DNA of 64,000 bases. Source: Octopus sinensis (Eukaryota). Within the stretch, counting starts at the first letter, position 1, and each line of letters begins with the position of its first letter. Shown piece by piece: positions 1 to 64,000 of the stretch. The notes beneath the pieces are model-generated. The model had not been told where the DNA came from. It was given only the letters and a program-made list of their open reading frames with translations, and did not search any database. The stretch is taken from positions 99,944,001 through 100,008,000 of the forward strand of contig NC_042999.1 of the NCBI RefSeq assembly GCF_006345805.1. Direction: 5' to 3'. A program made the position numbers and the translations under genes.

Positions 1-498
1 ACCAGATGAGAACAAAAATGTATTTTCAATGGCTTCAAATGTTTCCCTTTTCTTCTTCAATTCGAGTCTAAACTGCCAAGATACACATTGTGCACGCACA
101 TTCCGATATCCAAAGTATTCCACCACTTGCAAGGCACTGTGACCACAGTCCAATATTGCAGCAAGGTAGCAGCTTGTATTTGATCTGACTACCTGAATCA
201 ATTCGTCCGTCCACTGTTGATTGATGCCAGTAGTCGTAGTTGTGCTTCTACTACGTGGTTTGAATCCATAGCTGGTTCTGTCTTCTTTAAACTTCATTCA
301 TCTATGCATATTCTTCTTTTCACTGATACCCTTCACAAAGTTTTCCTCAAGAAGTCAGTTGCTTCTGCTTGGAACCCATTATTTTGTTTGCATTGCAGAA
401 GAACAAGAAGAATGGTTGCTGCAGAAGATGTATTGTATCAATACGTACAATTTGAAAATGCAACGTCCACTTTTACATTATTTTGGATACGAGCCCTG
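1..498 (-). mobile_element. Decayed mariner-family DNA transposon, 5' part (continues beyond the window start)
   Basis: The minus strand reads MKFKEDRTSYGFKPRSRS...DELIQ...AAILDCGHSALQVVEYFGYRNVRAQCVSWQF. This resembles the mariner N-terminal KFKxGRTSxxDxPRSGRP and GYRKVCARWVP segments. A likely terminus TA|CAGGGCTCG lies at ~498. Confidence 0.7.
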
Positions 499-649
499 TA
501 TATATATGTATATGCGCACACATACACACATGTACATACACATCCACACACACACACATCCAAACAAACTCACACGTATCTACATAAATACACACATTTA
601 TTTCCGAACATTTAAACGTCAAATTTTATTCAGTTCCATTCCGGTGTCC

Positions 650-742
<93 letters not shown>

Positions 743-743
<1 letters not shown>

Positions 744-1083
744 CCAGCCTCGTCTGGCACCTGTGTCGGTGGCACATAAAAAACACCATCCGAGCGTGGC
801 CGTCTGCCAGCCTCGTCTGGCACCTGTGTCGGCGGCACATAAAAAACACCATTCGAGCGTGACCGTCTGCCAGCCTCGTCTGGCACCTGTGTCGGTGGCA
901 CATAAAATCACCCACTACACTCTCGGAGTGGTTGGCGTTAGGAAGGGCATCCAGCTGTAGAAACACTGCCTGATCTGACTGGCCTGGTGCACCCTTCGGG
1001 CTTGCCAGACCCCAGTTGAACATTCCAACCCATGCTAGCATGGAAAGCGGACGTTAAACGATGATGATGATGATGATGATGAT
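743..1083 (+). mobile_element. 3' part of a SINE-like retroposon with 2.7 tandem 63-bp units and a (TGA)n tail
   Basis: Units start at 743, 806 and 869 (GCCAGCCTCGTCTGGCACCTGTGTCGGTGGCACATAAAA...). They are followed by GGAAGGGCATCCAGCTGTAGAAAC...GCGGACGTTAAACGATGATGATG, a short-repeat tail typical of RTE-mobilised elements. Confidence 0.7.
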
Positions 1084-1436
1084 ATATACTGAGAGAGAGG
1101 GAGGAGGAATGAGAGAGCATTTATTAAGGCTATGAACGCTTCCTTAATGATCTAACGTTAAATACTTAGCATTTTTCTGCTTCATTCTTTGTCTGTGAAC
1201 AGAAATAAGAAGTCTCAATGAATATGCAACACTACTATTCTTATTCTGCATTTACGAATCCTTTTATTTCAAGTAGAAATCCCCTGTCTTTAATATTAAA
1301 CGGGTTCAAATCCTCACTAGCATTATTTCTGAATCTGATAATCGTTCACTGTATCTAACACTCATTAAAGATTATATGTTTCTTTGAATGTCATTAAGTA
1401 TCACTGCATAGTCGACAATTTTTAACCTTTTTAAAG

Positions 1437-1583
1437 GCAACTACTGCACATAACAATTTTGGTGTGTCCGAGATGTATATAAGAATCTCAAGCGCTGCAG
1501 AACATAACAGCAGCATGTCTGATAATGAAGGACTTTTGACAGTTTGCAGTGCTGAAGAAAAATCCGTTCATGTAAATAGCTGA
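1437..1583 (+). CDS. Possible terminal coding exon of a host gene located upstream (product unknown)
   Basis: An acceptor-like TTTTTAACCTTTTTAAAG|GCA is followed by 48 open codons ATTAHNNFGVSEMYIRISSAAEHNSSMSDNEGLLTVCSAEEKSVHVNS and TGA. About 4 kb free of microsatellites follows. No homology recognised. Confidence 0.3.
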   Translation, partial: ATTAHNNFGVSEMYIRISSAAEHNSSMSDNEGLLTVCSAEEKSVHVNS

Positions 1584-4500
1584 TGCAAAACTAGCACACA
1601 CGAACTTTAAATTTGAGGTGATGTCATGTGCTAACCCTTTGAGCTAGTACTTTCAACAATAGTTTCAAATGCCTATCATACTAGAAATGTTTATGAGATA
1701 ATCTTATCTAGTGACTGTAAATTATTAAATAGATCAAAGATTCTGGCTGCAAATTGTAAGATGTTCTATAATCAAATGCTCCAAGACGAGAATCTGAAAT
1801 CCAGTTTTGATCGCAGTACTTTGCTCTAATTGTACCCTTACAGTAAGAGACAACTTGATTGTTAATAGTCAGAAAGTAAATACTGACAATTATTTTAACA
1901 GTTTTATTTACCTGTACGTTTTGTATCTTCTTCGAGTACATATACATAAGCTCTGAGCTTAACACTAGTAACAGTATTGTTTAATGACGTTGATTAAAGG
2001 TTAATCATGGAATACACAAACCAACAGTGCTTTTGATGTATTGAAATATAATTTCTATACACGTAAAGCAGTATTTTTTCTTAAAATCTCGATAATGAAT
2101 GGGAATTGTTTTGTTTCTGTGCCAAGATATCATTGACAAAGAAACCACGCCGACTGAATAAACACTTATTCAAAAGTTAATTATTATAACGAATGAGTAG
2201 TGTCCGCTAGTTAAACAAATGTGTTATGCTGTGTTTTTTTGTGAGTTTTGTTTTTTCTTTTTATGATGTCTACATTAAAAGAATATGGAGGAAAGATTAT
2301 CGCTGGATAGTCTACTTAGTATCTAACGAACTATGTAAGAGAAAGTAACTGCGAAATATAACACCGAAACAAAATACCGTACAATTAAGCTAAGCCAAAT
2401 CTAGTAGTTACTCTAGAATACTACTTATTAATCAATCATCAATTATATATAATTTAAAATAACCCATAAAATGTTTTAGAAGTTGAAAAGGAGAAAGAAA
2501 CTAAACATTTCATAATATAAAAGCAGGGAAAATAACTGACGAGTAACGAAATTGTGACATTCCACATGAATTTATAAAGTTCCTTTTTCCACGTAAAGAT
2601 TATATGGCCGAGCGAATAAAGCACTGCATTATTAAATGATAAAGTTCCAATCATGATATAAAATCCTCGAAAAATGTCTCTTGCCGTATTTCTATCAATA
2701 CTAGGGTAACCAATCTGTCGATAAGAGATATATACACGATTATATGGAATGTACACTTTGAGACTGGAACCTATTAATTTTTTTTCGTTCTAGCAAGTCT
2801 TTGGATCCAGAGTGTGAGTCTTAGTTGTATACAGTATGTAATGGACAGCATAATATTTAGCCAAGTGGATTTACTTTCCGGCTGCAACAGTCTCCTAATC
2901 GAACTTCCTCATACGTGTTCAATTCTTAATATAGTCACTTCTATGTATGAATAGTATTTTAGAGACCAGTGAACGCTAAAAATGACAAAAGTGTTTTAAA
3001 TCATTAAGACTAAAAAGGATTAGTATATGTATGTTAGGATACTACACTGAACGAACTATTTCAGATTTATGTTCCATATACAATCGCTTAGTTTTGCTAG
3101 AACACTGATTGCCTGATCAAAGTAAAAACATAAATATATATGTCATGTAAGAGAGAATAAATGAACCTTACTTTGCAGTTTTCTCTGATTATTCTACAAG
3201 TTTGCACTAATAATTTGGAAAAGAAAGGAATCTTTATTTCATTTAACTAGATGAAAAATACGTTAGTTCGTCTCATTCACAAGCGTTGCATTTATGATTT
3301 AGTAGTTATATATGGTGTGACTTGTTAAGCAAGTACGTTATAATATTTTTATGCAATATTTTTGGTCACAAATGGGAAATTGCTCCAAGATGTTAAATTG
3401 TCAGCTATATATCTAATAAAATCTGCATTAAAGTCGTGTAATATATGGCTACTTGGGAAATGCAGCTTACAAACATAACTACATATGTCAATAAATATAC
3501 GAGTTGCTCTTTATATGCAAACAAAGAAATTAATACCGAGAAACTTCAACACCCTGAAATCAAACTAATCACAATGCAGTCATTGTTTGAACATATATCT
3601 CCCTCGAGTGACATTTAAACGTGTTCAAAGTAGAAGAACACATCAAATAGTTTAGTTCTATATATACAAAAGACAGGATTGTTATAGCGGAAACAGTTCC
3701 GACCAAAGATCTTGATCAGAGCAGTCGTGAAGCAGAAGAATAGTTGCAACATCATATTCGCATGCAGCTTTCATCCTTATACTTAAACCATAGTGCACCC
3801 TGATTACTTAAGCTATTTGGATGTGATTAATTATACATGATTTGAAAGTTGGAAACAAAAGCAATGTCCACAATCTTGTGGCGTGTGTTAATATGTTCTT
3901 CACACTGTAGAGAAAATAGTAAAGTAGACCACAACATTGAAAAAGTATGAAATTACTTGAAGACGTTTGTATTGAATAGGTCCTCTGAGCTATTAATTTT
4001 AGAGGAATGAATTGAAAAGAATGATTAGGTGAAACGGTTAAAATATCAATTCAGCTCATTCAATAAATATGACTAATGTCAGTTTTATGATAAGGTTATA
4101 ACAAATTGATTGTGAATAGTGAGAGATTATCTTAATTCATTAATGATGAGCTGTTAACTTATGATAGATTCTAGAATGTATCGTACAGCAATATAATCAG
4201 TATGCATTGTGTGAGTATTAGATCTAACTGCATGTTGGAAAAGATCTGACACATGCGAATGTGTATCATATTGTAAGAGATCATTGGTGAAACAATGGAT
4301 GCTAATTTCAGTCAATTGCTCTACAAGGGACAATTATTTACCATATAATTATCAAAACCAAATGTGCACTTCCATAGAAACTCGCAAATGTAAGCATGTA
4401 CATTTTCAGTAAATTTTCTTCGTAGCTACCATACTCTGCCGTCATTACATCCGTTCAAGGAGAAGCCAGTCTCATAATTTATATATTTTACACAAGTATC

Positions 4501-5714
4501 AATATGAAATTAGTTTCCATCAATCATATACCGTATAAATAAATTAGTACTTTAGTTATTAAGCTAATTTTAACAATAGGACGTTTAAAGTTTTCGACAG
4601 CAGAATAAAAAAAATTATATGAAGCAGACACATAACTTTGTAAGCCTAACAAAGTAATCTACACTTGAAACTTAGGCATAGCTGCATGCATAATGGTGAT
4701 AAATAAGGAAATGAAAATATTCCTCTAGATAAGAAGTATCATCTGATTAAGATGTATGAAAAATCTATTAGTATTTGCTTGTTTATTAAATAGACAAAAA
4801 AATTAATAAGATATTCTGATCTAAATTTTTGGACTATACGTTGAGCTCCCAATTTCCTTACTGCATAAACATTGTGACATTGTTGTAAGCACGGAAGGTG
4901 AATGCTGAATTCCTATATTCCATTATATCTATGAAATACTAGAAAATATATGTGATTCTAGTTTTGACACGTAATCCAAATAGAATCACTATAGTTTACT
5001 GGTTTAGGCTCTAATTCTAACAGAATGATTAGAAATTAAGATTAAAGGTTTAGTGAAAAGATTCCGTATATTTTTCACTACAAATTCAGATACAACTATA
5101 AAGATAGTTCAAGATATTTAACAAAAGTGCATGTGTTAGCTATTCAAATGTGGTAAACTCGTAGGTTATAAGCAATGTTCCTTAATTGGTGAGATTCTAA
5201 TGCTTCTATGGAGAAATAAATCACCGCTCTTCTATTTCGCATGTATTACCAAAGAATGGTGTTCTTTCGTTGTATATGAAAACAATTCAAAATAACGGAT
5301 AACGACAGTCTCATAATACACACTCAATGATCATCATTCAAAAATCTATCAAGTGGAAAAGCGGTTTTACATCAATGAATTGTGCTTTCTGAGTAATTAG
5401 AGTTTTGAAGCCTCCTTAACAAATGGTTGAAAGCACATTTATATCAGTCAATTCAAAGTGATACAGGCTCCATATCGAAACGAGGTTGAAGGTTATTTGG
5501 GCGGAATGTTGAATAGATCCTGTATTGAATGAAATATTCCCGTAAATAGATGAAGAAATCTAAAGAAACTGTCCTGATTAGAGAATAGTCGATTGCAAGA
5601 TGTGAATCTACAGTCTGCCTTGTGTATCAGGTGTATATTTTTTTCTTATATTGTATATTATTTAAATATATTAGATCTTTCATGAATGCTGCATTGAATT
5701 ATATGTATATATAA

Positions 5715-5785
<71 letters not shown>

Positions 5786-5808
5786 GACAGAGACAGATAG
5801 ATAGATAA

Positions 5809-5843
<35 letters not shown>

Positions 5844-5853
5844 CATACATACA

Positions 5854-5885
<32 letters not shown>

Positions 5886-6049
5886 CACACATGAATACAT
5901 ATACGGATCTACAAATGCAGATGATGTACTTAGAGACGCAGTTACATGAAAGCAGACGTTTGCACAAAGAGAGATTGTTTGTATGATGCATAAATGACTA
6001 CTCTCATACACATATATATTTACACACACACATACACATACACACACAC

Positions 6050-6940
<891 letters not shown>

Positions 6941-7247
6941 AAATACAGCGGCGTACGTACACTTTGGTCTCTCATTTATATATAAATATATATATACATA
7001 TATTATATATATATATATATATATACATATTTATATATATATACATATATATATATATATTATATATATATATATATTATATATATATATATGTATATAC
7101 ACACACATATATGTATATATATGTACATCCTCGTGTTTGTTCTTATCGTTACTCCTATTCTTTTTCTGCCCTTTTTTAAAAAGACAAACACACTGTATCT
7201 ATCGTTAACTGTTTCTTATATGTATTAGCTCTCCCAACCACTTAGAC

Positions 7248-7364
7248 CCTTTGAAGAAACCTAGAGGCACATTCATCATCCAAAATGCCCATCCCTACAG
7301 AACAATGAAGTAATGGAGACGCCATGGAGGATTTCGTGACCTCTTGGCAGAAACGGCCGTAAGG
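7248..7364 (+). ncRNA. Degenerate type I hammerhead ribozyme (PLE type)
   Basis: Stem I CCT/AGG; TTGAAGA (C3 mutated); stem II CCTAGAGG-CAC/GTG-A-CCTCTTGG with a large loop; GAAA-C-GGCC-G-TA with a palindromic stem III. Confidence 0.6.
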
Positions 7365-7768
7365 AACTAGTACCTACAAACAATTTGCTCTTTTGCTCTT
7401 TTCTGTAATATTAGTACATGTGAATGTAATACATGGTTAATACATGTGTATGTACTCATCTAATACATTCTAATACATTGGAATAAATCGACATACTAGA
7501 ATGTCTACCGGCTGAGGTATGTCGTTTTTGTATCCTCTCCAAATTCTTATTTGCCGTATAAATTACGGGTAAACTACTTTTTTACCCCCGCCCATATATA
7601 ACATTAAATTGCGAACTTGTCACGCAATGACTAACACTTGGGTATGAATAACTGAGTATACTACCAGCAGTATATATTATCCCTTAGTTGGTTGGTTTCC
7701 CAACCTCTAACTCACGCAGAAATATATATATAGATCTATATATATATATATATATACGTATATATACA

Positions 7769-8365
7769 TTTTCCTTGGGGCTGGCCAGATTGGAGCAATC
7801 TCAAGATTAATCAGCCGAAATTGCGAGGATGATCCGGTTCTTGACTGAAGACTAGAGGCTTCGAATGACCCGACCGTGTTTTTTGTATCGTCTATTTGAA
7901 TGTTTTGCGTTCTTTTTTGTATTTATATATATCTAAACTTTGTACTATTCCAACACTCTCTCCCCCTCTCTCCCATTCTTTGCCTTTCTTACTTTGTACT
8001 TCACTGTCCTTGTCTTTCTCTTTTCTCGCCAATCCTTGATTCATCGGTCTACTCTCTCCCCCTTCTCTCACATTCTTTGCTCTTCTTACTTTGCACTTCA
8101 CTCTCCCTGTCTTTCTTTTTTCTCGCCACTCATTGACACGCTCTCTATCTTCTCCCCCTTCTTAATTCCTTGTTCCTCTTTTTCTGTCTCTTCTCCTCCT
8201 CCTTAATACCTTTGTTCCTCTTTTTCTCCCTCCTCTCCCACTCTTTAATTCCTTTGTCCCTCTTTTTCTCTCTCTTCTCTTCTCACGTGACAGCTGGACA
8301 ACTAAAGCCCTTTCGCTTCGGACCAACGTCACGATAAAAACGCTTTCTTTGTCTGCCGTAAGGCC

Positions 8366-8451
<86 letters not shown>

Positions 8452-8743
8452 GTTTTTTGCATTTATATTCGTATTATTTTTTATTATTTTTTTGTATTTA
8501 TATTCGTCCGTTTTTCTGTCCTTGTTTCGTATACATTCGATCCTTTTTCCAAGAAATCTAATGCTCGTAGCTTAGCTTTTCCTTGGGGCTGGCCAGATTG
8601 GAGCAATCTCAAGATTAATCAGCTGAAATTGCGAGGATGATCCGGTTCTTGACTGAAGAATAAAGGCTTCGAATGACCCGTCCGTGTTTTTAGTATCGTC
8701 TATTTGAATGTTTTGCGTTCTTTTTTGTATTTATATATATCTA

Positions 8744-8746
<3 letters not shown>
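7769..8746 (+). mobile_element. Non-coding element with ~170-bp terminal direct repeats (subfamily A), inserted in (TA)n
   Basis: 7769-7938 and 8577-8746 are near-identical direct repeats (offset 808 bp). They enclose a CT-rich tract and a (TTA)n run, and both flanks are (TA)n. Confidence 0.75.
8534..8675 (+). ncRNA. Candidate rearranged (non-circularly permuted) hammerhead ribozyme
   Basis: GCAATC(8603-08) pairs with GAA-ATTGC(8625-32); TCAAGA(8609-14) pairs with TCTTGA(8647-52), which directly precedes CTGAAGA(8653-59); GGCTGG(8587-92) pairs with TCAGCT(8619-24). A second copy is at 7779-7851 and a diverged copy at 6791-6863. Confidence 0.6.
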
Positions 8747-8786
<40 letters not shown>

Positions 8787-8931
8787 TATATCTTTCACTC
8801 ACTTTACCTATAGCCTTTCTTTCCCTTCATGTATGCTTAAACATGTGTCTTATGCATAAGTGTTTATCCACCTATCTATCGATTTATACACCTATCAATA
8901 TCCATTTTCTGTCTTCATATATTCTCGGATG

Positions 8932-8973
<42 letters not shown>

Positions 8974-9860
8974 GTGTGTATAGCAATACGCGGTTGTGCG
9001 TGCTAAAGAAGGCGAAATATAAAAATAAAGTATAGAACTAATACATTTGCATGGATATTATGATTGAACATGTAAACGAAATAAAGTAAAATCTCCCGTA
9101 TTCCAGGAGAAGAGAATGGTTATGAATCCTAAATTCTATTTATAATACAGATTCAAATGGTATAAACGTACATTAATTATGCATGTAAATCGTCACTACG
9201 TGTATTATTAATCCGCCTATATATTCATCTACCTCAATCTTTATCTATCTGTTATCCTAGTCAATCTACAATCTATCTACCTACGTGTCTATATTAACAC
9301 GGATACACATAAAGAAAGAAATTTATACACGTGTGTTGTTTATGTATAGAAATAAAATGTATGTGAAAGTATTAATAAATTTATATACGTATATACATAC
9401 ATACACACACACACACACACACTGTCTGCTTATTTATATTAATAATTGTGGAGCAGAGAAGACAAGCCTCTCCAACGCGAGTTTTTATGCCTGGTTATGA
9501 ATCACTTACTCAGTAATTATCCTTTAGTTATACGTAAGCTCCAAGCAATTCCCACTTTCCTTTCACTTGTAACAGAATTCTTGATATATCTGGCAGTGTA
9601 GACAATGCAAATCACCTCCAGATCCCTTTCATTTTTATAATATAGAGCAACTCATGATATGTATGGATTTATATTTTACCTTTCATGTTCATTTATTGGT
9701 TGTATGGTCGTAAGTTTCTCTCCGTAAAACCTTATTTTAGAGCTCTATTGTTCTATTTCTCTGGTGCAGTACCTTTAGCAACCTCCTTCTGCCAGATTAG
9801 AAAGACAGTGGAATACCATCGGATATCTATCGATCTATCTATATGCATATATACGTATAT

Positions 9861-9925
<65 letters not shown>

Positions 9926-9957
9926 ATGTGTGTGTGTGTGTATGTGTGTATGTGTGC

Positions 9958-10040
<83 letters not shown>

Positions 10041-10084
10041 GCATGTGTGTATGTATAGATTTATGCATGTATGTCTCTTCTGTT

Positions 10085-10600
10085 TTAAATAATTTAACTT
10101 CTTTGTTTGAAGGAACTTGTTTCTAACAAAGATACAAAGTCCTATCTTCAGAATGTGGGTAACGAAAACAATTTCACATTTTAAACTTGAGAAACTTCAT
10201 GTATAGTTTTACTGTTCCGCTTACAGTTTCCATTTGTAATGCGCCAATCAGTTGGTATGATTTCTTTTTCTGAAAATTCAAAATTATCCAGACTGACAGT
10301 TAGGTATTTACTTAAGGACCAAGTTCTCTTACTATTATTGGTATAAATGTAAATTTGTAATCCGGATATAAAGCTCGAGGTTTGGAAGCAGTTGTCCATA
10401 GTTATCTTCTTTCTCTTTGATTTTCAAAAGAATATTCAGCTGACCTTTATGATGTTACATACATTTTCTTGTCTGTCCCAAGCAACGATATGCGGTCTGT
10501 TATGCTTACTCTTGACAAATGTTTTGATGGGAATGTTCCACTATTATTCCTTGTGCCAATATTTCTGCACATATTCAATGACAAGGGAATTCTCTGTGTA
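10085..10600 (-). mobile_element. R4/Dong-like non-LTR retrotransposon, restriction-like endonuclease (RLE) region and 3' UTR, decayed
   Basis: The minus strand reads WNIPIKTFVKSKHNRPHIVAWDRQENVC...LKIKEKEDNYGQLL (HNRPD-type RLE motif). It is homologous to 17545-17950. Confidence 0.75.
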
Positions 10601-10919
10601 TGTTTGTGTGTATGTATGTATGTATGTATGTATGTATGTATGTATGTATGTATGTATCTACGTACGTATTATGTATGTATGTATGTGTGTATGTATGTAT
10701 ATACGTATGTATGTATGTATGTATGTCATTATTCAGTTAATTTCAAGATTTCTTGCCAACAGAGAAAGAACCGATTTCTAACCTAGATCCAAGGTTCCTT
10801 CGTTGGAATTTCAATATCAACAACAGGGTATTTTAGTTAGCATGTATGTATGTATGTGCAGATTTGTATGTTTTATGCATGTATTCTCATGCATGTAGTT
10901 AGTTGCATATATGTATGTG

Positions 10920-10951
<32 letters not shown>

Positions 10952-11601
10952 TGTATGTATGTATGTATGTATGTATGTATGTATGTATGTATGTATGTAT
11001 GTATGTATGTATGTGGCTCTTGAATTATGTCTGAATACTATATTGTTCTCCCTGGAGATTCATAATTTAAAAACAATTTTGGGAATCGTTGTTCAAGATA
11101 TACAAAATTACTGAATGAGCACGCACACTCGAAATGCCTTTGACCATTCTACCTTCCGATCAGAACTGAACGCAGATTAAAGAGCAGTAACAACTGCCAC
11201 CAACCATATACTATATTTTCTTAATCCCGAACGAGAATAAAATCTCTCATTCTCTTGTCTGCAATGAAATGTTAGACGAAGAAACATTTTCGAAAACAAA
11301 ATTGTATATTGGATGTACTTGATGGTTTTGCATGATTTCAACTGGTAATAAAAGATTCTAGCTGTAGATCCTCTCTCCTGTCTGCGAAACATTGTTGGGA
11401 AAATATCTGTTGATTTATATAATGTGGCGTATTATAGTGCCTAGGCTTTATAAATGAAATGACCTCTAAAATATCACACATAGTTCTACGCATATTCATA
11501 AATATATAAATAAAACTTGCGCTGCGTATATTAAGACGAGAAATGATAAGGAAAAGTTAAAAAGAGAAATCTCATCTCTGTGCGTCTGTGTGCGTGTGTG
11601 T

Positions 11602-11647
<46 letters not shown>

Positions 11648-12704
11648 ATTTTAATTGAACAGGTGTGTGGTTTCTGCATTCTTGTAAACAAACATGGATT
11701 TTACACCAACATTTAATCAAAATAGGTGTAAATTTCTTTAAAATTCCAAATGAGATATGTAATTTTTTCTTTAGTCTCTTTTGTTTGTTTCCCCCACCCT
11801 TTTTCTGAAGTAATTTTTCTTTCAATTGATAGAATAAGAAGCTTCGAATTATGAAAGAGAAAATTTTTAATTCGAGACGGAAAATAATTATAAGAAAACT
11901 GTTCTAATTATTCACCGCATGATATTTTAACACACAGTACCAGCACTTGTAATACTGCTCCATACATATTGCAAGCAATTTCGATATATCACAGCATTTT
12001 TCGCGCCCCAGTTACTTTTATTTATAATTACCCATTTTAAGCGAAACACATCGCTCAAATAGTTTTTAAGATACAAAGGAAATTTTCAAGTTGTTTAGAA
12101 TTTTCCATAATGTATACAATTACAGCAAAATATCTTAAACTACCACGAGAGTTTCTTTGTTTGCTAAAATTAACATTGAACATAGGCAATTTACAGTGCA
12201 TTGATGCATATAAATAGTTGCGTGGATCATGCAACATTGTGATACTTGTTTAAAGTGATTTTAATTATTGGTCTAAGGTTCATAATTCTCCTTACGAATC
12301 TTAAGAAGTAAAGATATGTCATAGAATTTAAATTCATTTGCACAGATATAGGCTTCTCGAGAGAAGAGAAAATAAAATAATTAAATCGTCAATGATAATT
12401 TAACAGCTTTGCCATAACTTTTTAATCAAATTTGAATCTTTAACAAATTTGAATTGGACAACTTGTTAAAGGGAAAGAGTTAATAAGCAAAAAAAAAAAT
12501 TGCCAATAACTTGCAGACATAATCTATATTGTGAAATAAATCTACGTATAACATACAACCCAAGCATTATGTAACTACTTGATCATTTTTGAAGTGTTTC
12601 ATTTATAAACGGTATAAGAAATTCGTGAAAAATAGCTTAATCACGATTATGTCTACAAGATCACACTAAATACGACATTCAACACAAACCCAAATATTCT
12701 TCTC

Positions 12705-12885
12705 TAGTGAAGGCACAAGGTCTGATATTTTGGGGGAAGGTATGGTCGATTATATCGACTCAGTACTTAACTGGTATTTATTTTATCGACCCCAAAAGGA
12801 TGGAGGACAAAGACGGCCTTGGCGGAATTTGAACTCAAAATGTAAAGATGGATAAAATGCTGTTACGCATTTTGCCCGGTGTGCT
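12705..12885 (-). mobile_element. SINE family C copy (diverged)
   Basis: Reverse complement of the element at 50208: TTTTATCGACCCCAAAAGGATG...GGCGGAATTTGAACTC...GTGTGCTAA. Confidence 0.7.
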
Positions 12886-15446
12886 AAAACTAAACCAAAT
12901 ATTGAATGTTTTTAAACACCGTATCATGAATTAGAGTATAAAGAAAGAAAAGATTCATTCGAAATATCACATGAGTAGTTCCATAAAAGAGATACTCTAG
13001 ATTTGTTGAACCATTTTACGAAGTGAAAGCTACCAGTGATAAGAAATATTTTCATTACAATTATATTTAGGGGAAGAAACTAAAACTGTTTGACGTCTAT
13101 TTAGAAGACGTTTAAAGAATCAAATGTATTACCGTATGTCACCGATTATATATATGGATATATTGATTAGCGTAATCATATTATGCATTAGCTACGTTAA
13201 GAATATGAACTAAAGAAGAAAATAGCATATCTATAAACTTAATATTTCAACATTTTAGCGACTTTCATTTCAATATTTCATACTAAGTTTCTTCTTCCTT
13301 CTTTTAAATATCATTATTAAACTTGTATAGGTAAAGCGTTGCACAATATAGTTTGTGGTATTTAGTTAAAATATCCTTTAAGTTCTGACTTCAATTCCAG
13401 CTGAGGTGAACTTTGCCTTTCAACGTTCTGAGCTCGATGAAATAAAATACAAGTCAAGTAGTGAAGTCGATATAATTTGTAATTCTGTAACTTCAAATTT
13501 AAGGACTTTTGCCTATGTTAGTAATCTTTATTCAACTTTATTTGGTCGGAAGTTATCTCTAAATCACAAAATTATGTGTACACACTTTAGGTAAATTTAA
13601 CACTCCATCAGAACTTTTAAATCTATAAATATACTACGTGTTAGAACTTTTTCTGGAAATATGAAAATGCAATTAGTGAGTCCCATTTCAGGCAGCAATA
13701 TAGCACACACAGTCAATATAGCTACCGAGGATTCCATATGAGGGTGCAATTAGTCTTCATGTGTACAAATATATTTTATACTAGATCTGCTATACTTAAT
13801 TAAGAGTTTGCAAGTTATTTTAATCGACATACAAGTTGTTATTTCTTTTTACCACCATCATAATTGTCATCAATAGTCTGATTAATAATTATCTTAACGA
13901 TTTCTTGCCAACAACTATCATATCCACAAATATTATTATTCTACCTATCATCAATGTATTCGTCGCCGTCATCTTCTCGTCATAATCACAACCATCGTCA
14001 TAGTCATCAATTTCAGCATCATTATCAAAGTTATCATCATAAACAGCATCATCATCAATATCATCGAATTTCAATTGATTGGTTCATGGAGTATAAAATC
14101 TTTATGATCGAATCCTTTCACGAAATGTTGCAAAAATGATGTAATGAAGTAGAATGAATCAATGTTCTCAATTAGACTCTCAATGATATTTAAAGCTAGT
14201 GGAGCCAATTAGAAGTCTATGGGCTATTTAGAACATTTTTTATACAAGCCTACTGACATGTGTATAATGTCTTAGATATCGCAAGATCATTCTAGTATCT
14301 GAGTTTTATAGGAGACAAAGCATTTGTGTGTGCCCACGCGTAGCTGTGGATGAATAACCTGTGTATGCGTGTGCATAACTGCATATATGTATATATATAT
14401 GTGTGTGTGTGCGTGTGTGTATGCATACATATATACACATATATATATACACAGGTATATATATGTAATGTATATGTATATATATATGTATATGTATGTA
14501 TATGCGTATATATATATATATATATATATTTATTCGTACGTATATATGTGTGTGTATGTATGCATGCATGTATATAATTATAGGGTAGAGAGATCAAATT
14601 CATAACAGAAAAAAATATATATATACATACATACTTACATATATGTGTGTGTATATATATATGAATGTATGGAGTTAAAGATAATGTGATGATATGTGTG
14701 TATGTATAGAACTATTTGATAATTTCAATAATTTGTTAATATTTTTTTAAACTTTTATATAAGTAAACACTCTGATGAAATTAAATAACTTAACTATGCG
14801 TAGGCACAAATCTTAACAAATCTTAACAAAATCTTCAAATACACTCACCAATTGAAATAAACCACTGGTCAAAATCTAGCCCTGTACATGTGACAAATAG
14901 AGAATCATACCCCTATTAAAACAGATACAATTAGTAAGAAAACATATATTAACTCTAAATACCAACAAAAGCTAATAAGCCTAGAAAATAAAAAGAAATA
15001 ATGAATTATACCATAAAATGAAAATTCTCAAAATTTAATTGTATAAATATAAATAAAATAGTTAGATTTGGATACTGAAAAATAAATAAATATATAAATA
15101 TATATTGTATATTGTAATGTATATATATATATATTGTATAGTGTTCCCTTGGCAAGTAGGTAGGGAGTTAAACAATATCCAGACTCTAAAAACTAATATA
15201 GATTACTTTAGGGGGGTGGTAGCATTGCCCTAAAATCTCCGGGACGGCAACTAGCTACAGTCCTGCTATGGTCAAACTTTAAATTCTGGCTATATTTAGA
15301 ACAAAATTTAAATGACAAATAAGGTAGTGCACATACATACATTGGAAAAGAAGACACAAAGGGAAATTCAGCTTAAAGGCGAAAATGCTAGCACATATTC
15401 ACATACACACACACAGAAAAAGGTATGCTACTATCTTAGTCTATAA

Positions 15447-15828
15447 CTAACAGTATCGCCCGGCGTTGCTCGGGTTTGTAAGGGAAATAACTATAAAGCA
15501 TTTTTAGAGAGTTATAGCCAAAAAATAGCAAAAAAATGGAAAAAAAATGATGGTAAATTTTTTTTTAGTTAAAAAAGGTGGAGTTGCGTCCCCTAGACGA
15601 TCTGTGGTTTGGGTTTCTAATTCTCGACCCCATGTCGAATTTATCGATTTTTTTCAGAACTGGGGGAACTTTTCAAAATTTTCGCTGCGTTAGTTTTGAA
15701 TTATGACATTGGGCTATGTGTGTGTCAAGTTTCATCAGAATCGGTTGAAAGCCGTAGTCAGAGTGAGGGTACGAGAAAACAGACACACAGAAAACGCACA
15801 GACAAACTGCCGTTTATATAGAGAGAGA
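15447..15828 (-). mobile_element. Non-autonomous Helitron
   Basis: On the minus strand it starts A|TCTCTCTCTATATAAACGG. It ends with a GC hairpin CCCGAGCAACGCCGGG ~8 nt before TTAG|T (a CTAG variant). It is inserted between A and T with no TSD. Confidence 0.7.
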
Positions 15829-16521
15829 TGAATATTCGATCTATTAGAATGTAAAGAAATATGTCGATTTTATCCCCGAAGAGATCTCTACTTTTTGGAT
15901 TGGTAATGCAACAGTTAATTGCAAAATGAATGAAGGTGAATATTGAAACGATCTTAGGCCTCATGTAATTGAGAGTTATGTAAATATATTGATTTTCTTT
16001 TTTGTATTCAGACTCCCCATTTTCTTTACATTATACCAATAAATTTATGTTCGCATACATCGAATCGCATGAAAACATCTATACGGATTACTGGAACTCC
16101 ATAATATGTATAGTACTAGTGTCTATTAAACACTAATACTAACACAGAGAAACAAATTCTTGCAAATTCACATATATACACCGGAGGAAGGTAGCTAGGA
16201 TTTAAGATGTCCCTAGAAAGAGCGACCTCTTTCTTTACAAAACCTCATTAGCACTATATATATATATATATCGTAATGCTACGTTACTGGTGGCATCAAC
16301 AAAGAAGTACTCCATCAATTAATATATGTGTTGGATTTAAATGTAAACTACTATAAATTTCTTGTTAAGGGAATGCAATAAAAGAACTAGCTGTATAGCA
16401 TGTTGTATAGTAGCCCACCTGCAAGATTCCACGATAGTAAACGGCACGCCACTTAATTGTACTGTCACAGTATGAAACTGTCAGTTGTTCATATTTCAAT
16501 CCTATCATATAGATATACAGA

Positions 16522-16557
<36 letters not shown>

Positions 16558-17196
16558 GAGAGAGAGAGATAAGTGTATGTAGGTACATGTAGGTATATGT
16601 ACAGACATGACTGACTCGTTAAGAAAATAACATTGTAATTATAGAGTTCTGGGTTCAATCTTACTACGTAGCCTCTCTCGGCAAATATATTTAACTTTAA
16701 CCTCAAGGCAACCTAAACACTATCAGTGAAACGAGTGGGACTTTACCTGCAATTCAAAATTGTTATATACTTAATGATAGTACAGTCTATGGAATACCCA
16801 CCTGCTTATTCATTGAATCGATTCTTCAAGTAATCGATCACATGGAATGCATATCATATTCAGTTTAATATTATAACTATAATTTACAAAACAATTGAAA
16901 TTTTCCAGCCCCTGTCAAATCCAAATATTTGATCATTTGCAGCAGTCGTGGCAGGTCGAACTTTTTTCAAAGTAACATCGATTAAGTTCTGGGATATTTT
17001 TTTTAACGTTCTCTGTGCCTTCAGAATACAGAAGACCTGACGAAAGAATAATTCGCTGTATATATAATCACGCACATATACACACGCTCCCCCTCTCTCT
17101 CTATCTTTATATCTCTCTCCTTTCTCTCTCGCGTCTCTTATTCACACACTGTTCCCAAAAAGGTGTGTGTATAATATATATATATGTCTGTGTGGG

Positions 17197-17228
<32 letters not shown>

Positions 17229-17256
17229 TAGTGTGTGTGTGTATGTGTGTGTGTGT

Positions 17257-17288
<32 letters not shown>

Positions 17289-17316
17289 AGGTTGTGTAGG
17301 TTGTCCACAATTCCAT

Positions 17317-17380
<64 letters not shown>

Positions 17381-17544
17381 GTAAATAGATAGATAGATAT
17401 GTACCTAAGGATGGATGATGGATGCAGATGTGTGTATACATACATACATACATACATACATACATACATACATACATACATACATACATACATACATACA
17501 TACATACATACATTCATACATACATACATACTTACATACATACA

Positions 17545-17950
17545 TAACATCTGTCAAATGTAAGCATAACAGAGCGGATATTGTTGTTTGGGACCGACTA
17601 GAAAAAATGTATCGTCACAGAGGTCAGCAGTCCTGCTCAAAGATAAAAGCAGATAACTATGGACAACTGCAACAGAATCCTCAGCTTTTATATCTGGATT
17701 ACAAATTTACATTTATGCTAATAATAATTGGAGCACTTGATTTGAAAGTCAGTATCTATCTGTCAATCTGGATAATCTTGGATTTTTAATAAAAGAAATC
17801 AACCAACCGATTCGAACATTACATACAGAATCTGTAAGCGGAACAGTAAAACTATGCGAGATATTTCTCAGTCTTAAAATGTGACATCGTTTTCGTTATC
17901 TTCATTCCAAAGATGGAACTTTGTATCTTTATTAGAAACCAGAAGAGGCA
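17545..17950 (+). mobile_element. R4/Dong-like LINE RLE domain fragment
   Basis: Reads ITSVKCKHNRADIVVWDRLEK...KADNYGQLQQNPQLLYLDYKFTFMLIIIGAL. It begins directly after (CATA)n. Confidence 0.75.
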
Positions 17951-18061
17951 TACGTACATTCATGCATATATATAAACATACATAAATTAACAGACACATA
18001 CACACACACACACACGCACGCGGACACGCACGCACACACACATACACACACACGCACGCAG

Positions 18062-18118
<57 letters not shown>

Positions 18119-18371
18119 ATAATAATTATTATTATTATTTGAGAGAATAAAATCCCAACTTACAAGGAAAAAGAATTCAATTTAGAAATACTAAATCAAA
18201 TTCCTCACAATATAATATATATACCTATTATATATATTTTTATTATTTTTGTAATTTACTTAATCTTTACTTTTTATTGTTATTTTAATTTTAGCTATTC
18301 TATTATATGTAATTATCTAGATGGTGTAATTTAATTATTCATTTTGAATTGATAAAAGGTGGTTTTTTAAA

Positions 18372-18463
<92 letters not shown>

Positions 18464-19856
18464 GTATGTATAGATATTGATCACATGATTCATTATGAAT
18501 CTCGGCATATCAGCAAGTAAGACGCCATCACTGGCTGGATGATCAGTACTGGGCTCACAGTAATGTAAAGCAGCCCTAGTTGTCATTTGTTAGTTGTATA
18601 CGGCAGGTATGTGTGCATACCTGCACACACAACATACAGACACAAAGAGACGCATATACACACATGCACACACACCCTTGCAAAAATACACACACATACA
18701 CACGGACACCCATACACATATATGTATACATATAAACATAAGTGTCAAATCCAATATAAACCGTAGATCCCACCCAGAGTTGGTTCTATGTATAACGTAT
18801 GTATAAAAAAATCAAACAGGCGTAGTTCAGAATTCACAACAACTGTTTCAGTAGCATTTTATTAATGCATTCTTAGATTACATGATACCAAAGACCCACT
18901 GTTATCAGGTAAATATTAAATCGATATACAAACACGGTAACTCGATAGTCTGACACCAACTTTAAAGATGAACACTTGTTCATTATGGTAGTTGGTTTAT
19001 CTTTGGGTTTGATGGGCCGTTGCTGGAGTTTCTCTTATGCCAGGAAGGTTGCACCATAAATATTATCATTTACTTTGTATACTATGTATACTTTAATCGC
19101 CTTTCACCATCTTTTCCATTTCTGTTTACTCATCATTTTATGAAAATCCTCATACAAACTACTGTATGTCCTTGTGATATTCCACTTATTATACCTCTGT
19201 GGCAAATAAAAGAAATTAATAATATTCTTTTGTTATGGATTTCTTTACCTTGTGTCTCGTTTGTATTATTCTATTCCCTACTAAATTTTTGAAAAATGTT
19301 GCATCTGTTTTATAAAATGCATTTTCACAATTTTCCATAAGAATATTACCGTGTATTCAAATATATTGTGTTATTCGCACACTAAATTTGATTTTGGAGG
19401 TGGGACTTTTACCGTGAACATATTTCTCCATAGAGTATACATTTTGGAATTTTCTCGAACATCATACTAACAATACTGCCAGTGCTTTTCATTCTGTACC
19501 GGCGTAGAATATCTTTTGTACTTACAACATTCACTCCAAATTTTCAAGCTCACTTCTATAATCTCCCCAAGGGATACGTAGAATTGATCGAAGATGATGT
19601 TACAGAAAAAACCACCAGATATTTAACATGTACTGAATGTAATTGCTATATTTTACAGCTATACAACAAGTGGAACAAAATAAGTATTAATTCATTAAGA
19701 CCATAAACAAGATTGCAGTTTTCCAAACAGTATATTGTATTATCAGAATACTATCTCCTGCAAAACGATGAATTGCCTCTCTTCTCATACATATATGGTT
19801 ATAAATTTAGATTATATACCATGTAGATTATATATATATTATATATATATATATAT

Positions 19857-19975
19857 CACGTGATCACGTGACCGACCAGACCATCAGATGTTGTTACACA
19901 TCGCTGGTCACAATGCGTTCGCATTGTTTTAGCCTTCGAATGACGCCACCCCGCTGGCTAAGCGAGCAGGCCAGT
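19857..19975 (-). mobile_element. SINE family D 3' fragment
   Basis: Matches 39225-39335 (GTGACCGACCAG...GCTAAGCGAGCAGGCCA) and is embedded in (TA)n. Confidence 0.75.
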
Positions 19976-20719
19976 ATATATATATATATATATATATATA
20001 CGCTTAACTATGAGTTAACTGAATCTTACAGCACAAACTGCTGAAAGTTAATGAAGTTCATAATATAGCTATCGTTTTTTCCTGTCATCTCTATTTCATG
20101 GCAACTCTCCATCCAAGGCCACCACCTACCCTGTCATGCGGTCAATGCTCAAGACTGTTCCATTCCCTACTTGGCCTTCAGAGCCCTGTCATGTTTAAGC
20201 ATCATAGAGGCACCAGATGAATCAAACTTGGACACCAGTGGTGTCGACAACGATGTATATATACATACATACATAATACATGCATACATACATACATACA
20301 TACATACATACATACATACATACATACATACATACATACATACAAACATAGAAGAAAAAGGTATGTTCTGTTGTGGAAATTTGGTGCTCTCTGGATACCA
20401 ATTTGATTCGAAAGATACGAGAAGAAGAGGGCATCTATGGACCATTTATTAGATGCATGCAAATCCAGTACCAAAGATACATTTCAGTTTCAAACCAGCC
20501 CGTCTGGAGCACGCGAATCCTTATTTCACACACTTCAAACTATCATGATATCTGGGAGTATTAAAACCTGCAAGCCCTTAATATTTAAAGAATGATAAGC
20601 AAAACCAGATGCTTTCTGTTACAACTTTGCTACCAAGTCGGTAGCTGGTCAAAGTTTACTCCAATTTTAAAAGAGAAGGGCATATATTCATGCATATGTA
20701 CATACATACATACATGAGA

Positions 20720-21487
20720 AAAGTTAGTCCCCAAACCCCAAACCTGTGCATCAACGGTCACACAAAGAATGTTACATGTACATAGACATAGACGAAAATA
20801 CGAAGATACTGTGAATGAAGATAGAGTGACCCGAGGATATTACACTAGACTTAGGAAACTTTGGCAGTCGGGAATCTCTTCTTAGACAAAACAATATCCC
20901 ACAATGCATTTTCAGTACCAGTGCTGATCCATCATTTGGGATACTTGATTGGTCTGTAGAGGAAATCCACTCCATAGATATCAAAACCCGCAAAATCCTG
21001 ACAACAACAAAGAACTTCCACAGAAATAGTGATGTTGGCAGGCTCTACCTAAGAAGAAACTAAGGTGGTAGAGGCCTCAGATCGGGTGCAGATGGTCTTC
21101 GAATGCTGTATGGTATGACTCAGGCAGCACCTGCTAAACAACAGCAGCAAAAATATGAATGCAGTGCTGAAAAGTGAAGTGGGCAAAATTGTACGACTTG
21201 GTAGTGAGCCTCTCAAGAAGCACTCTCTTCCTGAAGAGCTCCTATACAGCCCCAACACAACTGGGTTATCTTGCCTCAGAGAAGACCTAGATGGAAAGCA
21301 CTCAGCATAAAAAAACAAAAAAGACTATGCATGGGTATGTTGCCTGGAAGCTAGAAGAAGACAGCAGAATTGACACGAAGCGCAGCCTCTCTTGGACGCA
21401 AGAACACTATATCACATTACACTTTGAAGGCTATGCGTTTGCAATCCAGGAAGATGAGATTTTCACAAAGTGCCTGGTAGAACGGTA
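20720..21487 (+). mobile_element. R4/Dong-like LINE reverse-transcriptase C-terminal fragment (pseudogenised)
   Basis: Reads HNAFSVPVL...FGILDWSVEEIHSIDIKTRKILTTTKNFHRNSDVGRLYLRRN*GGRGLRS (RLYxxRxxGGRGL motif), then MHGY...ITLHFEGYAFAIQEDEIFTK. The region 20060-20700 may belong to the same element. Confidence 0.8.
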
Positions 21488-21489
21488 CT

Positions 21490-21559
<70 letters not shown>

Positions 21560-21584
21560 CGTGTGTGTGTGTGTGTTTGTGTGT

Positions 21585-21822
21585 GGAGGCGCGTGGCTTA
21601 GTGGTTAGGGTGTCAGCACCATGATCATAAGATTGTGGTTTCGATTCCTGGACTGATCGACGTGTTGTGTTCTTGAGCAAAACACTTCATTTCACGTTGC
21701 TCCAGTCCACACAGCTGGCAAAAATGAGTAACGCTGCGATGGACTGTCGTCCCGTTCAGCTGGGGAACACATCCGCCATAGAAAGCGGGAAACCGGGCCC
21801 ATGAGCCTGGTTAGGCTTTATT
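21585..21822 (+). mobile_element. tRNA-derived SINE family A
   Basis: A box TGGCTTAGTGG and B box GGTTTCGATTCC. Near-identical to 29890-30151. Confidence 0.85.
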
Positions 21823-21849
21823 TATTTGTTATATATATAGAAATATATA

Positions 21850-22652
21850 CACTATAAATTAACATAGTCATTAATGCCCGCAAAACCCTTATTTCTTTTA
21901 AGGACAAACTCTGGTACAGGGTCAATCACCATAACAATACCAATGACCATAGTAATGTTTTTGACATTACCATGGAATCATCTGACTCCGCCCAGATAAC
22001 CGACCTAGTTGGACCAGACATACTCCACCAGCACCAAATACATTTCCCTAACCTCAAGGGAGGCCTCTACAGAGATGACGCCTAGCTAGTTACCAAGAGG
22101 TTAAATAAATCCTCTTTAGAACGAGCTAGATCCGTATATCTGACCTCCCTTCAACTGAGGAGATATTCACTAACCACGTACCATATTACAACCAAGCCCT
22201 CGCTGCCAGTAACTTCTCCCAACAAATAAAATATATCCCTAATACCGGTCTCAAACAACATATAGCTCAAATCCCATCGCAACGACACACCAACCATCAT
22301 AATCAAAACAGACCACATATACACTTTGATAGAACTCCGGAAGATCTCCCATTAAGATAACCGAGACCCTTACACGCACACATATAACACCAGGTCAAAA
22401 GCTAAAAACAGCTAAGAATAATGCTACCCCACTCCATTTTCCAAAAATATAGATAGCACTACCCCCGAAGCACCCCAAAAAATTTGATGGACGCTCTATT
22501 CTATGGTATACACTCCCCTTATCATTTAATGTTCAGAACTTAGCTAAATCTTTCTTTAATATACTGGACTCCATCTTCCCTCGTCAACATAAATATTACT
22601 CTATCTTTAATAGACCCACCCTGCAACTACCCTATTCTACCCTTACCCTAAC
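21850..22652 (+). mobile_element. Penelope-like retroelement fragment (RT-endonuclease linker)
   Basis: 22503-22650 reads WYTLPLSFNVQNLAKSFFNILDSIFPRQHKYYSIFNRPTLQLPYST. This matches the PLE WFNPP...FPxxHxxxxIFNRxTxxxSYS segment and is homologous to the ORF at 34710. The 5' boundary is approximate. Confidence 0.65.
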
Positions 22653-23223
22653 ATCATGGTGTTTTGAGTGAACATTAGTGATGGCGACCTTATGCCTCCA
22701 CACTGTCTTTACACACAGGCTCAGATTCAACACGGGGGCCTATATCAATTGTCTGGTGAAAGTAGTGCAGCCCATTGCCATGATGATGGCTGCTGGGAAA
22801 CCCTAAGTCTGACAACAGGACTCTGCACTGTGACACACAAGCAGGAGAACCCAGTCATGGCTGTCAGACAATTTCGGCGACCACACCAACCCTAACATTT
22901 GGCCATCTAACTCCCCAGACCGCAACCCCCTTGATTATTATGTGTGAGGCGCAGTTCAACGAGGGACCAACAAAACTCCTGGTAACACCAAAGATGAACG
23001 GAAGGATTATGGCAGCATTCACCAACTTAAACAAGAAAACCGTCCAGAAATGTTGCAGGAGATTACGAAATCTGGAGGCCGTGTTTGAGGCCAATGGCGA
23101 TTTTATTGAATACATTTACTCTTTAGTATCTTCGTGTAATCTAGGTAAATATATCTATTAAAATATGATGTCAGTCTTATTTTTACATCATAATGTAGAC
23201 GACAGATTATTCTCTGCACCCTG
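22653..23223 (+). mobile_element. maT-family (DD37D) Tc1/mariner transposon, 3' half with terminal repeat
   Basis: Reads QQD-SAL*HTSRRTQSWLSDNFGDHTNPNIWPSNSPDRNPL-DY with 37 residues between the last two Asp. The C-terminus is LEAVFEANGDFIE and the element ends ...GCACCCTG|TA. Confidence 0.85.
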
Positions 23224-23251
23224 TATATATCTATACACATATACACACACA

Positions 23252-23297
<46 letters not shown>

Positions 23298-23334
23298 TAT
23301 ATATATATATACATATATTTATATATATAATATA

Positions 23335-23370
<36 letters not shown>

Positions 23371-23388
23371 TGTATGTATGCATGTATA

Positions 23389-23422
<34 letters not shown>

Positions 23423-23441
23423 ATATATATATATATACATG

Positions 23442-23509
<68 letters not shown>

Positions 23510-23524
23510 GTATATATATATATA

Positions 23525-23604
<80 letters not shown>

Positions 23605-23922
23605 TGTGTGTGTATATGTGTATAGATATATACAGGGTGCAGAGAATAATCTGTCGTCTACATTATGATGTAAAAATAAGACTGACATCATATTTTAATA
23701 GATATATTTACCAAGATTACACGAAGATACTAAAGAGTAAATGTATTCAATAAAATCACCATTGGCCTCAAACACGGCCTCCAGATTTCGTAATCTCCTG
23801 CAACATTTCTGGACGGTTTTCTTGTTTAAGTTGGTGAATGCTGCCATAATCCTTCCGTTCATCTTTGGTGTTACCAGGAGTTTTGTTGGTCCCTCGTTGA
23901 ACTGCGCCTCACACATAATAAT
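22934..23922. repeat. ~990-bp palindrome (inverted duplication) centred in a (TA)n tract
   Basis: 23634-23922 is the reverse complement of 22934-23223 with two substitutions seen. The central microsatellite is also mirror-symmetric, and the ORF track shows mirrored ORFs. Confidence 0.95.
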
Positions 23923-23932
23923 ATATATATAT

Positions 23933-23980
<48 letters not shown>

Positions 23981-24009
23981 ATATATATATGTATATATAT
24001 ATATGTATG

Positions 24010-24079
<70 letters not shown>

Positions 24080-24084
24080 CGTAA

Positions 24085-24240
24085 TTCCATACGGCGGGGT
24101 TCTTTCAGTTCCTGTCTATCAAATCGGCTCACAAAACTTTGGTCAGCCCGAGACTATAGTAGTAGACAATTTCCCAATGTGACATGCAGTGCGAGTGAAA
24201 CTCGAACCATATAGTTAACAAACCTCTTTCTTGTTAGCCA
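24085..24240 (-). mobile_element. SINE family B 5' half (diverged)
   Basis: Reverse complement of 43290-43445. Confidence 0.7.
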
Positions 24241-25044
24241 CACATACATACATACATACATACATACATACATACATACATACATACATACATACATACA
24301 TACATACATGATGTAGGTTTATACTGTCATAGAGACAAAAATACATAACGAATGTATATAATGCATATATATTAGTTTGAACACTATATTAAATACATAC
24401 AAAAAGATGGATTCGTCTGAACTGACTCCAGCATATTTTTAGTATTGTGTTTTTCGAGTAGTGAACAGAAGATAAAGACCATTCCTCTGACATTCGTAAA
24501 ATACAAATAATCTCAAATCTGCATGCTGAAAAAGTTAAGCCAGTAAATCTAATGTTTCTATCAACTACTTCGCATATTTATATGCATAAGTGTAATATGA
24601 GTGAATGTACTGTGTGAGAAGATCGTATGTTAATGTGCAGGTGCGTTCGTGTTTTAGTATGCGTAAATGTGTGCTTATGCGTGCCTTTGAACGAATAGTT
24701 ATGCTTGTTCAGATCATAGAGCTGAAAATAAACTGTAATTACTTATAATGTATCTTGTATCAGATAAAACTAAACATAAGCTTCCTAGTTAACAAACAAC
24801 TCAGACAGTTGTTACAAACTTCCATGTGGCGTCTTGTATCTATAGTATTTGTCATCTAAACAGGAAAATATTTTTTTTTAAATATACATATTACCAACAA
24901 CAACTGCAACAATACTACTAATGCTAATAATAATAATAATAATAATAACAATAATAGAGCATCACAACAAATAACAGCACATACCCAAGGCACACACAGC
25001 TGCGCTCGGTAGTGAAGTGAAAGCACGCTATAAAAATAAAACTA

Positions 25045-25093
<49 letters not shown>

Positions 25094-25329
25094 TAATAAT
25101 AATAATAATAAATTTATAAAATAAATATAACGATATGTATTTACGTATGTTTGTTGTATCATCATGTTATATTGTGCTAATGATGTCTTTCTGCTGTTAC
25201 AAAAGAATTATATACTATTTATATAGGTGAGATACTCATTATACTCTACTGGCTTTAATGTTGACGTCAGTGCTTTTGTTATTATCATCGATTTGACTCA
25301 GGTTCGTTCTTATTCCTGGTAGAACTTAT

Positions 25330-25870
25330 GCGGGAAGCGGGTTACTACCTGTAACCTTAGATTGCCACAATCTTTCAATAGTTTTTCAAGTACTTAAGAT
25401 AATCTTTCCCGTTCCTACGAGACAAACTTTCTGTAGAAGTTCCACAGGGCATTCTATTCCAATCTCCTTCAACTATTTGTCTATGTCTTCTTAGTATTTC
25501 AAATTTAAAAGGATTGTATTTTTTGTTTTTCGTCTTCTTCCATTACGATCCTGGAATCAAACGGACATGGTGGATCATTTAGTATGCAACTTCGCTTTTT
25601 CTTGTCTATTATTATGTCTGGTCTATTATTTTCTAGCTTCTTGTCTGTTTGAATAGGAAAGTCACACAGAATCTATCAATTCTCTGACTCAGCACTCTTT
25701 CGACTCGATGTTCATACATTGTGTCTCCAAATTCATATCCCCATTTCGGGCAAAGCTTCCGGGGTAAAATTTTTACTACTTGGTCCTGCATCTTATACAC
25801 ATCCTGCAACTATATGTGCCACTGTCTCGTCCCAATTTCCACAGATTCAACATTTTTCTGACATTCTTCC
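25330..25870 (-). mobile_element. R4/Dong-like LINE RLE domain and 3' end (second lineage)
   Basis: The minus strand reads DFPIQTDKKLENNRPDIIIDKKKRSCIL...CPFDSRI...LKEIGIECPVELLQKVCLVGTGKII. It lies between (TAA)n/(TTA)n tracts. Confidence 0.75.
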
Positions 25871-25892
25871 CATATCAAGATAAACAGCGCAC

Positions 25893-25959
<67 letters not shown>

Positions 25960-26580
25960 GAGTGAAATAGTAGCATGCCATCAAAGTGTCACTAGGATAA
26001 AAATATACGTCCAGTATACTCATCATGACTACCCGTCTGATAAGTGTACATCAGACACAGGCATCAAATGGTGATCTCATATCAAAATAAACAGCGCATG
26101 ATCTTGCAGGTAGGGCCCAGTTAGAATTTTCTTCAGGTCGAGTATCCCATCCCGCCCAAAAGATCCCTGAATAAGGATTGCTTATAGGATGTTGAACGAA
26201 ACACCCACGTTTCCAAAGGTGAATTATTCAAACCCCAAAGAATTTCTCTCAACACATGGCTATGATTCACCTCCACTACTTCTGCTCGTGATCAGAGATG
26301 CACATATCGTCAGCCACAAAGGGACATGCTCAACTGGTTATGGTCGAATAATAGACAAGCAAATCTATGGTATTGAGCAGAATATTTACTGTAGCCTATT
26401 ATTATTTTAACTGTTGTTGTTGCTGTTGTTGTGGTTGTTGTTCTTATGACAGCATTTTACGATCAAGTTTCAAATCCTGCGGTGTCAACTTTGCCTTTCA
26501 TTCTTTCGGGGGTGATAAAATAACATACATGGCATGTGCTGGGGTCCAGGTTATTCACTCAAAACAGTTGAACTAATACC

Positions 26581-26640
<60 letters not shown>

Positions 26641-27008
26641 ACATATTTGCCTGCTTTACGTCATTTTCCAACGACAAACAAAAAATATCCTGCATCAGTT
26701 CCTAAAACAAAGTATAATGTGACACAGTAACACCCAAGTGAAATTAATATGTGTCTGTAGATGTATATGTAAATACATAAGTGTGTGTGAGTGTCTGTAT
26801 GTGTGTGTGTAATTTAAATAAGTAACAATAGTATGTTAACTTAAGCATTATCTATTTTACTCTAGTGTAGTTTTTTGCACGAATCCGCTACAGGTGCACG
26901 ACATCATAGCAAGGTTGTATGTAATTAACATACATCAAACAGTAACTGATTGTACAGCGATTTCTATCTAATAGAAAAAATGCAAACAGCTTTTTTCAGT
27001 AGTGTTCA

Positions 27009-27146
<138 letters not shown>

Positions 27147-27201
27147 GATATAGATATATATGTATATATACATATACATATACATATACATATATATATA
27201 T

Positions 27202-27257
<56 letters not shown>

Positions 27258-27271
27258 TATATGTATGTATG

Positions 27272-27302
<31 letters not shown>

Positions 27303-27501
27303 GTATTTTACACTTTCTAGCACTTCTATTCATTCTCACATTGTTTTATATTGTGCTCTTTATTATATATTTATGAACAGATTACATGAATACATAAATC
27401 TTTCTGCATATTTACGTATCAATATTCATTCCCGTACGTGTGTGTCTGTGGCAGTGTGCAAGTATATGTTCATATCTGCATAAATATCTGTAAATATATA
27501 T

Positions 27502-27540
<39 letters not shown>

Positions 27541-28293
27541 GGTGTATATATGTATATAAACATATATATATAAATCATATATAGGGGTACTCATACGTGT
27601 GTGTGTATGTCTGTGTGTGCGTGTGTGTGTACATACATATGAATACCCATGCATATTCATTAACATATGGACACGTATACATACCTCTGCTATGTGTCTT
27701 TAATCACTATAAACGAGATGTATAGTAATAACCAAAAGTAAAATGAAAACTAAAAGCTACGTTATTTTTATTTCACATTATCCATTTTCTTATTTATGTA
27801 TGCGTATTTCGTCTACTTCCTGTTTATCTCTGCATCACACTATCTCCTACTCACCCGTGATCTCCCCATTCTCCCCGTCTACGTATAACATGTAGAATGG
27901 GTTTAAAAATATATATGCGCATATGTATCTATGTGTAAGTGTCGAAGTTGCGTGGCTTATGAGTTATGATATTGGTATGTAGTCATATGTTCGTGGGTTC
28001 AAATCATAGACTCGGGAGTACGTTTTGCCCTTTAGTCAAATCGCTTGATTTCTCCGCTTTATTCAGCTATAAACGGATACCGCCTTAGTGGTGGTGCAGA
28101 TTGTCTCCTTCTAACATTCACATTTCTGTTGTGCCATTGGATCAGAGGTCAGGGATGGATGTTTATATCTTTGTTACTACACGAGCACCTAAAACAAGTA
28201 TGTATGTGTGTGTGTATGTGTGTGTGTGTGTGTGTGTGGCATTCTGTCTGTGTATATATGCATGTATATATATACATGCATATATATGTATGC

Positions 28294-28331
<38 letters not shown>

Positions 28332-29889
28332 TATCATATATATCTCCTGAATCCTTCAGTACACATAAGGGTAACTATATCTACAGATAATGATACACCA
28401 ACAACACTGACGTCACCGATGAATGTCCGTGTTGTGACCTCATTATTCATGTAGCCATATTTATGTGGGTTCAGCCATTATCACACCTACCAAACAGTAA
28501 TTGTTTTCTTTTACAAGTTGTTGAGGATTAATTTTTGGTGTAAGTCACGATATGTGACTGTCATATCTATGATGAAGTATGTTCTGCTCACTTGTGCAGT
28601 TTACAAATCACTGCTTATGTGTCCTTCTATTATCCACCAAATAGAACTGAGACTATTTAATTTCAAACTGATATCTCCCGTCCAAGAATTACGAGCTAAT
28701 ATATTCTTGCCTCATACGATTCCTTCAGTGATTCACATTTAAATCGGATTTTTTTATCCATGTACGAACTCTATTTTGTGTTCCCAGTGCACGTTAACAT
28801 AAATATCTTTTACTTTGGTTTTCAAACACGAAAGTCTCCTTCAAATCTACCTGTGCACATTCCAGCCATCACCATTTTGCAGTTTTCTAGTTTCCAACTT
28901 TTCTATGTTTTCGCTCCTGTGTTTTCATTTCCTACCCTCCTTATGCAAAACTGGGGACGTATTTTCGTGATATTTTACATTATATTGACACTTGCTATTC
29001 TGTGCTTGTGCATTTGAGTCAAAGCGCAGAGAGCCAAAACAAATGACCTTCCGTTGTTGTACATGCGTGTGTTTGTAAAAATATATATGTGTGTGTGCTT
29101 TCATACCTGTGTTTGTGCGTCTGTATGTATGCATATATGTGTATGCGTGTTTATGCATGTGTTTGTGCATGATCTCTTAATGATTGATATTCGTATTCAG
29201 GATAGGTCATGACAGCTAGTATATTTATCACACTCATCAGTTGGACAAATGCTTGAATATATTTGTTAATCGTAGAGAACTTTCGAACGAAATACAATGA
29301 ATTGACATGGCTTTATTTTAAATATCTCTGATTAAATTAGCATAATTCGCTGATTTACATTCATTTGTAGTTTGAATTTGTCTTTAACTTGTTTTTTTAT
29401 GTTACTAATGTCGATGTCGTTTACAATTATTTTTTGTTTTGTTTTGTTTTTATGTAGTCAAGTTGTATTTTATGTACATTCTCTCACTGTAAACTTAGAT
29501 CTCGTTCATGATGTTTTACGATACAATGACAGCATGTGGATTGTTGTATTAACCCAATCACATGTAATTAGAGCTTTCGCCAATATATCATCAATAAATC
29601 TAGTCAGTTCGACGAAAGAAACCACTGGAGAAAGTTCCTATCCAACTAAACATAATATTAATATGTAGTTACCAAAGAAGTTGTAGATAGTTTGGACTAA
29701 ACTGTTGTACAGTATAGCTTCTTCCTTGTAATCATGTGCTCAAATCCTAAATATGTTAGCTTTGCTATTCAAATACATGGGGCCGATAAATTTTTTTCCA
29801 TATGCCTATCTTTTCTTTAACTACCCTACACTCCTGTCAAAGTTAGCAAAGGAAGCGAACTTATTTAAATTCGGTACTGAATATACAGT

Positions 29890-30151
29890 GGAGGCGCGTG
29901 GCTTAGTGGTTAGGGTGTCATCATCATGATCGTAAAATTGTGGTTTCGATTCCTGGACCGGGCGACGCGTTGTGTTCCTGGGCAAAATACTTCATTTCAC
30001 GTTACTCCAATCCACTCAGCTGGCAAAAATGAGTAAGGTTGCGATGGACTGGCGTCCCGTCCAATTGAGGAGCATATACGCCATAGAAACTGGGAAACCG
30101 GGCCCATGAGACTGGCTAGCCTTTAAAAAGGGCGCATTTATTTATTTTATT
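29890..30151 (+). mobile_element. Full-length tRNA-derived SINE family A with target-site duplication
   Basis: A/B boxes and a (TTTA)n tail. It is flanked by the direct repeat TACTGAATATA at 29875-29885 and 30152-30162. Confidence 0.85.
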
Positions 30152-31335
30152 TACTGAATATATAAGTTATAATAGCCATAGGTTATACCAAAAGAGTCAA
30201 CGAGAAAATCTATTCATGGTTGATTGATTTGTTCGAAATAGCAGCCAAATCACTTTAAAAGACATTTGGATTATGTGAAACTGAACATACTACATCTAAG
30301 GAAAAGAAAAGAATGGAGTATAACTTGAGCAACATCTTTGACTAGAACCAACAGCGATCAATGAAACCTAGCTTGAAATAACAACTACAACAACAAACTA
30401 AATAATATAAATACACAACTTTTTTTTTCTTTCTGTTTCCAACTTCTATGTCCACATTAACTGCCACGATTGGCGAATACAGCATTAAATCAATGAATTA
30501 TCCCTATCTAGTTTTTTGATTTACTAGAAGTAGAAGGTCACAATCGATGATGTAGTCCTTTTACTGAATGCTCTCCCCAATTTGTAAATATGTCTCTGTA
30601 AAGAAGGGTTTTACACAAATAGTTTAGACATACAACTTCCCATAACATATGAATTTATCCCATCTGCAATCTTTATGGAAAAAACGGCAGACCGGCAGAG
30701 TCCAGATCGCAACAAGGTGTAATTTACCTTGCTAGTCAGTTAACGGGATAAAGTACTAGTTAAGCATTCGCTTAGATTGTATTACTATGATGCGTCATAC
30801 ATATTAATAAAATTACAAACGAAGACAAATAACATTTAAATATTTTGACTTCAATCTTGATTTTAACTGCTCCTGAGATGTTGGACAGGCAACTCGCGAA
30901 TATTTTTGTTTTCGCAGGGGTTTATAAGCTTCCAGTCTTTTCGGGAAATTTCTGGAAGTAATAGAAAATTATTTTTTATAATGAATTTTGTACTAATATT
31001 TCTGTTTTAGTACATGCATTATGTCAACGTTCCTCAAAACTTTTTGCCTCTGAGCGGTTTCATGCAAGATAATTTTTCTATGAACAGGGGGGGGTCACTA
31101 GCATAACAGAACACAGTAAAGTGCGAAATATGATAAGTATATATATATATTATATATATATGCATTAATACACAGATATTATGAGTGCTCAATTGGTACT
31201 TAATTATAAATAATCTTTATTTGTGAGCAAACCAGGCTTCCAATGGGTTCATGTTAAGAAAGATATGTGTCACCTAACAATTATCAAACCTGTTAACAGA
31301 TATATCTTTCTCAACATGAAACCAATGGTAGCTTG

Positions 31336-31375
<40 letters not shown>

Positions 31376-32395
31376 TATACTCTCTGTATATTCCAAAAGA
31401 AAGACTTCGCATGAAACATCGCAACATCGGTCTTCCTTCCATATAAGGTACCTTCTAAATCTATGAAGTAATATTTTTTTGTGAGCGCAGTCTTACACTC
31501 CTCTCTTCAAACAATTGTTGTTGTTTTCCCTTTCAATCTTTATGTATATTGATAAATTTGTTGTCAAGCGAAATATTGATTTCCTGAGAAACTAGATCCC
31601 ATCAGATTTGTGAGTATGGCATATTTAATTCATCTCTCGGTTTAACATCAACAGACACTTCGGAGCCTTAAGCGAAGTCTACTCTCAGGACAACCTCTTT
31701 CCACTAAATTTACACGTTATTAAAAATACCATACGTATTACAATTCCGCCTCTGAGTAAATCATACAAAACAGCATACCAGATGCATTCCTAAAACATTA
31801 CTTAAAGAAGTAATTTACATGAAATGCCTTCAGCTATAAATCGCGACAAAAAATTATGATGTCATTGTCCAGAACTTTCATTCACAACAAGGAAGGAAAA
31901 TTAAATATGAAAATTATTTTCATATATCAAATATTTATTTTCAATTCACAATTGTTATGACGCTGATGTTACTTTTGGCCCTGAAGATATTTCTTGATTA
32001 GAAGTGAAAACAATTGGCTTCATACCACTAAGTCTATTATATCAATGCAATCGATTTTCGGGATTAAAGGGAAAGAATACTAAACCTCAACTTAACATTC
32101 TACTCTTCATACCAAATTGTTACCTCGAAAACTAGATAAATATTTAATGTGAAAAACGAATCTGACGGATTAATCTCTTTTAAGCTTCAACAAGTACTGA
32201 ACCAGTGGATTCAGCGAAAATTCTATAGGCAGACACGCGCGTGTAAATGTTGTGTGTGTGCATGTGTGCATGTGTGCGTGTGTGTGTATGTGTTTATACA
32301 CACATATATATATTCGTATACATATATGTATATGCATATACGTATGCATATATACATCCATACTTACGCATGTATACGTATACATACATACATAC

Positions 32396-32446
<51 letters not shown>

Positions 32447-34559
32447 CGTATGCATGTTTCCTGTCTTCGTCTATTTTCAATCATAGATATATGTTTCCTG
32501 TTAATAATAGATGCTGTTACAACGATACATGCTAAAATACAATTCAGGTTCACCGTTACGTGCAGTTTCTACCGATCTCAATTTTGTTTTGTAAAAGAGA
32601 CATCATTTCGAAAAAAGATTTAATTTGTATGATATTTTCAAAATATCTAATCGCTAAAGAAAGTATTCGACAATCTACCATTTTAAGTTATTCAGATTCA
32701 TCTGATAGCTTACATACGCAAGTAAATCTTTACCAAACGTAAATAAAAATAAAGCTGAGCTGGCTTTAAACGATGTAGGTAATCTTTTTTATTTACTCTT
32801 TATTAATTTTCTAATGCATATATTTTCATTCCTTTTTTCCGCGCTTCCTCTATCTTGTATTTTGATTTCTCTCTTCTCTACCTCTACTCCGTTATTTCTT
32901 TCTTTGCCTCTCAATTTATTCTTTGTTTCAATTATTTGCTCTTGTCTGTGGGTGAGTGTGTTTATCGTTTTCCTTCCTGTCTTTATTTCGTTTTCTTCTC
33001 CTCTCTTTTTGTTCTTCTCACTCTTCTTTATTCATATATTTCACTTTTCTTAGTATTCTTTCTAATTTTATTTTTTATTTATTCTCTGATCTTTAAAATT
33101 CTCCTTTTAGTTGCTTTCATGGGTTCCATTCGAAAAGAGTCCACTAGCTCATATCAGATTTAATTCCTACTCAAAACTCAGGATTTAAATTTTCTCCTAA
33201 AATACTCAATATTCTCTTTCTAAGACTTGGTTCCAACGCAAATGAAGTTGAAATGTTTAGTATCTTAGAGACAATATAGTTGAGCAAAGATGAATTTCAC
33301 CCAGTAGTACACATCAGCTAGAGATATTTGGACAAGAGATTTAATTCAGTCTGTTTAATTCGCAAAGGCAATGGATACCAAGGTTTTGCTGAAGAGGTTA
33401 AATTGAGACCTGGGTGGTAATTTCTTAACAGAACAAAATAAAACGATTTGAATTATAAAGTAGAAATATATATAGATATAAGCAACAGCAATTACGTTTA
33501 GAAAAGTAAAATATAGTAATGGATATGGTATGCGACTAATTTCTCTTGTGTATGAGTTTACTTTCGCTAAGCATGTTTGGTTGTATTTCTGCGTAAGGCA
33601 CAAATATATGGTGAGGTAATTATGTGTTTCTCGGTTCTTTCCCCCTGCGCTGCACTATGAGGAAGTACCCTCTGCTTTCGCAACGGGATGACAAATACTT
33701 AGAGAATCAAATTTAATAGACGGAAACAGAAATGTGTGAAAGATCGTTGTATGTGTCCTCGTGTGTGTGGAAGTCTGTGTGGATGTCTGTCCTTCTCATT
33801 ACATATATCCAATGTTGAATGACTCAGGAAAAAATTATCTATCGTTGTGAACACCGGACGTGCGCACGCTCTACCCGTGTATACACGTGAACCCCAAAAA
33901 TACGCTGTGTTGTCACTAGAGTCAATGAAAATTAGTAAAACAGTGATTATCCGTTCAAATCCTAGAATGAAAGACGATGATTTTCTGTTATAAAATATTG
34001 TAAAAATACATGTATATCTGAAGTACTTATCATTTTTTAAAGTAGAGATCATTATAGCTGATCTTGCATTTCTTTTTTTTTCTTTTTTTTTGAAAATTCC
34101 ATTTAAGAAAGAATAAATGACTCCAGATAAAGCACTACTGTTGCTACACATTACCAAAGACATTCAACTTCCCGATAGATTTCTCAATGGCTTAATCCTA
34201 TATAAAAATTACATGACATATGTGCAGCGAAAAAGGTAAAAGGATCTGCGTAAAAGGATTTCTTCAAAGCAAGCAACGATGTAGATATGTCTATAAGAAT
34301 TACAACAGCATATTTTATTCATTTATTGTTACTCGTATAGTAAGGCGACGCACTGGCAGAATGAAGCGATATTTCTTCCTGCTCTAAGTTCAAATTCCGC
34401 TGAGGGTAGTTTTCTCTCATCCTTTCGAAATCAAAAAGAAAAATTAGCCGTAAAGTTCTGCGTGGAAGTAATCAAGTCCCCTTTCCTTCCAAAAAGCTAG
34501 TCGAGTGCAAAATTTAAATAGATTTACTATTGCAATGGTTTATCTTATACTTCTTTCAG

Positions 34560-34735
34560 ACATTTGGTTGCAATATGCTGGGGCACCTCTTTGAGGAGTT
34601 TTAGTCCAAACAAATCGACACCAGGACTCACTTTACAACCTAGTACTTATCCTGTCGGTGTGTTTTGCTGAAACACTAAGTTACAGGAAGGTAAAAACAC
34701 CAAAACTGGTTGTCAAAATGGGGGACAGATGCAGA
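34560..34735 (-). mobile_element. SINE family B 3' half (diverged)
   Basis: Reverse complement of 43500-43680. Confidence 0.65.
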
Positions 34736-34754
34736 TACAATGTCATACATACAT

Positions 34755-35825
34755 AAATCTAATCTTCCTTTGCAGTGTCGTGAAGCTGTTATTAGGAATT
34801 TTCCTAAGAATTCTAGGTATTACTCTATTATCAACTCACACACGGTTAGAATTGGTTTTTCCAACACAAAACATTTCTTACAAATTATCTCCTTACATAA
34901 TATTAGCTTGTTAAATAGGGATACATTTACTAATACTAACATTAATTTAGCTAATACTATCCATCCCACTAGAAATATTAATAACAAGGTTAGTGTATCT
35001 GAAGTCAATTACAACAAAATCAAGTTTATTTCAAGTAACTCTAAAATTAAAAATTTTATATTCCAGTGTAAAATTACTTCTGGTAATGAAGTATGTTTTT
35101 ATATAGGCAGCTCATCTTCTCAGCTATCTAAAATAATTTCTAATCAGTACTCTAGGGATAGGAATAAACGTAACAGTACAAGGCTTAGTAAATTAATTTG
35201 GCATCTAAAAGACCTCAGTAAACAATTAATTTTAGACTGGTTGATTCTCTCAATTTCGATACCTTATGATAAAAGCAAGGAATTCTGTATTCGCTGTAAT
35301 TCTGAACAATTTTTTAATTCTTTTTTCTAAAAATCCCCTTGTAAATACGGTGATAGAGCGTGCATACCGATGTAAACATTGGCAGAAACACACCTTTAGT
35401 TTATATAAGTGATATCTATCATTATATATAATTTAAACAATAATTTTATTCTTACATTTCACATTCACTAGATATATCTTTTTCCAAGAGTTTAGGGGTT
35501 TATTTAATTTACATATCGTTATATACTTCTCATTTATTTCGGTTTTTTCTTTCCTTTACCCCTCCTCTTTCTATAGGCTACACTTGACGTTACATCCTCT
35601 AGCGTTTTTTTTTAAAACACAAACTTAATAGCGTTCAGTTAATCACTATATATATCCATCAAATTCTGTTAAAATGCCTTGTTGACAATTTTCATTTCTT
35701 CATTTCCCTGAAGAGAAAATTACATTGTTTTACACTATTTTATTCTTTTAGAATAATACCAGTGATATCTTCGAAACATGTGTCGGAAGTAAACGAATTT
35801 GAATAACACATGTGTTTAACTCTTT
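34755..35825 (+). mobile_element. Penelope-like element 3' part: GIY-YIG endonuclease remnant plus pseudo-LTR
   Basis: ORF 34710-35330 contains NFPKNSRYYSIINSHTVRIGFS...FIFQCKIT...FYIGSS...NSTRLSKLIWHLKD...CIRCNSE, the PLE GIY-YIG signature. A hammerhead follows downstream. Confidence 0.85.
35704..35788 (+). ncRNA. Type I hammerhead ribozyme, intact core
   Basis: Stem I TTCC/GGAA; CTGAAGA (35708-14); stem II closed by G-C; GAAA (35773-76); C-ATGT-G; GTC cleavage triplet. Confidence 0.8.
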
Positions 35826-35943
35826 CCTTTTCCGTCTTTCAAATCCACTCACAAGGCTTTGGCTGGCCTGGGTTATAGAAGAAGACACTTGCCCAAGATA
35901 TCATTCGGTGGGACTGAACCCCGAACCATGTCGTTGGGAAGCA
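35825..35943 (-). mobile_element. SINE family B 5' fragment
   Basis: Reverse complement of 43310-43430. Confidence 0.7.
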
Positions 35944-36430
35944 GTGTCTGGTTGTTGATAAGTTGTCCAGAATAAGCTCCACATAAACTGATGTATGACA
36001 TGCAGATGACTTCTTGAAGGCGTCGGTACAGCACTAATCTTTGAAATACGAGGTACAGGATGTTTATGCTTTGGCTGAATTTCCTTGTTCAACAACTGAA
36101 ATCTGAGAACATGCTAGGGAAATAAAATGTACGTCGGCTGAAAGTGCGACAAACAACAGAACATACGCTCACCAGTCCATTCCAGAAGAGTTATTGTACT
36201 GTGGTTCTGAGACAGCAGAGGACGCGTGTAACATCGTTCTTTGCATACACTCAAAATGTAATCATGTTTAATCATTCTGAAATAAAGAAATTTATGTAAA
36301 TAGGAGTTCGCATGCGCGTCTGTATTCATATGTATGAGTACATACATATGAATATAGACGCGCTTGCACACACGCTTTTTTATGTACACACGCACACATC
36401 CATTATTATATATATTAGTTATACACACAC

Positions 36431-36533
<103 letters not shown>

Positions 36534-36777
36534 TATATACATATACATATATATGTTTATATATATACGCACATCAAATACATATGTAGAGATATATATG
36601 TATATAATGTTATGTATATATGTATTTTGCATATGTGCAGTATTTATAGCAGGAAATAGTATAAACAAAATTTACCAGAACAATTATTTTATATATATAT
36701 ATTTATATCTGTTAGAATCATATTACATATATATGTATATGTGTATGTATGTATGTATGTATATATATATATATATA

Positions 36778-36848
<71 letters not shown>

Positions 36849-37305
36849 TATATTATATTATATTATACTATATTATATTATATTATATTATATTATATTA
36901 TATCATAATGTAATTTGAAATGAATAGTTATTGCAATGTTGAAACTTCCTTTTTCACTGATAACAGACCGTCGATTTTATCATTTACCTGGTTTTGCCAG
37001 AAGATGTACATTTTAACGGCTATCTTCCTTTCTTCTTTGTTCCAATTCCCCCAAGCAGCAAATGACAGTCTTCACTCTTAATTTGTAGATAACCAGATTT
37101 TTTTACAGCTCATTTTGGATCAATTCTTACTTATCAAACAAACAGCGGGAGTTTCTTATAACAGGAGCGATTAGGCATCCAACCCACAGGAAAGCAAACC
37201 ATTAAGTGTAAAATCTATACAAATTTAGTCAAATATGTATCTTGTTAAATCTACTGTCAGTAATTTCTGATAAGCATTGCTTCTTCAATATACATACATA
37301 TATAT

Positions 37306-37355
<50 letters not shown>

Positions 37356-37839
37356 TTGAGTAGGAAGTCTTCTGCCAAAGACGCTCTGTATCTTCTATCT
37401 AATATCTTTGAAGCAACTTACGTCTAGTTTCAATACAAAATAATCTTTTGATGGTTCTTATACTTTACTATCAGCTGCAGCTAATGTTGCCAAAAGTCAA
37501 TTTTAGGTAGAAGTAGTCTGGAAATTGTCCAGTGACCTTTAGTATTTATTAGCCCAATATAAATGGAATCATTGTAAAGCAACATTATATGAATTATTTA
37601 CTTGTACTTGATCAAAGGAGGGAAACATAACACGGAGATTTCAGAATCAATTAATAGAATTAGAAAAAAAAAAGGTACAGACCAACCTTCTTAGTCATAC
37701 TTTATGCCTGAATAAATCAAAAACATTGTATACTACACAGAAAGAAGAGGCGATCCCAATATAAGAAGATAAAATATAATTGTCTAAGTATTACAATCAC
37801 CTTCGTATATTTCACGTATATTATATACATACATATATG

Positions 37840-37892
<53 letters not shown>

Positions 37893-37951
37893 GTATATAT
37901 ATATACATATATATAAAGATATATACTTACATACAAACATATATACATATA

Positions 37952-38285
37952 TTTATTATAAAAATATAAATATATGAAAGAATGGAGCTGAACGACGAAT
38001 TAACAAAATTCCTTTATTTTCGACATATGTTTTGAAGGCTGCATATTCCTAATTGCACTCATTATAGCTATGGGCTCCGTGTGAGCAATCATCTAAAACT
38101 TTTTTTGTGCATTTTGATGTTGACATAAGTTCCTTGCTTTTCCTGATGAGAAAGCGGCATAATATACTCCTTATTCCTTCGCAATTAGGAATATGCAGCC
38201 TTCGAAACATATGTCGAAAATAAAGGAATTTTGTTAATTCGTCGTTCAGCTCCATTCTTTCATATATTTATATTTTTAAAATAAA
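37952..38285. repeat. 105-bp inverted repeat with 124-bp spacer (inverted PLE pseudo-LTR)
   Basis: 37952-38056 versus 38181-38285, two mismatches seen. Confidence 0.9.
38138..38220 (+). ncRNA. Type I hammerhead ribozyme, intact core
   Basis: Stem I TTTTC/GAAAA; CTGATGA (38143-49); stem II GAAAGCGGCATA/TATGCAGCCTTC; GAAA; C-ATAT-G with a palindromic loop; GTC. Confidence 0.8.
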
Positions 38286-38460
38286 CATACAAATTTCCAC
38301 ACGAAAGCACGTAATCTATGACCTAGGCACGTAACTTCAACCGTGTTTTTTCTGATGTGAATTTGCTACCCAGGTATCGGTTAATTCGAATTATCCTTAA
38401 TAAGATAATTCATTCAACTACTCATATATTTATTATATGTGTATATATATATATATATAT

Positions 38461-38609
38461 AACAAAATTATAAAAATTATAAAATTCGAGGAAAAACCTT
38501 ACGTTGAATAAAATACATATTGACCTTAATGAAGGAAATATTAAGGTCAATATGTATTTCATTCAATGTAAGGTTTTCCCTCGAATTTTATAATTTTTAT
38601 AATTTTGTT
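38461..38609. repeat. Fold-back hairpin, 70-bp arms, 9-nt loop
   Basis: 38461-38530 versus 38540-38609, 3 mismatches, flanked by (TA)n. Confidence 0.9.
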
Positions 38610-38764
38610 ATATATATATATATTTTTTTTTAGCTCATTTTTGTTTATCGCTCGAAGATTGACCGTTATTTCTAAAGGACCAATCAAACAAGTCCATTTC
38701 TTAAAGGTGTAGCGTTTGTAATAGTCTGGATAGAATTGACATATCGGTTCCATTCTAGCAAAAA

Positions 38765-38802
38765 CTGTCCGATGAACGGCAACGGGTAACTCAGGGTAAC
38801 AG
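38765..38802 (+). ncRNA. Degenerate minimal type I hammerhead
   Basis: Stem I CTGT/ACAG; CCGATGA (for CTGATGA); ACGG-CAA-CGG; GTAA (for GAAA); CTC-A-GGG-TA. An AATAAA lies ~27 nt downstream. Confidence 0.45.
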
Positions 38803-38838
38803 GTTTTGTTGAATTTTCTGCTGCTTTAAATAAAGTAT

Positions 38839-38948
<110 letters not shown>

Positions 38949-39216
38949 ATATATATGTACATGTGTATATATATATATGTACATGTATATAGTGTGCAGA
39001 AGCGAGCTGCTATCATCTCTAGTACACGAAGTGTCCAGTGCTGAGGAGTGGCAGATATAGCCCGTCGCTAGGAGATGGTAGGAGTTCGCTCCCCAGCTCG
39101 TAATCTTATCGGATGCAGTTGAAAACGGACAGCCATGTTAAAGTGGCTACATATATTACTTGTCAGTACAATTACTGCGTTGATCTCTAAGAGAGATTTT
39201 AGAACTATATATATAT

Positions 39217-39510
39217 CACCGTCCACCGTGACCGACCAGGCTTTCAGATGTTACTACACATCGCTGATCACAATGCGCTTCGCATTGTTTTAGCCTTCAA
39301 ATGACGCCACCCCGCGGGCTAAGCGAGCAGGCCAACAGAAGAAAGAGTGAGTGAAAGTTGTGGCGAAAGAGTACAGCAGGGATCGCCGGAGCCTCGTGGA
39401 GCTTTAGGTGTTTTCGCTCAATAAACACTCACAAAGCCCGGTCTGGGAATCGAAACCGCGATCCTACGACCGCGAGTCCGCTGCCCTAACCACTGGGCCA
39501 TTGCGCCTCC
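39217..39510 (-). mobile_element. tRNA-derived SINE family D, full length
   Basis: The minus-strand head GGAGGCGCAATGGCCCAGTGGTTAGGG...GGTTTCGATTCCC carries A/B boxes. Partial copies are at 19857 and 47437. Confidence 0.85.
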
Positions 39511-39517
39511 ACACACT

Positions 39518-39594
<77 letters not shown>

Positions 39595-39640
39595 TATAAT
39601 ATATATTATATATATATATATATATAATATATATAATATA

Positions 39641-39712
<72 letters not shown>

Positions 39713-41849
39713 ACATATATATATATATGTATGTATACAGACTTACATACATATATACATTATTTACACGCATCATCATTCGATCCTCGTAATCTGGTAA
39801 CCTATTACTATTTAAAAATGCATATTAAAATTCTTAATACGATCCTACCAAGGAACGGATATAAATAAAATAAGTACCATCATATCCCAAGGTAAGTTAA
39901 ACATTTCAAACACATACATGTGAGAACAAAAAAATATATTTGTTTCATCGATGTGAAAGGAATTGTCCATACATAATATTAACTGTTTATCCTGGGAACT
40001 TCCCTTGTTAGATGACACTAAGATTTCAACAAGATGTTGACATCTGGAAACATTATTAATACTGTCTGCGAATATGCAAGCATATATATATATATATCTG
40101 TACTCGAAATACAAATGAAAAGTGTAGAGTTCGTAACGAATAATATGTGAGATTAAAATTAAAACATATACAATATTAATAAATGTATTAATACTTATAT
40201 AAAGTAAATACTAATCAATAAAACATAAGAACTATTTACTGATTGAAAATGAGAAAAAGAGGAGGGTAGATCATAAACTTATATACTGATAAATATAGAA
40301 CTTTTGGTTTTTGTCACACATGGGAGTTCCAGGTGTTCATAATAATATAAAATCAGAAAATGTAAGATTATTATACTTGATTTCTTTAGCATATTTCTTT
40401 GAAAGGAGCAGCTGTCCGTTTTACATTGGAAATGTTTAAACGAAGAAACTAGCGTTTGTGACAAAGAAGAATGCGCAGTGAAAATGCTTAGCAACTTTTA
40501 TTTATAGAAATTTTGCAGCTGTAAGAACATCATGAAATCATTTGGTGAGATAGATGACAGTATATCTTGAATATTATGCATGGTAAATGAAGTTTGAAGT
40601 AGGAAGAAAACTGAATAGCATCTAAACTAGAAACAAACACACAAAAAATCAAGTATTCAATTAACCTCATAACTCTAGTTTCTCCCCAAGAACTGACTTA
40701 TATGTGTGTGTGTAAAAATATAGCAATGCGTATATAAATGGATGTAGATAGATATATATACATACATATAGACACATAATACACTCACGTGTGTGTGTGT
40801 GTGTGTGTGTGTACACTACACTAATATCCATTTATTTGAAGGAGCCGAACCTCGGAAAATGTATAGTGCCTGAAATAAGTATTCTACATACAAGTTGTGA
40901 AGAGGAGGGGCAAGATTTCAAGCTAAGCTGAAAGTTGGTATATCAACTAAATAGCAATAACAGGCCTGTTGAGTTGTGAATAATGACGTTCATGTCAGAC
41001 GAATCATAGAATAATATCCGCTTATAGACAAAAATTATGGAGATTAAAGTATTCCCCTGTGCATATTTTCTTTGTTCTCGTGAAAATATACTGATAGCAT
41101 TTCTGATATTCAACACCACATTCGCTGATCAATATTCATCTGTTTATAGCATAATATAACCATGATAAAATATATTTAAAAATGTTCCTCCAACAAAAAG
41201 AAATCGAAAGAGAAAAAATATATGCAAAATTGAACGGGCTACTTCCACTTAAACGAATAAAAGGCAATACAGATCCAACACAATCTGATATTTCAATTTA
41301 AGTATTTTATCATTTCCTATACCAAAGAATTTTCGATCTATTATTTTACAACACTTAATCATTTTAATGACAGTGGCCTCATAACGACAATAGGATTTCA
41401 GCTTGCTCAATTCTTTGTAATATATTCTCAAAATATCCTGTCTTTATGCGAACATTTTAACATCAGAACAACTATCAATACCATATATATTTTCTATCCG
41501 GTATAATGATTCTTAATGCAAATACATATATCGCTTCTTATTTAAAATATTAAAAGGGTCCTCAACTATAATGACATTAAATAATATATTTATACTATAA
41601 GATATTTCATCTGCGTATAGATATTTATATGTATATGTATACGTATATATAAAATCCTCAGGAGTGAGTTCGAAAACTTATATATTCTGTTTTCCCTATA
41701 TCTCTTCAGACACCAAGGAACAAAAGTTTAGGAAAACTTAATTTATAACGAATAGCAAGAAGAAAAGAAGGAAAGAAAATGTCATTCCAAGTGACGACAT
41801 AGTCTCTCTTTAAGCTTACAACCCTCTGGAATAATGTGCATGCCTATAA

Positions 41850-42012
41850 AGGAGTGGCTGTGTAGTAAGAAGCTTGGTTCCCAACCACATGGTTCCGAGT
41901 TCGGTCCTATTGCGTGGCACCTTGGCCAAGTATCTTCTACTATAGCCTCGGGTTGACCAAAGCCTTGTGAGTTTATTTGGTAGACGGAAACTGAAAGAAG
42001 CTCGTCGTATAT
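41850..42012 (+). mobile_element. SINE family B 5' half
   Basis: Matches 43285-43445. Confidence 0.8.
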
Positions 42013-42232
42013 CTCTAGATATGTAAAACTGAGAATGTGCAGAAGTGAATTAGTCCAGATGGAGCTGTGCGTATGCCATTTACTGTAGCTGCTAGATTGA
42101 ATTATATGCTTATAAAGTAGCATTCAGTATCTATGATAACGTTTGGGAGTACATAATGTCTGGTCTTTCGCATGTAGCAGATATGTAATTGTGCATTTGT
42201 TTCCGTGTACTATGTGTTGTGTGTAAAAAAAA

Positions 42233-42309
42233 CATCCTGATGAGGAGAGTATCAATTTTAAATATGTGTTTCATATTAATTGGTGCATCTCCGAAACGGC
42301 CCGCAGATG
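42233..42309 (+). ncRNA. Type I hammerhead, cleavage triplet mutated
   Basis: Stem I CATC/GATG; CTGATGA; long stem II GGAGA...TCTCC; GAAA-C-GGCCC-G-CA (U16.1 replaced by C). Confidence 0.65.
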
Positions 42310-42396
42310 AACTTTTATGTATTTTTGTTAATTTGTATATTTATCTCCTATGTATTTTTCTCTGGAATTTTAATTCGTCTTTTTAATATGTCATTG

Positions 42397-42887
42397 GGTA
42401 CTACTAGCGAATACTGGTCCCGGTGCGCGCATCTAGTTACGACACCACCATGTTAGTGTCTACCCCCATCATTGTCAAAATTAATTAACTAAGTTTAAAA
42501 AATGATTTACTTTGTTCAAAAAATATTTAATTTGTGTAAAAAAATCATATACACTGTTTTAAAAAATAATTAACTTTTTTAGTTAAAAAAATTATTTACT
42601 TTGCTTTTTATTTGATTTGTGTAAAAAAATCATATACATTGTTCTAAGAAATAATTTATTTACTTTCTTTACAAAATTCTTTTATTTTATTCTGTAAAAA
42701 TTTATTTTATTTTGTTCGTTAACAAATATGTATTGCGCACGTGCGATACAAGTATGTATCGCGCATGCACCAATCAACTCATTTGCATATGCGCAAGTCG
42801 TTGTAGGATCGACTACTTACGACTAGCTAGCGCGGACGCGCGACTGCGCGTGAGCGCGCACCAGGACCAGTATTCGCTAGTAGTACC
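42397..42887. mobile_element. Non-autonomous Mutator/MULE-type MITE (491 bp)
   Basis: 34-bp TIRs GGTACTACTAGCGAATACTGGTCCyGGTGCGCGC (42397-42430 and 42854-42887, one mismatch). Perfect 9-bp TSD ATGTCATTG (42388-96 and 42888-96). Confidence 0.9.
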
Positions 42888-42941
42888 ATGTCATTGTATG
42901 TTTTATTACCCCAAATTTTTAATTTAACAAATTTATACCAA

Positions 42942-42982
42942 ACTAGCACTATGACCCGGCGTTGCCGGGTCATAATGCTAGT
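42942..42982. repeat. 41-bp palindrome resembling fused Helitron 3' termini
   Basis: ACTAGCACTATGACCCGGC-GTT-GCCGGGTCATAATGCTAGT, 19-bp arms with one mismatch. Confidence 0.75.
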
Positions 42983-42999
42983 ATATATATGCGTTTGCA

Positions 43000-43180
43000 T
43001 GTTTGTGTGTTTGTTCCCCCATCATCACTTGACAACCAATTTTAATGTGTTTACCTCCCCGTAACTTAGCGGTTCGGTATAAGTGACCCATAGAACAAGT
43101 CCTGGGGTCCATTCGTTCGACTAAAGGTGGTGCTCCAGCGTGGCCGCAGTCAAATGACTGAAACCCGTAAAAGAGTAAGT
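43000..43180 (+). mobile_element. SINE family B 3' half
   Basis: Matches 43495-43690 with an internal deletion. Confidence 0.75.
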
Positions 43181-43279
43181 TAAAAGCTTAGATTTAACGT
43201 ACATACTGATAGATAGATATATAGCATTAATACTATTAATACCTTCCAGTTATTTCTTCCGTGTCTTTACGTTTTGGCA

Positions 43280-43699
43280 GGCGCAAGAGTGGCTGTGTGG
43301 TAAGTAGCTTGTTTACCAACCACATGGTTCCGGGTTCAGTCCCACTGCGTGGCACCTTGGGCAAGTGTCTTCTACTATAGCCTCGGGCCGACCAAAGCCT
43401 TGTGGGTGGATTTGGTAGACGGAAACTGAAAGAAGCCCGTCGTATATATGTATATATATATATATATGTATGTGTATGTGTGTGTGTTTGTGTGTCTGTG
43501 TTTGTCCCCCTAGCATTGCTTGACAACCGATGCTGGTGTGTTTATGTCCCCGTCACTTAGAGGTTCGGCAAAAAAGACCGATAGAATAAGTACTGGGCTT
43601 ACAAAGAATAAGTCCTGGGGTCGAGTTGCTCGATTAAAGGCGGTGCTCCAGTATGGCCGCAGTCAAATGACTGAAACAAGTAAAAGAGTAAAAAAGAGA
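43280..43699 (+). mobile_element. tRNA-derived SINE family B, full length, with internal (TA)n(TG)n
   Basis: A box TGGCTGTGTGG, B box GGTTCAGTCCC, CCTTGGGCAAGTG core and an A-rich tail. At least six partial copies occur in the window. Confidence 0.85.
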
Positions 43700-44449
43700 G
43701 CATCTAAGTGGTCACTCAATCTGCTAGAAATAACAGCCAAATATCCTTCAAATATATCCTATTATTCTTTTTCGTAAATGATGAATGACAGAGTTATTTA
43801 CGTTCTTAGTTACATCTCATTAGTTACTCTGACGTATTCTGATTACTTTATATTAATATTCCAATAATCCTAATGTAGGAAAAGGAATCATCTGCTAAAG
43901 TTTTTGAATTAAAGAGTTGATAGTATGCTAATTAGAAAGATTCCCGTTATTAGTCCCGACTCTCGGCACTCTAAGTTGAAGTCCCGCTGTAGTCAGCATT
44001 TTTTCTTTCATCTATTCTGAATTGATAAAAAATGTATTTTTAAAGAGCAGTGGAGTAGCAGAGCTATTAGAGGACCAGACAAGATACCTTGCAGTTATTT
44101 CTTCCGTGTCTTTACGTTTTGGCAGCAGCGACTGCGAGGACACAGATGCCAAACTGAATCAACTAAAGTCAGCTGCCTTCCTAGTGATCAACATCGATTA
44201 CGTAGAGAGACACTTGTAAGCATTGTCAAGTGCCAGACGTCCTCACAAAACTTTTGCCCAAGCATGCACAAAATTGCGTTGATGAATAGTCAAACTTAAC
44301 TATCAGAGGTCCTATGTAATTTCTCCTACAATCGTGTGAGTAATTCTCTATGCATCAATCAATATATTCTTTTCGTATAAAGAATCCTTGCTATTATATC
44401 ATGTGTGTTTCACATAACTCTAACGAATGATATTGAACTAAGATCGTTA

Positions 44450-44900
44450 ACAAAATTTTGAACTTAAAACCAGCTAAAACCTATGCGTTAAAGCAGGAAT
44501 TTATTGATCCGCTCTTTTCCATACTTTGTCCATGAAACGCTATAGTTACAATTTGCTTTCGCGATCTCTGATTAACTCTCCTTGCGCTACATTCATAACA
44601 TAACAAATTCTAACCACCTTATTTTCATGACCTGGAAATATTTTATCTCTATGTAACTGGCGATGGATATCTTCTCACAATGCCTTCTACCACTATTATG
44701 ACATTCTCTGTTCCTCTGAACAAGCTAGTTGCTATGTCCCGAACCACCCACTCGAAACAGTTTGTTCTATTTTCAACACTGACTATGTATTCATTATCCT
44801 CTTTCGATATTTGTTTCCTGCCGATATCGTCAAATTAAACACCAGTCATATATTATTTCCACTAATCTTCAGAGGCTGCAAAACTATGGATACTGCCTCA
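44450..44900 (+). mobile_element. Probable old CR1/Jockey-type LINE 3' fragment
   Basis: 44686-44730 reads FYHYYDILCSSEQA, similar to the LFYRYYxGxCSxELA post-RT motif. The rest is heavily decayed. Confidence 0.35.
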
Positions 44901-45809
44901 CCTTCAAGCGAAACCCTAACAACAAATCTGTAGGCCAGTATGCATCTCGCTTTAGTCAATAACCTGTAAGATATCAGAAATGTATAATTAAATGTTATAA
45001 TATGTTCAATTAGTAATGATATGAAAGAAATATAAAATGTGTAATCATTTGATTACATGATCCAGTTATCTGATATGTCGAATTCGTTTCAAAATATTAA
45101 TTAAATTCAGCGAGTACAATTTCAACAATTACATTTCTTATTTTATTACATTATTTAAAATATACTTTTCTGTTACCCGGATAATATTTTAATCAAAACC
45201 AAGATGTACATTAATATACACACATAACCAAAATAACTAAACTGGGTTGATGTATTTTATCTTCTTAGAATGTATAAATTATACTTTGATCTTCATTCCA
45301 TGTTGCATTGTATATGATATACCAGTAAACTGACAATATAGCTGCCCACTTTATTATAAGCACTTTATTAAACTTCGATTAAACGATAAGATATTCACGG
45401 GTGAGTATTCGATAACATATGATACCCAATAATGAAGTAATTAAACACATACTTGATTTAAAATATGCATCGGGGGTTTCAAATGTCTGAGTAGCATACC
45501 AAAGAATTGAACTTTAAAAATTTTCATTGGTTTTTAACACGTTATATTTCGGAGTGTTAAAATTGCACTCAGTCGATATTTTCATTTGAGATTATTGACA
45601 TTTCTTCTGAGATTTTTTACTCCTCATATTTTGCCATTCAAATATACAAAACACTCCATTTCGTTGCCAGATGAATGTTAACTTCAGTTAAAGGAGGTAT
45701 CAGATAGATATTAATAAATGGTACATATAGTACTGTGGCACAACCAACTAAATTTATCAATCTTTGGTAACAAGGCACTGCAAATCATTTTTATGTTACT
45801 TTCCAATTA

Positions 45810-46000
45810 AGGCACAAGTCTTAAGAGAAGTATTTTGATGCAAACTATTAATGGCAGTACGTTACAGGTATTTTATTTTATCTATGTTAAAAGAATGAAA
45901 ACAAAGTTGTCTTCGGCAGGATATGGACTCAGGGCGTAAAGAGCCAGGACAAATATTACAAGGCATTTTATCCGACCCTACAATTCCGCAAGACCACCGC
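45810..46000 (-). mobile_element. SINE family C copy (old)
   Basis: Resembles 12705-12885 (AAGGCACAAG...GGTATTTTATTT...AAGAATGAAA...TCGGCAGGAT). Confidence 0.5.
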
Positions 46001-47124
46001 CTTTTCATAATATCTTAAATACCTGCGCGCATATACTAGCGTTGTGTCCATACTCAATAATTCATATATAACAGACATAGTCAAACATATTCAAAGAGTA
46101 CTACTAGACGTAAATAATAAAATGTATTCATAGATCAGCATACAGATGTACATATTTTCAGACGTACACTTATAAACACAATTCAACAGCCAGCACGTCA
46201 AGAAACGTATTGTCTATTTTAGAAGACCGAAGTATCTAATATTTTAAATCATTACTTCTTTCAAAGTTGAAGAAAATATATCCGAGTTGCCAAAACTTTT
46301 ATAATTCAAAAACATGCATTACGTTGTCGATTAATCTAGAATCTAAAACCAAATAACATAGGTGCAAACGTAAGCGGAAGTAGCATTTTTGTTGTTCGAC
46401 AATATGAAATTAGGGCATCACTCTTACATCTGTAGGTCAGCTCTTAGTAGTATTTTGTTTTGCAACTTACAAAGAATATTTATTTTTATTTTGATTGCCA
46501 AAATTGCTGTTGTCCTCACCTTTTAAAAGTTATTACTATTATAGCATTGTTATTGTAGGTATCATTCGTTAATTAAATAAATGATTTACATAATCCTCAC
46601 TTCCTCCTGAAAATATACTAAATGAGGAAAATAGGTGTACGTATGTACTTATGAATACGTGTGTATGCTCATGTTTAGTGTGTGTGTGTATGTGTGTGAG
46701 TATGCTTACGTATGTGTTTGTACACACACACAGACATACACACACAAACACATACACATACTATGTATATGCATATGTGTATCAGTGCATGCAGTAACAT
46801 AAATAAATGCAAAATAAATCAAGTCCATAGACTTCACCAACCGTCAAGCAATATGCTGATAATCTGAGAGACGGAAGCCAATTTTTAAATCAAAGATTCC
46901 ATATTCAATTGCATGTTTAAAATTTTCAATTGTGCTTTTAAATATTCCTTTTAAAGTATCCAATTTTTTAACATATGGATTACATCTGTATACATTTGTA
47001 TTAGTGTATTTATGTATATACAAACGTGTGTGTGAGTGTGTGTGTGTGTGTCTGTGTGTGTGTGTGTGTGTCTGTGAGTATGTGTCTGTGTGTGTCTGTG
47101 TGTGTCTGTGTGTGTATGTGTAGG

Positions 47125-47330
47125 AAGACATCCGGTTTAGGGGTTAGGGTATTCGACTGTGGGCAGCGCACACTTGATTTCACTCCAGTCCACTCAGCCA
47201 GCAAAAATAAGACGTAACCTTGAATCAAAGGGATAGCTTTGTCACATTATTTGTCGCACTGAATCTCCCTGAGAACTACGTCAAAGACACTTGCACATTA
47301 ATTTCACCAAGACTGGAACGCCACTCATCT
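47125..47330 (+). mobile_element. SINE with family A-like head, diverged
   Basis: TTAGGGGTTAGGGT...CACTTGATTTCACTCCAGTCCACTCAGC...GCAAAAAT is shared with family A. Confidence 0.55.
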
Positions 47331-47369
47331 TTCTAACCGATAAACTGACCGCTATATATATGTATGTAT

Positions 47370-47436
<67 letters not shown>

Positions 47437-47437
<1 letters not shown>

Positions 47438-47644
47438 CGTGACCGACCAGGAAATCAGATGCTGCTACACATCGCTGGTCACAATGCGCTTCGCATTGTT
47501 TTAGCCTTCAATGACGCCACCCCGCTAGCTAAGCGAGCAGGACAACAAAAGAAAGAGTGAGAGAAAGTTGTGGTGAAAGAGTACACCAGGAATCACACAC
47601 CTCCTGCCAGAGCCTCGTGGGGCTTTAGGTGTTTTTGCTCAATA

Positions 47645-47648
<4 letters not shown>
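47437..47648 (-). mobile_element. SINE family D 3' part
   Basis: Matches 39227-39427. Confidence 0.8.
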
Positions 47649-47707
<59 letters not shown>

Positions 47708-49683
47708 CATACTTACATACATATACATGCCTATATGTATACACATACACACACTCAATCTACTAAGAATCTATATGTCAAGAAATAGTAGGCATTCGTA
47801 TATTAGTCAATATAAAGGTATCAAAAGTTATTTACACCCGATACTATCGATCGGTTTCACACCACACATTAGACAACTGGATGGTTATCAAATAAATATA
47901 TATAATCTTCAGAGACAGCAGTTATGGATAAAGTAATGCTGCTCTCTGTTACTAGGTGAGGAAATGCTTCATCCGGCGCGTCTTTTTCACTGCGCCCACA
48001 AACTGGATGCAACACTTCCTCGCCCCACCCCCAATAACTGAGAGCAGCCGCCATATTTTTGCTTTACTTGCTTCTTCTGAAGCACACGTATTAGAGAAAT
48101 GTACAGATGCGTTTCTCTAATACATTGCGTAACTGATTGTTATCACCGGCTGTAATGGACCTAAAATACTGTAAATTTTGAATGATATATTTATATATAC
48201 GCGCGCGCACGCACACACACACATATGTGTGTATAATATATATATACATATATATATATATCGGAGCTGGCTTACTCACGAAGACTATCTATTATGGACA
48301 TTTGAATAGATTTTTGTCTTCATTACAGTTTTCTGCAGCTATGTTAAATGTGAAATGAGAGAAGAATAAAAGAACCACATAGAATAGCACGAGATGAGGC
48401 GGCGTACATGGGGCTTTTTTTTATATTGAATGTATATCGTAATGAAGTCGGTATGGCATGTCTGGGAGACAACGTTATTTTTATAATGAAATCATTTTTC
48501 AGCCGATGCATATGTATCCAAGAACAACAATAACATCTAATGCAACCATGGGAATCGGGGCCACTTTTATCACACCACGTTATTTCTAAGCGCATAACCA
48601 TTGCGGTTGTACGAAAATCTTTACTAACACGTTTGGGAACACTCAGCGAAAGTTCGTAAAATATTCATGCTATGCAATCACGTGTGAGCACTTCTGTATG
48701 CACATTGATTTATTGTATAAGTCTAGATTTTCCCAAAGAAAGTTCAATGAATTGTTTCAACATTTAAGCATAGATGAAATTAGCGAATAACAGTAATTCT
48801 ATGCTACCTTGACGAAAACTAGTTTCTGGCTTTGGGTTCTGAGGCATAACAAGGAATAAAATTGAGATCCAGAGCTGACGACTGTCACAGCAAATTATGG
48901 ACAGCAATTTGAGTCAAATTCTTTATATGGAAAGTGAATCGTTATCGCAAAAAAGGCATCTATAGTGTAAGTAAAATTATAATTAAAATCCTATTCCTTT
49001 TCTCGGTTAGTGAAAGTGTAACTTTAGACTAACGTAGCTGTATTCATAGCATACAGTAAGAGAAATATTGGACAAGGTTTTAGCATGCAACATATACTTG
49101 GCTTTAACTTATTTATCCATTTCAGCTCAAACCCTTCCACAAACACTTTACTTTTAATCCAGAAAATAGTACGTCGATAGAAAAATTACCAGAGTTGATG
49201 TACTTAGCTATACTCACAAGGCATTGACCCAACAAGGCCGTGACTAAGACCATTATAAGAGTAAAACAGTTTAAACATACATCAATCAATCTATCTCTCT
49301 TTGAAGATAATTGTGTACAAACTGATCTGGTATTCAACTTAACAGGGGTGGTTCATACATTATAGCTATGTGAATACTTGTAGTAAATATTTCTGCTTTT
49401 AGCTATAGCAAAGAAATTTTAATAATTAATAAAGCTAAATTGTTGTTTCATTGCTTGTTTTTTCTTTGCTCACTGTTGTATAGATAATATATAAAAGACT
49501 TGTTCCATGGTGATAGAATAAATATCAATGCACATTAACCTATTATAGTTGCTACTTGTAAACGCATATATACTAATTACTAAATAATAATTGTTTTTGG
49601 TGGAAATTCCACACAATACAATAAGTGGTTGAAATCGTATATATATATAAACATGTCTTATATATATAAATATGTATATATAC

Positions 49684-49714
<31 letters not shown>

Positions 49715-50207
49715 AACAGACAAACAAAAATACAGACAGACAGAAATAGATAGATAGGTAGATACATACATACGCACATATATAAATACATACACACGGA
49801 CGCATGCATATACATACATACATAAGTACATAATTACTATAATTTGTGAATAAGAGACATACTGAGAAGCCTATGTGTTTTGAACTAAGACACATTTCTA
49901 TTTGAGATATAAAATTGTCGGAAATGTATTTTTAGATTTGTGAAAATTAAGAGAATGCTCTGAAAAAAATTATCGTGACTACAGTGCATAAATTCGTTAA
50001 GTCGCTGAGAGAATCCGTTATGAAAACGAAATCTAACATGTGTATACATGTATGCGTAAGATCCATAACAACATATAGTCACACAGGCACATTTAGATAT
50101 ATTTTCCCGTGCATTCATACGTATAGGAGTGTTTACATTCTCGTTCATACAAATACATTCTACTTATTTCAATCAATTATACCAATACAAGCATAAGATA
50201 CATTATG

Positions 50208-50703
50208 GGAGTGAGCTGGCAGAAACGTTAGCACGCCGGACGAAATGCGTAGCCCTATTTCGTCTGCCGTTACGTTCTGAGTGCAAATTCCGCCGAGGTC
50301 GACTTTGCCTTTCATCCTTTCGGGGTCGATTAAATAAGTACCAGTTACACACTGGAGTCGATATAATCGACTTAATCCGTTTGTCTGTCCTTGTTTGTCC
50401 TCTCTGTGTTTAGCCCCTTGTGGGTAGTAAAGAAATAGGTATTTTGTCTGCCGCTATGTTCTGAGTTCAAATTCCGCCGAGATCGACTTTGCCTTTCATC
50501 CTTTCGGGGTCAATTAAATAAGTACCAGTTACGGACTGGGGTCGATATAATTGACTTAATCCGTTTGTCTGTCCTTGTTTGTCCTCTCTGTGTTTAGCCC
50601 CTTGTGGGTAGTAAAGAAATAGGTATTTCGTCCGTCTTTACGTTCTGAGTTCAAATTCCGACGAGGTCGACTTTGCCTTTCATCCTTTCGGGGTCAATTA
50701 AAT
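50208..50703 (+). mobile_element. tRNA-derived SINE family C with ~2.4 tandem 184-bp internal units
   Basis: Head GAGCTGGCAGAAACGTTAGC and B-box-like GAGTTCAAATTCC. Units start at 50256, 50440 and 50624, each with GTCGACTTTGCCTTTCATCCTTTCGGGGTC (resembling the Deu/Nin conserved SINE domain). Confidence 0.85.
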
Positions 50704-52957
50704 ACATGGAGCATCTATGAATGGCCCTCACCACATTTCGGTATTGTATGCTATACCAATCCCGGAAGTAGTCTTCATTTCATTGTCACGTTTATTTTTT
50801 TATTGTTATTTAAAACAGGACCGCATCACAACTTTTTAATATCTAGTCAACCTAACAGTTTTCTACGTGCAATGGATGTAACAGTATCCAAAATCACCTG
50901 GATAACTTAATATCTGCGATTCCTGACAAGTCAACATCATGACAAGAAACGCACCAAAAATGACGTACTGTTGCAGCAGTAACTGACGTATGGACATAGC
51001 TACAACTCTTTAGACGGAATTAATTAAATAAAAAAAATAGGCATACAGATGTGTATATAAGTATGTGTGTGTGTATATGTATGCATACGCCCAAGCATCC
51101 AAATAAGTGAGGGTAATTGTTCAGGAATGTATACATATATGTATGAATATGTGTGTGTATGTACACACTAATGTGCGTGTGCGCGCAAGCGTATTGTTTT
51201 GTTAAAATGTTAAATCTAGTAGTCATCATAAAATTTGATTTGAAAAATAAGGAGATGCAAATGAATAATAACTATATATTTTACAAGAGAATTTCGGCCT
51301 CGATCCGAAATAGGTTGTATGTCATAAACGAAAATGACTCGAAGAAATCTTTTATTACAACTGATTAATTTGTGAAATTAATTAGAACCAAATCTTCACT
51401 AATAACCTGAATTCTTTAGAAAGCAAAACTTCCACAGTAAGAAAGAGAATTCTAGCACAAACTCAAAAGTACGTACACATACTCACTGCACACGCAAATA
51501 GGTGTACTGCGATATAACATTTCCATGTATATTCTTGCATAATGAACTGGAGCCATAAAACGACAGTGTCTATACTAAATACGTTGAAGGCAAGTCAAAT
51601 GGTATGTAAAATCACTCTCGAACAATTAGTACACCTGATCACTTTTACTAACCGTTGCTCTACGCGTGGTGTTCAAAGAACAGTCAGTTAAATTCTAAAA
51701 GCAAGATGTAATCTAATTGTACTTGTTAGAATATTTCTCCTAGCCATATCATAATGATTGAGCACATCAATATTCTCAATCGAGTCAGCCTTTACAAGGG
51801 ACTCAACTTGCTAGAAATAACAACTGAAATATTCATCAAATTTAACTGTACGAGCTCTTAAAAATGACTTGACCGTCACAGTTGGAACACATTTGGTTAT
51901 TCAAGGCTTGCCTGGGGTTAAAAAAAACCAACAAAAATGGCAAAACAAAGCTAGTGTTTTATTGGTGATGGATATCGTCGATTAAACCGATCTCTACTAT
52001 ATAATTCATCGAACCCAAATGAATGAAGGCAAAAATCGATCCATGTGGTATTTGAACAGAATCGGAAAGGATTCTGTGTACTATTTAACAGCATTTAACC
52101 CGATGCAACACTTTCACAGACGTTTCTGTCTTTGTCATTTATATGCGATTTTCAAAAAGTAAATCAGCTACACCTATAAATGAATTGAATTTTCACATCG
52201 TAGCAATCAATAATGCTCTTTGCCAAATTGTGTTTTATGGGAAAGGTTTATGTGGATAAGATCCTAAGTTAAAACTGGAAGGAAACAATTTCCTAGTTTA
52301 AACAATTGAGTTAGTGTAATAAAATTCATAGAAATTTAATCTGTCCACTACAGTTTATATAACGACCAATAGGTGGATATGGTATGATTCCTTTTATTGA
52401 AAAGCAATGGTAAATAACATCTCAGTGTTTTGCACACTGATCATTCTCGTAACATACTTTTACTTTGTTGATGAACAAACTCTCAATTTTATTGGCAATT
52501 TCTCCAGGAAGTCCTGTGAATTGTTTAATAGGCAAGGGCAGAAAAGAATTTAGACTATAGATTTTGTAAATTCGACATCATTTTCAAAAGACGCTGCTTC
52601 TACTGATGGCCATTATTCTGTAATTATTCGGATGTTTATAGTAAATACTTATTAACGGAATTTAACGTGGCTTTATATTATTTCTTCTAGAAGCGATAAA
52701 TAATAAATGAGAATTAGAAAGGGATACTATTTTTTTCAACTGAAGGATTATTGATCGTATAAAGGCTTATTACCACTGGTCTAGCGTTTAGATTTACATC
52801 AAATACATTAATTTACTGAATCTCGTTTTCTACATTTACAAGTGACCTGTAAATCAAGAACACGTATTTTTTTCCACGTGCAATTAAGAACTAATGCTTG
52901 CAGCTATTCGTCATTATTAGTATCCTGAATTTATTATCCAAGAATATATGTATTATC

Positions 52958-55101
<2,144 letters not shown>

Positions 55102-55199
55102 ACATGTATATATAAAAATGTATGTATGTGTATATAGTGTACTGTTCTGTGATGGTAACATCACAAAAAGAAGGACTCCATTATTATCTAATACAAAAT

Positions 55200-55330
55200 A
55201 TATGTTTTCATGTGCTACTATTAGTTTCATGTGAAGAGAGCATGCCAGACCTTATTACAAATAGCGTTAAGAAAATACTGTTTAGGATGCTCGCGTCGCA
55301 TGAGACTAATAGTAGCACATGAAAACATAT
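55200..55330. repeat. Hairpin/mini-MITE, 44-bp arms, 43-bp spacer
   Basis: 55200-55243 versus 55287-55330, 40/44 complementary. Confidence 0.85.
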
Positions 55331-55563
55331 TCTGTGTTTAATAAATTTGATACACATAACATGCATACATACATGCCGTGATAGATCGTTAGCTACTACA
55401 CGCATTTTTTTCTCTCTTTGTTTTTTTCTGTGTATCTTTCTGTGGAAGAGCGTAGGCTTGAAACGTAAAAGACTTTTCTATTCCTGAGCGCTATACTAAT
55501 ACACTTGTTCGTTTGTACACCACCTGCCTTCGTCTTTTGTATATTTTCGTAAACTTTCCCTTT

Positions 55564-55650
<87 letters not shown>

Positions 55651-56870
55651 ATAAACACTTCATATTTAATCGACTTCAAAGAAAACTCTAACCGACTTTT
55701 AGAATGGCTTTTAGTAAGACTACAAAGCATTTGTACTTGCGAAATATATATTTATTCGTTTTGAAAATATTTATATTTTCTCCGTTAATCTGATCGTTTG
55801 GTGAGTGCATTGGTACATCTTTGTTTCTGATTGTTCATATTACCTTTAGCTTTATTTGCAATAATCATAACTGACAAACATTTCATTACGTAGATTGTTC
55901 GAAAATAAAGTGTCTTTCTTACAAAATAGCTTCTTATATTTATCATTTCATCTGCCTTTCTCACGTTACGTATTGAAATCCTATTTTTATGTAAGTGACC
56001 TTAACTAAATGCTATTTATTCTATACTTACAAGTTACCTCAATTATTAAGTTGCATGTAATCATGTTCGTTTCTGAAAATATACGACGCAGCTTTTACTA
56101 AAAGAACTTAATTTGTTGCTTCCAAATATGATGAACGATCTCATATTTAATTTCCAGAAGTTATTTTTCTTAGTCATTGCTTATCCTAGAAATAACGAAT
56201 TTATGCTGTGAGTGGACGTATTTGTGTCGTACAGTTCTTAGAACGAGTCTCCCTTTCTAGTTTCTCTCTCATTTTTTTATATAAATGTGTGTGTGTATGT
56301 ATTTATGTGTAAGTGTGTGTGTCTGTGTGTGTATGTATGTATATAAGTATGTATGTATGTATGTATGTATGTATGTATGTATGTATGTATGTATGTATGT
56401 ATGTATGTATGTATGTATGTATGTATGTATGTATGTATGTATGTATGTATGTATGTATGTGTTGAGGCACATTCCAGAAGTTTTAAGATTTAGTAGAGGT
56501 AGTTATACCGCTTCTAAATAATTTTCAATACATCTAATAAGATGACTTGCCAAATTTTGTAACTCCAGACTGAAAGAGACAGCTGTCCAGACTTTGCTCT
56601 CTGTAACCGCAGCTGTCCTATAAGCTAAAGGAAAAGGTGCAGAAGGATGTGACAAGGGTCCTGGACACCCTCATTTTGGAGGATTTGTACTGATTTCTTC
56701 ATGAAGTAACTAGGGTGCTACAACAAATACATAGAAGCTAGAGGATCCTGCTTTAAAGGTGTTTAGAGTTTTGTATTTCTGTTAATTTAATGAATCTCAG
56801 AACTTTTGGAATACAGATGGTTTGTATGTATGTATGTATGTGTGTGTGTGTAGGTATGCATGCATGCATG

Positions 56871-58668
56871 CATGTGTGTGTGTGTATATATATATATATA
56901 CATGTGTGTGCAGATGCGTGTAATTATGTGCATACATACATAGGTGTGGGTAAAATTAGTTAACCATGCATGCCCATTCAACCATAGCAAAAATACAATG
57001 GCGCATGTCCTTTTGTCATACGCCATTGTATGTTTGCTGATGTGCACACTAACTCCGCACAAAGTATTTCTTATATAGATCTGACATGCGATTTGTATAG
57101 CAAAGTTCTACACGACAGTAATTAAAAAAATTGTGACCTGAAACAGCTGCACCAATTCAATCATGAAAGCAAAGCTTACTGGATCTAAGAGAAGACTGGT
57201 ATTTCACAAGAGACTTTCTAAAAGAAACACCCAGCGATTATCGACATGAGTTGTTTGAGACTGGGTTTTGTATTCTACTGACTTTCAGCAAAACACGTGA
57301 TTCTCATTGAGCTAAATATTCTTATAAGAGTAGAATAAAGGAATCCCACATCTACAAGACTGAAAAACATGGCAATGCAGCCATTAATTGGAGAGGCTCT
57401 GGTTTTAGCGATGCTCGACAATAGGAAGAAGGAAAACGTGAAGCTAAGTTATTAGGAATTCGTAGAAGCTAGCATTATTTCCCATATAAATATCATATCC
57501 AGTTTACTAAAATTGGATTATTTATCTGTTTTATATTTTAAGGCAGGAAATGAAGATAATGAAACTAATCTAATCTGTCAAACATTATTCAGAAATACAT
57601 TTCAATAACTGCAAATAGATGATAACAATATGTCGAGCAGTGTGTATATGTGTGTGTGTGTGAGAGAGAGAGATTGTGTATGTGTGTATGTATTTATATG
57701 TATGTATAGATACATGTATTACGTGTATATATACATTCAAATATGTGTGTGTGCATATATATATATATACATGTGTGTGTGTGTATATATATATATATAC
57801 ATGTGTGTGCAGATGCGTGTAATTATGTGCATACATACATAGGTGTGGGTAAAATTAGTTAACCATGCATGCCCATTCAACCATAGCAAAAATACAATGG
57901 CGCATGTCCTTTTGTCATACGCCATTGTATGTTTGCTGATGTGCACACTAACTCCGCACAAAGTATTTCTTATATAGATCTGACATGCGATTTGTATAGC
58001 AAAGTTCTACACGACAGTAATTAAAAAAATTGTGACCTGAAACAGCTGCACCAATTCAATCATGAAAGCAAAGCTTACTGGATCTAAGAGAAGACTGGTA
58101 TTTCACAAGAGACTTTCTAAAAGAAACACCCAGCGATTATCGACATGAGTTGTTTGAGACTGGGTTTTGTATTCTACTGACTTTCAGCAAAACACGTGAT
58201 TCTCATTGAGCTAAATATTCTTATAAGAGTAGAATAAAGGAATCCCACATCTACAAGACTGAAAAACATGGCAATGCAGCCATTAATTGGAGAGGCTCTG
58301 GTTTTAGCGATGCTCGACAATAGGAAGAAGGAAAACGTGAAGCTAAGTTATTAGGAATTCGTAGAAGCTAGCATTATTTCCCATATAAATATCATATCCA
58401 GTTTACTAAAATTGGATTATTTATCTGTTTTATATTTTAAGGCAGGAAATGAAGATAATGAAACTAATCTAATCTGTCAAACATTATTCAGAAATACATT
58501 TCAATAACTGCAAATAGATGATAACAATATGTCGAGCAGTGTGTATATGTGTGTGTGTGTGAGAGAGAGAGATTGTGTATGTGTGTATGTATTTATATGT
58601 ATGTATAGATACATGTATTACGTGTATATATACATTCAAATATGTGTGTGTGCATATATATATATATA
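56871..58668. repeat. Tandem duplication, 899-bp unit
   Basis: 56871-57769 is repeated at 57770-58668 with no difference seen. The junctions are in (TG)n(TA)n. Confidence 0.95.
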
Positions 58669-60220
58669 TGTGTGTGTATATATATATATACATGTGTGTG
58701 TGTGTACGTGCATTACATAAGTATATATATCGCCTCCTTATATAGACATTCGCATACATGTGTGTGTGCGTGTGTGTTTGTGCATTTGTAATTCTCGCTT
58801 TGTTCAAATTAAACTGATTTTGCATAAAGCAACACATAAATAACAAATGTTTTCTCATCTCAAAACAATGAAAGCGAACATGTTGAGCAACGTGATAATA
58901 ATTACATGCAACATTATCGCTGCCTTCCTCTCACATTTCCTATTGCTAGTGGTAATTCTTTGTTTTAATATCCTACTGTTTTACTAAAGACCTTGCAACG
59001 AAATGTTGAAGGTAACTAATCATAAATTCCGGTTCGGTTTCTGTTTTAGTAGTAATTCCGTAAGTTAGAAGTTCAATGATAAATGACAAAGATAATGTCA
59101 ATTTCTGAGTATGGATATTCGATATTAACAAGCAAATATAAATTTGCATATTGCAAATTGTTTTTTTTTGGGGGGGGGGGCTGAAATATAGTAATATATG
59201 AATAGTGAACAGCCGTTTGCTTTCATATATACTCCCGAAGCTAATGACAGAAAAGAGCAACTACATCTGTATTTTGTATCATTACTAGTTCCTTTGAACA
59301 TCCGAACTGTAAGCTCTTTTTACTGCAGCCAACGTTTCAAGACTCTCTGCTTTTATTGATACACTTTCACATGTACTCTTTGGATAACAACCAACGCAAT
59401 CTTGGATTCTCCTTCTATAGAGTATACTCGATATCATGCGGCTAAAACGAAACGAACCAGTGTGAAACTGATAAAAGATATGTTCATTTCTGTTTAGTGT
59501 GTCATTACATTTGACACATTAACGTTTCTGACTGGGTTTACTGTCCAGTTTGTCTGATGTCGGAAGAAAATGGAAATAACTTACATAGATCTGCAACGTT
59601 AAGGAAAAAGAATAATACATAATATATAAACATTTATGAAATTTGTCTATTTGAGATGGGAAGTGACTTGCATCTGTATCAATATAAGTAATAGTATGAT
59701 ATTGCGGTCAAATCTCTGGAGGCTACGACATGCACAGAGGCAAAAGAATGATATATATTTCTTGCAAAATATATAAATTTAATAACGGATAATTTTTCTT
59801 TATTAATTTCTTTTTTTTGTCATTTTAAATATTTTCTCTTGCAAATGCCATATGCAATATAATTTCTCGGAAATCAATTCGCAATTCTTTTTGGTGTCCG
59901 AAATAATGCCCAACTGCATTTACATCGAAAATACTGCTGGGAAAGGATTAACTTCACAACATTCAAGCTCTGTTTGTAGTGATTACTAAACCTAAGGAAT
60001 GAATATTTCCTAACTGAATGACATAAAGACATAGTTCGAAATTATACATCATTACAACACTATGACTTATATTTATATTTTCAAGTATTATCTTAAATTT
60101 AAGATTTATAAAATACCTGTTTATTTAGTTTCAGTTTTAACAACTGTGAGCTTCTTGTATTCAAACAAAACTAACAGTAAAATCGGCAAAACATCCGGTA
60201 ACATTTGTATGTATGTGTGT

Positions 60221-60314
<94 letters not shown>

Positions 60315-60909
60315 ATTCAGTTCATAAAGGTTACTGATATGTAACACAAATGTTCGCTCAGTTTTATCGACAAATGATATTGCTTCTTTCAGTAACTATA
60401 ATTGTTGACAACTGCTTCTATTCCCTTTGGCTTTTATCTTGTATGAAATCACTGCCAGAACGTTTTCCGAGTGGGCATTAATCTTGTGATGAATGAAGAT
60501 ATTTAGGCCACAAAACAAAGATAACTCCTATCATAGACTTTTGTTCTATCGCATAGTTTCTTATGACAGCCAGGCGAGTTACAGCATAGTTATTGCCAGC
60601 AGATGTTTACATTGAATCAACACTGGCCTCATGTCAAACTATCGATAAATACCATGGCGCTGAAAGAATAGAGAAATAAATTCTAGGAAACAATATTCAA
60701 AAATTTTATCATGAAACATAGAGACCTACTTTTTTTTAAATATTTAGTTCAATGGCATACATGTAAGTTCCTAGTAACAGAGCATTCAATTTTCTGTATT
60801 TAAATGGATCTCATTCAAAGTATTCCTTCAGTGATATCTTATTTCTAGCTTCCAATCATTTTCATCGATTAAGAAGCCTCAGAGAGAGAGAAAAATATTT
60901 CGTCTCTAT

Positions 60910-60928
60910 TTCGATAGTGCTTTAACGT

Positions 60929-60989
<61 letters not shown>

Positions 60990-61251
60990 ATGTATGTATG
61001 TATGTATGTATGTGTATATATGTATATATGTATGCATGTTTGTATATATGTATGTATGGATGCATGTATTTGTACATCAAACATGCTGTACCGGCACATT
61101 TACATATATATATATATATGGACGCATACACCCATATGTAAGTGAGACTGTGTGTTGTATGGTATATATATATATATATTATATATATATATATATACAT
61201 ATATATATAGGCATGTATGTATGCATATATAAACATATATTACACACACAC

Positions 61252-61290
<39 letters not shown>

Positions 61291-61418
61291 TGTATTTATG
61301 CATATATATATATATACATATATACATATAGACATGTATGTATGCATATATATATATACATATATATATAGGCATGTATGTATGCATATATATATACATA
61401 TATATATAGACATGTATG

Positions 61419-61500
<82 letters not shown>

Positions 61501-61525
61501 TGTATGTATGCATATGTATGTATGC
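60910..61525. repeat. Compound microsatellite tract, representative of dozens in the window
   Basis: (TA)n/(TATG)n with a repeating higher-order unit TAGRCATGTATGTATGCATATA. Confidence 0.95.
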
Positions 61526-61794
61526 AAATGTTAATGTAAATGATAATGTTTTGATATGAGCAAGGATGAAATGGAGATAATTTACGATTATATTTCTAAA
61601 ATGGTTATAAAAAGCAGTCGTTTAATACAATTTCGAAATGGATTCAGACTTATTTTCTGATATCCAATAGAAAACTAAAATACTTTTGATTTTTTTTTAG
61701 TTTCATAAAATATATTACCAAGTAAAATGTCCAAGTGCATGTGCACATGCGTGCATAAGGTATATATTACATATAATAATGCGTAGCTATAAAT

Positions 61795-61828
<34 letters not shown>

Positions 61829-63100
61829 TTAGATATTTACATCTATATGTATATGCGTGTATATATGATACATATGTAAAGTGAGAGAGGGAGAGATGGA
61901 GTTTGTGTGTGTGTTTATATGTGTGCGTGTGCTAGAGGGAGAGAGAGAAGAACCACCGGAAACAGTAACACAATCGAACAACAATGCAAAACGGATGTAT
62001 ACAAACAAAATTTTAAACTCTCAAAAACACGACAATGCTCCTCCTGGGGATCCTGTGTGGCCTTGTTGGTTCGAATATCTTTAGGACTTGTCTCTTCTGC
62101 CCCTTGTTTATAATATATTTTCTTTCTCACCCCTAACGTGACCTTTCGCCTATACTCCGATAAAAGCAAGGATTCTGTGTAATTGTAGATAGCTCTGACT
62201 TCCATTCCTGTGTTTTATGCCCGAAATTAAAAGAAAAGCCCAATGCCCTTCCCGGGGAATAGGCACATACGCCGTTTCCTGGACTCTGTGGATTACATAT
62301 ATACACATACACACAACCCAGGACGGGATGTGAGTCCATCACAGGATTACTCACTTTTGCCAACTGCTGCTGAGTGAACTGGAATGGCAGTAAAATGAAA
62401 CGTTTTCATCAAGAATACAAGGCGACGCTCAGTGAAGGAATCGAAACCATAACCTCACACTTATGATCGCAGTACTGTGTTTTCTAGCTCAAAATTGAAA
62501 AAGATGACAGGGTTACATTCAACAGTTCTTTTGTTGTATTAAAACCCCTGTCATTCTTGTTGGCAATATAAATATTTTTCTCTGCTTCCTCAGATAGATG
62601 TTACGTGCTGTGCCTCGCCCATATTAGGTCTTTCTCCAGCAAAAGTTCATGTTAAAATATGTTGCAATGCTTAGTTCGCCGGTGAATATGCATCACTTTT
62701 CATTTAGCATGCAGTTTACTGACAATCTTTCCACTCCAGTTATTCTCATTCGTATGCCGTTTTCTTTTGTTTTAGTTCAGCATTTATATGTTCCGCTTCA
62801 ATAAAATTCCCATTCTCTTCTTCTACTAACGAACTGTGTTTTTTTCCTTTATTTTGTTTGGTGTAGCTCGGATATTTCGGAACCAGTTTTCTGTATGAAG
62901 CAAATGTATCTTTAAATGTTTGTGTGTGTGTATGCGTGTGTGTGTGTGTTCGTGTGTTTATCTTTGAATGTATATACATGTATATCCATATATACAAAAA
63001 GGATATATACATACATATGCATGTGTCTGTGCATATGTGTGTATTTATCTATGTGTGTGGGTATTTGTGTGTGTGTGTATTTATACATGTATTTATATAT

Positions 63101-63261
63101 ACGTAGTGAAATGTTATAGGCTTTGGGTAAAGAAAATACTGCCGAATCAGTTATGATTTTTTAAAAATATATTCACACACTTATTGCAGCAATCCTTCAG
63201 TCCTTCCAGCCAGGCCCTTCCCGATACCCTTAAAACCAGAAACTTTTCATCACACTCTCGT
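63101..63261 (-). mobile_element. Internally deleted mariner-like remnant
   Basis: The minus strand reads EGLKDCCNKCV (like the mariner C-terminal RWxKCV) between degenerate TIR-like ends (CGAGAGTGTGATGAAAAGTTTCTGG and CGTAGTGAAATGTTATAGG). Confidence 0.4.
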
Positions 63262-63369
63262 GTATGCACACACACACACGTGTATATATATAAATACGAT
63301 GGGCTCTCCTGTCGAAAACGACGAATGTGTGTTCTGCTTTTTTTTTGCCGAATGACCCGCACAAATTAA

Positions 63370-63588
63370 TTGTTTATAGTGGGCAAATGCTTGTGCCGCA
63401 CATTAGCTCACTCCGTCCCATTAAAACGAGATTGTCTGAACAGGTACACGGTGTACCACGCTTCAAGTGATCGTAGAGCAGCATGAGATGACATTTTTGC
63501 TCAAGAGATCACAACGTACCGACCGGTCTAGGAATTGAAACCACGACCACGCGATTGTGAGTCCAACATCCTAACCACTTGGCCATTC

Positions 63589-63590
<2 letters not shown>
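63370..63590 (-). mobile_element. tRNA-derived SINE (family A/D-like head)
   Basis: Minus strand TGGCCAAGTGGTTAGG...GGTTTCAATTCC...CTTGAGCAAAAA. Confidence 0.7.
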
Positions 63591-63628
<38 letters not shown>

Positions 63629-63652
63629 TATATATATATATATATATATATA

Positions 63653-63982
63653 CGTGGCACCTTGGGCAAGTGTCTTCCACTATAGCCTCGGGCTGACAAA
63701 AGCCTTGTGAGTGGATTTGGTAGACAGAAACTAAAAGAAGACCGTTGAATATATGTCTGTGGGGGGGTTGTATGTTAGCCTGACTTTGTCCCACCACCAC
63801 TACAATCGCTTGACAACCGATGTTGATGTGCTTACGTCCCCGTAACTTAGCGGTTCGGCAAAAGACACCGATAGGATCAGTACTAAGCTTACAAAGAATA
63901 AGTTCTGAGGTTGATTTGTTCGACTAAAGGCGGTGCTCCAGCATGACCACAATCAAATGACTGGAACAAATAAAAGATAAAA
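63653..63982 (+). mobile_element. SINE family B, 5'-truncated
   Basis: Matches 43348-43690. Confidence 0.8.
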
Positions 63983-64000
63983 TATATAAGAATACACACA

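What the first reader, a model, noticed from the sequence alone, without database searches (positions are those of the whole stretch)
8534..8675. Hammerhead core assembled in a non-circular strand order and braced by a kink-turn
Seen in sequence: all conserved hammerhead elements are in correct local register. The AUC cleavage triplet is in GCAATC (8603-08). Stem III is GCAAT/ATTGC after GAA. Stem I is TCAAGA/TCTTGA directly before CTGAAGA. Stem II is GGCTGG/TCAGCY before GAAA, with the canonical G10.1-C11.1 pair in the 7779-7851 copy. Established: types I-III have cyclic order [NUH]->[CUGANGA]->[GAAA]. Here the order is [stem II 5']->[NUH]->[GAAA]->[CUGANGA], which is a pseudoknot. Also seen: a 4-nt linker (TTAA) joins the tip of stem I to the tip of stem II. 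Stem III continues through GGA / GAG-GA-T, which matches the k-turn consensus (C-G pair, 3-nt bulge, tandem G.A/A.G), into helix CCAGATT/GATCCGG. The flanks pair (CATTCGA-T-CCTTT with AAAGG-CT-TCGAATG, plus hairpin CCAAGAAA/TTTCCTTGG) and close the break between A9 and G10.1. Inference: the linker replaces the usual loop I-loop II contact and the k-turn folds the extra helix back. That would give a self-cleaving RNA that standard hammerhead searches miss. I recall that non-circularly permuted hammerheads have been reported in other animals, so the novelty of this exact topology must be checked.
Basis: partly seen in the sequence, partly recalled or inferred. Interest (0 to 1): 0.9.

Follow-up and report, generated by a model that had tools for sequence, protein, structure and literature searches.

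The report
Rewired hammerhead ribozyme in animal retroelements
This repeat encodes a predicted self-cutting "hammerhead" RNA wired in an order I could not find described, and the same wiring sits in the tails of a group of animal jumping genes reported to lack such RNAs; cutting itself has not yet been tested.

Summary
All hammerhead core elements are present in the non-circular order S-G-C (Eckert 2023), but the supposedly unbreakable CUGAnGA block is split at A9/G10.1 and closed by a four-way junction. The motif lies in a ~780-810-nt non-coding tandem repeat (retrozyme-like, in TA microsatellites) with 3,698 intact-core copies in this genome. Across 11 families in the genome, 299 of 308 predicted pairs form and 27 of 28 positions show double changes. 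The same fold sits in the 3' tail of Naiad Penelope-like elements: in this genome, in 10 of 54 published Naiad consensi from five phyla (by eye), and in 11 of 80 metagenomic Naiad-like loci. Five more of those 80 have order C-S-G and none is canonical. Naiads were reported to lack canonical hammerheads. The k-turn is real here but lineage-specific. No cleavage or RNA evidence exists, and both intact-looking window copies are imperfect. The scan earlier noted related cases on other DNA (core-opened phage hammerhead, permuted hammerheads in Penelope-like elements, twisters in other Naiads). Verdict: new variant of a known kind.

The parts
8534..8546 (+). Pa 5' strand; pairs with 8662-8675 and closes the break after A9 (2x2 mismatch layer at the junction, 8547-48 with 8660-61)
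   Evidence: Pa paired 53/55, 5/5 positions with double changes across 11 families
8549..8586 (+). Pb hairpin, ending directly before G10.1; fourth arm of the junction
   Evidence: Pb paired 44/44, 4/4 double changes
8587..8592 (+). Stem II 5' strand (G10.1 = 8587), displaced upstream of the cleavage site
   Evidence: stem II paired 55/55, 4/5 double changes, 10.1-11.1 G-C in 11 of 11 families; 4 of 6 pairs with double changes
8593..8599 (+). P4 5' strand (equivalent in position to the 'I' helix of type-SGC/CSG ribozymes); pairs with 8639-8645
   Evidence: 51/55 paired, 5/5 double changes; Eckert text
8600..8602 (+). k-turn non-bulged strand (3n, 2n, 1n)
   Evidence: tandem G.A/A.G kept in 10 of 11 families; k-turn nomenclature recalled
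8603..8608 (+). Stem III 3' strand, U16.1 and C17; predicted cut 3' of 8608
   Evidence: stem III 43/44 paired, 4/4 double changes; triplets AUC, AUA, GUA, GUC, GUU
8609..8618 (+). Stem I 3' strand and 4-nt linker joining the tips of stems I and II
   Evidence: stem I 53/55 paired, 5/5 double changes; linker 1-4 nt in the 11 metagenomic split examples
8619..8632 (+). Block G: stem II 3' strand (this copy has U11.1 at 8624), GAAA 8625-28, stem III 5' strand
8633..8645 (+). k-turn bulged strand (3-nt bulge, G, A, U) and P4 3' strand
   Evidence: bulge varies freely (GAG, AAA, UAA, GAA, UAU, AGU, AUG) while GA is fixed
8647..8659 (+). Stem I 5' strand and CUGAAGA core (Block C without its stem II strand)
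   Evidence: N7 is A, G, U or C across families
8662..8675 (+). Pa 3' strand
7769..7867 (+). Second ribozyme copy, intact core (C17 = 7800, core 7845-51), 5'-truncated inside Pb
   Evidence: 96% identical to the 8534 copy over 124 nt; descriptor hit
7769..8746 (+). Whole insertion: partial unit, one full 808-nt non-coding monomer (7801-8608) and a 138-nt tail, between TA runs
   Evidence: period 808; homologous in pieces (74-89%) to the 777-nt young monomer
6737..6875 (+). Older copy of subfamily B with a decayed core and stem I; part of a second array (about 6050-6990)

Best explanation
A self-cleaving hammerhead ribozyme with cyclic order S-G-C whose chain is opened between A9 and G10.1, inside Block C. 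A four-way junction (Pa, Pb, stem II, core) holds the break. It is the processing signal of a non-coding, non-autonomous Penelope-like retroelement (retrozyme) related in fold to the 3' tail of Naiad elements. Shown: the structure by covariation, the tandem array anatomy, and the same fold behind Naiad reverse transcriptases. Inferred steps: (1) an array is transcribed and each unit cuts 3' of nucleotide 17, giving a ~780-810-nt monomer. (2) The two ends of a monomer stay paired through about 30 bp (stems II, III, P4, Pa), far more than the single stem I of a type I hammerhead, which should favour re-joining into a circle. (3) A Penelope-like EN/RT acting in trans nicks (TA)n and starts reverse transcription internally, ~140-150 nt after the cut site, and runs round the template to give arrays with a fixed 3' end and a variable 5' end.
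For: Covariation in all six helices across 11 families, strand swap 0/5000 each. On 32 ungapped copies 92.3% of 768 cells pair, 15 of 24 pairs have double changes, slid controls 15-43%. Subfamilies A and B were found without selecting for the core and differ by compensatory changes in stem I and Pa. Variation follows hammerhead rules (N7 free, H never G; rules recalled). 3,698 intact-core matches, reversed control 0. 9 of 10 fetched arrays end 151-152 nt after the cut site with variable 5' truncation; inverted 5' copies occur. 5 of 12 RT loci in this genome carry the fold downstream on the same strand; their homologues have an N-terminal GIY-YIG, i.e. Naiad. 16 of 17 metagenomic Naiad-like tails with a CUGAnGA are permuted, 0 canonical. 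Two of these (L425, L429, near-duplicates) have both junction helices capped as hairpins between A9 and G10.1. SGC and CSG ribozymes cleave in vitro (PMC10085705).
Against: No cleavage data. No run on record as RNA holds the repeat, and contigs cannot show ends. Eckert assumed that insertions over 1-2 nt at this position do not occur, and a 2-nt core insertion elsewhere strongly slowed a natural hammerhead (PMC3088659). Helix registers were chosen by best pairing, families are related, two entries (H1, G1) are single copies found by a pairing descriptor, and families D, E, E2, N and N2 were seeded by patterns containing core letters. In one search the count of further pair types did not exceed the shuffles (347/500). 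Nested folding gives z -1.28 to +1.40 and does not recover the whole fold. No blastn similarity between the monomer and Naiad tails, and Naiad RTs here are decayed (longest frame 320 aa among the top hits), so the mobiliser of the young subfamily is not identified. Circularisation is not shown.
Confidence: 0.85

Rival explanations
1. Ordinary type SGC with an insertion: stem II is formed by the GGCU 5 nt downstream of A9, not by the upstream strand, so Block C stays contiguous.
For: A 4-bp run at offset 5 exists in 5 of 11 families (A, A2, C, D, H1); N and G1 have runs at other offsets.
Against: Absent in B, E, E2 and N2. Those bases belong to the covarying Pa. The upstream strand pairs 55/55 with double changes, and does so in 11 metagenomic loci.
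Confidence: 0.04
2. The fold is real but is now a recognition or packaging structure for the retroelement protein, a hammerhead-derived scaffold that cuts poorly or only with protein or as a dimer.
For: Arrays with up to three ribozyme copies were inserted in one piece, which an uncut linear multimer could also template. Tested SGC/CSG ribozymes are slow, 0.004-0.19 per min. Minimal PLE hammerheads cleaving as dimers are cited by title in the Eckert supplement.
Against: Catalytic letters, NUH and the G10.1-C11.1 pair are retained while all stems turn over, across five phyla. A binding scaffold would not be expected to keep exactly these.
Confidence: 0.09
3. Chance arrangement in a neutral repeat, amplified by copying.
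For: Copies decay neutrally, and copy number alone shows nothing.
Against: Shuffle and letter controls; compensatory changes between families; same architecture with unrelated stem sequences in distant animals.
Confidence: 0.02

Closest known systems
Type-SGC and type-CSG non-circularly permuted hammerheads (Eckert et al. 2023, PMC10085705; Results and Discussion read, parts 2-6 of 8; supplement searched for six words only)
   Same: Cyclic order S-G-C, short linker joining stems I and II, an extra helix (their 'I', here P4) joining the other strands of stems I and II, intact core.
   Different: Block C is split at A9/G10.1 and closed by a four-way junction; stem III is joined to P4 on both strands, here through a k-turn; found in animal genomes at thousands of copies, whereas theirs came from metatranscriptomes, metagenomes and one bacterial candidate.
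Non-LTR retrozymes (Cervera and de la Pena 2020, PMC7229834, passages; Li, Clavereau and Pollet 2026, bioRxiv 10.64898/2026.07.22.740005, parts 1-2 of 5 plus word search)
   Same: Non-coding tandem repeat with one hammerhead per unit, short arrays, link to Penelope-like elements.
   Different: Those carry type I hammerheads by definition and by search design; neither main text names octopus or cephalopods; the monomer here is ~780-810 nt against the typical 150-450; circular RNA not shown here.
Naiad Penelope-like elements (Craig et al. 2021, PMC8557442; section 6, passages, File S1 part 1 and passages of File S5)
   Same: (TA)n targets, 5' truncation, partial tandems, inverted 5' copies; their 3' tails carry the same fold.
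   Different: The window element has no ORF and no detectable sequence similarity to the Naiad tail. The paper reports no canonical hammerhead in Naiads and lists unexplained 'HHR_core' and 'HHR_half_core' cases, several of which parse as permuted ribozymes.
Canonical hammerheads, types I-III (CGS, GSC, SCG; Rfam hammerhead families)
   Same: All conserved core nucleotides and stems I-III.
   Different: Opposite cyclic order, pseudoknotted core, no Rfam match.

Membership tests
Hammerhead ribozyme | Core CUGAnGA, GAAA and NUH | tested here: met
   3,698 intact-core matches
Hammerhead ribozyme | Stems I, II, III flanking the core, with covariation | tested here: met
Hammerhead ribozyme | Site-specific self-cleavage after position 17 | not testable with these tools
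   only contigs, no run on record as RNA
Canonical types I-III | Cyclic order C-G-S, three-way junction without pseudoknot | tested here: not met
   order is S-G-C; no Rfam hit
Type SGC (Eckert 2023) | 5'-3' order S, G, C with short I-II linker and 'I' helix | tested here: met
Type SGC (Eckert 2023) | Block C contiguous: stem II strand within 1-2 nt of CUGAnGA | tested here: not met
   pairing run of 0-1 directly after A9 in 11 of 11 families; the strand lies upstream
k-turn | C-helix pair, 3-nt bulge, tandem G.A/A.G | tested here: met
   10 of 11 families here; 0 of 11 metagenomic split examples in this register
k-turn | Kinked geometry, L7Ae-family binding | not testable with these tools
   needs experiment
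Non-LTR retrozyme | Non-coding tandem units, one hammerhead each | tested here: met
   (longest ATG frame 131 aa in a low-complexity monomer)
Non-LTR retrozyme | Type I hammerhead | tested here: not met
   permuted form; definition
Non-LTR retrozyme | Expression as monomeric circular RNA | tested here: inconclusive
Naiad PLE (autonomous) | ORF with N-terminal GIY-YIG and RT | tested here: not met
   no ORF in the window element; met by homologues of the RT lying upstream of the same fold elsewhere in the genome
PLE-mobilised element | Microsatellite target, fixed 3' end, 5' truncation, partial tandems, inverted 5' copies | tested here: met

The most novel reading that the evidence does not exclude
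A large part of the Naiad clade and its non-coding satellites use an ancient family of S-G-C hammerheads, the first widespread animal examples of non-circularly permuted RNA. The family occurs as a series of circular permutations of one pseudoknotted ring: CSG, SGC-like, and a form opened inside the catalytic block through a four-way junction that lies outside the six layouts thought possible. The wiring clamps the two ends of the cut RNA together and so builds circularisation into the ribozyme.
Probability: 0.6. Interest if true: 0.9.

Novelty: new variant of a known kind. Interest (0 to 1): 0.83.

Why it matters
It would add a hammerhead layout outside the six-permutation scheme and show that the core tolerates a helical junction at A9/G10.1. 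It would move non-circular RNA permutation from metagenomic rarities to thousands of copies in animal genomes across five phyla. It would also explain, in part, the reported absence of hammerheads in Naiad elements, making the role of self-cleavage in Penelope-like transposition directly testable. Retrozyme surveys that search only for type I hammerheads would have missed this class. A ribozyme whose products stay paired is of interest for making circular RNA.

Tried and rejected
Rfam: no match in the window, in 20 Naiad-like loci at gathering score, or any ribozyme family in 16 core-less loci at E<=1. Nested folding does not recover a doubly pseudoknotted fold; the summed energies omit pseudoknot penalties and are not evidence. 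Expression: no RNA holder listed; laying contigs of 4 runs showed a depth peak over the conserved core in all runs, including the large run of unrecorded kind, and no joints or end piles, so nothing follows. Pfam on short RT remnants of L225: no RT hit; the 320-aa frame in L349 hit RVT_1 at E 9.6e-5, below the curated cut-off. Viral contigs: no Naiad relatives; a loose pattern gave chance hits, reused as a control. Partner search: young elements with a C-terminal endonuclease also end in TA runs but show no CUGAnGA in their tails and no similarity to the monomer. Literature: searches found no description of this layout, of permuted hammerheads in Naiads, or of an octopus retrozyme; subscription journals are mostly not searched, one review (PMC3334697) was not held, and bioRxiv supplements are closed. 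A tolerated single extra nucleotide between A9 and G10.1 in a viroid hammerhead is recalled only; one search found nothing. One copy (family F, L117) was left out as too decayed to parse.

Full report
Observation. In 5'-3' order: Pa 5' strand, hairpin Pb, stem II 5' strand, P4, GGA, stem III with AUC (C17 = 8608), stem I, 4-nt linker, stem II 3' strand, GAAA, stem III 5' strand, 3-nt bulge with GA, P4', stem I', CUGAAGA, Pa 3' strand. A descriptor for this order finds the two intact window copies against 2 hits in 200 shuffles of the whole window, and 1 of 120 viral loci picked for the core letters alone. Rfam finds nothing relevant. The named copy has U at 11.1; the 7769 copy lacks the 5' strands of Pa and Pb; a third copy at 6737 is decayed.

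Topology. Eckert et al. (PMC10085705; parts 2-6 of 8 read) divide hammerheads into blocks S, G and C, assume none can be interrupted, and derive six orders. [quoted passage not shown] Here the order is S-G-C, and P4 occupies the place of their 'I' helix. But the stem II strand that should follow A9 lies upstream. A9 leads into Pa, Pa continues into Pb, and Pb ends at G10.1, so Pa, Pb, stem II and the core form a four-way junction. This is the SGC ring closed at its usual ends and reopened inside Block C.

Covariation. Searches of the own genome gave subfamily A (40 scored of 3,060 candidates), B (40 of 1,196), 3,698 exact intact-core matches with reversed control 0, and by patterns that demand double changes, further families (88 matches; 78 matches; 43 matches; 41 matches). 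For 9 family consensi (8-30 copies each) and 2 single copies, 299 of 308 predicted pairs form and 27 of 28 positions have double changes; swapping partner strands among families never reaches the observed count (0/5000 per helix). N7 takes all four bases, triplets are AUC, AUA, GUA, GUC, GUU, and G10.1-C11.1 is invariant. The junction has no unpaired base in 7 of 11 and a 2x2 mismatch layer in A, A2, C and D. The k-turn tandem G.A pairs are kept in 10 of 11 while the bulge varies. On an ungapped alignment of 32 chosen copies, 92.3% of 768 cells pair, 15 of 24 pairs show double changes (12/500 shuffles reach this), slid controls give 15-43%, and the count of further pair types is not above shuffles. 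Caveats: registers were chosen by best pairing, families are related, and several were seeded by core-containing patterns; A and B were not.

Host element. The ribozyme sits in a non-coding, pyrimidine-rich unit of 777 nt in the youngest subfamily (C, 98.7% identity to consensus) and 808 nt in the window. Of 10 regions fetched because hits lay close together, 9 are arrays of one or two full units plus a 5'-truncated unit, ending 151-152 nt after the predicted cut. Flanks are TA runs, and inverted 5' copies occur. This is the anatomy described for Penelope-like insertions (PMC8557442 section 6) and for non-LTR retrozymes, which are defined with type I hammerheads.

Link to Naiads. One pattern family matched, by eye, the 3' ends of Naiad_Obim and Naiad_Ovul in the Craig et al. 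supplement; I infer from this that the genome is an octopus. In the own genome, 5 of 12 RT loci carry this fold downstream on the same strand. The best frame (320 aa) hits RVT_1 below the cut-off; it has 38 longer homologues, and 4 of 4 scanned have an N-terminal GIY-YIG. Craig et al. report that Naiads lack canonical hammerheads and flag unexplained core matches. Reading passages of their File S5 returned by core-word searches (places 1-58 of 62 for one word, 1-19 for three others; line breaks can hide motifs; parsed by eye), I find the split form with four-way junction in 10 of 54 consensi: Beroe, Clytia-3, three near-identical Acropora, Morbakka-2, Pomphorhynchus, Darwinula-4 and two Octopus. 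Six passages from the nematode part parse as CSG with intact Block C (three named by header: Nbra-1, -2, -3). Several arthropod passages look SGC-like but I could not parse them fully.

Independent test. A descriptor for all orders found 11 split and 3 CSG on the sense strand, 89-1,021 nt after the longest ORF, and no canonical form; antisense 1 of 80, shuffles 0 of 400. Of 57 loci with at least 300 nt after the ORF, 17 have a CUGAnGA in the tail and 16 of these are permuted; L437 is unassigned and 40 have no core. Two (L425, L429, near-duplicates) are CSG with two perfect hairpins exactly between A9 and G10.1, that is, the same junction with both arms capped. So the junction is a structural feature, not merely the place where the chain ends. 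Five of the 11 split loci look related to each other. None has the k-turn in the window's register.

Mechanism. Shown: structure by covariation, array anatomy, association with Naiad RT. Inferred: cleavage after position 17 by the hammerhead mechanism; release of monomers whose ends remain paired through stems II, III, P4 and Pa (about 30 bp); re-joining to circles; internal priming by a Penelope-like EN/RT at TA repeats (internal initiation was shown for another PLE, PMC11167929, passages); rolling copying to give partial tandems. The present mobiliser is open: Naiad RTs here are decayed, while young elements with a C-terminal endonuclease and ~800-aa frames share the TA target but no sequence. 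RNA data were uninformative.

Novelty. Nine literature searches found no description of this layout or of permuted hammerheads in Naiads; coverage of subscription journals is limited. The scan's own notes, read after my analysis and unchecked, mention a phage hammerhead opened inside its core, permuted hammerheads in Penelope-like elements, a CSG example, and twisters in other Naiads. It works like a hammerhead retrozyme, fails membership of types I-III and of strict SGC, and is best filed as a new variant of a known kind.

Noticed in passing
L425 core at 2351, L429 core at 3028: CSG hammerhead with two capped hairpins between A9 and G10.1; the closed form of the four-way junction.
   Followed up: partly
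P0025-P0028, P0030, P0032, P0035-P0037; tails of L366, L367, L368, L370, L386: Naiad-like proteins carrying a ubiquitin-specific peptidase domain (PF00443); by eye the ORF continues past the RT into such a domain.
   Followed up: no
L373:3720-3786, L405:3207-3269, L406:3318-3385, L413:2319-2380: Sub-threshold SECIS matches in tails of 4 of 16 core-less Naiad-like loci; selenoprotein Naiads are described in PMC8557442.
   Followed up: no
40 of 57 loci among L358-L437: Naiad-like tails with no CUGAnGA; another ribozyme class or none. Rfam found no twister in 16 scanned.
   Followed up: partly
L045:2505-2656, L099:4395-4547, L047:1-147, L117:1474-1604 (minus strand): Further families of the same fold in this genome, met by accident; parent elements not traced.
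   Followed up: partly
L468-L472, L474: Young Penelope-like elements with C-terminal GIY-YIG and frames up to ~840 aa, ending in TA runs, without CUGAnGA in the tail; possible current mobilisers.
   Followed up: partly
PMC8557442 File S5, part 17 (spider Naiad): SGC-like hammerhead with a long insertion between stems I and II, possibly the SECIS element; by eye only.
   Followed up: no
L095: A subfamily C array in which Pb and part of Pa are deleted in successive units, hinting that such a variant was still copied.
   Followed up: no
window 50256-50704: 184-nt tandem of a common SINE-like repeat of this genome.
   Followed up: no
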